A DNA stretch of 60,916 bases, filler included, from Dirinaria sp. TL-2023a (GCA_051941275.1; 6 parts of 6 records of this genome joined end to end with filler, not necessarily neighbours in it), one strand, 5' to 3'. Positions 1 through 60,916 are shown, counted from the first letter of the whole stretch. Made by a program: numbers and translations. The notes: a model not told the origin generated them from the letters alone.

Positions 1-499
1 AATGCCTGCGCTCGCCCATTGCCGCGGGTCCTAGAAGGTTTTCGGGATGCATCGCCTGAAGTCAACTTGCCAGGGTGCATCGTGGCTCTGCGGTACCTGC
101 AGCGATATGCATGCACTAGGACCGGCTGGGAGGAACCAAGATGTGCCAATAAGATTTTGGATCATGATGCGTCGAACACACTCTGCTCTCGTTCCCGTTC
201 CGAGAGGGAAAAGCACCTGTCGCTTTCCCCAACTCCCGTTTCCCGTTCAAGACACCATTGCGACCGGTGATTCAAATGTCTCGATCCTCGCATGCACCTG
301 AGCTTCGTAGACTCAACGTTCGAAAATGATTAGTGATGGTTGCTGACGAGCTACCACTACTGCGCACAGACGTGACTCATCCGGTCATTCTCCAGAGCAC
401 CGCGGTCCGCGGCAAGCAACGATCCCCTTCAAACTGAGGATTACCGTGGAATTTTCTGAGTAACCGTTCTCGCGTGGGTCTTCGTCACTACGACAGCTT

Positions 500-1780
500 A
501 TTGCAACCTCGCTGCCTCTTCTCCATTCCACGCCTACAAGGCTCTCTCTCACCAGGTAAATGTATCCGTAGGTAGAAGGCTGCCAAGCTTTTCCCTAACC
601 GTTGTACCGGAATCACTCAAACCCACCTAGAACCGACTAAGAACCAACAGCCCTGCCAGGGTTTACGGGTACTCGTACGCCTCCGATTCCCTGTCGAAGC
701 CACTTTTTTTTTTTTTCATTTCCCACGCCTCAAGAAAAAATTGTCACTGCGGCGACGCTGGAACACATGATTCACGACTGAGCACGCACAAGCTACGCGG
801 AACGCTTTGTCCAGCCCCGACTGTGCCAGACACGCAGTGTTGCCGAGTCAAAGTTCCTGGCGTTGCATCAAGGTATCATTTCGGCATCCGCAGGACTCAT
901 TCTCGCTCCTTACTTGGAGCGACCATTTCCTGTGTGTTCAGACACTCGGCTAGCCTGCTGCGCTTGTAGGGCGCGCATGTTCCCTGTTTTACGAGAGGGT
1001 CAGATGGGTTGAATGACGTGTGAGACCGCTCGGGAAGAGCAAAAGAAAACAAAAGGCGAATTCAAGCGTTGTACGCTTGGACGCCGAGAAATTGCTCGGC
1101 ATCAATGACCAGCTGAGCCCCTATTACGAGATCCTTATTGATATTTCGTGACACCCTTTCTGCCTGCTCCCTGATCTTTCGCCCTGCTTCTGGATTAGCT
1201 GGGACAAACACGGGATGAAACCAACCGTGGTCTACCCGAAAGATGAAACTCACGCCGGGCGCAGACACTCTTCCCCCCTTCAAGGTCTTGGCATACCAAG
1301 AGTACAACCAGATAGATGATCGGTTAAACCGGTCCACATCAGATCTCAATTTCCACCTCAAGCCAATAACTTCAACCGTTTGGGGAAATTTGGGCCAGTA
1401 ACACGCGAACAGCAATCAATCCTTGAGACAAGTAGAATACGATTCCCTGCTTCGCTCCTTTCTGTATACGGAAGACGGATATACCTCTATGTGCGTTTGC
1501 GTTACCTAGTACCTGTACGGAAGCTCGACTCCGGGTACCTGAGTTATTTGGCAGGGCAGCGCCGATCCTCCTTCCAGCGCGCCGTCCCATGGTGCCACAC
1601 CTCATGCTGCTCTAGCTGCAGAAACCGGCACTGTGATGTGGGCGTCCCGGGCGAATGAGCTATCTCTTGGATATGCTTCGCCCCAAATAGCCATTTCGCC
1701 GCATGTTTTGGGAACACAACGTGGTAGCCACGTGGAGCGCTCGGCATGATCGTCCCGCTTCCATTATTACCTACATAAGG
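500..1780 (+). ncRNA. TER1: Candidate telomerase RNA (TER/TR); both ends approximate
   Basis: Template CCCTAACC (593-600) abuts a 7-bp hairpin (575-592). Long-range helices TGTATCCGT 561-569/ACGGATATA 1475-1483 and CGCTGCCT 510-517/GGGCAGCG 1554-1561. CR4/5-like junction at 1640-1742 with P6.1 TGTT-TTGGG-AACA (1704-1716). ATAAGG (1775, 1782) and GCTGAC (1859) lie downstream. No credible ORF in the region. Folded by eye only. Confidence 0.7.
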
Positions 1781-3484
1781 CATAAGGTTGCGCATTTTGG
1801 ATCTAGAAAAGTCCATAGTGCACCAGATCAGACTCAACGTTCCATTTATGGGTCCTGGGCTGACTGATCGCGGCATGCTTACATTACCAAGCTGTCAGCT
1901 TCGTCTGCAACTGCTTGCACTACCAGAACGAAACTGCTGCCTTCGGTTAATCTTATGACTCCGCTGACGACTTGGCTCTGATGGAATATGAAATGAATAC
2001 TTCATCTTATTCGTACTCCATAGACCCGCTTTGCTGATATTCTAATCTTTCTGACACCGGACAAAGTGAACTCCACCGCCTAGGGAGACACAGCCTCTAA
2101 ATACATGTAGTAAGGATTACGTGGTCGTCCAATTCTTAGCTTACACGGCAACCATCCATCCAGATCTCTTGAAAAAAAGTCTGCCTTAATCAAATAGTAA
2201 TCGCTCATCTACTAGTTGTAAGGAACCGATACCAAGTGAATCCTAACCCAAGCCCTTCCTTTGGCACCTTTGTCAACTCCCAGTCATTAAGTGAGAAGCC
2301 CCACTGGATACGAAGATTCTGCCGCTCCATTAGCAATACCAAGGTCTTCCATTTCTTTCGCCGCTACAAGGATACTGATAAGAAAATCGAGCTTGTCTGA
2401 CTCCTTCATAACTTCGGTAATTGAATCAGCAAATACCCAAAGATCGTGATACTACGCTTGAAGATATTGATAAGCAAGAGCTCGATACTGTTGCTGGTCA
2501 CTCCTGATTGCTGTCATCACATCATTGTGGACAAAGCAGCACCTCTCTTCTCTCCCCGTCTGCCAGTCTCGCCAGTGTGACGGCCTGTCGATGAGACGCG
2601 CTGTTAAGATAAAAGGCTAACAATGTGTGGTGGTGAGCCGTACGGCCCGATCCAGAGCCCAATAAGCTGTTTCTGTCCTGGCCCTGCAAATGAGAAACCC
2701 CTCAGTATGAGATACCAGATTTGGTTCTGAATCGCACCGGATTTCAAGACTAGGGTCGCTGACGCCAGATGTTCCGCCTCTTATGTTTCGTTTACTCTGG
2801 CTACGCAATAGGAAAGGTTCTCAGCGCTGCAGATTGGCTTCAGACGAGAGATGCCGCAATAACAGGCCGTCCAGTGGATTTATCAACAAGGTAATCAAAT
2901 TGTCTAAACCAGCATGGATGAGATCATCGAACGTTGCGACAGTCTAGTGGCTCTCGTCACTGATGACGAAGTCAGATAGGCCTGACTATTATTGATGCTA
3001 CAGACTCCACAGACCGCGAAGCCACATCGAAACCAGTCCTGCCATGAGCATGTTGTCGAATCTCCCTCAAGCCGGTAGAAAGCAAAGGTAGAGTGCGTTG
3101 CACTTGCAATTGACTACTCCAGAAGGTGATCGTTGCGAAACACAGCGCTCAAGCACAGCCCTACACTTGCACAATAGCGGTTAGGTTACCTACATCAGTC
3201 AGCCGTTGCTGCTTTCGGGGATCACGGATGAACGAGAACGAAAACGAGAGGTACAGGCAGTGTGAGTCATTAATATTTCCTGATCATTTAGTAGATTATT
3301 GCCATAGAGGCTCTCTCAAGTAAGTGATATAGTGAAGACTACCTTACAAGCACAGATACACTATTTCAGGTCTTCTATTTGATAGTCTTTGTAGCCTTCT
3401 ATTAAAGCGTTTCGGTCACGTTTTAATCACTCCTCAATTTCAGGTCAGGCATAGTTCTGTGACATTCTAATGATTTAATCGTCA

Positions 3485-4796
3485 ATGGCGCCTCCACCTA
3501 AAGTTGCTATAATTGGCGCTGGTCCTGCGGGCATGACGCTGGCACATCTCCTCCTAAAAGCCTCGATCCCGGTGATCGTTTTCGAAGGCGAGGCTTCACC
3601 ACTTATCCGCGGTCAGGGAGGCACTCTAGACTTGCACGACGATACTGGACTGAAAGTCTTGAAAGAGATAGGGCTATGGGATGAATTTTTGAGGTATGCC
3701 CGCTACGATGGAGAGGCAATTACAATTGCCGACAAGAATCTCAAAAAGTACATTTATATGGGAGGGACCACGATGGAGACGAGCCGTGGGAGACCGGAAA
3801 TTGATCGTGAGAAACTACGAAAGATTCTATACGAAGCGCTGCCAGATGGCACTATTCGCTGGGGTTGCCGGCTACAGAGATTAGGAGAGGACCGCTCGCT
3901 GCATTTCGATCACGGCGTGGAGTGTGGCTTTGACCTGGTCGTTGGCGCAGATGGTGCTTGGTCCAAGGTGCGGCCCTTGCTATCAAGAGTCAAGCCATAC
4001 TACTCCGGTCTTGGTGGCATACACAGTGTGGTGAATAATGCCGAAAAAGAGCACCCCGATCTTTACAAGCTCGTCAACCGAGGGTCCCTGTTCTGCTCTT
4101 CAGACGGCAAGAGCCTAATAGCGCAGCAAATGGGTGATGGGAGCATGACAATTGGTGAATGGACGCAGCGACCAGAGGACTGGCAGGAAACCTGTGGCTA
4201 CAACCTGAACGACCCGAGCCAGGTCAAGCAAGCGCTGTTGGAGGAATTCCGCGGTTGGGATCCACAGCTGGTGGAGTTTATCAATGCCGCCGACAACAGT
4301 CAACTCGTTCCTCGATCCTTGTACATGCTGCCAGTAGGCCATCGATGGGGTCATCGTGCAGGTTTCACGCTGATAGGGGACTCGGCGCATCTAATGACCC
4401 CTTTTGCAGGCGTAAGTGGTGTTTATGTTCTCGTTCTGTGCTCTCTGATGGTTGCGAAGATATGCTGACTCGATGATTTAAAAGGAAGGGGTCAATCTTG
4501 CAATGACGGATGCGTTAAAGCTAGCAGAAGCTTTAGTCTCCAGCAGCGGTTCCGAGAAGAATGATGCAGTGGATTTAGCAGTAAAAACTTTTGAGGAGGA
4601 AATGTTCTCAAGGGCAAGCATCATCGCTGAGGTTACGAAAGGAAACATGGAAGATCTGCTATTCTCGTCGGGCATGAGTGAGCACACTGCACCTCGGTAT
4701 GTCAGGAGAGCGTTGTTGGGTGAGAAGCCATGGCTGGAAAGGTTAGTACCTCTATGGTTTGTGAGGCTTTTCTTGCGCCTCTACTTCAAATGGTAG
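3485..4796 (+). CDS. FAD-dependent monooxygenase, TetX-like group A flavoprotein
   Basis: GAGPAG Rossmann motif, QGGTLDLH, RPEIDR, DLVVGADGAWSKVR, and GDSAHLMTPFAG|EGVNLAM across intron 4412-4484 (GTAAGT...GCTGAC...AAG). Confidence 0.9.
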
Positions 4797-5272
4797 GTAA
4801 ACATAAGTATTCGATGTGGCAAAAGAAAGAAGTTCAACGCCCCAATCATTCAAAGCAAGCAGCGGAACCCAATGTAATACTGTGTATATCAAATTTGAGA
4901 GCCCCCAACCCTCCATGGATTGCTCTCAATTGGATATGGGTAACTGCTGCAATTACAATAATCATATTCAAACGCTTGATATTATATTCAAACCTTACGA
5001 ATGCGACTGCGTAATTCTCCCTGCATATAGTTTAGTCCTGGAGTCTCTTCTATGAGAAACGGCAAGTAGAGTCATGTGACTTGCGTAGTACGTAGTAGCT
5101 GGAGCAGTTCCGAAGCTCGTACTTGCAGTACTGAACATAATTTCTGGCCCAATGATACTTCTGCTGCGTACAATTACCCGCTGAATTATTCCATCCCGGC
5201 GGCTCCATTTGCACGTCTGATCCGGACAAAGTACAACGTTCATCTTATTCTCTCCTTGAACTCGACCTCAAC

Positions 5273-6041
5273 ATGGCAACGTCAAATTGGCGGACTATAA
5301 ACATAGATCTCCTCGACCCCGACTCCCCCGCCAACTTCCCGGTGCCATCCCTACTCCCCGCTTCTATTCCATCGGTCTCCTCCTCGGAAGTACAATCGCT
5401 AGCTGGGCAGATAAAGCAACTATTACGAGGCGGGGACACAGAGGGTGCGCTGAGAGGCGCGCTGGAGAATGCACCGTACGGGGGAGACAGCAGTGCGAAG
5501 GTATGTAGCCTTTTCGCCCTTGTCTTTGGGAGCCAAAGCACAAGTGAAATATCTACGCATCGTCGCTGACTTTGCAATGGCCCAGGAAGTACATTTAGCT
5601 ACAGTGGTGGAGATCCTACAGTCAATAAAACAGTCCGACATGTCGCCTTTGTTGAATAGAATATATGGCTCGGATGGTGGGATTGAACTTCTGGACGTCT
5701 TGATGAAATATCTGTACGTGAGGCGCCGGATTCGCTCAACGCATATCCATTTTGCACTGCTCATTCTGAAACCTCTATCTCTACCCGGCCACCTTCTCCT
5801 TCCTGTGGCATGCTGATCTTGGACAAGGTATAAGGGCATGTCCCGTACCTCAAATACCGCGTCTGCCTCCATCCGTTCATTGTCACCACAACCAACCGGC
5901 TTTTCGCAGATACAGTCAAGAGGTGGCGGGGAAGGTGGTGGGCAAGCGATGAGTGTTCTTTTAAGCTTTCATGAGAAATTAGTAGAGATCGCTGGGCCAG
6001 GGTCTATTGTACGGGTTATGACGGATCGAAGAACGGTTTGA
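5273..6041 (+). CDS. ARC15: Arp2/3 complex subunit 5 (ARPC5)
   Basis: NWRTINIDLLDPDS, ALENAPYGGD, LDVLMKYLYKGM, MSVLLSFHEKLVEIAGPGSIVRVMTDRRTV. Introns 5501-5585 and 5714-5827. Confidence 0.95.
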
Positions 6042-6306
6042 TGAGTGAGTTCAAAATCTGAAATGCCGCTACAGAGGAGAGCAGCGCATAAGTTCGCAAA
6101 GCATCCAAATATAACGAAGCTTCAGGCTACCTTTGCATTCCACGAAGCTCCCTGCGCTGTACCATCGAAGGAAATCTTGGTGAAAAAGGAGATGTATCAG
6201 TAGGCTACTGGAGCACATCGAACGGCATGGTGACCAATTGAATCACTAGCATCGATGAAGTTGAGGCGTGGTGCAATTGACGTTTCAACAGTATATACAT
6301 TCGATC

Positions 6307-7442
6307 CTATGTCGTCCCTGCTCCTCCTCCTCCTCCTCCTCCACCTCCTCCCAGTACATCTGTCATGGAAATTTGACCAGATCCTCTTGCCAGGGGCTCT
6401 GGCTGCCCCTCACCAGCCGTCCACCCTATCATGTATATGATTCGAAAGGTTGCCGGCAGAGTCCCGTCCTTATTCCCGTGCAGTGTCCGATATATACCCT
6501 CACTAGCCAACAAGACATCTCTGCCAATGGGTCCCATCTCCCTCCCGACCACAGCATTGTTCTCTCCCATAGCTTGCAGATCCTTCATCAAGGCAAATGT
6601 ATCTGGGTAATCCACGATGATATCATCAACGTCGACTGTCAAGAGTTTAAAGCCAGCCTTCGTCAGAAGTCCTCCGACATCACGCACGTCAGCTAATGGA
6701 GAGGTATGCGTGCTGACTCCGCCAAGTCGATCCTGCTCCGATAATTGTAACGAGGTGCGTAATTCGTACAATGAGTCTCCTCCAAGCATAGCTGCTATGA
6801 AAGGACTATCTGGTTTCAGAATATGATTGATCTGGGCCAACAGCGATGGAAGGTCGTTTATCCAATGCAAGGACACTGATGAGAGGACGGCTGAGAACGA
6901 CTGTGGTTCGAATGGGAGAGGATGATCGATTGGCGGGAGTTCGACACGTGTGTGGGAAGATAGACGGTCATTGAATGGGAGAGATGCATCGCGCCAGAGG
7001 AGCCTGGGGGAGGTCTCAGCGGACGTGAGATGGGTGAGACGAGTGGACGGCGTGACTGGGCGATCTGAAGTCGTGGAGGGGATAGTAAGAGCTCGGGCAA
7101 TGTTGCAGGCATTGGCACCAAGGTCAAGGACGGTGGGAAAGTGGCGATTGATGTCCTGGGCAGGATTTAGACGAGAGGGTAGTCTGAGGACATTTTGATT
7201 GGAGTCAGGCGCACGAGCAGTCGTTCGCAAAGCCTCGATGCTACCTCATCGCGAAGGTAGTCGACTTTTCTGCTGCCTTCCCCATCCAGGGCAGCCCGCT
7301 CTTTCTGGAGGTGCTTGGTGTTGCTGTTGAAAACCTGGAGTATGGGCGTACCTGGTGATTGAACTGCGTAGGCTCTGGAATTTGATATGGGTGGTCGAGT
7401 TCCTAAGCGCCGAGAGAAAGGTCGTAAAGATACTTTATTCAT
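6307..7442 (-). CDS. NDUFAF5: Mitochondrial complex I assembly factor 5 (SAM-dependent methyltransferase fold)
   Basis: Presequence-like N-terminus, KHLQKERAA, DYLRDEVASRLCERLL|DINRHF (intron 7156-7214), LDLGANAC, SLHWINDLP, TLPATFRIIYMIGW. Confidence 0.93.
6321..6350 (-). repeat. (GGA)n trinucleotide tract encoding the poly-Gly tail of NDUFAF5
   Basis: ctcctcctcctcctcctcctccacctcctc on +, translating to GGGGGGGGGG just before the stop. Confidence 0.85.
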
Positions 7443-7786
7443 TGGGAAATGTTTGCTACATGAGCAAATTCGAAACGTTCAGCAGCTAGAAGCATTGGAG
7501 TAGAGAGTACCTTACCTGTAGCCTCAAACGAGTGGCGACTAAAGTACGTCAATCGCGCCCAAACTTCATCATAATTAGCTTAATCCGGCACTGTGGCTCG
7601 TGTACTTTAGGTACGAGACTACGAGTACCTTACCTCTAGAGGCTCTAGGCTTTTGCTACCCGGGACTATCCCTATCAGCCTTCCCGAGGGACTGCGAGCC
7701 TGCAACCTCCAAATGCAAGTTCGAGGCGGTCCCTTTTACGGCTTCAGCGGTTGGTACGGGTAGGTAGTTGTACTTTGCCTTGCAGC
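7443..7786. promoter_or_regulatory. Bidirectional promoter NDUFAF5/DCTN4 with duplicated 13-mer GAGTACCTTACCT
   Basis: 344 bp between divergent ATGs; identical 13-mers at 7505-7517 and 7623-7635. Confidence 0.55.
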
Positions 7787-9492
7787 ATGAAGTTTCCCTA
7801 CACCTACATCAGCTGCCCATGCACCGACATCAATGCCTCAAGCGGCTTGAATAATGCGAAGAGCAACGGTGATGAGGAGGAGGAGGAGGATCAAGAGAAG
7901 ACCTTTGGTCCAAGCTCACCTCGCGCGAACTTTTCCTTGTACCCCATCGAGCACCTCTTATATTGCGAGGACTGCCAGCAAATCCGATGTCCGAGGTGCA
8001 CGATAGAAGAGATATCATGCTGGTACTGTCCAAGTTGTCTCTTCGAGGTTACCAGCATGTCGGTCAAGAGTGACGGCAATAGGTAGGTAAGGCTTCAGCA
8101 CCTCAATCCTACCATTCGTCGAATGTTACAACTGAGCAGGATGGCAGATGCCTTCGTAATTGCTTCGACTGCCCGATATGTACGGCTCCTCTGGGTCCGA
8201 ACCTCATCAACCCTGAAGGGGATGCCATGGCGGGACCATACATCCTTGCTTGTGATTATTGTCATTGGACGACACTGGATATCGGCATGCAATTCGATCG
8301 GCCCACAAGGATCAACGAAAAGATAGCGGCGCAAAGGGCAGAGATGAAAGCGAAACGAGCATCGGATCCGGAGTCGTCATCAAGTGAGCGTCAACCAGCG
8401 AAGTGCGACCCAGAGGAGGCATTTGCATCTCTGAAGAAATTCATGTCGTTGCAAATTTCGTCTGCCGCAACTGCAAACCCCCTGCTCACCCCTGGCGGGG
8501 GCTACAATTACGACTCGCCGAGCAGTCTTGCCCGGATCATGAGCCTCTACACAGGTCTCGGGTCGTACGGCAAGAAGAACACCTCGAAAGCAGGACCCAT
8601 GCGCGAGAGCGCTGACGCTTCAGAGGGGCTCCAAGTCTTCGATTCGAAAATCGACATGGCAGCTGTTGACCATCTACGCAAGCAAGGCTACGAAGGGGTG
8701 ACGAGCCAAGAACAACGTGCAAACCAACGCTTCCCATCACGATGCATGGAGGACTTGCTTCCTGTTCCTACCTTGCTGCGTACGAAGCGCGCCAAACGCT
8801 GTCGAACCTGTCGGCATATTCTGGTAAAGCCAGAACCGAAAGTAGTGAGCACGAGATACAGGATCAGGCTTCTAGCGCTAAATTATATTCCTTCAATCAC
8901 TCTGCAACCTTTGTTGGCTCCTGCGTCAGCCTCTTCTCCTTCGGCATCGGCGATGAACCTTAACAATCTACCTGCACTGAAAGCGAACCAATTCCTCCTC
9001 ACGCTCAAGAATGCTCTCTTTGAACCTGTCAAAATCACTCTCGCCACCCCATCACACACCCCTGGGCGTTTCAGCCATAAGGTCACGATCCTTTGCCCTC
9101 AATTTGACATCGGCGCGAACGCTGACCCCTGGGACGAGGCTCTGGCATCAGGCGACACGTCTAATCGCCGGGCGAGCAAAGCGCTGCCATCGTCTCACTC
9201 TGTTAGGGATGACGCGGGAGGCACGAAAGTGGCTGAGGCGGGAAAAGTCTGGGAGAAAGGACGGAATTGGACGACAGTGGTGCTGGAGGTTGTCTGTGAA
9301 GCTGTCGTTGGACAAGACGAGAGAGAGGATGCGGATGTGTTAGAGATACCAATCTTTGTAAGAACGGAGTATGAGGTCGATGTGGAAAAGGAGAATGTCC
9401 AGGCCAGCGCGGAGAAGGAAAGGAGGGAGAAGCGGGAGCTGGCTTACTGGGCCGTTATCGGGGTTGGAAGAATTGCGCCGATTAGTGTGTGA
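7787..9492 (+). CDS. DCTN4: Dynactin subunit 4 (p62)
   Basis: LLYCEDCQQIRCPRC, WYCPSCLFEV, GNR|CLRNCFDCPIC (intron 8083-8147), LRTKRAKRCRTCRHILVKPE, ELAYWAVIGVGRI. Confidence 0.93.
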
Positions 9493-9690
9493 TTGGGAAC
9501 AGCACGCTTCAGAGATACCCATATACAGCGAACCAGCAGCAATCTGGATGGTTTTGGGAGCTATGTGCTATGTGTCTCCATAACTACCAGCCATGCCATC
9601 AGCTACTTCCATATTCTCAACCATTCCTTCCCCCCCTAGGGCCCCCCCCCCAAGCAGGGGGGTTTTCCTTTTCATGCTCTATAGTGCTAC

Positions 9691-10054
9691 CTAATACTCT
9701 ACCGTGCCAACGGGAAACTCGAACCCGACCCCTTTGCCCGTCAACCTCCGATACACCTCGGCATAAGTATCGAGCCTGAAATCCACGCTGCCCCGCTCCT
9801 TCTCATCCAGCACCACCTTCAGCACTTTACTGCCGTCCTCGCGCGTGCGCGTGCGCTTCCCCACGATCTCGACGGGGTACACCACGTCCCCCAAGATCGC
9901 GTCGTGCACGGCGGTCAGGGTGCGCGAGTGCGGCCGTTTCTGCGTCTGCGAGGTGCGGGACCGGTTTGAGCGTTTTGGTCGGGGCAGGATCCGTCGGGAG
10001 GCGAGGATTAGTACATGGCGGTCGGAGAATTTCTTCTCCAGTTCGCGCGTTAGG
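9691..10054 (-). CDS. RPS7: 40S ribosomal protein eS7, last exon only (5' part lost at contig end)
   Basis: [14 protein letters not shown]...[15 protein letters not shown]...[14 protein letters not shown]...YRRLTGK; acceptor CAG at 10055-10057 on the minus strand. Confidence 0.95.
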
Positions 10055-10088
10055 CTGTGAGGGGGTATTAGCTTGAACTTTAGTTTAC

Positions 10089-10188
10089 NNNNNNNNNNNN
10101 NNNNNNNNNNNNNNNNNNNNNNNNNNNNNNNNTTAATTAATTAANNNNNNNNNNNNNNNNNNNNNNNNNNNNNNNNNNNNNNNNNNNN
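10089..10188. other. Artificial contig linker
   Basis: N44-TTAATTAATTAA-N44, with stops in all six frames. Confidence 0.99.
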
Positions 10189-10212
10189 ATGTAAATAATC
10201 CTATCTACAAAT

Positions 10213-11358
10213 TCAAAGTTTACTCCCCTCCTCCTTCTCACCCACAAGCGTCAAAAACGCGCCCTCGACCTCCTCCGTCAGATCGCTCGCCTGCAAGCTC
10301 CTCCCCCTCTTTTTATACGCCTGCCGCGAGCACTCGCGCGTGATGCAGCTGCCTCCCCACGCCGCCAGCATCAGCGTCTCCTCTCTATCCAAATCCCCCT
10401 CCGTATCCCACAGCCCTTCATGGTACGTGCCTCTCCAGGCCAAAAACGTGCCGATGCTCCCCGTTAGAGTATCGCCCTGGCCACCGGACCTCTTCCGCCC
10501 GCCCTCCAGATCGCCGATACACGACACGGTACCGTTGTTGATATAGTCGTGCTCCCCTTTCCTGACGATCATAACCCCTCCCAGCGCGTCCGCGAGCCGT
10601 TTACACCCCTCCATCCCAGTATCCTGGGTCTCCGCATCGACGGCTTTCGCCAACCGCGCGAATTCCACCACGTTCGGCGTGAGCACGCATTCTTTGTACC
10701 CCCTGACTAGCTCCGGGCGCTGCTGCACGAGCCACAGCGCGTCCGCGTCCAGCACGAGCGGCATCTTGACGTCCTTCGCCGCTTTGATCACCTCCGCCAC
10801 TGTATCCTGCATCAACGCATCGCGGCCCAGCCCTGGGCCGATGACGACCGCGTGGAGGTTCGAGAGCAGGCTGACGATCTTGGGCACGATGGCGCTGCAG
10901 GGCGGTGGCGACGCGAAGGTCGATTCGTGCATGATCGGGTGCACCATTAGGTTCGGAGAGTAGGTTTTGATCACGTTCGCGGCCGGGGGTGTGCAGATTA
11001 CGTGCGAGAGATCGCAGCCTAGCCGGGCGGAGGCCATGGATGAGAAATACGGTGCGCCGGTGTAGCTGGGTGGGAGCCATTGATGTTAGCAAATTCTTTT
11101 GGAAATGGAAAAAGGTGGAGGGGGGGTCAAAATAGTGCTTGAGCAACTGGAGAAGGGGGTATGATGGATTACATACTTCTCGCTGCCGCCGATGACGGCC
11201 ACGCGTCCCAATTGGCCTGCATTGCTTGCGCGAGTCAGATTTCATGGTCTTTGCATGGCTTCACTGGGAGAGGGAAGGGCACCTTTGTGGAATCTTTCCA
11301 GCATGGGCGGGACCATCATGCGGAGCTTGGTGAAGAGTTCTTTCGTGGCGGGAGACAT
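10213..11358 (-). CDS. NNR2: ATP-dependent (S)-NAD(P)H-hydrate dehydratase (NAXD/CARKD)
   Basis: [23 protein letters not shown]...[55 protein letters not shown]; two introns. Confidence 0.93.
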
Positions 11359-11949
11359 TGTGGGCCGGTCTGAACTTGGCATTATTCGGGGATGCTGAAC
11401 AATTGACCGAGAGGGTAGTCAATTGTTGATTGAGGGAGGCTTGGATCGCGGTGATGGACACCGTACAGTACGTCCAGTAGGTGGACTGCAGGCCAAGATT
11501 GTTGCATGCCGAAGACGCAGTGTTTCGATCTGACGTCAGGGATCCTTGACGTAACGGATCTTTAAAGCAGTCCTATCCAAAGTCAAAATCTAGCAGTAGG
11601 ACTCGCTAGTACGCGCTTGGCGGAATTGTAGGCGGTCCGGCAGCTTTCATACGTTTCTTGAATTGTGTGTGTGTGCCAATGTACATAGTTAACCATGTTT
11701 CCAATATGCTATATGCCCATGTAGCTAAAGTGGTATCATACAAGCAATCGTCCGCCATTTCCAAAGGCTGCATGCCCAAGTGACAGAAAATGTCATGCTT
11801 TGGCAGCCTCAGACCCGATCACGCTCGCTCCTAAAACACCTAATGATCCTCAGCTATCCTGCCCTATGCATATGTATGCTGTCGCTTACATCCCATCAAA
11901 TTTATCTCGTACATACAGAGTAAAGAAGTTATGAAAAAGCTCGAGTTTC

Positions 11950-14324
11950 CTACGTCGCTCCGAAGCGGTGGACTTGTCCATGGGCTTCAGCGCTGACCGG
12001 CGTAGGCGTCCGATAAGAATGGCTCAAGGGCGATTGACGCATGCCATGCGTGGGCTCTTCCGCCTTGACCGTAGGAAAGCGTGGGGGTGACGAAGGGGTG
12101 TTCTTCTTCGGAAAGAAGGCTGGGGAAGATTGCTCGGCCACAAGTGAGTGGGACGGCCCAACCCCATACACATGAGGCTTCTTCGAGTGGGTTGCTATGT
12201 GACCTTGCTGGTGTGCGGAGTGGTGCTTCAAGGATCCGATTGTGTGGTCTCGCGCATTCGAGATCGGGATATCGTTGTCATTCGGCACCTCTGGCTGCTT
12301 TATAGGTGTAGAATGTATGCCTCCGCCATTATGACTTGTGCTCGGCTGCACTGCCTGCTCCCCCGCGAGTGGGGTCGGGGCCATTGACGAGTTCGGGCCG
12401 GACTGGGTCTCCGGAATCGTTGACGCAGAACCTTGCGTGCCGGTCAAATCGATGACACGCTTCTGCGGTGCTGGAGTCACTAAAGGAGATTCGGGCCGCG
12501 ACAGAGCGGACCTCTGCCGTTGGAGGTGACTGTGTACGGGATGCTGAGGATTGGCCCACGGATTCTGTTCAAGAAAGCGCTCATCGGCCGCCGATTTCTG
12601 ACGCGAAAGGCTGGAAGAAGCTGTCAAGGTTGGTCGAGATATGGTTGGTTGAGGTTGCGGAGGCTGAAGTGATATCTATACCAATGTCAGTCAGGGGCGC
12701 ACCGAAGAAGACATTGGACTCCCCACTCCCATAGCTTTGAGATCCTCGTCAATCTCGTGTTGCTTCAATTGCTTGAGATCCGGGGCAGCTGGGAAGCCAA
12801 CATGTTTCGCAACGCCGGAAAGTATTGAAACCTCTTTGTTGTACGCAGTCTGCCGTCTTATCTGCTCTGACCTCTTCGTTGGGAAATGGTACATGTAACT
12901 TGCTCCCGTTGTCTCGGTGCTTCTCCTTTCGCGTTGAATCTGGTAGATTTCTTTGTTGAGCTTTTCTAGGTGATTTTCGCGTGTCTGTTGGACGTCAAGC
13001 ATATACTGCGAATGAGCCTGTGCTTTCTCTGCTATGCTCTTCCGTTGTAATGCTTGTAATTTGAACTTGACCAGGGTGTCTTCATAGTGGATTTTCTCAT
13101 CCCGATGCCTGTCGATGACCTCGAGAGCAGTAAGCAGCTCCGGATGCGTCGGAATTGCTGCTTCCAGCATGGCGAGCTCGGCGTCGCAACGCGCGATCCT
13201 CTCGTCATACAGTCTATAACCATCGTTAGCAATATGGCTAGGACTGCCGGTACGATGTATTTACTTTTCTCTCAGGCTTGCGAAACATGACTCAATAGCG
13301 CCAAGGGTATCCTGAGCGCTTTTCTTCTTTGCCACTAAATCGAGTGTCAGCGAAAGGGTCCAGCACATCCTGTGCGCCTGCGAAGCTTCAGTCCACTTAC
13401 AGCTTTCCTCATTTCGAACGCCCATATCGACTTCGGCATCATCAACTCCCTCTTCCATCTCGCCATCCTCGCCATTGCTATCAACTTCACCGACCGTTTC
13501 CGCAGGCTCGACGACGATACCGATTTCCGTATCCGGCCTTTCAGGGGACTGCTCGTGATTGGATTTCACCATCTTCGCTTTCCGCTCATCATTCGAATGT
13601 TCTTGCCCGCTCTCTACGGAATTCTCTCTGTGCAAGTTTTGCTCATCGTCTAGCTCAGATAAAGCAGCTTCATCCCCATCTTCCATGTCTTCGTCTGCAA
13701 TGACTTCACCGAGAGCCTTCCCCTTTGTTGATCCTGAGGGGCTAGCTAAAGGATCTGGTATCGTTTCCGACTGTTCTCTAGATCTTTGAGCGCTCATTAT
13801 GCGAGCTGATCGTTTTCGCTTCCTCGGATAGGAAGTGCTTGAGTTCTCGCTTGAGTCTTCCAGAGACGAGATGTCCGAAGTCTGCAACGCTGTATTTCCA
13901 TCTACTTTGTCTCCAGAAAGTCAGCCGTCGGTGCTCGGGTCTGATCAGGCAGTACCTTACCATGGCTCGGCTCTTCCGTTGACACTGCCAAGTGCTTGAA
14001 TACACTCCCTCCATCTCCTCGATCGCCCAATGATTCTGTAAGTACAATGTTTTGATGTTTGCGGTCTTTGTGGGGTGATTCTTCTAAGCGTTCCGTCTCT
14101 GCTTCGGTGTCACCTGCATCGAGGGCCTGCCCGGCTTGAGCAGAGGGAGAGTCTGCAATTATGCCACCATCCTCAATGTCGCTCAAGCTGCTTGAACGGC
14201 CGTCCGCGTCTCCCATTGTCCCATGGTCTGGATTTGCATTGTATGTAGGGGGGGAGGAAGGGAACTGTTTCTGACTCGTATCGAGCAGTTCAGGACGCTG
14301 TACTGGAGGGCTCGTCGTCATCAT
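11950..14324 (-). CDS. DEP1: Sds3-like family protein, Rpd3L HDAC complex subunit Dep1-like
   Basis: Low-complexity acidic N-terminus (SSSLSDIED, DTEAETERLEESP), then IESCFASLREK|LYDERIA...HPEL...QTAYNKEVSILSGVAKHVGFPAAP; several short introns join the ORF pieces. Confidence 0.8.
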
Positions 14325-15902
14325 GTTGCCGGTCTATATGTTCGTTTGGTTTGAGACTCGGCCCCCGCGGGGCTCCAGCGGTAAGGGGGGGTTGGATGAA
14401 ACTAGGCTGAAGATGGCCGTTTATCGTGGTTTGTACGACTATTAAGCATCAGCGTTCCGTTCTTGCTTAAGAGTCTTCTAGCTAGTGAGAACGGTTGACG
14501 ATCGCTATCTAAGGCGATCCTAAAGCCCCCATCTCAATAGGCGACGGTCTGTGGCTGGATTTACTCTCAGCCAGCCTAATTGAATCCCAATATGATGCGC
14601 AAGCTACCAATTGAGATACCCTATCTCGGCTCTGGGCTCTTGTGCGGGCAGGGTTAGCGCTCATGGCGCAGACTCACATTGTAGGGGTTCAAGAACCAGT
14701 TTTGGGGCATTAAGTCCCGGAGGTATTGTACGGAGGTCTCCAGCGTATCTGATCGAGGGAAATGAGCATTCGCACTCTTTTCAAAAGCCACTGACTGTTT
14801 GCGACAGATGCTGAAATGTGGTTAAAGGACGAGGAGGTGCGTGGATGGTATAGGAGCGAAAAGCCGGTCGAGGATGAATGCAGGAGAGTGCGCAAAGAGG
14901 CTGTGGGAGCGTATATTCTGGGATCATACGAGATCTAGTTTCGCGAAGGCAGCTGAGCTTCAGGATCAAAAATTCAACGTAAGGCAATACCGTGGGTACT
15001 GACACAACGAGTAGAGCCCAAAATGAATATCGTCAGGAACCGCATCACGCAGCTGCCAAGGAATTGCCGAGAGCGGACCCTGAACGGATACTGTTCCGCG
15101 CTCGTGACTACAGTACTGTACTGGTCCCTCGGGCCGATTTCAGGCGAAGGTACGAGTACATTTAGCGAGCAACAGCCAAGGTATCATCACCGCAAATGTA
15201 TGGCGTGAGGTCAACCATTGAAACGAGTAGACCAAGACTTCGAGCATCATCATCAAGCCTTGGACTGCTTTCGAATTGCTGATCTAGGATCTTCGAGTCG
15301 TTTGATTGTTCAGACAAGCGTACTTTATTCGGATGAATAGCAGTACTACCTCCAGTGAGGTCGAAGCAAGCTCGGTGGATCTTGGTGTAAGAAGCGCCCT
15401 TTCTTCCATCCATTATACCTCTCAATCATCTCCCAATGTCGCCGGCTTCGCAAACAAAACATTAACATGAGCCGGCCCGGATAGTGGATCTAGGCTAAGT
15501 TGATAGTTGTCGTTACATACATATCTTGCATTGGATGTACAACAGCACCCTTGAACTAAGTTCGCGACAGCACGCCCCACCAGCCTGTGCTGCATCTATT
15601 TCTAAACAGTGTATGAAATACATCTCTCGCTCCCGCCCTGCTTCCGGCCTGGTTCGGATTTAGCACTCTTTATGCCCGTCTCCTGCAGTTTAAATCCGAG
15701 GCCTCACAAGTCGAGAGTATTTATCTCTTCAGCTGTGTTTCTACAATAGTGACATCCTTTCGAGACCGTACACTCAATTTCACATTTGTCACATACGCAG
15801 TATTGCAAAGTCCTGGCTGGCAGATTGAACTTTCTTCTTTCCCCCCTAAGAGATAGTTAGACTTCTGAGGTTCATTCATTACAATCCATCACTGCCAAGA
15901 GC

Positions 15903-16697
15903 ATGTCTTCCTCTTATCCCAAATATATATCCAAATTGCGCGACGCGCGCGTACTTATCCTTGGAGGGACGTCTGGTATAGGGTTTTGCGTTGCGGAGGC
16001 AGCGCTCGAGCATGGAGCCCAAGTCTGCATCTCGGGGTCCAAGCAAGAGAAGCTTGATCAAGCTATATCTCGCCTCCAGTCAACGTACCCGAATGCACGC
16101 TCCAATGTATTCGGCCAAGTATGCGATCTCTCACAGCCTCAAAACCTTGAGTCCAATCTGCAGACGCTGTTGCAAGTTGCAGCTGGCGACGGGAAAATTG
16201 ACCACATCGTTTTCACGGCTGGCGATGCTATCACCGTTGTACCCATCACCGAGGCCACTATCGACGGTATCTATGCTGGCGGGAACGTCCGATTCCTTGC
16301 TCCATTGATAATGGCTAAGCTTGCTCCCCAGTACATGACTTCGGATCAAAAGTCCTCCATCACCTTGACCGGAGGTGTCAGGTCTCATAGACCTGCGTTG
16401 GGGTGGGCGATCATGTCGGCCTGGGGCTCTGGCATTGAAGGGATGGCGCGAGGGTTGGCCATGGATCTGGCCCCCATGAGGGTCAACGTGGTCAGCCCTG
16501 GTGCAGTACACACCGAACTGTTCGACAGGTTTTCGAGGGAGCAATTGGGAACCATGTTGCAAACCTTCAAAGACGGCACATTGGTCGGCAACGTGGGTAA
16601 ACCGGAGGATTTGGCCGAAGCCTATCTCCACTGCATGAAGGACCATTTCTTGACAGGGACTGTCCTCACAAGTGATGGAGGCATGACGATAAAATGA
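15903..16697 (+). CDS. Short-chain dehydrogenase/reductase, intronless
   Basis: VLILGGTSGIG NAD(P)-binding motif, IDHIVFTAGD, LAPMRVNVVSPGAVHTEL, GTVLTSDGG. Confidence 0.92.
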   Translation: MSSSYPKYISKLRDARVLILGGTSGIGFCVAEAALEHGAQVCISGSKQEKLDQAISRLQSTYPNARSNVFGQVCDLSQPQNLESNLQTLLQVAAGDGKIDHIVFTAGDAITVVPITEATIDGIYAGGNVRFLAPLIMAKLAPQYMTSDQKSSITLTGGVRSHRPALGWAIMSAWGSGIEGMARGLAMDLAPMRVNVVSPGAVHTELFDRFSREQLGTMLQTFKDGTLVGNVGKPEDLAEAYLHCMKDHFLTGTVLTSDGGMTIK

Positions 16698-18077
16698 GCT
16701 ACGAGTCGCAGAGGAGATACAGCTGCTTGTGTAACCAGGGTAATACCCGCAGAGGCCTGAGGGAAGATACTCATTAAGCGCTATCTAGAGTTCGGGTCAG
16801 ATACTGGTGAGAAAGCTTTGTCCCTATATCAATGTTGGTGGATGTGCATATAGTACAAGCATGAATGACAAATATGTGCTATGAGCCTTATATGAGATAT
16901 TCGAAGCCAACGATCAAAAATTTGGAAACTCTATCGGATCACATACTCAACAATTGTAACAACGATCGAAAGAAAGTAGCAATTCCATAATCTAACAGAA
17001 TTCAAAAGTGATGGTGAGAAAATCAAAAGAAGAAAAAAAGGGCGAGTTTTCAAAAAGATAGGTATACCCCTAATCCTTGCCCAAGCGTCAAGATGAAAAG
17101 GTCCAAACTCTTCAGAACTGTCGATGAGGCGCGAATCTATGAAATTGTGCTCACAATGAGGAGAGGAGGGAGTCTTTCAGTATCCAGAGATGATTTATTC
17201 TGGAGGTTTCTACGTGTTATGGCTGGTCGGAACCTTGGGTATGATCGCGTATTTTCTGGATTTCGCTTTTTCGGGTGGGCAGGTTATTGAAGCGCTGTTC
17301 TGAGACCACTGGCTTTTGATAAGTTCACGGTTTGACTAACCTACCATTGTATATCGAATAGCTTTCATCAGAGGTCAAAGCTTGACATGATTCAATGGTC
17401 TGGCCATAGGCTCAGTTGCTCAGCAACTTTTGGAATGTCGCTGCATTGATTTTGTACAGGTTTTATAGTGGAATCGTTCTGCGTTCAATCCGAAGATGAC
17501 CCACGGTTGTATTTTAAGGTGATCTCGACGAGGTCCTATCAAAGCGTAAGACTGACGGAAGTCTGTGAACTAGCGATTTCACTGCCTCCTTGTTATATAT
17601 ATCTTTTACTCCATTTTGTGGCCGCGCGTGTTCTGCCAGAGTATTTCAGTAAAAAAGGGTGAGTTGTACTGTACCTCCTCAGGACCGTATTTTGTACCTT
17701 GAAGTCGGTAAGTGTTTGTCTCCCACTCGCTCCGATTCAAGGAGAGTCCAGGCCTTGGCGCCAAGATATACCTTGGCACTACGGGCACTTCGGGCCCTCG
17801 GCCCCCTCGGCCGTTGAGCCTAAAATATCAAGAAAGTCAAACAAACAGTGCACGAGGGACTCATGGCAGCATCTCATTTGCACTCTCCTGTTCTATACTG
17901 GCTCAACGCTATCAGTCGATAGCGAGACCCGATCTCTCCGGAGGATCAGTAGTCTACGCATGAGACTTATCGGACTGCGACCTGACGGCGCACGAAGCAC
18001 TTGACGTGCCCGCGTGACGCGGACCTTCACACCTACAATTCTACCGGACTGGCGTGGCCTTTAATCGTTGCTTCAGC

Positions 18078-20261
18078 ATGGCTTCTCTTGGGGAAGACCT
18101 TCTTGGGACCGTCAATAAGTTACAAGATCTCGTCTTTAACACCATTGGCAATGATTCTCTCGATCTACCACAAATTGTAAGCCCGAATGGGCGTATGATA
18201 TATGAGAGACTTGTGTGTGAAGCTGACTAGACATAGGTTGTTGTAGGCTCGCAGTCTTCTGGGAAATCATCGGTACTAGAAAATATTGTTGGTCGAGACT
18301 TTCTACCTCGAGGGAGTGGCATCGTAACAAGACGGCCCTTGATCTTACAGCTCATCAACATTCCTAGTGAAAGGGAAGACAAACCAGAAAATGACGAGGT
18401 GCATATACCACACACAGCCGCGAGCGTTGCCGGTCAAGGAGAATGGGCAGAGTTCAACCACCTTGGCGGACAAAAGTTTCGGGATTTTGGCGAGGTTAAG
18501 CGGGAGATAGAAAACGAAACCGCCAGGATAGCGGGGAGCAACAAAGGCATCAACAGGCAACCCATAAACCTTAAGATATATTCGCCGCATGTTCTGAGCT
18601 TAACATTAGTGGATCTTCCGGGTTTAACAAAGGTGCCCATAGGGGATCAGCCGACAGATATTGAAAAACAGACCAGGAATCTCATCTCTGAGTATATCGC
18701 GAAGCCCAATAGTATCATCCTGGCTGTCTCGCCGGCCAATGTCGACATTGTCAACTCTGAAGCTCTGAAGCTCGCTAGACATGTGGACCCTAGAGGCCTG
18801 CGCACGATAGGGGTTCTGACCAAACTCGATCTAATGGATCATGGTACAAACGCGTTAGACATACTTTCTGGCCGCGTGTACCCATTAAAACTTGGCTTCA
18901 TCGGCGTTGTCAATCGATCACAGCAAGATATTCAAGGTAATAAATCGCTAGCCGAGGCTTTGAAGTCAGAGGCAGAATTCTTTAGGCATCACCCAGCGTA
19001 TCGGAACATGGCGAGTCGATGCGGCACACAATACCTTGCAAAAAGCCTGAATACAACTCTCATGGCCCATATCCGAGAGCGGCTACCAGACATCAAAGCA
19101 CGGCTTAACACTTTGATGGGCCAGACTCAGCAGGAGCTCGCCAGCTACGGTAGCGAACAATTTAGTGGAAAAGAGCATCGCGGCTCTCTAATACTCCAGT
19201 TGATGACACGCTTCGCATCCTCCTTTATCTCATCGATAGACGGCACGTCAACCGAAATCTCAACCAAAGAGCTCTGCGGTGGCGCCCGAATCTACTACAT
19301 CTTCAACGACGTCTTCGGGAATTCCCTCGAAACAGTCGAGCCCTCCCAAAATCTCTCTGTTTCTGATATACGAACCGCGATCCGCAATTCGACTGGGCCA
19401 AGACCGAGTCTTTTCGTGCCCGAATTAGCTTTTGAACTCCTTGTAAAACCGCAAATCAAGATGCTCGAAGTACCCAGCCAGCGGTGCGTGGAGCTAGTGT
19501 ACGAAGAACTAATCAAGATTTGCCATACTTGCGGCTCGAATGAACTCTCTCGCTTTCCACGACTGCAAGGAAAACTCATTGAAGTTGTCTCTGATCTCCT
19601 GAGGGAGCGTCTAGGCCCTACTTCCAGCTATGTAGAATCGCTCAATGCCATAGAACGTGCTTACATCAACACCAATCATCCCAACTTCCTTGGCGCTGCA
19701 GCTGCAATGTCATCCGTCATACAGAACAAGCAAGAAAAGGAGAAGAAAGCCGCGTTGGCCGAAGAGAAGAAGAAGCGAGAAAGGCGGCGCATGAAAGAAC
19801 TTGTCGGCGTCAACGGCACTGCCACCCCTGAAGAGGACGAAGAGGTTGAAGACATAAAGGCCAGTCAAACCCTTCCCGTCCGCGGACACCATCCTGCCAA
19901 AGCCAGCAGGAGCATGTCCCCTGCCTTAGGCCGCCAATTCGAAAACTCGCACGGCATCGCAACAACCATGAACGGCGCACGATCTAGCTCGCCACCTCGA
20001 TTCGGCGGTCCAGCGGCAGGCGGCACCGGACGAGATTCATTCCTCAACTACTTCTTCGGCAAAGATGGCGGCCTCCCCCCAGCCAGTGCTCCGCCACCAG
20101 GCGGTACATCGATGAGCAACCGGCACGTCAGCACACACGCAGAACCGAGCTTCAGTCAGAGTATACGGCGGGGCGACAACCGAGTGATGGAACGGGCGTC
20201 GCCGGTGGCCCCACCCTCACATACTTCAGACGACTACGCCAACCGAGACTTTGACTACGAC
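18078..20261 (+). CDS. DNM1: Dynamin-related mitochondrial fission GTPase, 3' truncated at contig end
   Basis: MASLGEDLLGTVNKLQDLVFN, LDLPQI|VVVGSQSSGKSS (intron 18177-18236), LPRGSGIVTRRP, DLPG, TKLD, insert-B RDSFLNYFFGK; GED absent. Confidence 0.95.
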
Positions 20262-20361
20262 NNNNNNNNNNNNNNNNNNNNNNNNNNNNNNNNNNNNNNN
20301 NNNNNTTAATTAATTAANNNNNNNNNNNNNNNNNNNNNNNNNNNNNNNNNNNNNNNNNNNN
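20262..20361. other. Artificial contig linker
   Basis: N44-TTAATTAATTAA-N44. Confidence 0.99.
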
Positions 20362-20827
20362 CTACCCCCCCCATCCCCAAAGGTACCTAGTCTTATTCCC
20401 TGCTGTCATCATGTCTCTCGCTTCCACTCTCCTTCTTTGCCTTCCACCATTTCATCCACCACCATCTTCATCCACTTCAACACCCTTCAGACTACTCTCC
20501 AGGTCACTCCTGAAGATTCACGACGCGTCAATAACCTCCTTGCTAAACTTGGGCATCCAATCTGCCCGCACCTGCATTACTTCCGCCATTAGCTTTCTGG
20601 TGTCCACAAACACGTATGGTACTTTGATAGTCATCTCTATTCTGGGTCTCGCAGAGATCCAGAACTCATCTGATTATCTCTTGGTATCTCTGAACCCTTT
20701 CTCGAATGTTTACGGGCCTAGAGAGCCCGTTCACCTTCTTCTGCTCCGCTGCTTAAGCTGCAAGAGGCACGGCCATTGAAGCGGAGGTCGAGAAGCTGTG
20801 ACAGGTTTTAGTTCCACGCCATCGAAA

Positions 20828-23800
20828 ATGGTCAACTGAAACCTTGTGTTCTTTGTATACAAGGGCTAGACTAAATCTGACTAGGTCCTTTTCAAGCGGA
20901 AACCCCTTCAACGTATCTCGACGCCCCGTGTCCACGATGATCAAGATGTAAGTACTATCAAATCTTAGCCAAGTCATCGATGTTCATCAAAACATTAGGT
21001 CTGGTGGATCGAAGAGACAGAAGAAGTGTTCACAAACTATGAGGACTATCTCCGTCGGTAAGCTCTGAAGCCTGCACCCTGCGAGGAAGTTTAGGGCTAA
21101 CTGTTCACGCTACCCTACTTTAGCATGGACTTTTTCAGACTTGTATTTAAATTCTTTTCGCTTAATCTAGTTGGCCTCTTAGTCCCACTAATCCATCTTA
21201 CAGAGGAATTTCACCTGTGAAATTACCGGACACTCTAACTTGAGCTTCTTCGATGCTTACCGGAGCGAGGTAAGGTCTCACCATACTTAGTCCGGTTGCG
21301 TTGAATATACATAAGCGTTTGCGTCTGTGAAATCCGCCTAACAATATGCAGGTGGACGCGTCGGATGAGGTTGATGATGCCTTCCCAGACGCCTTAAGGG
21401 AACCCATTCTGAGGAAAGTACAGTTCTCTACAGTTTCAAGAATGGATCATCTTGGTACGTAAGAGCAATTCTCTATGAGCAATTCTCTATGAGCAACACG
21501 TGCTGACCATGTGCCATCATAGTCGACCAAGTCTTCGAGGTTCGAGCTCCATAAATCTGGCTAAATTAGTGTCTTTCTTCAGCTTACAGTCACGCAGGAT
21601 TTTAAGGATGATTTCTATCCTGGCGAAGCGGTTACCGTCGTTCTGGATAATGGAGATCGACTTGATGGTCAAATTCGAGAGAAGACGAAATTTCCAGCGC
21701 TTTACCGGAATGACGGCACTATAGAGCGTAAAGCGTTCGCCCGCTATTTCGTAAGCCTGACTAGCCGTCCCAATGAAGAAGCATTGGTAGACGAAGACCA
21801 TATCATCCGTGACAGAAAAACTTTTACCAAACAAAGACTACGCTCATATCTCAAGAACAGCGTTAACCACGAAGCCTGGTCAGGCGCTCCTTGGATAGTG
21901 AAGTCCAAGATTGCCGAAGACTTCCGCATCAGTACGCACGTACCGCCAGAGCTTACATATGAGCATCAGATGGCGCAACGAAAAGCGAACATGTCCTTGA
22001 AGAAAGGAGATCATGATGGGTCTGTCCTTAACTTCTATCCCCCACACAGCCGGCTACCCGAACTCAAGCCCAAGGGTGGCCGAAAGCAGAACGCGCAGGA
22101 GCTCAGAAGCGTCCAATTCGATGAATACCAGCGCGCTTTAGCTGGAAACCCTGCATTTGGCCGGGTGACCCCTCAAGGTCGTCCGATGCAGCTCCCTCAA
22201 TTTCCAAGTGACCACCCAGGATTTCCCGTGAATGGATTTCCAACTCTTGCTGCGAAAGGCCATGCTAAGCCTCCTCCACCACCGCCTCCACCGAAATATC
22301 CTATCGAGGATCTTGAGATCGGACCGAATGCGACTAGGCCTTGCCGTCCACTCCTTAAGTATCTTTCTAGCGACATCCCAGCTTACTGTGAACCGAAAGA
22401 AAGTGTCAACAACGACATTACTATGGACTCGGTTGGATCTCTCCTGGAGACGTGGAACACGTTAAACGTCTACTGCGAAGTCTTTCAGCTTGACTCTTTC
22501 ACCTTCGACGACTATGTGGAGGCACTGCAACTAAAGTCCGATAGCTTTCAGTGCGAGCTTCTGTTAGAGATCCACTGTTCTGTACTGAAAAAATTAGTCA
22601 ATGACGCCAATGACAAAAATGGCCAAGTCCAGGTAACTTTGCCTGCCCAGCCGGACAGCGATGACGACGAATCATCTCAAGAAGAGAGCAAACCACCTAC
22701 ACCAACTCCTGAACCTGAAAAGCCTCCCGCTCGTAGTACCCGTAGCAGTCTGGCAAAGACCGAAGCTGCCGAGCTCAAGGAAGCCGATAAGGTCAGTGTG
22801 ACATCATCCGGCGATCCCAAGCTGCACCGCGCTGCTGAAATGGATCGCTCGACGCGCGGCTATGATTGGAAAATGCGACTTCGAAAGAGGGATTTCGGAG
22901 AAGGTCGGTGGGTAGTAATCATCGTTGGCCTCTTAAACCAACTGTCCGGCAATCCCCGCCTGAAGAGGAGTTGCGATGAGATCCTTGCGAAGCTTGCACC
23001 TCTTGCTGAACAGCCCATCCCAGAGACGGCCATCACTGGTTATCTGAAATTGGACATCAATTCCCGAGTCAAGATCATCCAGATTTTATGTACTCTGTCT
23101 CTGGAGACTAAGGCTGTCAGAAATTATATGGAGGACTGCAACAACCAGATGACTATTTATCGGAAAGAGAGAATCGATGTGCAACGGACGCGAAAAGCTG
23201 CGTAAGTCTATCTTGAAACTTTCTTAGCCCGATTTGCACTGATATCCACAGTGTTGAGGAGCTACGTCTACTTCATGAGAATCGCAAGGCGCTCCAGCCT
23301 GAGAGTAATCCTCCATCGCCGCCTGCAGAGCTCGTCGAGCTTGAAGATAAAATGGAGATTGTTGACGAGGATGAAGTTGATGAGAGTGGTGTTGTGGATA
23401 CGGAAGACGAAGAACCACATCAGGGGCGCTCCCTGCGTCGCGCTAACGATAGGGCCGCGCAACGCAAGCGTAAGCAAGACGAAGATAGAGAACGGAAGGA
23501 AAAGGCCAAGGCCGAAAAGGCGAAGAAACCAAGCAAGCAAGAGAAGCAACTTGAGAAAGTACTTAAGAAGATCGAGGACGTCAAGGAGATGATCAAAGAG
23601 TACGAGGAAGAAGTTGCGACCATAGAAAACGACCTTCGCGAAGCGGACTGCCCCCGCACCAGAAGTCTTGGTAAAGACCGCTTCTGGAACCGTTACTATT
23701 GGCTCGAACGCAATGCGATGCCTTACGCTGGGTTGCCCGATAGCTCGACGGCCAGTGCCGGTTTTGCCAACGGCTGCATCTGGGTACAAGGACCTGATGA

Positions 23801-24365
23801 CCTCGAGCGGCAGGGTTTCATCGAGCTTTCCGATCAAGAGAACGCACAGTACCATCGGGCGTTCCATATGACTGTCCCAGAACGCAAGATGCGAGAAGAA
23901 GGCGCCACGCACGTCTTTACAGCTAAGCAGTGGGGCTTCTACGACGATCCAGACGACCTCGATGCGCTAATTGCCTGGCTCGATATACGAGGCGTACGAG
24001 AAATTAAGCTGCGCAAAGAGCTCCACGCGCAAAAGGAAAAGATCAGTGCTCATATGCTTAAGCGGAAGGAATATCTTTCGAAGAATGACGGCAAGACATC
24101 CGATTCGGATGAGCCGGTAAAGAGGGTATCGACGCGGACAAAGGCTCACATCAATACGCAAGCACGCCGTTGTCTAGCTTGGAAAAATCTCACTGCATTG
24201 AAAGAGGTCGGCCATTTGCACTCAGAACCGAAACCACCAAAGACTGGTAGAGCGACTAAATCCAAAAAGGTGGCGGTTGCGCTAGAGGAAGAAGGTCGTC
24301 AGACGAGAGCCACGAATCGCGCCGGCAAGCCCCTTACAAGACAGGGGACTCGGTACAGCTTCTAA
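20828..24365 (+). CDS. ITC1: ISW2 complex subunit Itc1 (WAC, DDT and WHIM domains)
   Basis: M|VLFKRKP, VWWIEETEEVFTNYEDYL, FTCEITGHSNL (WAC), LLETWNTLNVYCEVFQLDSFTFDDY (DDT), LGKDRFWNRYYW. Exons 20828-20830, 20885-20947, 20999-21057, 21124-21142, 21204-21269, 21352-21454, 21523-21539, 21598-23201, 23252-24365. Confidence 0.92.
21463..21496 (+). repeat. 14-bp tandem duplication in an ITC1 intron
   Basis: GAGCAATTCTCTAT x2 plus GAGCAA. Confidence 0.85.
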
Positions 24366-25549
24366 CGGGACTATTTTCGGTCCTATCTGGAGCTCATGCG
24401 TTTGGGTCCTGTCGTTCACCTAACGCTAGCCCAACTAAGTGGGTTTCCACAATTCACGATAGCCGGATACTGTGATGGCCGAGGGGCCAGATAGCGATTA
24501 GTTATGACGGCTTGTTGATTGATCCATTTCAAGGTTCTTCACAACAGCATCAGCATCTCGAAGAGACATCGACCCGTATCTCATTCAGATGGTTATTTGT
24601 GATACCGGACTCAACATTAATCCGGGGGGTCCCTTATCCTCAGACTGATAGGATACCATCAAGCCAAGAGTGGTCATGATAAACATTTGTTGTAAGGCTA
24701 CTATGACATTCAAAAGAATTATTATGCAGATATCTCGGATTTATATTTGTAAATCAGTCGCTATATAGCTCAAACAATAGCATTAATGCTTTTGCTTCAA
24801 CCAATAACAATGCTGTCTGATGATCGATGCTGACATAAAACGCTGTCGGCCAAATATCGGACCGCGATCTAGACACAACGCTAATTTGATGAACACATGC
24901 TTTATCCATGTATTTGGTCGTTACTGTTACGACTGAAGCTAGCTTATCCTAAGCCTCTGATGGATTGATCCTACTTTATTATTTCGTTTCGATAATACCA
25001 AGGACCTCATATTATCTTTCATACTCCGCATTCATATACAATACCTTAGTCTAATAAGATGCAGGCAAATCAAGGGGCCGGTCGCTCTGAATAGTTCCAC
25101 GTCCTAGACTTCAGCCTCACTTTTCTTTTGTAGTACAAGGGCTGGAAAGCAAGGAGTGGTCGAGTCTCAGTTCGACCCTGGAAGAAAATTTCATTTTTGC
25201 AAAATGGAGAGGGTCTAAAGGTACCTTAGCCGAATCCTGTGTATGCAAGCCACATGCCTTATGTGGTCTAGTAGTGAAGTAGGAGGGGAACCATGAAATT
25301 TGCCGTGTCTACTTGGCTAGGGAGCTCAGCAGGATCCAAGCTATGATGCCGTCGTGACAGTAGCAGCGTCCGTGCCACTCTGCTTTATATTCTACTAATG
25401 ATCCTTTTATTCATAGAAATGGTTGCCGTTAGCATACTAATTTTCACAGGATGGGTTGCTGTGAGCATACCATGTCTCCTTAACATCTTTTCAATCCGTC
25501 TTCTTAATTCCCCCATCTCACTCACAGAGAGCCTCTCCAATTATAAACA

Positions 25550-27480
25550 ATGGCAAGTTCTTTCATCTTCATTCTAGCAGCCGCCTCATTCAACCTCTTC
25601 TGTCGAGGCGAACTGTCACTTCCTTTCGGAGGAGCAGCAGACGGCTTTCCACACCATGCGGATGTCCAGCAAGCAGCGAAAAAACTTCCCAGCTGTTGCA
25701 ATGTCCTGTCTCACTTCCTGCCGGGCAAAGTTTCCTCTCATTTGGGAGTGGCGTATAACATCTCGATTGCTTCGTACTGGTCTGCGCAGGAGCAGGAGGT
25801 TTCACCCTCCTGCGTATTCATTCCAAAGAGCGCGCAAGATGTTTCTGTTGCCGTCTTTATTCTCGGCATCGCTTCTAATATCCTGTCAACTGACAATGGT
25901 TGCAAATTTGCCGTACGAAGCGGAGGGTAAGATCCTAACTCCATCCATCAAACACGCCCTACACCTCTCCTCAAATTCTCACTTCTAAATTAAGGCACAC
26001 ACCTTTTGCATCATCTGCCAATATCCAGAACGGGGTCACAATTGATCTGCAGTCTTTAAATCCGATAGACGTCGCCAGCGATAATCAGACCGTTTTTATA
26101 GGTCCAGGCAACAGATGGGTAGACGTGTATCTCAAACTGGATGCAATGGGTCTAGCTACATCAGGTGGCCGGGTCTCGGACGTTGGAGTAGGAGGCCTGA
26201 CACTGGGAGGTATATCAATGATGAGTCTTCTTTATTAGCATCCTCTGATTCGATAATGCTGCTAGGTGGAATCTCCTTTTTTTCTCCTAGGTACGGGTTC
26301 GTGTGCGATAACGTTGAAAATTTTGAGGCAAGTCTCCAATATACCCCACCCTCGCACCATAGGGAACTGACCTCGAGCACATAGATTGTCCTAGCCTCGG
26401 GTGAACTGACTAACGCCAATGCAAATGAGAACCCCGATTTGTTCAAAGCACTGAAAGGTGGCTCAAATAATTTCGGCGTCGTCACCGGAATAAAATTGCG
26501 GCTCTTTCCGCAAGGGAAATTCTGGGGTACGTAGTCATACCTCACACCACTGATTCAAAAACCGTGCATCAGACTCGTCGGGCAAATCGAAACAGGCTTC
26601 CGGCATCTAAATGGGCTCAATGGAATCTTTAGTATTCGTCGTGTGGCTGGTTCCGCTCGAAAACTTGAGCCGCGTCTAAAGCTGACTTTCTGTTTCTCCA
26701 GGTGGTTTCATAGGGCAATCGATATCTACACGCTTCGCTCAGTTTCAAGCCTTCGAAAAATTCGCGTCATCAGCTCACTATGACCCATATGCAGCCCTCA
26801 TCAACAGCTACAGCTACACTGCGGCCTCAGGATGGATTATAGCGTCCAACTACGAATATACAAAGCCAGAACCCTATCCAGACGTGTTCAAACCATTCAC
26901 CGACCTTCCTCAGGTATTCAACACCATGCGAATTTCTAACCTATCAGATTTCACCATCGAGCTGGCCACCCGGTCCCCTTTAGGCGGCCGGTATTTGTTC
27001 ATCACTGGAACGTTCAAGAACAACGCCCAGACAATGCAAAAGTATTTCGACCTCGCCAACGGAACCATTCAAAACGCAGGCATCGAAGACGTCGTCGGTC
27101 TTGTCTTCAGCTTGAGCTTCCAACCTTTGCCCCAGACAATTATCTCCAAAGCGACTGCCAGCGGTGGCAACAGCCTCGGCTTGGACGCCTCCGACGGCGA
27201 TCTTGTCAACATCCTTTTGACGGTGCAGTGGAAACTGCCTGCAGATGACGCAAGGATCGTTGCTGCTGCTCAGGCATTGTTTGAAAAAGGGAAGACGGCG
27301 AGTCAGAGCGCCGGCACATTCAACCCATATCTGTATCTTAATTACGCTGCCGCGTGGCAGAAACCAATAGCTGGCTACGGGGATCAGAGTCAAAAGAACT
27401 TGCAAAGGGTGAGTCAGAAATATGATCCCAAGGGACTGTTCCAGATACAAGTCCCAGGCGGATTTAAGTTGAACAGCTGA
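25550..27480 (+). CDS. Secreted FAD-linked oxidase (PCMH/berberine-bridge-enzyme-like)
   Basis: Hydrophobic N-terminus, SYWSAQEQEVSPSC, FAVRSG|GHT (covalent-FAD His), VGVGGLTLGGGISFFS, DLFKALKGGSNNFGVVT, YLNYAA...KYDPKGLFQIQVPGGFKL; four introns. Confidence 0.9.
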
Positions 27481-28054
27481 TGAGAAAGCTGTTTTTCTAT
27501 GATATTATATCCTGGGGTAGATACCTTAGTATGGATAGTCCAGGGGATCAAATGATTAGTAAGGGAAATGCAGATAATCTTGCGTGGTGCATTTAAACTA
27601 TAGAATGCAAAATTGGAGACGCTGATGAAGAGAAGACGTGCAAGCCTCAGTAAGGGGCATCATGTTGCTTGAATGACCTCAAAGCATGATAGAGAACTTT
27701 CTATGCTCGAAACTCCCTGTCTGCAGTCGATTCAAGTGGCAGGTGGCAAGTTACAAGAAGCCTTTACCTTCCTGTAGTCCGTACCTGCCAAGCTCGCCAA
27801 GCTCATTGATGCTTGGCATCCGTAATCCCGATCCGTGCTGCCCCTCGGCTGTGTTGTGAACTGCAAGTTGCTGATTATTTGATGGGCTGACAAGTAAACA
27901 ACGTCTTTGAGCATCACTGAGATTCCACCCAGTTCAAGGAGTGGAATATCTTTCGTTTGTGTTTTTTTACTATCTAGACACAGAATGAAGCCCAGATAAA
28001 ACCCTCGAAAGCTGTGAGAAAATTATTCCCAACCGACCAAGCTCGTAGAGCACG

Positions 28055-30089
28055 ATGGCTTCAAATGATCCCAGCCGCAGAGGTAGGGGTAGCTCTGATC
28101 ATTAATTCGCCAATCTGCATAGGATTGCTGACGCTTGCTTTGGTAGCCTCCGAAGCTTCTACAACATCTGATACGAGCCCTTTAGAGCAGGCGAGTGGGC
28201 CAAAGCTCGCTGCCAAGAAAGAGAAGCCAAACGGTTCCGTCAAGCTTAAGAAAGTCATCGCGAAGAATACCAAGCCTAAAGATGGAGAGGGTAGTGGTAC
28301 GTCACCCTTGGGTCGCTCTATGTATCGCGGGCAATCGGGGTCTGACGCTCAAGCAAGAGCCCAAAACCAGGGCCAATACGTCCAGTCCGACGCCGAGTTC
28401 GCCCATAAATGAAGCCGACTTAGGCAAGCCTATCGAAGGCAGACCGGACTATCTCCAGTGCAAGCATTGCAAGAAGCCAACCCCAAAAGCGGAGGCGCCA
28501 TCGCATGTCAAACTTTGCGAACAAAAGAAAAAAGAGAAAGCTCGGAAAAAGAAGGAGGCTAAGGAACTCAAAGCGGCTCAGGCAAAGGAGAAAGAGAAGG
28601 CGGAAAGGGAGAAAGCGGCCGAGGAAGCTGGAGAGGATCCGAATGCCGCCAGTAAACCAGCTGAAGAAGTTAATGAGGTTTCAGCTGCTGGTGAAACCAA
28701 TCCCAAGACAGCAAAGAAGAGTGCCGGCAAAGCTGCCGCTGATGGACCAAAGACGACTAAAAAGCGTAAGGTAGATGGTGATGGTGACAAGGAGCCCAAG
28801 AAGAAGAAACTCAAAAAGGATGAGCCCCCAAAGCCCAAGTTGCCCAAGCCCAAAGGCCCTGTTGATGTGGAAAAGCAATGCGGTGTACTACTCCCTAATG
28901 GAGGATACTGCGCTAGGAGCTTGACTTGCAAGAGCCATTCAATGGGAGCTAAACGCGCCGTGCCCGGACGTAGCCTGCCATACGATATTCTGCTAGCGTC
29001 TTATCAGAAGAAGAACCAAGCAAAGCAGCAAAGTGAGTTCAAATCTTTTCTCTTCCCAACACACTCTCACTGCAATGGAAACCCTATGAAAGCTATCTCG
29101 ACATTGCCTGCGCTAGAAGATCTTATATCCTGCCTCAAAAGATCACATTTCAGCCTTCAGTGGAAGTGAATTTAGCACATGAACCGACAGCCCAGGTCTT
29201 GAACACTTATCACTCTTAATCAACATGAGCTACAAAAAGCGCGCCAATGCTTCTAACTATCACGAAAAAGAGAGCATGGCTGAGTATATGGGCGATGGTA
29301 ATTCTCTCTGTACCAAGGATAAAGATTGTGCAGTGATTTGAAGTTCTAACCGCACTTTTCCAACGCATGTGTCCTGTTCTTCTATAGATACCCCATACTC
29401 AGCTTTCTACACTCTACAGCTCACCCATTGTTAGAGTAAAGGAAGAAACCGCTGACGACCTATCACAGAAGCGGCGCTCTCTTCTCTTGCCCCTGGACCT
29501 GAAGACCTCGAACCGACGGGACCAGTCGACTCTGACGAAGAGACCGAAGCCGTCATGGCTGGCATCCGCCGCTCTCGTCCGCAGCCAATCGCCCAACATT
29601 ATCACGTCGATATTCGCCGCCGCTACGAAGTAATCCGTCGCAAGGAATGTCTCCGCCAAGCGTTGAGTGGGCCGAATGGTCACCGCCTCTTCGCCGTCGG
29701 TCCGCAGGTGAACGAAGTGAAGCCCCAGAGCAGTGTGAATGGGAATCAGGGCGTAAGTCTTTTCGATCCGATCCTACCACAAATCGCACGATTCTATTTT
29801 TCTCAAAAAATTTCTGGCATCAAATTTTCGCACGCATAAACTGATATTTTGGCCATAGGCTGCGGGTACCAACACTCAAGCTACTGCTGGAACCGGAACC
29901 GGAACCGGAGCCGGAAACGACGAAGCGGATGCTCCTGGCAGCGCAGTGGAATGGGCGGACGGTGCAGCAGCTGCAGCAGCAGCAGCAGCTGATGGTATCC
30001 CCGCCCCACCGACCCGGAAAGCGAGTGTCGCCTCTACCGGCGGCCAGAAGGGCGGCGCTCAGTCCAGGAAGACTTCCGTAGCCGCTTAG
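28055..30089 (+). CDS. SGF73: SAGA deubiquitination module subunit Sgf73 (ataxin-7/SCA7 domain)
   Basis: CKHCKK...HVKLC zinc finger; PVDVEKQCGVLLPNGGYCARSLTCKSHSMGAKRAVPGRSLPYD; PVDSDEETEAVMAGI; includes intron 29033-29468. Confidence 0.92.
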
Positions 30090-30431
30090 AAAAGCTCCCT
30101 ACCTACTCTATCCTTTGATGATGATGCAGGCTAGCTAGGCTATGGAAAGGGGTAATGGGTGTCATGGGTCGTGGTGCTCAAGTGCTGAGCCCAGGTTCAG
30201 GTGGTTTTGAGGAAGGCGTTCCACAGCCCAGGCTCTGTCTCTTTCGCAATAGAGTTCTAGAATTGAATTGAAATTAATTTTGTGTGTAATATTTTTTTTG
30301 GAGGGGGGGGGGGGGAGCAATGCTGCCTGCTTTTCGTGTTTGGGACTCGTACTTTTTGGAGAATTATCGAACCGCGCCGTGAAGCATACATACATACACA
30401 TATCTCCATCTACTTGAAGTAAGATAAGGTA

Positions 30432-30531
30432 NNNNNNNNNNNNNNNNNNNNNNNNNNNNNNNNNNNNNNNNNNNNTTAATTAATTAANNNNNNNNNNNNN
30501 NNNNNNNNNNNNNNNNNNNNNNNNNNNNNNN
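30432..30531. other. Artificial contig linker
   Basis: N44-TTAATTAATTAA-N44. Confidence 0.99.
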
Positions 30532-30784
30532 GAGAAGGGGAGGGGGGGTGTTGATTTATGAATCGAAAGGAGGAGAGGGAAAAAAAAAACAGAAGGGAGA
30601 TACAAGGCCGAATGAATACGGGAATAGAAATTTCAAATGAAAATTCAAAGATAAAAACATTCAAATCAAAACTTTTCCCACCCTCTCTTGTCATGCCCTC
30701 GTTATATGAACACGATAGATAGATACACTTAAGCCACCCAGTTTATTCGAGGAAAGGGGGAAGGGAGGGGGAAAGCTCGACATG

Positions 30785-32655
30785 TCAACCCGAAACCTGC
30801 CTAACCACACCGGCGACTTTGGCCGCCAAATCATCCGCCTCACCCCTTGTGCCCGCCTCGGCATACACACGGACCGCATCCTCCGTTCCACTCGCTCGTG
30901 CAAATGCCCTGCCTTGCTTGTACTTGCCCACGAGCGAATCAATCATCGCTTGCACGCCCTCGGGCTTCTCCAGCCTCCGCTCCGCATCGACCGCTTTGAA
31001 GATATTCCGGTCTTTGACTTCGACCCTGACGAGTCGATTGGGGAGGTCGGTGTATGTCTGCTCCCACTCTTTGGGGCCCCAGCCTTTATGTGCGAGGATG
31101 ACTTCGACGAGCAGAAGGTCGGACAGGGCGTCGCCGACGGTCTGATTGATGAGCGCGGTGAGCGCGCGGAGAGTGTTGAGGGCCGATGACTGGGCAGGGG
31201 ATCTGGGCTCGTATTTCCCCAGACGCTTGAGTGCAAGATCCGAGAACACGACAGTTCCGTGGCCGTTTGCCTCGAAGTAGACGCCGACTTCGAACTTCGT
31301 CGCTGCATGGTGCAGATGCTTGACCCCTGTCGAGGTACAGACGACGGGAAGCTGCAGGTCATTCGTAACATAAGCCGTAGACGCGCCATTAGCGTAGGCC
31401 GTCTGCACGACTCCCACTTGCAACTTCTCGCCAAGGCCGGCAGCGCGCGCAAGGTCGCCGATGAAAAGAGCGGCAAGTGTGGCGATGCGGTCGCCATCCA
31501 AGAGGCGGAAAGTGCTGTCACTGTCAAGAAAGTAATAGACAATACGATCGGCGTCACCGTCGAGAGAAGCGCATCTGACTAAAGGCGCAGCCGCAGAGGA
31601 GGGAGGTGCACGCTGGTTGGTTTTCACAAAGTCTGCACCGCAAAGATGGTTCAGACGATCCGGCTGAACGACGTCGTCGTTGACGACCTTGATTTCAAGA
31701 CCGCCTTCTGAGGGCGAGGGTAGGTATTTGATGAGTTCGGCAAGCTTCGGCCCGCCAACGCCATTGGCACAATCGACGGTCACTGAGCCGGAAAAGGATT
31801 TGCCTTGCATGGCGGTTGTGAAGGCAGCTGCTAATTTCTCATAGTAACCTTGCTCGGTTGGCTTCCCATACTCATACTGTGTGCCTTTGGTATTCAGGCA
31901 GCGGGTGAGGTAATGCAGTTGTGGCGTGGTTAGAATCTTATAGTCGGTGGACTGGGTATCTGTAGCATTCAGAGCTTCGACAAGAGCAGCAACGAGATGA
32001 GGCCCAGAGGCACGTGTATCGCGCGCATACACGACGCGAGGCTGGACTTCCGGTTTCAATTTGAAGTCTTCCGCGATTTGTGTATAGGCTTGGAGAAGAG
32101 CATTGTCGTCGATGGCGTTGGCCAAGGTCGTAGCATGGGCCTCCCAGGACGACTAAATGTTTGATCAACAGACACATCTACAACTACGTGGGCGGACAGC
32201 ACACCTCCAGCATTTCACCCTAGTGGCTATCGATTAGTAAGCATAGGGGTGAGGTTTGTGGAGACGACATACCATGGGATCGACGAGCTTGACACCATTA
32301 TCGTCGGGAGGATTGTGGCTGGCGGTGATCATGACGCCTATTATCTGGCCATTGAGTTTCCGGGAGCGTAGGCATGCCAGCAATCCGACTCGATATACCA
32401 CGGAATCGAGGAGATCTCTGGCATGAGAAGCACAATCAGTCTCGTTGACGCATTGGGTACCTAATTGACCTGGGGTATTTCAGGCTGGATCTACGCACGC
32501 TTTCATTCGAAACTACACGCTTGATTGATCAGTACTACTGCACGTACGATGCGGACTGTGGTTCAACTCACTCCAGCGGTACCATACTGAAAGACTGATC
32601 CGGTCGGCTTGGGGTACTTGGCGGAGCCAGCGAGGATTGCGTCAGTTCTCGTCAT
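30785..32655 (-). CDS. PCM1: Phosphoacetylglucosamine mutase (AGM1/PGM3)
   Basis: [69 protein letters not shown]; several small 5' exons. Confidence 0.96.
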
Positions 32656-33566
32656 GGTAGTGCATCGACAGAGCAGCTCAAGAGCACCTCAAACGTGAAA
32701 GTGAAGAAAGGAAGTTGGGAGAAAAGGAACCGGAGGAAGAAGAGGTTGAAGTATCAAGTCGAAGTATCAGGTCGACATAAGAAAGGATGGATAAGGCATC
32801 GATAAGGCGTCGTCGAAAGAGGTGGTGGTGGATGGTGGTGGACGGTGGTGGTGTCGAGGTGTGTAGAAATAAGGTGAAGGATTGCGGTGACGTGAGAACC
32901 TTTAAGGGACCCTGATTAACCCTAGTCATTTAGTGATTTAGCGAATTTCCCCCACCCCCCACACTCCGCTACAATGGGCCCGAGCGGCGTCCTTGCCGCT
33001 TCGGGCCTAGCGGGAGGTTGGACGGGAAAGCCTGAACCAAAGATATTCAAATCCTTCCCCCGCATTTCTCGCATGCCTTGTCCTGATCCTGATTTATGCA
33101 TGCACGGGGATTTAGACTGTGCATTAGAGCCATCCATAAAAAGTTGTGAAAAAAAGGGTCAATGCGGGCGCACGCAGAGTCGCAGATTGTCGAGGAATGT
33201 CACCCTGCAAGGAACCACATCATCAGGTACCCATCACCGGTCACACCTCCGATCCCAGACTGAACCAAGGAGGAAGGACTGCCTCTTTAGTGTAGGCCGA
33301 GAATGTTAGGTACAGGCACTGAACACATTGTCGAAGCCTCGGACGCTGGAACGAGTAAGGCAGGTAGCCGTGGGGACGAGTTGGAATGGCTGGGCGGCCG
33401 GATTGGGCATCGACTTGCCTGAGGCGGCGGAATTCTCCGGATGTATGTAAGGCAGGACGAAGGAATACATATGCAGGCTCATCGATCCCCTACCTTAGTG
33501 TCAGCACGGGCATGATCATCTCGCAATATTCTCCGACGTTGGCGCCATGATAAGCCTCCAACGACC

Positions 33567-34753
33567 TTAAGCTTTGAGCCTCTCGCCGGCCATGTCCTGC
33601 TGTGCATCCTTAACCAAGAAGCTGAAAATCAAGCACCCACGTCAGCAGCCAACCCCCACAGACCGCCATCGCTCGGACACGATGCGGAGGATCGCAACAC
33701 ACTCACTTATACCACCAAATCGTCGGCCCCACCGTGCCCAGATGCCATAGGCTATGCGCATCGATAGCCCCCCAGAACGGCGCGAAGTCGAGGAGTTCCA
33801 GGCTCATCGCCAGCACGATCCATGCCACGATCAAGCCCGGCCAAGCTGCCCACGGCTTCTTCAGTCTCTGATACGTCCGGATGCTGAAAGCGCTCCACAG
33901 GATATTTTGCACTACGCCGGCAGCCACGTTGGCGGCCATGTTGTATGTGTAGTCCCATCGCCATAGCGTCAGGTAGGACACATGTGCGGTGTAGAGGAGA
34001 ACACACGTCAGAGTCCAGAGACGGAGTAGCGTCTGCTTGATAGGCGGCCGCTTTTGATCGAGTCGGAAGATGCGGACGGGGGTGTAGAATAGTCCATACA
34101 GCACACTCGCACCGGCGGCAAAATAGTCCAGCTTTTCCGTAATGTCAAAGTCGCGCGTGTGGAATACCATGCTGAACACCCAGCTTGCCATGCCCACGTA
34201 GCTGAAGGCGGTATAATATTTTCGAAGAGGGTAGTCTCTCGGTATGCTGTCCTTGACCTTGTAGAGGCCGTTGCGGTGCGCAAGGAAGTTGAAGAGGGAG
34301 AAGAGGACGGAGAAGGGTTCTTGCATGCCGAGGAAGCGGTAGAAGGGCCATTTGCCATGGTATTGGACGATGGGCTCGAGCATAGGCGGGTCTCGCGAGA
34401 GGCGGCGGTCGGTGATGATGTGCTGGCAGACATAGTCACAATTGGCGGGGCAGGTCCAGAAGAGGAGACGGAGGTGGAATGCTAGGACGCAATCATGTTA
34501 GCGAATTCGTACTTTCGGGCATCGAGGGCAGCGCTTACGGATATGAGGAGTGCGGGATTCGCAATTCGCCGTAATGCACACCTGTATGCTTGTTCAGCGG
34601 TTTCTCCGTCAGGGCTCGAGCAATGGGGCCTACAGATACACATTCGCGGAACTCGGGCAGGCGATCTCCAAGTGAAGCATGGGTGACGGCAATGAGAGGG
34701 CACAGAACAGACAAGCAGAGACAGAATCGGCTAGCATAATATCCACAAAGCAT
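33567..34753 (-). CDS. PER1: Post-GPI attachment to proteins factor 3
   Basis: Signal peptide followed by ASLGDRLPEFRECV, LLFWTCPANCDYVCQH, QYHGKWPFYRFLGMQEPFSVLFS, FHTRD, DAHSLWHLGT, FLVKDAQ. Confidence 0.95.
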
Positions 34754-35018
34754 TGCAAGAGAGAGCAGAATGTGATAGAATTACAGCCAGCTGCAGAATT
34801 GACAGGAATGGTACCTCGAGTGACGCGAGTGACACGCGACTTCTTTCCTTCAAACCACACACAGATCTCGCCAAGACCGAGGTATTTGAAATATTGTCTC
34901 GTTGCACTCTCGCTGCTTCAATGCCTGCAATTCAACTCGTCATAGCCGATTCGATCCCCTTTCACTGGAGAATAAAGAAGGAAAGGACTGGAATGTAAAT
35001 TGTGAAAAACAAAACATG

Positions 35019-35098
35019 TGGAGCCACGGAGGATCGAACTCCGGACCTCTCGCAAACGTGGATGCAAAGCGAGCGCTCTACCACTGAGCCATAACCCC
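35019..35098 (-). tRNA. tRNA-Ala(TGC) with 8-nt intron
   Basis: GGGGTTATGGCTCAGTGGTAGAGCG-CTCGC-TT-TGC-A-[TCCACGTT]-T-GCGAG-AGGTCCGGAGTTCGATCCTCCGTGGCTCCA. Has the G3:U70 Ala determinant and a downstream T-run terminator. Confidence 0.95.
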
Positions 35099-36070
35099 TG
35101 CACATGTCAAAATCCCAAAATTATAATCTATATTATTTTAAAATTTAAAGTTCAAATCAATTTGGAAGAATAGGGAAGATGCAACTCGACTTTCGTCCCC
35201 AGCTTTTTCCTTTAATCGGCGCCCGCACCCATCTTTCAAACCTTCAAGAAGCTGTACGTCCAACTACATGTAGCTATTCTTCAGGCACCCACTCCCAGCC
35301 ACACCACCATCCTAGCTCGTCACAGTCGGATCGGCGCAACAGAAAGTAACGACTGTGCATTCGATCCTTTACTCATTTCATATACATCTAGATGCTCAAA
35401 TTGTTCTCTCACTGTGAGTCTCACATAGCGAATTATTAACGACGCAAAGGGCTACTAACGTTTCAAGGGTCAGCCTCATGATATCAACGGACTGTGTGAG
35501 GCCTGTAAGACAGTTTTGCTACGTTTGTCCCAATGATGAGCTGGATTAAGTTTCCTCGATATCCTTAGCGTTCGCAGGATAAGAATAACATAGATCATAC
35601 AAGCAGACAATATTATTACGCGGGCCGTGAGACTCTGCATGCGATACCCGGTATGTGGTCTGCGGCTCCCAAATCTACACATCTACTTGGTGCGATCAAC
35701 GCCAATGGTGTTGGTTGCCCAGAGGTCCCTCAAGACACGACCTAGAATGGATATTCACACGATCCAAACAATCACCTACTTACAATCCACCTGTGCTCGC
35801 AAAATCGCTCTTCCGGTCACCCCAATGACTCGATCTTGGCCTACATCGCGCTAAGGAGAAATATTGGCGGATATCTCCGACCGCTTACAATATGCGCAGC
35901 ACTATACTTTGTACACGGCTTGATGTAATTCATATCCCACAGGTACCCGCTCGAAGCGCACTCCGCCACCGATCCCAATCCATGTACTTATTTTCAAACA
36001 TGTTGTCCCCCGACTCTCATGTTTACTTGCCCCATTGTTTTCTTTCGCTGTAAATCCAGATAGCACAGCA

Positions 36071-37284
36071 ATGATTTTTCGAAAGATTCTGTCCCACATT
36101 GTGTTGAACTGCTGTTTCCTTACATACGCATTAGTTCTAGCTGGCTCATCTAGTGCAGCTGTAGTCGCCTCAGACCCGTTGCTCTTGAAGAAGAACTCTA
36201 CAAGCGTAATTGTTAATAACGGTTCAGGGTACGATATTGCCACTGCCGCCACCAGCGATTCTACCTCCGCCAATGTCGTGTGTGACCTTCATCTCTATGG
36301 GCCTCTTGTCCCAGAAAGCTGTGCAGAGGCTCTCGTCAGGCTCAAAGCTGTTGGCCCGGCTGACATGGTTATTAATTGGTCTGATACAGACTACAGGCTG
36401 CGGTCTAGTATTCGATTGCCATTTCGTATTAGCAGTTGTGAGTTTACTTGATGCCGAGATCACGAAATCTATTGGCTTCTTTTACCCTTTCGAGTTCGGT
36501 ACTAAATAAGCATAGCGGACGGAACATGCGTTATAGACGTTTTCCACAAAGATGGAGTTCACGGAGATAGAGCATCTGTGAGATCCATGTCGGAAGCTGC
36601 ATGGATGATAAATGAGATGTGCGTTAAGTCGAGACGCCAACCTCCTCAGGGCGGTTATATGAGAGACCTTGGTAGAATCAACCTAACCATCAAAAATGCG
36701 CAACGCCTTGTGTTCGTGCTGATAGGTACTGCCAGGTGAAAGAAAGGATTTAGCTATCGTAATGTCGAGATTCTATCCCAAGGTTGCTTGCAGCAACGTA
36801 CAATTACCAGCCGGCAACCCTGGACCGTCCCTCAGAAACTCTATACCCAGCGATCAGAAACAACAGATATTTGGCCCAGCGGGTATGACAGGGGTGCAGG
36901 TCCCATTACCTCAGGTCTTCAAATCTGTCAAAGGTACGAGCTCCAGTTTGTATGCTCACGACCAAGAAATGGCCGAGCAGCACCAATGCAAATCGAAATA
37001 CGCCACGCAGCTATCAAGCTAACCATGATACAGGCCCATCGGTTAACGCGCTTAGTGTTACGTATATCAAACGCAACCAAGTGAGAGCTTCATGGTTCCA
37101 AATATGGCAGGTTTTCAACGCTATTGAGGCGATATGTGGGAGGAAGTCGCTCTCCGGGTACTCTATATTCAAGCAGTCAGTACTAATCGAGCTGGGTCGA
37201 AGTCCGCCCCTTGCGGCTGGAAATGGAACGCTGGGCTCAATTGACGACGGAGATTCTGTATCCTTCAGCAGATTTAAGGTCTGA
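36071..37284 (+). CDS. Secreted Cys-containing protein with an apparent internal two-domain repeat, function unknown
   Basis: Signal peptide. Exons 36071-36437, 36516-36671, 36736-36933 and 37034-37284 splice in frame. Repeat 1: SCAEAL..LPFRISSSDGTCVIDV..AAWMINEMCV..GG. Repeat 2: LPQVF..SWFQIWQVFNAIEAIC..G. Confidence 0.75.
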
Positions 37285-37687
37285 AGGTATGTAGCATAGG
37301 CATCGCACCCACATGAGTCGCCTCGAGCTCATGCTCTCTATAACACACAATGTTCAGCTCGGAAACGTTTTTGGCCGACAATTTCTCTATCATTATTACC
37401 ATTATCACAGTTCTCGTACTTCAGACTACGTAGTGGTCAATTGCATTGGCGTCAATAACAGGTCAGTACGATCCGCGAGGCGAGAGTGAGACACCGTCGT
37501 GTTGGAACCGTCTACATCAGCAAAGCGCGTCCTCGGATGAGCAAAAAGCATCACAGCGAGTCCGTCAACTCTGAATCGCTTTGAATTTAGGTACGTGTGC
37601 CAATCTTTTCCATCTTCATTTACATGGGTGTGTTATGTTTGCGCATGAGTTCTGAAATGTCTTCAAATCTTGGTCGACTGTTTCGAG

Positions 37688-38174
37688 ATTTGGCGTATGC
37701 ATGTGTGTTGCGAAACCTTGGCATCCAAAGTTCTTTCTCTCCCCTACATGCGCATTTATCACTACTTACTGCTGTCTATCAATGTCTTCCTTCTCAATTC
37801 GATGCTTCAGGATTAAAATCGCAAAAGTCATCTTTTTTCAGCGTTTTTTACCACTTAATGATTTGCCGATTTGACAGTGGCACTTTCATGAAGAATCGGT
37901 TCATCGACACTTCTTGAAAACGTTACTGTGCTGATATCTCGTTCTCTCGCTAGCGCTAGAGACAAGCGACTACATTCAATTCTGAGATAGCAGAAGATCG
38001 AAGAGGATTTACTTGATAGATGAAACGAGTTGCTGACATTAAACGAGAGAGATATGACGGCACTGAGAATTAAAAAAAAAAAAAAAAAAAAAAATTACCT
38101 TTCAGACCGTGCATGTAGGGAAGGGTAGGATTTCGAGATGTCAAGGTTTCGCAACACATATGCACACACCAAAT
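37688..38174. mobile_element. MITE-like / foldback element with ~65-bp terminal inverted repeats
   Basis: 37688-37752 (ATTTGGCGTATGCATGTGTGTTGCGAAACCTTGGCATC...CCCTACATGC) matches the reverse complement of 38110-38174. Interior is non-coding with a long A run. Confidence 0.6.
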
Positions 38175-39073
38175 GCTTTTCCCTCACGATGCGTATAGCA
38201 TATCTCGTACCACAGGATCGTTTCCAGGATTACCACCTGTAAGACTGAGAAAACTCAGCACCACTAACAAAATACCAAGTATCGTTTGACGAAAGCGGTT
38301 AGACTGTATATTGGTCAGCAGACCCCGGGTACCTTATTTACTGCCCCTAAAAGTTCTTCCTTTAGTTTTACCTTAGGCAATTGAGCACCAATACACATAC
38401 ATAGGCCCAATTCACCTCATAATTATCTCCAAATCATCCAAATCTGACACCACCGTAGTCTCTCACGCCAATTGTCCGATGTTGGCTGTGAGCTGTCTTT
38501 GGAACACTCCACAGAGTACTTCAGACACGAGCGATTGAGGTTCTTTTCATCCAAATCTACTTTAATTTGATAGACCCCCGCCCCTGGTAAGACTTAAAAT
38601 CCTTCTTCTTCTCCCTGTTCTAATGAATACCATCACCCTGTAGTCTAGAAATTCCCTAGGCCCAAGTGACAGTTCAATCAATGCTACATCTAGCCAATCC
38701 TCTCCATCTCACCATCAACATCCTCGAATCCCTGGAAAGGGACTGGGCTGATACAATAAGCATACAAGATATGCGTGGAGGTGAGGGGATGTAAGGGGAG
38801 GTAGATTCAGCGACTTGGCTTGAGCTCGCTAGCGGCAAGGGCAAGGGCGATGATCCAAAGACTTTGGGGGCACAGCAGCTAATCTGCTAACTTGACCCAG
38901 CTAGGACGAATACAAGACCAAGCCAAAATCAGGAGCACAGAAATCCCCAAAGCCTCAAACGGTAAAATTCGATTGGTAAGAGCACTCTCTGCATTATCGC
39001 GATACTGTACTCGGACAGTGCGAGCGATATGCATGAACTTGCTGCGATAACATTTTAAAAATCCATATCGACC

Positions 39074-40291
39074 TCATTCTGTTCTTAAAAATTCTCGCCA
39101 ACCACGCCACGCCGATATTCTCTCTCCACTTCCGAAACATGCATGATCAGGTACACCGGTCTCGCGCTCGCGCTTCGTGTACCCATCGAACCACAGGCGG
39201 TCATCCGATCTATAATGGTCACTCCTCCACCTCCTCCACCACCTCTCGACCGACCTCATTCTCTTCTTCTCCGTCTTACACAGCTTTGGCCTCGGGTTCT
39301 CCCATGAATCATCATACCTATCCATCTCGTCCGTAAAGCGGTCAAAGACCTCGGTTCTGATGCCCGCGAGGTCAAACCACGGCCCTTCAGCATCATCCCC
39401 CCACATAGTACCGTCTCTATCGCCACCCAACTCATAGTCCGCCCAGTGGAAAAAATGGCCGTACTTCTGCTCTGGATTCTGGAGCTCCATCCAGGTGGTT
39501 TGTATTCAGGGGAGCACCGAGTCCCTGTGCATCCAGATCAGGTCCGGGTCTTGCTCATCCAGGATATAGACTTTGGCGCCAGAGCTTCTAATATATCTGG
39601 CCCCGTCGAGATAGTCGTCGGAACTGACACCGAGGCCGAGCCGCCCCTGCGTCTTGTGCAGGAGCGTCGCCAAGTGCATCACGCCGATCAGGTGAAGATG
39701 GAGATACTTCAGGCCGGTCACGACGATGCGTTTCAGTTGGCCGGTCGCATGGCTCGGGCGGTAACAGTACCGACGACGAAACCGGATCGCGTCTTCCAGC
39801 GCCCGCACGAACGCGGCCTGGGAATCCCTTTTGTACCAGCCAAGCTCAGGGGCAATGTGGTCAAGCTGCAACGATTCCAGTGCGGGAAGGCATTCGGCGA
39901 TGTCGATCGCGTCTCTGCCTGTCGCTGATAACAGCGCGTCTTGAGCCTTGGGTCCCCAGACCCGGAAGGAAATGTGTCGCAGAGCAGTGTACGGTGGGAT
40001 CGGGCGCAGGTACTGTGAGATGGAGCCCCTCGTGGGCCTCAAGGCATCGTCAGAAAACACGAAGGTGTTGTGCTTCCACAGCATCTTCCAGCCTTCCGCG
40101 TGGTAGACGCGGCAAGTGGCGAGGATGGACAAGCTGAGCTCATCCTGGCCTCGAGGGTCGTTCTCAGGGTGCTGAAATTCGGCTGTAACTTCGGATTTTT
40201 GGCCTAAGTTGAGCAGGGGTGCTGTGGCTACCACGCAGTACTGCAGGATCTCGAGTTGGAGCTCGAAAGGGAGGGTGGTTAAGGATGCCAT
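39074..40291 (-). pseudogene. F-box-like protein gene interrupted by one in-frame TGA (39506-39508)
   Basis: N-terminal LTTLPFELQLEILQYCV and LSILATCRVYHAEGWKMLWKHNTFVF. ORFs 40291-39506 and 39490-39074 share a frame: ...SVLP*IQTTWMELQ... Confidence 0.65.
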
Positions 40292-40597
40292 TCTTAATTT
40301 TTTTAATAAGAGGCGGAGTTAGGAAAATGGGGGTGTTCCAGAGGGTAAGTGGGAAATGAGACAAAGATATATTATCTGGAGAGAAGACGCTGATTTAAAT
40401 AGTATATATATCTCCCGCCTTGGTGTTACTGCCGAAGTCGGTGTGTCAAAATAAGAATCTTTCCTCTGTGAAGAATGAGTGTTGCTGAAGGTCGTGTATT
40501 AGAAAATCTTCGTCAGTGGAAATTGGGTGTTGCAAATTCACATACCTTCTTCCCGAAAATCCCTTAAATAATAAAACCCCATCCATCATACCGGGGG

Positions 40598-40697
40598 NNN
40601 NNNNNNNNNNNNNNNNNNNNNNNNNNNNNNNNNNNNNNNNNTTAATTAATTAANNNNNNNNNNNNNNNNNNNNNNNNNNNNNNNNNNNNNNNNNNNN
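40598..40697. other. Artificial contig linker
   Basis: N44-TTAATTAATTAA-N44. Confidence 0.99.
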
Positions 40698-41930
40698 TAC
40701 TACTCTGAAAGTAGTTGCTATTATCGGTTTTCTTCAAGGACTGGGCTCGATAGATCGAGTCTGTTCCGCTGTTGTGAGCTGCTTTTCTGAGTCTTACTGT
40801 TAGAAGACGCACTCTACCTTCGCCAATCTCTTCAACTCCCAGATCTGCAGCGCGCCCTCATGCTAGCAGTTTGAGGTTCCTGGATACAAAATCTCCGGAG
40901 AGCATACGAACTTATGATGACGAAAAGAAATTCGAATTCGATGTCCATAGCCACCAGAAAAAAAAGTCATGAAGTATCTCTTGACCTCTAATATATTTGC
41001 CAACTCGCCGACCTCGCAGCCAAGGAGGTTAGTAGAGCATTCAAAAAAAATGATGAGAAACAATTTCAGATGATCTATCTAGGAATAACATCCTGTCATC
41101 TTACGAGCCACATTTGGCGTAAACGGGAAACGACAACAAGGCAAAGCAGTAAAGACATGATCAATAGGAAAATCAACAGCAGAAATGAGCCAGTGATCAA
41201 CGCAGTGAATAGAAACATGAACAATATCAATAATGTCGACGGTCTTTCAGTCGAACATACGACAGCTCGACGGCTAAGTTCCAAGGAGTCAATTCAGTCA
41301 GGATGTCTTCTCAACAATCTCCTTGTTCTCTGCGTCGCTGTCGAAATGAGGTACCTCCGGGGTCAGATCGTGATGGTGAGATAGTATACCGAGTGCATAG
41401 GTGCCTACTCGAATGGAGGACTTTATATGCTTCTTTGTAGACTCTGCTGCAACTATCCGACCTTGATAATACCATTGCAAATATTAGTCATCTTGTATTG
41501 GCTTTATAATGCGTGACATATATCAAGGTGTTGTGGTGACCTCGTTCGTGTCTAGGAGCCTTTCGCATTCCCTGACGAAGTCCTTTACTATGAGTTGCTT
41601 TCTTTTCCAATCTACCGCCCTCAGCATTATTTTCGAAGCCCTTTTACGTTAAGATGCTTTTCTCACGGCTTATCCTGGGTGTCTATGTTCCGAGCCTTCC
41701 TTGAGAATCCCGTTGCGCTCACCATTCGATGGAGTTTGGCAGTCTTGTTGCTGCTTTTTGTCCTCTTCACGACCTTTCTTTAAATGCTCAGAGTCATGTC
41801 TTTGAGCCTCTGCAGTAACCTAGGAGGTGGTATACGGGACATTGAGTCCTTGATGCTCTTGATATTCGTTGTGGTGGCACTCAGAGGGAGAACCTTCGCG
41901 ACGGACCGTAGGTGCCCCGTTGCCGGCCAT
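40698..41930 (-). pseudogene. Degraded multi-pass membrane protein relic with many nonsense codons
   Basis: One minus frame reads TLLILFMFLFTALITGSFLLLIFLLIMSLLLCLVVV..*..CFSSFFLNALLTSLAA..WQIY*..S*LFFLVAMDIEFEFLFVIISSYAL. The upstream part looks coding but has scattered TAA/TAG/TGA. Boundaries approximate. Confidence 0.4.
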
Positions 41931-43349
41931 CGAAACATTCTGATGATCGGAAAGTAGAAAAAGCAGAGTGTGAATGAAGTAGTAAGTAAGAGTAAAGATT
42001 AAAATTCATTGTGGAATAAAATTCATATCGTTCAATAAGTCTACTGAGAAATTGTACTCTAGTTAGTAGTGCTCAGGCTCCGTTAAAAAACGACTCGCGC
42101 TGCTCTTATGTATTCGCTTTTCTCTCTGCTAGTCCTTGACTCCTTCGTCCTATATCCGTCTCTTAGTTTCTCGTATCAAGGATCTTGATAAAGACAATCA
42201 TTAAAATCAGCGACACTCAACTGACTAATATGTAATAGAATTAGCGGAGCAATGAATATCTCGTAAGCCACTTCGTAAAAAAGAAAAACGCTGATCGATT
42301 AGTGTTTCTGTCCACTATCAATTGGTAAAATCCATACCTACATAAGATCATAGATACCATTTATTGATGCATTAAGGCAAATCACCGCCCTGAGTACCAA
42401 CTTAAGTCTCGTATATAGCTCCTTTCCCTCTCTACCTAGACAAAGAACAATTGAGAAAGTCAAACAATTGCGACAACCTCTACCTTAGGTTCTCTTTGGA
42501 GGTTAGGGTTGTTAGTGTATGTGAGCCCTAAAAGATTAGAAACAGCGAGTACGAGTGCCTCAAATGACGTAGTTACCTAGTACCTTGGGATCAAGACAAC
42601 ATTCGCTCAATACCTTAATCATGACTCAAAATCCCTCTGATTTGGCTGCCGAGTACAGAGATCTGAAATCGACGACTTAATAAATTATACTTACTCCTAT
42701 CTAAAAGGCAAGGGAAAGAAGAAACAAAGGGTCTCACAGCATCATCCCACGAGGTATCATTCGCTAAGACGAACCTCTCGATGCAAGTTTGGTTATTTCA
42801 AGACCATCTATCTCATTTGCAACGTTCACTTTTACTGTAATAAGGTCCAACATAATCTTATCATTCCATGGTTATTCGCTTTTTTCTTTCTTTCTCCATC
42901 TATTCACTACTCTACTACTCACATCGTTCTGGCAACTAAGGTCACGTACATCATTGAGATGTATGTATGTATGTGACCCAGATTTGAGGGGGATAACATA
43001 TCCTTGTAGGATCGGATATGATATCCTGGGAACAATTGCGACCCGGGTCGCTTCCAGTGCCATAGCCCCACGGGACTATACTAAAGGTGCAAAAACCAGT
43101 GCCACTTAGAGCTCGTCGCTACTTCACAACTCGCGACGAGAGACCTGATGCCACCACCAACCCACGAGTCTCCCACAGAGCTGTGAATCGCTTGTCTGCG
43201 TGTGCCCTGGTTTAGAAGATGGGGATTTAAATCCGGTTCCAATGGCAAATGTTCTCTTTCTCTCTCTCACTCTCTCTGTGGTCAATTTCAATCGTTTCCT
43301 GCTCTCGGATTTTTTTTTTCCCTTAAAAAAGTGTGCTTCTAGCAGAATA

Positions 43350-44105
43350 ATGCTATTAGACGCGCTGAAGAAGTATGGATGCTGGATGTATACACTACTG
43401 CCCCTCCTCTTGCTACTGCAGTTGCCACTTCAATGTCTTACAGCGACAATCATTCGCGTCCCGATCTGCGACCCGGATAACAGGCAGATGTTCTCTCAAG
43501 GCAAATCCAATTGTACAGCATGGGTACCGGGCCATCCGCCTGGCAACCCGTCCTCGTTAGTTGCTCCAAGGTTCGTGACACCCATCTCTTCTCAGCACTC
43601 TCACCCTTTACGCTTCCAAAGACCCTCCTCCCCTCAATCTCTAATCTATGCCCAAAAAAACAGCGCCAATCTCCCCGCGATGCCCCCGGAACCGTTCCCC
43701 TACCACATGTCGGGCAGCACCATCGGCCTCGTCTTCTTGAAGTATCGCTATGCGTTCATCTTGCCCAACAGAAACGTAGAAGCCGTGATCGCGGGAGCAG
43801 CATCCAGAGTTGATGAAGAGCTTGCCGGACACCCAGGACGTGCGGAAGAAGTCCTGACAGCCCCTTTCGAATACCTGAATGACGAATATCACCTCTGGTT
43901 ATACATCCAGGATCATCCCCCTTCGCAGATGACGTGGGGAGATCTGGAAGACGCGATGCCCATTCTGGCCGCCTGGGCCCAGGAGTTCAAGACTCCTGAG
44001 TGCGATTTTGAGATTTGGCGGTGGCCGATGACGGCGCGGCAGGTCAGGTTGGGGTCAGGACTTTTTGTATTGGATGCGGGTTCTTCACCTGCAAATTCGC
44101 AGTAA
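43350..44105 (+). CDS. Small secreted protein of unknown function
   Basis: Signal-like LLPLLLLLQLPLQCLTA; probable in-frame 93-nt intron 43571-43663; C-terminal domain PPEPFPY...MTWGDL...CDFEI...LGSG. Confidence 0.7.
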   Translation: MLLDALKKYGCWMYTLLPLLLLLQLPLQCLTATIIRVPICDPDNRQMFSQGKSNCTAWVPGHPPGNPSSLVAPRFVTPISSQHSHPLRFQRPSSPQSLIYAQKNSANLPAMPPEPFPYHMSGSTIGLVFLKYRYAFILPNRNVEAVIAGAASRVDEELAGHPGRAEEVLTAPFEYLNDEYHLWLYIQDHPPSQMTWGDLEDAMPILAAWAQEFKTPECDFEIWRWPMTARQVRLGSGLFVLDAGSSPANSQ

Positions 44106-46365
44106 AAGCCTGTTGTATGAGAGGAAAGAGTGATATTCTTGACGTTTTGAAGATCTATGTGTTAACAAACAGCACTTGACATTGAATTTCCAAAAGCTTC
44201 AACTATGCAATGGATTTGATTCCGTGTCATCAAATCGCAAAAGCACTTCCTAGAGCGCTTTTTCAAGAATGACAAATAAACAAAATTCTGGAAACAGCTG
44301 TTAGATCTCTGGGCCAACATGACAAAGCTTCTGTTTCACTTTCGTTTGATGTACTCACAGTATACGGCAGAATCACCTGAGATCGATTCTTTCTTGATCC
44401 CAGCATAATATGTGTTCTCATACCTGGGCAAGCTCCTTCTCAATTTCGTAATCGACACACTTATTCGCAGTCATCGTAAAGCCATTCGATTTGCAGAACC
44501 CGGCACAATCGCATGTTTGATGATCAGCTGGCATTTCTATCTAGCTCTCGGTCCGGCTTCACATCGCTATGGACACGGTCGTGAGCAACAAAGATGAAAG
44601 CCAGCTTCTGACGCCGTGAATCTAAGGAAGGTTCGCAGTCCAGCGGCCAGTGGGTTCGATCATTTCTTTCGGCGTGACAAAATTGGTAGCTTTGAAGTCG
44701 TCGTCGTTATCGGCGGCAAATGTATTATCTAGGGAGGTGCCGCCGGTGAAGCTCCTGTCTATCCGTTTCACATTGGCTGTCATCCGGTCTGCTGTGCTGG
44801 TCCATCAAAGCTTGCTGCACGACGGACTTGAAAGAGAGTCTACGAAAGAATACCCTTGATCTCCTATTCATTCTTCTGTATCACTCGGGCATCTTAACTC
44901 TATGAGCAAGTAGATAGATGTTCAACGCCAACACAAAAATCAGATCGATGATAAACCACATCGATGAGGGGAAGAGTTGATGCTGGTCGTGAAGCCGTGA
45001 AGCCATGAAGCCATGAATGGCAGGAGACGTTTCATGCGTTGCAAACCATTTATTAGCTTCATCATAGCACCTTTCGAGTTCAGGAGATTACCACATATAA
45101 CGCTCACAGAACCAGATAATAATTATTTGGTCGACGACTTTGGAGATCATCATTGGGATCAGGGTCCCATAATCGTAAAGTAAAGACATGAGCTATTAGC
45201 GGGTTGATCGTTATTGCGTGATTCATGATGTTCTCGAGAAGGCCCCTTGATCGCAAGCTCGGTGTCTTTGACTGACATCTGCGAGCAAATTTGCTTCGAT
45301 TTAACAACGCACCGCTTTTGTTTTCTCCAAATGAAATGGAAACTGAAGCGCTTTTAGTTTCAAGGTGCGGCCACAGCTCTACCGAATCCAAGTGCAGGAC
45401 TCATGCTTCTAATAGAAATAGTCTGTGATATGTGCTTCCAAAACGCGTGGTCGGTAGCGAGGAGGCTGTGCCAAAGCCAATTTTGAGTTGTGACGTGCTT
45501 CACATATAATTCCGGTAGAAGCTCAACATCGAAATATTGAAAAGCTAGTCCCTATATGACGTCTCGGTTGCATTGCTTTAGCAAATCTGAATCCTTCCGG
45601 GATAATTACGCTTCTCAATGGAGGAGCTGTTTCACTCATATAGGATCCACGTCAGGGTCCAACCCGCCCTTTGAATCTTCATAAAGGACACTTTATGTAC
45701 TTCATGTTGACATCTTAGTCCATAAGTCTCCTGGATCTTATGTAGAGGCATGGCTCATTGAGCTCCCTGCCAACGATGACGCATTTCTAACTTACATCTG
45801 TTGTCGGCCCCTTGAACCCTCGAGAAGCGTCCCTCGTAGGCTCCTAGTCTGCTTGAAAGCTTCGAAATCGTGACTCTTGTCGTTCTGCTATGTTTGAACA
45901 TGGTACGAAGTAGAAAGCATTAGGCGCAGAGAGCCAAGAATCGTGCAAAGGATCATGCGTCATGAGATCATCCCTCGCGGGGGCAAGATACTTCTAAGAA
46001 AAGCTAGCAGGACAAGGAGGCTTGCGAGTTCGTATCATATGTAATAAGATATTTGAGGGTGCGCTGAGAGCGGGTTATCATCGCGGAATTGATCTGCAAC
46101 GTCATCACCACTCTTAATTTGCATAGGATGTGGGATTGAAGCAATAGAGAGGGATCAGATATTTTGAGAAGTGGTGGAAGAGAAGGGATTCAGCCGCTTG
46201 CTGCTCCCTTGGCGTCTGTTGCGGTTGATCAACAGGCGTACATATATAGCAAAGGTTCGCCATCCTCAACGCGTCTGTCAGCATAACGATTCCAGATTGC
46301 GACCCTCCAGTGCATTTAAATCTAGAGTGATTAGGATCGGAAAAATTTCGGATTCAACCGCTAGG

Positions 46366-47086
46366 ATGCCACTGGTACTTGCTCACGCTTCAGAATCCGA
46401 TATCGATCGCCTGATGGAGGTCCAATTCGCAGCAATGGCCCAAGAACCATACCACCACGTGATCTACCCTGGCCCAAACACGCCCACGAAACGAGCCGAG
46501 TCGGGCGCCCGAATATTGGCAGATTGGAAGAGCGATCCCACAGAGCAAGTCCTGAAGGTCGTCGATACATCCAATGACGAACTTATCAGTTATGGGAAAT
46601 GGAACGTGTACACGCGAGAGAGGCCCCAGTCAGAGTGGGATCAGCACATAGAAGTTGACTGGACCACGGATCCTGCTCTTCGGGAAGGGGCTGAGACATA
46701 CATACGAGAGATCCACGGCATGAGACACAAATATGCCACAGGACAGCCCCACCTATGTCAGTCAGTTGAGCGTACAACGAATCAGGAGCTAACCTCAAGT
46801 CGTGCATGCAGTGCTGAACTTCATGGTCACCCACCCTGCCTATCAACGCCGAGGGGCCGCAACAATGATCGCCAAATGGGGCTGCGACAAGGCAGACGAG
46901 CTCGGCTTACCGGCCTATCTCGAAGCAACGGCAGCCGGCCACCCAATCTATCTCAAAGTAGGCTTCCAAAAAATCGACGAGGTGGTCATTGACTGTGATC
47001 GGTGGACCGGGGGATTGGGACCTGGAGGAACAGGCAAGCATCGGTACACAATGCTTTTCCGACCCGCGCGACAAGGGCATGCATAA
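46366..47086 (+). CDS. GNAT family N-acetyltransferase
   Basis: LKVVD..ISYGKW; motif A LNFMVTHPAYQRRGAATM; motif B AYLEATAAGHPIYLKVGF; intron 46757-46811. Confidence 0.9.
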
Positions 47087-48242
47087 TTTACAGTATTCTT
47101 CTACCGATCAATGATAGCTGAGGGGGTATGCATCTAGGCGCTACCCTCACGAATGCTTTTCACCAAGCTGCGAAAGCGGTCACATCTCAAGATGAAAGCA
47201 TGGCTCAAAGTGCGACCAATGCTAGATACCTCCTTGATTGTATCTCGACTCTCATCAGATAGCCTGGTAGCTAATGACAACACGTCGGTGAACTACTGCT
47301 GAAGCTTCTAAAATGGCGGTTAAAAGCGTTTCATCTCAAGCGCCAAGAGACGCCAATTGCCTTGATTGCGCTAGTGGGCGTATCTTATCTTAGTCTATCA
47401 AAAAAAGTAGGATGATATGAACAGTCAAAAATCTCTTGAAATCAGTCTCCATTAAGCTATTCGAGATGCTTCAAACTTGATAAACTTTTTCCTCTCCTCG
47501 CCACTCGTCCTGAGTCATCTACGCGTCCCACTCAAAGCTCCAGGGTTAAGGTTACAACGCAGTCTTTTTCTTTTTCTTCTTTTTTCCTCCAAAAAATGAT
47601 CGCATGAGCCCTTTTAAAACCGGCGTTTCATTTGGTGGATTAATTACTCCACCTTTGCGTCGTGCATATGCTTTTTGGCTTGGAATTAGACACCTTCATA
47701 GAGCAGAGTATTGGGAAATTACTTTGATCCCGAAGCATCAATGAGATGAGCCATCCTCTTTTTACACAACGTCCGTTGTAATAAGAAGACAACATCCCTA
47801 AGCCTCGTTCTCATAGGATCAGCGAGGAACAAACGTATGAAAGCCCATTCAGCGGATTCCTTAATGAGAGCAATCCAGACCAAACAGATTCGCTCCCTTC
47901 TGTAAATGATATATCTAGTCAGAGTGGTGCGTAAGTGCGTATCCGATTCGCTGATAGGGTGCTGATTCCAAGTACACCAGCAATTCATGAAAAAATCGAA
48001 ATAACCTAATAACAATAGTATGTTTAGTCATTGAAGCGCTATTAAGAAAAAGACAAATCTTGCCCGTCGTATCAATACAACAGTGAATGGACCTGGAAAT
48101 AATTCACGAGCAAGAATCAAAAATGGATTGATGCATTGCTGTAACGAGCATCCATTCCTGCTGAGGCATGGGAAAGTGTGTCGGAAGCGATGTCCTCAAA
48201 CAATTCTAAGTAGTACTTAGCTTCTAATACCAGAGATAAATA

Positions 48243-50110
48243 TCAAAGCTTTGCACGTCCCTGGCTTTCCAGCTTAGATATATCTCGTTTCGCCCAGTCT
48301 CTCATGATTTTTCTCAGGATTTTGCCGCTTGGTGACTTTGGCACTTGATCGACAAAACAGATCCCTCCAGAGAGCTGCTTATGTCTGGTAACACGATTTC
48401 TCATCCATGCTTGGATCTCGGCGGCGCTTGTCTTGTCTTTCGAATGCTCCTTTAGGGATACATAAGCCCTGGGGCATTCTTCGCCATGCCTAGAGATGTC
48501 AGTACGCTCCTGAGTGAAGAGATAAATTACAGACAGTACAACACCAACGACAGCTGCGTCTGCAATGTCGTCGTTCTCCAAAAGTACGGCTTCTAATTCC
48601 GCTGGAGCTACCTGAAAGCCCCTGACTTTGATGAGCTCCTGGTCCTTGTAAGCATCATCACATCAAGCGACGTAGTCTGCGTGTCACCTTCTTTCGGTCG
48701 ACGATCCAAAACAGATTGTCTTTTCTTATGGCTACATCCCCAGTCCTGAACCAGCCGTCTGGACTTATGGCATCCTTGGTCGCTTCTTCGTTCCGCCAAT
48801 AACCCAAACAAACGTTTGGGCCACTAATGAACAATTCTCCAGGGGCGCCAGCGCTCACTTCTTCGCCATTCTCATCGAGTAGCTTGCATTCACAGTTGGC
48901 TACTAGCATACCAACACTTCCTGGGCTAATGATAAGTCAGCCGCAGCCAGTGTATGAGAGCCTCAGTGGAACAGACTGATTCTCATATCCTTGGGGGCAT
49001 AACATTCCAGTACAGACGATCTCTGTCATACCCCAGCCTTGACCAATTGAGACATTCAGTCTCTCACAAACTCCGTTCTGAAGCTCACCAGAGAGAGGAG
49101 CAGCTCCACATGCAATGTGGGACAAGCTCCGCAGATCGAACTTGGCAGTCTCGGGACGTTTAGACAGCATAACCACGACCGGCGGAGCAGTCTGAAGATG
49201 GGTTATTCTGTGAGTCTGGATAATCCGTAAGAACTCCTCAAATACAAAAGTCTTTACGATATATATAGGTATCTCCCGTTTTACTACTAGCAGGCACGCG
49301 TAAAGCTGTCCGAACGCATGGTACAATGGGAGAACGCCAATCCATCTTTCAAGTGGTCGATCTTGCCTCCGGTCAGCTTCATATGCGTATCTTATGCTCG
49401 CAGTTTGCTCCACATTCGCAATGAGGTTGTAATGGCTGACGCAGACGCCCTTGGGCAGACCCGTCGTTCCCGAGGAATAATTGATTGTAGCCACGGTGTT
49501 GACAGCATCCCACTCATTCATAGTATTCCACCGATAGCGAGTCGCCTCGTCATCGCTACCGAGAATACTACGCCAGTCCGCTAAACCTTCAGTCTCGGGC
49601 TTCGATTCGTCCGAGAATAAAAAGACCCGTTCTTTGGGTAAGCCTGCTTTATGAGCTGCAGCTAAAGCTGTTGAAATGACGTCCGGATGAGCGAGCAGCA
49701 CAGAGGCCTTGGTGTCCTCAATCTGGTACGCCAATTCTAGTTCCCGAGGTCAGCTTATCAGAATCATTTGATCGGACACATATGTAGCGCGGACCTGAAA
49801 TTGTGAAATGAGGGTTTGCACCACTGAAGATACGCCCAGAACCAGCTATACCAAGGTATGCGACAGGAACGAAAATATGGTTTGGCGTGAATATCATGAT
49901 CGGCTGCCCACGCTCGACACCCAGCCTGTCCAAGCCAACGGCGAGCTTCTTGACCCATTCCAAGAGCTGCCGGGGTGTTAGGTATTGCTCAGGATTGTGA
50001 GCGTTGATCCAGATCGGCACGTCGGAGGGTTCTTTGTTCGGGGGGAAAATGTGATCCAGGACATTACATTTTGGTATATCGAGAGGAGGGAGTACTGATT
50101 TGAATGGCAT
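48243..50110 (-). CDS. Peroxisomal 4-coumarate-CoA-ligase-like acyl-CoA synthetase
   Basis: NYSSGTTGLPKG, GQGWGMTE, WFRTGD, IVDRKK|ELIKVRGFQVAPAELEA, PKSPSGKILR; C-terminal PTS1 -AKL; four introns. Confidence 0.93.
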
Positions 50111-50759
50111 TGTCGTAGATCAAATGCCACAGACGGTCAGTCAAAATGAAGCTTCCAGAGAAGCTCAGCATCATTAGATCCATGCTCGTTATCGTCGATT
50201 TCATAGATTGCATTAGAGGTGTGCTACCAACCACTTTGGTGGAGGGGGTTTCGCTTCTTAAGCCCAATGGCAACAACTCCAAGCGGGAGAGGTGAGGGCC
50301 CAGGCCCCAAAGGCCGCTAAACGGTCATTTAGTGGGAGAGCCTCGGCACCTAGGTACGCTCTCTACGGGTACCGCCCACGCCGCCCTTGCTACCTACATG
50401 TAAGGTAGGTATGGTATCGAAGCGCCAAGCCTCAACCAAGTAGGAGCCTCGGAGCCAAACCAACCACCTCACCTAGCAATTCATGGCCAAAGGGCATCAA
50501 TAATAAAATACCGATCGATCACCATGAACAGCCATCACCAATTCAACAGATCGCGCAAATATCACTCATCATAGCGAGAGCAACGAAAGAGCCAATAAGA
50601 ACCTAAATCAATAACCCAACAGGCCAGTCAAGGAATATCAGCATCCATTCTTGCCAGAGCACGGCATAGTAATGGCCACATATTTGCGAGGGAGATGTGG
50701 CGATTTCCGTTGAGATTTATCTCACCTCTAACCATGAGGGTAAGCGAGGAAACGTAGCT

Positions 50760-50859
50760 NNNNNNNNNNNNNNNNNNNNNNNNNNNNNNNNNNNNNNNNN
50801 NNNTTAATTAATTAANNNNNNNNNNNNNNNNNNNNNNNNNNNNNNNNNNNNNNNNNNNN
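50760..50859. other. Artificial contig linker
   Basis: N44-TTAATTAATTAA-N44. Confidence 0.99.
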
Positions 50860-52583
50860 CTAGCAGATTACAAGCAATGATCAGCAGGATTCCGGAAACT
50901 TGATGGTCGTGGGAATATTATGAATGAGGAATAAGGTAGATCAGCAGCGAATAATAAACGTGGTTCACTACCCATCCCCATCCCCACACCATCATCTGTC
51001 ATCTGGAAAAGTATCCAAGGACTACCTCAACCAGAACCCGTGCAGATCCCCAGTCACACGTTGTACAGTACGTGGACAGTACAGTACATTCCGGCGTGTG
51101 CTCCATTAAGGTACGCATTATTGCGTCCATCGTGCGCGAGCGCGTGGTTGAAGGGAGGCATCTAGACCGAACAAAGCCGTGTGGCGCCTGCATCCGGCAC
51201 GAACTTTATTACCGTCGCGATGTATCATTTTGATTTGCTGGAAAGACTGTTGCTTGCAGATGCTGCTAGGGAGCCACGAGGAAGTGCCACGAGGTGCGGT
51301 TCATTAAGTAGTAGTAAGTCAGTACTGGAAGTAGTGTTTGCCTGACGTATGTCGCTTCAAATCAGGACAGATTTAATCTATCTGACAACGCCTATTTTCC
51401 ACTGCCGCGAATCTAGATAGGAGAGGCTCTTCAGGTACAGATCTCGCCACAACGACCTACATTATTAAGGTTCCGGCGTCCTGGTCCGACTACTCACCCT
51501 TTTCCTCCGGAGGAATCGTCGACCGAGCAGCGCACCCCTCAACCAACACCTTACATCTTGCCAGTGGCGAGCACATCGTATCGTAGTACTAGGTGGTGCT
51601 ACCTTAGCTTGAAAGAGTTGGCCCAAGTGGAAGGCGGTTCCTGCCGTCACGGTATTGTATCAGTTGTTGTTGAGGACCTATGGTCCGACGGAACGTGTGA
51701 GCTCCCACAGGTCTCATTTTCGTCTCGTTGACTGTGAGCTAGCACATGCTCATCTCTATCGATAAAAGATGATGCGAGCACCACTGGCTCCTCAGCCTAC
51801 GGGCGCATATGAGAATTCAAACGTGGCTCTAATATCAATGATAATACTGTACTTCTGCTTCTCCGCGCGCAAGGGTGTTCACGTTCTTTTCCTCTTCCGC
51901 CATTTGACAATCTCGATCGGCACGGGACTGCAGCTGGCCTAAGCGGCAAGCAAAGGGAGATCGACGATTCGTTCGCATCCCATATCGACGGCTGTTCCGC
52001 AAGTCTGCCGGCCCGGATCGCCTTTCGAGAACGGCTTAGCGTGGATTGGATTCGACTAAGGTACCTAAGTACTGTACGCGTGCGGCCGAGGGGCTGTTCT
52101 TCTCCTTTTCTTCCATGTTCTTTCTTTCCATGAAAGAACCCGAGTTGAGAACAATCTGACTTGATGATACATCACCGTCATTCACTCCACGTTGCTCTGA
52201 TGCGCCCGCAATTGAATATCATGTCGTTTACACGCAACAAAAGTGCTCGATTGATCGCCACATTACCGCTCGCACTAATTTCCTGAATAGACAACTGCAT
52301 TCAATCCTTCCGCTCCTGAGGGTCAAGTCACCAGTCATCTTGTTCCTTATCTCACCATTCCCTCCGCTTCTTCATGCATCGTTCTTGTGTTGTGCTGAGC
52401 TGAGCTGATCCCTCCAAGGCCACCATAGGCCTTGCATCAAATGGAATCCCTTTTTCAGCCATTCACTCGCTATGGGCAGACACTGCACCATTCTCAAAGA
52501 ATCCTTGGTTCGAGTTACGAAAGTCTCGGTTTCTCTGGCATTCCACTGTCTCCATGGTTGGTTGGAAGAAGCATTAATCCCAC

Positions 52584-54568
52584 TCAAGTCGGCCATATTG
52601 CGGTAGGATGCAGCCAATGCCCGTGTCCATTCAAACAGGTTCCCCTTGTGACGACGCATCTCAAACACATATCGAAATCATCATTGAGGCAGTCGCAGCA
52701 GTCTATCACATGATGTCAGCTTTGCATCCGACCAACGCTATCACCCCCACCCGCTGGAAAAATTATTGGAAGACATTGACTAAGGAGTAAGGTTGAGACT
52801 GAGGTAGGTGGATGAGACCGAACTTGACCTACGAAAATGCAGTCCGTGGCAGGGCTGGGAACACCGATCGCAGTTGACCTCAGTCGTTTTTTGTTTGAGA
52901 CGTCGACAGCAGGATGCAGGTGTAGAGTCCTTTTTGTAGGCAGGGTTATGTTGGAATTCGGCACTGCAACGCTGGCCGTGGGTCCAACAGTGAGCGCAGA
53001 TGTAGAGAGAGCATGGCTCGCAGACTGCCACAATGTTAGCCTTGGAGGCTCTAATCGATGTGGTCACAAAGGAACGTGAGATTGGCTAGTTGAGATGATG
53101 CTTGTTGATGTATTAGATTGGACAAGCGCCGGATCAAGTCACAGAACTTTGAAGTGTCCTCCGTCGTTTCCGAGCATATCGTTAGGGGTTTTGCTCAATT
53201 GGCTTGCAAAGTTTTAACTAAAGAGCCAGCTTAACTTACGGTAGAAAGCTCGAAACCCGATTAAAGTAAAGCATCGATCGCACCACCTCAAGAACGCCGG
53301 TGTTTGCTGATCAAAGCCATACAGCCTTGCGGATACCATTCCATGCTGCCTTGCGCGGTGGAGGCTTTGTGACTGGCTGTCAAATAGGGTGCAATATTGC
53401 TTCCCAAGAAGCTTCTTCTTCTGCTCACCTAACCTTCTGTGCTCGTCCGCTTGCCTCTTCGCACTTTCGTTCCTCAAACGTTCTCTCTCTGCTTCGAGGC
53501 GCTTGTTCTCCGCTTTGATTTCTTCTAGGCGCTTTTGCTCCCTATGTGTATGAGTTTCAGCTTCCCTTTCCATGGCTTCCAAGCGAGCTCTGAGCCGCTC
53601 TCCTTCGACTTTCTGTTCTCGAAGTAGTTTCTCCTGCGCTTCTTTGACGCTTTCGTGATGCCTAAGCTGTTCCTGAGCACGTTTTTGGTTTTCCTCATCA
53701 CGGATCTTCAAAGCTATCTCGGCATCCCTTCTTGCTTTCGCGAGCTGGGCTTCGTGCTCAGCCTTCAGCTGCGCGAGCTGTGCGTTCACCGTCTTGCCAA
53801 CCGCCGTGTCATCGAGACTCCGTCGCTCTTCAACCATCTCCTTCTGTATGTCCAGGGTGACTGTGGACTTTTGTGCCATTTGGAGTAAAATCTCTTCAGA
53901 TTGGGCGTAGTCTTTCACACGCACAACACGCGAACCTTGGTTCATCATCTTAGCCCAAAATTCTGGATTTTCACACAGTTCCTTTTCTCGTGCAGCTCCC
54001 TTAGCTTCGTCAATGATATCCCAGAAGGTGGTGCAGAGGAAGATGTGTTCGAAATTATCTTCACCACATAGTCGCTGAAAGGCACGGAAATTCAAAAGGG
54101 CTGAGCCTTCCATACGGGTTTCTCTAATGGGATGCAAATAGATGATGCCGGTCAGCTTAGCACCTTGACGGTAAGTGCAATTGAGCCACTCGGCTATCTG
54201 TTTTAAAATATCACCATTGCTACGGTGAGTGTCGTTGAAGCCTGGGGTATCGACAAGGACGAAACTGGTCGACTTAATCAGGACACGATATGCCTGAACA
54301 GTGCAAGTAGCTTCAGGTAAAAACCCCCATGGTCAGTGTCCGCTTGTGAGTCGAATGGGAGATAGAGTCCTTTGATGGGACACCCACTTGAACTCAGTCC
54401 CTTCCCGACGGTGATGTCGCTTCGACGGGTAAGTGCTTTAATAAAAGAGCTCTTGCCGCTCCCTGTGACGCCCATGAAAGCAATGATGACATCCTCGCTG
54501 GTTGCAGGTGCACTTTGGCCCTTTTGAATGCCTTCGTTTTGTGATTTCAGACGAGTGCTAGGATACAT
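52584..54568 (-). CDS. P-loop GTPase (AIG1/MMR_HSR1-like) + coiled coil + two ZZ-type zinc fingers
   Basis: G1 MGVTGSGKSSF, G3 VDTPGFND, GIIYLHPI, G4 TTFWD. C-terminus CDRCFTLIGFRAFYLCEPCSLYICAHC and CDRCSQPCHGLHFHCCDCLNDDFDMCLRC. Exons 54568-54388, 54310-53240, 53024-52833, 52702-52584. Confidence 0.85.
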
Positions 54569-54790
54569 TTAGCCCGACTACGGACCGAACAAGACGTGAG
54601 CATTGTTGTGCATACGGAATCAGTCTTGAAATGCGATTCATGGCAAAACCAATCGTAGCAGTTCGTTCCCACCAGTGCTTTGTTTGAGCTTTGCGATTGG
54701 AATATTTCGTGTCCAGCATGGGAAAATTAAAAAGGCCGGCCGGACAGACACGACAGGAAAAGGCTTTTTGCGCACCACCTTACCTCAGAT

Positions 54791-54818
54791 TCTGTCTGTC
54801 TGTCTGTCTGTCTGTCTG
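54791..54818 (+). repeat. (TCTG)7 microsatellite in the shared GTPase promoter region
   Basis: tctgtctgtctgtctgtctgtctgtctg. Confidence 0.9.
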
Positions 54819-55483
54819 AGCGAGGCCACTAGTAGTACTGCAAGAGGAGCTGACGCAGTGATGGTGGGTTGGCCCCACAGGCGAGGCCATGAGTCGATAA
54901 GAAGTAGACGGGAGGCTTGCAGCACGAAAATGGCAATTGTCGGCTCAGCAAGCGCCTAGAAGGTACAAGCTGCAGCCCCCAATTTTTGGTGGCTTCGTAA
55001 AGATTCGCCAAGCTGTCAGCAGATTGGGGCCCCTCGGGCCAAGAGCGCAGCCTAGATTCGAGAGCTCTTTGACCTGCAGCAGCCAACGGTCAAAAATGGA
55101 ATCGCTTTGAGCACCTTCCAATGCGTGAGCCACTGAAAATCCACCGCGCCGTCCTTCACCTCGGTCGTGGGTGGTTACACAGTATTGAATGTGGTCGTAG
55201 GGTAGGACAGGAGAGTCCGGTAGCTCATCTAAGAGTTCTCATTAGAGCCTTGCAGTACCTTATAAGATCTAAAAGTAAGGTACTAAGGTATCAGGGTCCC
55301 TCGGATTTTCGGACGAGGCTTCGCTCTTGTACGATACCGTGGAAGACTACTCGTAAATGATAACCTTTGGCAGACCTGTCAACGCAAATATAGCATTGCC
55401 GACGTGTAGGCATATCCTTGGAAATTTCTTCAGTCTTTAACGCGAAATTCTAAATCTTGTAATCTTTGAGCAATCTTGACACA

Positions 55484-57449
55484 ATGAATGCTGGCGATAG
55501 CTCTGCCTCTTCAGCGCCTGGTGCTCCAACGACACTACCTCCAAGGCCTCTTTCCATGTCCGATGGCGCCAGTGTTCCGCTCAAGAGCTTTGAGTACGAT
55601 GCAACATTCACGAAGCCCAACTGTACCTGCAGAGGCGCTGATCGATGTGAGGCAGGCCAAACGATACGTTCATCGCGGTGATGGGCGTCACAGTGGGCAT
55701 TGAAAATCCAGAATGCTGAGATTCTTCCTGATCGGTCTTGTAGGGATCTGGAAAGAGTACGTTTATTAGTAGATGCTGCGAAGCTGCAGTCGGCATCATT
55801 GGTGATGGGCTAGCTTCCTGTAAGTCTGAACGTAATGAAAGGAGAGGAGAGGAATGTCCATATATGGCGCTCAGACGACACCATGATTGAGTCACTTACT
55901 TGGTGGTTTGCACCAGCTACTGGGCTTCGAATATCTCATCCATGATTGTCATTGGTCAGCTTTACGACAAAATGTGTAGTGCGATATCCATGATTGTATG
56001 CTGCTCTATGATAACGTCGGAGCTGAGACCGTTGTAGGTACCAAGGAATGCCAGAGTTATACCTTCAGTTACAACGATAAGACTGTCCATTTGATCGACA
56101 CTCCAGGCTTCGATGATACGAAAAAATCAGACACGGACGTTTTGAAGGACATTGCCGGATGGCTTTTGATCGCGTATCGCTCGAACATTCGACTCTCCGG
56201 TATGGTCTATCTGCATAGCATTAGCGAAACAAGGATGAAAGGTTCGCACATGACCAATCTCCGCATGTTCCAAAAGCTTGCTGGGCTGGAGAATATGGGC
56301 CACGTGATTCTCACGACAACTATGTGGGACAAGACACCAATTGAGGACGGTAAACGAAGAGAGATAGAATTGTTGAAAACGGATGATTTCTGGGGGTCCA
56401 TGATCAAGGCCAACAGCACATTTGCGAGGTTCCACAATGATAAAAGATCCGCTATGAAAATCGTGACTACCCTCGTTGACAAGCATGACAAGCTGATCCT
56501 GTCTCTCCAACGGGAAATGGCCGAGGGTAACCAGCTCGACCAAACTTCTGCCGGCAAAGCTCTCAATGTCGAGATGCATGCACAAAAGGAGCAATACGAG
56601 AAAAGGCTGAAAGAACAAGAAAGTGAAATGAAAGAAGCTCTCCGAGAAAATGACATGAGATATGCTCAGGAGTTGGCAGATGCGCAAGACAAAATTAGCT
56701 CAGACATGGTAAGGCTCGAGAAAAATCAGCAAGAGCTGAAGATCTCCAACGAGAAGCTCCTTGAAGAGAAGGAAGAGCAAATTCGAAAAACTCGCGAAGA
56801 GGTGTGTAGTCAAGCTCCTTAACCCATCCGCCGCAAGCATAGACCCGTGCCGGCTTCCTGCAAGTCATGTACTCTGCGTGCCGGAAGGATTTGCTGATAA
56901 CTCAATCGCCTACAGATGGAGCAAATGAAAGCCGAAGCAGAAAGGCAAGGCAAGCTACACAAAGACGAAATCGGCAAGATCAAGTTAGCAAATCAAGAGG
57001 CCGAGCAAGCCCTTGCCGACTCAAGGGAGAAGCTGGAAGCTGATAGTAAAGCTTTCCGGGAGAATTGTGTTACCAGTGCCGCAGATTTGGTCGCTTTCAT
57101 GGATCAGCATTATTCCAATCTCACAGCGGAGCAGGAGGAGCGGGTGAGAGAAATGCAAGCCAATTTGCGAGCTCAGCAGCTTCATCAGTCGCCTCCGCCG
57201 CCATATGCTCCTTTCCAAGCACCAAATCAACCTAGTCCGCAGCAGAGTCCGCAACAGGCATACCCTCCGCAACCAATACCACAGCCAATTTACCATCACC
57301 CTGCGTATCAGCCAATGCCTCAGCCAATGCCTCAGCCAATACCTCAGCAAGGTGGCGGCTCAGATTCTCTAATGGCAGGAGCTGCTGCAGGAGTAGCAGC
57401 GGGTACTATTGCTGTGAGCAGCTTGCCACTGCTCTGCACCATTATGTAA
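55484..57449 (+). CDS. P-loop GTPase (same family) + coiled coil + Pro/Gln-rich linker + C-terminal CaaX (CTIM)
   Basis: G1 AVMGVT|GSGKSTF, G3 IDTPGFDD, GMVYLHSI, G4 TTMWD. Ends AGAAAGVAAGTIAVSSLPLLCTIM*. Exons 55484-55593, 55656-55692, 55744-55819, 56038-56801, 56916-57449. Confidence 0.87.
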
Positions 57450-57994
57450 CACATCAAATCGTCTCGTCTCTGGAATCATGGAGGATAGGGACAATGGTGT
57501 GCTTGAGTATCGTGTATGACACCTAATATCTAATATTATCCTTGTCTAGGTCTGAAAAGATCCATGTAAGCTCCCAGAATGGGTCGTAATCGTCTCCTGT
57601 CCACTGTCAGATAGCTCGCTGATTGCGATATTGGCTGTTATCACTGCTCCACAACTTGAGGGGTCTTTGGCAACTGATTAGCCCTCGAGCACCCTCGCTC
57701 TTGCCTTTTGCCATTGAAAAATTTTCAATAGGAGTTGTCTTGAGGGAACAAATTTCCACATGTCATAAGACTGCCTCATGGAACCGGGAGACATAGACAT
57801 CATTTCACATTCTGGCCTCCAGCATTAGAGAAGCGCCGATCATGATTCGAACACTTCTGCTTAGCTGCTCTTGTCTTGCGGTCTTGAGGAGTGTGTGAGA
57901 GGTTCAGCGGTGTTGGAGGGTTGAAGCTGTAGTTTGCATGGGACATTCAAGAGCAAACTTTGCGTTACTCTACCTTACAGTAGGGTCCGTAGGG

Positions 57995-58022
57995 ACAGGA
58001 GAGAAGGTACAGGAGAGAAGGT
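57995..58022 (+). repeat. 14-bp tandem duplication upstream of TPA1
   Basis: ACAGGAGAGAAGGT x2. Confidence 0.85.
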
Positions 58023-58143
58023 AGCGTCGTTTACGGATAATTGTGTCGCGTATTTACTCTCTGAAACTCCTTATCATGCCCCAATGGCCGGTTAATTCCG
58101 TGTCCCCACAAACACCTTCATTATCTTGAAATCCAGAAACATC

Positions 58144-60237
58144 ATGAAGCGTAAAGCAGACGAAGAGCTCAGTACTCCTCCCAGCAAGAAGAAAGCTTCA
58201 GATGTGGACGACATACGAAAGCGATTCAGCGTAGACCTTTCTGATCAGCAGACACTTGACAGCTTTACTCTTGAATATGCAAATTCCAAGCCGTGAGCTA
58301 GTCGCTCCGACCTCCGCAGACTGTTTTTTCTTACGAGATGTAGCTATAAGCATGCGGTTATTAAGGACCTGATTGCTCAGTCGCTGCTTCGCAAAGTTCG
58401 CTCCGAAATCCAGGACAGCATTTCCTTTACGCCCAAAGAAACAGACATTTATCGGATTCACCAGTCAGGGGATCTGGCAAATCTGGATGGCTTGGATGAT
58501 GCCTCGCTCCAGCGATTGCCGTCCCTCTTATCGCTGCGAGATGCTCTGTACTCGGAGGCTTTTCGTACCTACGTTTCCCAAATTACCAAGTCTGGACCGC
58601 TCTCCGGTAAGAAGACTGATATGGCTGTGAACGTCTACACTCCCGGGTGCCATTTACTGTGTCATGACGATGTGATTGGGAGTAGGAGGGTTAGTTATAT
58701 ACTGTACCTAACAGACCCCGAGAATCCATGGAAAAAGGAGTGGGGCGGTGCGCTGCGATTCTACCCTACCCAAACGCACACTGCGGAAGGAATAAACGAG
58801 CGCCCCGTTAAAGTGCCGCTGCCGGACTGGTCGGTGTCCATACCGCCAAGCTTCAACCAATTGAGCTTCTTCGCCGTACAACCAGGAGAGAGCTTTCATG
58901 ACGTCGAGGAGGTCTATGCACATGAGAAACGAAGCGATGGCGAAGATGGCAAGACGGTCCGCATGGCGATTAGTGGCTGGTACCACATTCCGCAGGAAGG
59001 CGAACCCGGCTACGAGCCAGGCGCAGAGGAGAAGCTTGCCGAGCAAAGCAGTTTGCAACAGCTGCAAGGAAAAGGGGACGAATATGACCTTCCCCGGATA
59101 AGTTTCAGAGCCTATGAAATTACCGCCGGTCACGACCATCAACCCGATGCGACCAATGAGAAGCAGGATGGTCTAGAAGAAACCCAGGGTCTCACAGAGC
59201 AGGATCTGGATTTCCTTGTCAAATATCTCAATCCAGTCTACCTGACTCCGGACACTCTTGACTCCGTCTCTGATGCATTCACAGAACAATGCTCCCTACT
59301 TCTCTCCGATGTTCTTCACAAGAAATTTGCGGATCAACTTCGGGAATTCCTTACCTCAGAAGAAGAGCGGTCTCTTCCGACTTCAGCTTCTGAAATCAAA
59401 GACACCACTGTCTGGAATGTAGCACGACCGCCCTATAAACACCGGTATCTCTACCAACAGCCTTCCGCAGTTCTTCACGATGAAAGTTCTTCCCAAACAC
59501 CTCTCTACGAACTTCTCAACAGCTTGCTTCCCTCTGTGCCATTCCGAAAATGGCTTCAACTAGCTACCCACCAGAATATCCTTTCACATAATGTACTAGC
59601 GCGACGCTTCCGTCGAGGTCAGGACTACACTCTCGCTACAAGCTATGACGAAAAGAATCCCAGGTTGGAGCTTTGCTTCAATATAACGCCTACTCCAGGA
59701 TGGGGCAGCGAGGATGAGCCATCCGAAGGCAACGACAAGGCTGACGGTCAGGTTCCCGGAGGCGAAGCTCCACCCGTAGGAGGCTACCTAGCTTACATGG
59801 TCGGCGACGAAAACCCCAAGGATCCTGAGACAGGCAGTGACCATGATGTCAGAGTACCAACAGATCTGAGCACCGGTGGGCGCGCCTCAGGTAGCATCAA
59901 AACCTCCGATGCGAAGCATACCAAGGCAGATCCAGCGGTATATCAAGCTACAGGCGATGAAGAGGATGATGGGGTGCTCTTCAGTACGCTGGCGAGCTGG
60001 AACCAGATGGCGCTTGTGCTGAGGGACAAGGGTACAATGCGCTTTGTGAAATATGTCAGCAAGCAAGCCAAGGGTGACCGATGGGATCTGCTAGGAGAAT
60101 TTGAGATTGAGGAAGTTCAAGAGGAAGAGGATGATGACGGCGAAGCTACCACTGAAAGGGCAGACGATCCAAGCCCAACGATTGACACGCGAGGAGGGTT
60201 CCATGGCTACAGCGAGGATAGTGAGGACAGTGACTAA
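58144..60237 (+). CDS. TPA1: uS12 prolyl 3,4-dihydroxylase Tpa1/Ofd1 (2OG-Fe(II) dioxygenase)
   Basis: MKRKA NLS; SKP|YKHAVI (intron 58293-58343); FTPKETDIYRIHQSGDLANL; HLLCHDDVIGSRRVSYILYL; SFHDVEEV; RMAISGWYH; LVLRDKGTMRFVKYVS. Confidence 0.96.
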
Positions 60238-60916
60238 TGATGTATCCCAGCCTCCACTCAAGTTGAGGCCAGAAGGCTAATGTTCAGGGCTTTAACACGC
60301 CATATCCACTTAACCCTTCCGGAATGCAGAGGGCAGCTGAAAACCAGCATAGTCTAATCCTGCTGAACCTTTAACGTTGAACTCTCAGACCATTGGGCTT
60401 GATGTGTATTCGGACTTTTCAAGGTTCTTGAGAAAGGCGCTTTCCTCACTCGTTCATATTTCAGCAACCTCGCATACAGAGCAACAATACTTAACTATAC
60501 TCATCCAGATTCATGAGCCCTTCGAATGGCAGCCGCAAGTCACAGCATCGTCGTCAGTCACTACCGCTCCAGAACACACTAACAAGACACATCTGGGAAG
60601 GTCGTTTGAATTTGAAGAAGCTTCTATCTCCAGCTACTTTCCCCATTCAAGTCTTCCACCCGGTTTTGAGGAAGTACTCGATAATAACGAACAAAACAAA
60701 TTTAAACGACTAATAAATGGCATAAAAACCCTCATGTACAATGCGGTGGAAGAAGTGCTATATCCCACACAAGGGATCTATCTATCCATGATTTGTACCA
60801 TAGAGTAGGACTCGATCTTCGTTGTATATCTAGGTCTCAATAATATCAACACTCCAAAACTCTCCAAAAAATACTTCCCTCCCCTCTCCATTCCATCCAT
60901 CCATCCATCCAAACCC

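Follow-up and report, generated by a model that had tools for sequence, protein, structure and literature searches.

The plus strand between positions 500 and 1900 of the DNA analysed here, a stretch of 60,916 nucleotides including filler (the window), probably carries the gene for telomerase RNA (TER) from a filamentous ascomycete. Short TER signatures, mostly present, follow one another in the right order within an apparently gene-free stretch, and this combination suggests a TER gene of a filamentous fungus. The putative mature RNA would extend over 500..1774 (+), about 1.27 kb with a GC content of 0.523, as delimited by the order of its elements and the lack of a coding signal, with a predicted 3′ end just 5′ of the first of two AUAAGG motifs. 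Telomerase RNAs evolve so fast that the annotation of genomes overlooks them. This kind of RNA is already known from Pezizomycotina, and the locus is probably a further member.

The initial annotation of this region had listed six elements in the expected order on the plus strand (an outer helix, a core-enclosing helix, a hairpin, a template, a CR4/5-like junction and a splice-like 3′ signal), and all six are present where it had placed them. Its identification of the locus as the organism's TER is still the best explanation, and is strengthened by motifs added here, i.e. a unique P6.1-type hairpin, an A-first pair of splice-like sites with a branch site, and a pair of CS3/CS4-like blocks, as well as by the absence of a coding signal and a divergence from a relative lower than that of the flank. 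It is weakened by the fact that both of its structural anchors, the outer and core-enclosing helices, are at chance level, by the lack of a match to Rfam, and by a pseudoknot that could not be fixed. Direct observation covers the motifs and the order in which they stand, the rarity of their combination, the absent coding signal and the divergence below that of the flank.

Template, boundary hairpin and long-range helices

The template had been proposed at 593-600 as 1.33 copies of the complement of TTAGGG, and CCCTAACC is indeed found there. In the candidate template CCCUAACC, 6 nucleotides would template TTAGGG and 2 would serve for alignment, which amounts to more than one repeat but is the minimum possible length; the template is 9 nt long in the N. 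crassa TER (PMC3592445, available parts) and 11 nt long in man. The sequence is as proposed, but the window holds 6 sites with an 8-mer from the (CCCTAA)n series. The probability of being unpaired, calculated for the ensemble of 505-1773, is 0.42 for the template and 0.42 on average.

Among the other template-like sites, which make poorer candidates, 2242 (+) is altered in a close relative (C2249T), and 58687 (-) is antisense to a 646-codon open frame. The TER of the window might instead lie at a longer site, AACCCUAACC at 42510-42501 (-), whose 10-nt match (1.67 repeats) is the longest in the window, which lies within an ORF-free span (41382-43148), and which is followed about 400 nt downstream by the A-first motif AUAAGA and by UACUAAC, a perfect branch-site consensus. 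However, the surrounding DNA is AT-rich (GC 0.39-0.45), a composition in which short signals of this sort are frequent. With this splice-like site the RNA would moreover measure only about 0.4 kb, and the minus strand has neither a P6.1-like hairpin within 2.5 kb downstream nor a CS3/CS4-like pair. We consider this location the least probable of the readings weighed here, and return to the candidate TER at 500-1900.

The hairpin described directly 5′ of the template (575-592) does fold, with 7 bp including 2 G-U pairs and a GCCA loop. This candidate boundary element abuts the template but is weak (-5.8 kcal/mol); in Aspergillus TERs, according to the available parts of PMC3603654, the boundary helix mostly lies 2 nt from the template. 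Further downstream, a U13 tract and an A-rich run AAGAAAAAA (704-716 and 732-740) lie within the piece of the candidate that is least diverged from the relative.

The outer and core-enclosing helices both exist as initially drawn, but at a level expected by chance. The outer helix, formed by the 5′ strand CGCTGCCT (510-517) and the 3′ strand GGGCAGCG (1554-1561) with 7 Watson-Crick pairs and 1 G-U pair, appears in the minimum free energy structure (MFE) of 500-1570, and has a pair probability of 0.02-0.04 in the ensemble of 505-1773. The core-enclosing helix (554-569/1475-1486, 5+7 bp around a 4-nt bulge) is the best two-segment helix of Watson-Crick pairs only between 500-592 and 620-1640; helices of at least 12 bp nevertheless arise in 49 of 400 dinucleotide shuffles, the pair probability in the same ensemble is 0.00, and the relative carries a 1-nt insertion after 1482, within the 3′ strand. 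A test of long-range helices with RNAduplex, in which 5 of 300 shuffles equalled or surpassed the real sequence, was judged unsuitable, since long strands yield sprawling duplexes, and the two-segment helix count was used instead. Nothing convincing was found when a better core-enclosing helix was sought beside the CS4-like block, and a helix at 516-523/1032-1039 was rejected, as it crosses the proposed stem 2 of the pseudoknot and has a pair probability of 0.01-0.02. As evidence, long-range helices that are picked out by eye within 1 kb of RNA count for almost nothing.

Pseudoknot region, CR4/5-like junction and 3′ end

Clues to the pseudoknot region are given by a CS3-like block (975-990) and an A-rich CS4-like block (1041-1056). 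In the former, 11 of the 14 positions of 975-988 agree with the consensus for the core of Aspergillus CS3 (Kuprys et al. 2013, PMC3603654, Fig. S1), and the CS4 core AAACAAAA (1047-1054) comes 58 nt later, at a spacing similar to that in the Aspergillus TERs of the same source, available in part. AAAACA (1046-1051) would be able to pair with UGUUUU (985-990), the possible 5′ strand of stem 2, giving a possible stem of 6 bp. Such a CS3-like block with AAACAAAA occurs once in the window, both strands included, and in 31 of 2000 simulated strands; the chance of its falling between template and P6.1 is about 3e-4, a value that is optimistic because the CS3 motif and its boundaries were picked after the match had been seen. 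The block differs from Aspergillus CS3 in having no run of five U before it, and no convincing stem 1 was found for this pseudoknot. A strict and a relaxed search for H-type pseudoknots were both rejected as evidence. The 9 candidates from the strict search all lack a short U-rich loop. Those from the relaxed search, 36 in number, all combine the U13 tract and a stem 1 of 4 bp, and hits also arose in 38 of 60 shuffles. The pseudoknot and the junction of Pezizomycotina are described in a 2018 paper as conserved enough for homology searches.

The P6.1-type hairpin UGUU-UUGGG-AACA (1704-1716, +) consists of 4 Watson-Crick pairs and a 5-nt loop, and directly follows the junction GCA (1701-1703). 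The pattern of a UU[AG]GG loop on a 4-bp stem has three matches on the two strands of the window, this one being the only match with Watson-Crick pairs throughout. The sequence pattern follows the published rule for P6.1 of Pezizomycotina and vertebrates, a 4-bp stem with a 5-nt NUNGN loop whose U and G are required for activity in N. crassa, and the A directly 5′ of the hairpin corresponds to one described as invariant in reviews. It is a match by sequence pattern and not by energy, since 16 of 150 shuffles and 2 of 142 genomic controls do as well as the stem adjoining P6.1 (-20.2 kcal/mol). The pair probability of P6.1 in the ensemble of 505-1773 is 0.01-0.02. When a 20-nt stretch with P6.1 was compared with metagenome contigs, a single contig (L001) matched, unrelated beyond the 20-mer, and scans of genome contigs and of viral contigs gave 0 matches each.

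Around this hairpin, the CR4/5-like junction first placed at 1640-1742 can be drawn at 1626-1757, with P5 (1626-1648/1734-1757), P6 (1650-1700), P6.1 and an extra hairpin (1719-1733). It thus folds as a four-way junction, whereas a compact three-way junction of P5, P6 and P6.1 has been described, and the region has no excess stability over shuffles (z = 0.05). The constrained fold of the junction has an energy of -53.4 to -53.9 kcal/mol, compared to -54.8 kcal/mol for the free MFE. A stem-loop closing 3-4 nt upstream of P6.1 is possible, and near-optimal folds have P6 ending 3 nt before it. In N. crassa, P5 is dispensable for activity.

The predicted end of the candidate is marked by two tandem AUAAGG motifs (1775-1780 and 1782-1787), 59 nt after P6.1, which represent a candidate non-canonical 5′ splice site of the A-first type. 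They are followed by the branch-site match GCUGACU (1859-1865, branch A at 1863), an exact fit to GCU(A/G)ACU, and by two candidate 3′ splice sites AG (1890-1891 and 1897-1898), 27 and 34 nt after the branch A. The signal at the 3′ end of Aspergilli TERs likewise comprises an A-first 5′ splice site, AUA(A/C)GU, followed by GCU(A/G)ACU (PMC3603654, available parts). A splice-like 3′ signal, as listed in the initial annotation, is present at 1775-1898; its branch site is exact, but AUAAGG departs from the published hexamer at position +6. The fold of 1730-1790 offers an alternative 3′-terminal stem-loop (1732-1764) with a pyrimidine/U-rich tail AUUAUUACCUAC (1763-1774, 0.76 unpaired), and the order of features at 1732-1787, hairpin, U-rich site and then 5′ splice site, resembles that in Aspergillus. 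The window contains 87 ATAAG sites, 4 of them with GCTRACT 25-150 nt downstream; at 1775 and 1782, GCTGACT lies 77-84 nt downstream. GCTRACT itself occurs at 12 places, several of them within or beside interrupted reading frames of neighbouring genes, and GCUGACU at 1859 has the extended form found at the likely introns of the organism.

Transcription, processing, folding and function of the candidate TER can be predicted from these elements as follows. RNA polymerase II would produce a TER precursor, in which the spliceosome would recognise one AUAAGG (1775 or 1782) and, as branch site, GCUGACU (1859). Splicing would stop after its first step, as we propose, because the intron begins with A and not G, leaving a mature RNA of about 1.27 kb that would end near 1774. 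In this RNA, CCCUAACC (593-600) would template TTAGGG with an alignment region of 2 nt, the hairpin 575-592 would halt copying at the 5′ edge of the template, and the reverse transcriptase would be bound by the pseudoknot (CS3/CS4-like blocks, 975-990 and 1041-1056) and by the P6/P6.1 stem-loops (1650-1716).

Joint rarity, coding capacity and divergence from a relative

The combination of elements exceeds chance. Of 600 simulated windows, 0 under strict definitions and 3 under relaxed ones contained a template 8-mer followed 300-2500 nt on by a P6.1-like hairpin, then by ATAAG and CTRAC. TERs may be expected at about 1 per several hundred windows by our own estimate, a figure similar in magnitude to the false-positive rate of the relaxed composite.

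The main alternative is that the motifs co-occur by chance, in conserved intergenic DNA or in some other long non-coding or untranslated transcript, with the real TER elsewhere. Every motif is short, the template 8-mers recur at 6 sites and motif definitions were partly picked after the data were seen; the helices at chance level, the lack of a thermodynamic signal, of an Rfam match and of a clean pseudoknot, and the estimated TER prior comparable to the relaxed composite also point in this direction. This explanation would have to accommodate a strict composite seen in none of the random windows, a CS3/CS4-like pair at the expected place (about 3e-4), a branch site in the extended form of the organism's likely introns, and the colinearity of all elements with the published TER order. 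We therefore regard chance co-occurrence as a serious alternative that is nonetheless unlikely, the TER reading being the one preferred.

The covariance search for an ascomycete telomerase RNA that had been recommended as a check was negative: among 4227 Rfam models, no telomerase RNA family matched 1-3000, 1600-1900 or 500-900, either at gathering scores or at E-values up to 10. The E-value scans of these three segments returned only chance-level matches to unrelated families. Rfam includes an ascomycete TER model, and known TERs are often missed by Rfam models; the non-match was hence not treated as defining. Over the whole window, the Rfam gathering scan reported only a tRNA, while ARAGORN found no tRNA.

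The region initially described as apparently empty proved to be so by several measures. There are no open frames of at least 130 codons in 1-3478, none of the 7 frames tested in 1-3323 has a Pfam family at cut-off, and the proteins searched include no homologue of a 110-aa frame over 1547-1876. The coding-like GC and the conservation might still reflect a gene for a protein, or a pseudogene, that lies unannotated on one strand or the other. The GC of 0.52 is at the upper end of what ORF-free spans show, and the minus strand has open frames of 110 codons (1544-1876) and 117 codons (1062-1415). Neither of these frames has a Pfam family at cut-off, however, and the indels of the relative that fall within 1062-1415 measure 4, 1 and 1 nt among those listed. 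With open frames, Pfam searches and non-triplet indels all speaking for a lack of coding capacity in the candidate TER, we consider a coding origin very unlikely.

A close relative of the organism occurs in a DNA run (share 0.05) that bears the label lichen metagenome. This single relative is about 92% identical, and its contigs cover 325-2300 except for 1225-1279 and 1969-2028; positions are given for 40 of its 135 substitutions and for 12 of its 18 indel rows. Divergence amounts to 89/1318 (6.8%) in 623-1968, compared to 38/272 (14%) in 2029-2300 (Fisher test, p = 2e-4), and the least diverged piece, 623-827, has 7 substitutions in 205 nt. Among the 40 of 135 substitutions listed, none falls in the template, the CS3/CS4-like blocks or P6.1. 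Likewise, 1506-1921 is free of indels among those listed, where about 4 would be expected (P of about 0.015-0.02); at least 6 are listed in 1280-1505, with lengths of 4, 1, 1, 1, 1 and 4 nt, and others cluster at 406-424, upstream of the proposed start of the TER. The counts per piece favour a constraint that would act on the candidate, and a divergence half that of the 3′ flank, together with the segment 1506-1921 without listed indels, argues against chance co-occurrence; in favour of the latter, the relative is similar over all of 325-2300 and not over the candidate alone. Conservation does not delimit the gene sharply, since upstream, over 325-621, identity to the relative is about 91% as well.

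Comparison with known telomerase RNAs

Pezizomycotina TERs have been described from N. crassa (2049 nt) and from 72 further species (Qi et al. 2012, PMC3592445). As far as the available parts of that source extend, the candidate resembles them as a long RNA devoid of a reading frame, with a template for TTAGGG, a helix beside the template, a P6.1 with a 4-bp stem and an NUNGN loop, and the order template, pseudoknot region, junction and 3′ end. It is shorter (about 1.27 kb, compared to 1584-2425 nt), its junction is four-way, and its pseudoknot and core-enclosing helices are only tentative.

The TERs of Aspergillus and Penicillium (Kuprys et al. 2013, PMC3603654, available parts) share with the candidate the A-first 5′ splice site and the GCU(A/G)ACU branch site, the heptamer GCUGACU being that of the A. 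terreus TER. The Aspergillus RNAs in the same source also have a hairpin and a pyrimidine-rich tail before the splice site, and a boundary helix by the template. Their 5′ splice site, however, is AUAAGU or AUACGU, compared to AUAAGG in the candidate, and their splice site and branch site are about 35 nt apart, compared to about 80 nt. The candidate further lacks the C3-5 U7-12 Sm-like tract, and its P6.1 has the 5-nt loop UUGGG, the P6.1 sequence of Aspergillus being AAGC-UUAG-GCUU. Its neighbourhood is different as well. The genes near the candidate encode a FAD monooxygenase, p16-Arc, a methyltransferase and dynactin p62, whereas those in Aspergillus encode Zpr1 and a TATA-box-interacting protein.

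The P6.1 of vertebrate CR4/5 is similar to that of the candidate in having a stem of 4 bp and a loop of 5 nt, whose U and G are functionally required. The letters UUGGG of the candidate loop are presumably also those of the human P6.1 loop. Unlike vertebrate telomerase RNA, the candidate has no H/ACA 3′ domain, has no match to an Rfam vertebrate model, and would have its 3′ end made by the spliceosome.

In S. pombe TER1 (Kannan et al. 2015, PMC4299874, available parts), as in the candidate, an intron-like signal directly follows the mature 3′ end, and only the first splicing step is expected. The second step would be blocked in the candidate by the A at intron position 1, as in Aspergillus, and not by branch-site strength or U6 pairing as in TER1, and the candidate has no canonical Sm site upstream of the putative cleavage site.

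A search of the literature found 0 papers joining telomerase RNA with Lecanoromycetes. It is conceivable, although somewhat doubtful, that the candidate represents the TER of an ascomycete lineage that is associated with lichens and has no TER in the searchable literature, and that it would be the most compact one of Pezizomycotina so far (about 1.27 kb compared to 1.58-2.43 kb), with a minimal 8-nt template, a P6.1 loop presumably identical to the human one, a four-way CR4/5 and a doubled AUAAGG departing from the AUA(A/C)GU rule. Each new TER lineage narrows what is required of this RNA in terms of template length, P6.1, pseudoknot and spliceosome-made 3′ end. If the TER reading is true, a small and tractable TER would become available from a fungus related to one in a lichen sample, and the use of AUAAGG in place of AUAAGU as a cleavage-only splice site would become testable. 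The genes for p16-Arc, the methyltransferase and dynactin p62 would then provide a synteny anchor for the TERs of related genomes.

Genomic setting

The candidate telomerase RNA (TER) gene, at about 500-1900 on the plus strand, falls within 1-3478, the longest span of the window without an open frame of at least 130 codons. None of seven frames tested in 1-3323 reached a Pfam family cut-off, a 110-codon minus-strand frame over 1547-1876 yielded no homologue in the protein sets searched, and blastn detected no second copy of any part of 300-2300 elsewhere in the window. The GC content of 505-1773 (0.523) is at the top end of the range among ORF-free spans of at least 900 nt (0.42-0.53). Downstream of the ORF-free span follow a FAD-dependent monooxygenase (3485-4468, Pfam FAD_binding_3) and, further on, p16-Arc (approx. 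5156-5816), a methyltransferase (6307-7245, minus strand), dynactin p62 (7649-9492) and an NAD(P)H-hydrate dehydratase. RPS7 aside, the neighbours named in the initial annotation agree with the p16-Arc, methyltransferase and dynactin p62 set. Elsewhere, a tRNA gene at 35019-35098 (minus strand; Rfam, 56 bits) has 10 inserted nt following its anticodon loop, which look like an intron; ARAGORN in default mode reported no tRNA anywhere in the window. Five pairs of 45-base N runs, with 11 bases between members (10088-10188, 20261-20361, 30431-30531, 40597-40697 and 50759-50859), recur every ~10.17 kb, and this regular spacing makes them look like masking or withheld stretches and not assembly gaps.

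Candidate template and long-range helices

All six elements claimed in the initial annotation are present where it placed them, each alone carrying little evidential weight. The template candidate read from the sequence, CCCTAACC at 593-600 (+), is preceded by the hairpin 575-592, confirmed with 7 bp including two G-U pairs (-5.8 kcal/mol). Its 8 nt are the shortest workable length, which counts against the TER reading; Qi et al. (2012, PMC3592445) give 9 nt for N. crassa and 11 nt for man. The partition function computed for 505-1773 puts the template at 0.42 unpaired, equal to the mean base (0.42), i.e. with no extra accessibility. The outer helix (510-517/1554-1561) does form seven Watson-Crick pairs and one G-U, but its pair probability in the same calculation is 0.02-0.04. 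The core-enclosing helix (554-569/1475-1486) can likewise be drawn, with 5+7 pairs and a 4-nt bulge, and is the top Watson-Crick-only two-segment helix between 500-592 and 620-1640; yet helices of 12 bp or more arise in 49/400 dinucleotide shuffles, and its pair probability is 0.00. Also counting against it is an extra base after 1482, in mid-helix, in a relative represented by ~92% identical contigs from a DNA run labelled lichen metagenome. With G-U permitted, another pairing between these two intervals (500-592 and 620-1640) ranks best and is equalled by 110/400 shuffles. The relative has ~9 additional bases and one additional A at 621-623, just past the template region, so that insertion is tolerated in the 25 nt immediately 3′ of the template.

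CR4/5-like junction and putative 3′ signal

Inside the proposed CR4/5-like junction lies a P6.1-type hairpin, UGUU-UUGGG-AACA (1704-1716, +). A 4-bp stem with at most one G-U and a UU[AG]GG loop has three matches on both strands of the window, of which 1704-1716 alone is all-Watson-Crick. Its loop obeys the NUNGN rule for N. crassa, where, according to Qi et al. (2012, PMC3592445), P6.1 has a 4-bp stem and 5-nt loop as in vertebrates, the U and G of the loop being required for activity. Imposing P6.1 on the fold costs only 0.9-1.4 kcal/mol relative to the MFE, and the constrained plus-strand fold contains P5 (1626-1648/1734-1757), a long, interrupted P6 (1650-1700), a GCA junction between P6 and P6.1, and an extra hairpin (1719-1733). 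The junction can be drawn, but as a four-way and not a compact three-way structure, and with no excess stability (1600-1780, z = 0.05; 95/200 shuffles equally stable). A rival hairpin at 1649-1683 is about as probable. The stem adjoining P6.1 is equalled by 16/150 shuffles but by just 2/142 genomic controls.

In Aspergilli, spliceosomal cleavage forms the TER 3′ end, with processing halted after the first step because the intron begins with A; the published signal is AUA(A/C)GU, then GCU(A/G)ACU, and in A. niger the A at intron position 1 was shown to block the second splicing step. In the candidate, a stem-loop (1732-1764) and a pyrimidine/U-rich tail precede tandem AUAAGG sites at 1775 and 1782, the first beginning 59 nt past P6.1; a branch-site match GCUGACU (1859-1865) and AG dinucleotides (1890-1891 and 1897-1898) follow, all on the plus strand. 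The proposed splice-like signal can be read in the sequence; its hexamer departs from that of Aspergillus at position +6. The window contains 87 ATAAG sites; GCTRACT follows at 25-150 nt in only four cases, and 1775 and 1782 account for two of these. Further copies of the heptamer fall within or next to interrupted frames of neighbour genes (e.g. 4464, 5565), and from these positions the heptamer looks like the organism's true branch-site form. AUUUUGG at 1794-1800 (+) matches the yeast Sm-site consensus AU(4-6)GR; being just 3′ of both AUAAGG sites, it lies inside the putative intron and not ahead of the cleavage site. The remaining pairs within 150 nt, 18115/18222 (with an exact ATAAGT at 18115) and 38756/38886 (both +), have no template-like 8-mer within 2.5 kb upstream on the same strand; they may represent introns that begin with A, or they may have arisen by chance.

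The (CCCTAA)n series has six 8-mer sites in the window and one 10-mer, AACCCTAACC at 42510-42501 (-), the longest template-like match. This lies in an ORF-free, AT-rich span (GC 0.39-0.45) with AUAAGA and a perfect UACUAAC branch-site consensus ~400 nt downstream (~42110-42055, -); a P6.1-like hairpin and a pair like CS3/CS4, the Aspergillus pseudoknot blocks, are both absent on that strand, and the site is a weak alternative to the candidate as the TER. Two further sites are less favourable than the candidate: CCTAACCC at 2242 (+), with no P6.1-like hairpin downstream and a C2249T change in the relative, and an 8-mer at 58687 (-), antisense to a 646-codon open frame and lacking a splice signal, with a P6.1-like hairpin of the relaxed type at 57530, 1.16 kb downstream.

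Putative pseudoknot region, conservation and overall assessment

At 975-988, 11/14 positions match the Aspergillus CS3 core consensus as given in Kuprys 2013 (Fig. S1, PMC3603654). At 1047-1054, 58 nt past this block, comes the CS4 core AAACAAAA, a spacing resembling that of Aspergillus in the same alignment; Aspergillus CS3 is there preceded by a U run, whereas the block here is not. Across its two strands the window contains the pair a single time; of 2000 simulated strands, 31 contain it. Its probability of landing between template and P6.1, ~3e-4, is optimistic, perhaps by an order of magnitude, since motif and limits were chosen after the likeness was noticed. UGUUUU (985-990) could pair with AAAACA (1046-1051) as stem 2. 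A strict search gave no pseudoknot with a short U-rich loop, and a relaxed one only U13-tract constructs whose stem 1 has 4 bp; hits arose in 38/60 shuffles too.

The relative's contigs cover 325-1224, 1280-1968 and 2029-2300. Substitutions number 89/1318 (6.8%) over 623-1968, with a minimum of 3.4% in 623-827, and 38/272 (14%) over 2029-2300 (Fisher p = 2e-4 against 623-1968). In piece 1280-1968 none of the listed indels (4, 1, 1, 1, 1, 4 and 3 nt) falls within 1506-1921, where ~4 would be expected (P ~0.015-0.02). Nor does any listed indel fall within 828-1058, the stretch with the CS3/CS4-like blocks; further upstream there is a cluster of four at 406-424. The pattern fits constrained core domains with a variable linker between them, but as evidence it is weak, since identity reaches 91% in 325-621 as well. 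Thirteen consecutive T (704-716, +) and, 15 nt further on, AAGAAAAAA (732-740) fall in the least diverged piece, 623-827 (7 substitutions in 205 nt; 14 gap letters).

Among 600 windows simulated with an order-2 Markov model of the window, a template 8-mer was followed 300-2500 nt on by a P6.1-like hairpin in 11 (strict) or 65 (relaxed); with ATAAG and CTRAC added, the counts were 0 and 3. The Rfam check suggested by the initial annotation found no telomerase family at any threshold used; published work describes the Pezizomycotina pseudoknot and junction as conserved enough for homology searching. In the literature searched, no paper pairing 'telomerase RNA' with 'Lecanoromycetes' was found.

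By sequence pattern the locus shows features of Pezizomycotina TERs, namely a template, a boundary helix, P6.1 and non-coding character. The proposed unannotated gene is probably a telomerase RNA gene, against which stand long-range helices at chance level, the absence of a clean pseudoknot from both searches, the four-way junction, the off-consensus 5′ splice site and the Rfam result. The main rival, that the motifs came together by chance within conserved non-coding DNA, is distinctly less likely, if far from negligible: by our own estimate the prior for a TER per random window is about 1 in several hundred, comparable in order to the rate at which the relaxed composite gives false positives, so the verdict hangs on the CS3/CS4, coding-null and relative evidence, which is partly post hoc.

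As a TER, the locus would yield a Pol II precursor cut at AUAAGG through the first splicing step, with A 1863 as branch point, the A at intron position 1 blocking the second step by analogy with the A. niger signal. The mature RNA would measure ~1.27 kb, with 593-600 as template and hairpin 575-592 as its boundary; the pseudoknot region (~975-1056) and P6/P6.1 (1650-1716) would be the two TERT-binding domains, both of which N. crassa telomerase requires according to Qi et al. (2012, PMC3592445). That the locus works like, and is, a Pezizomycotina TER is the most likely reading. If real, this TER would stand out by its small size and by its UUGGG loop at 1704-1716, which resembles the human P6.1 loop.
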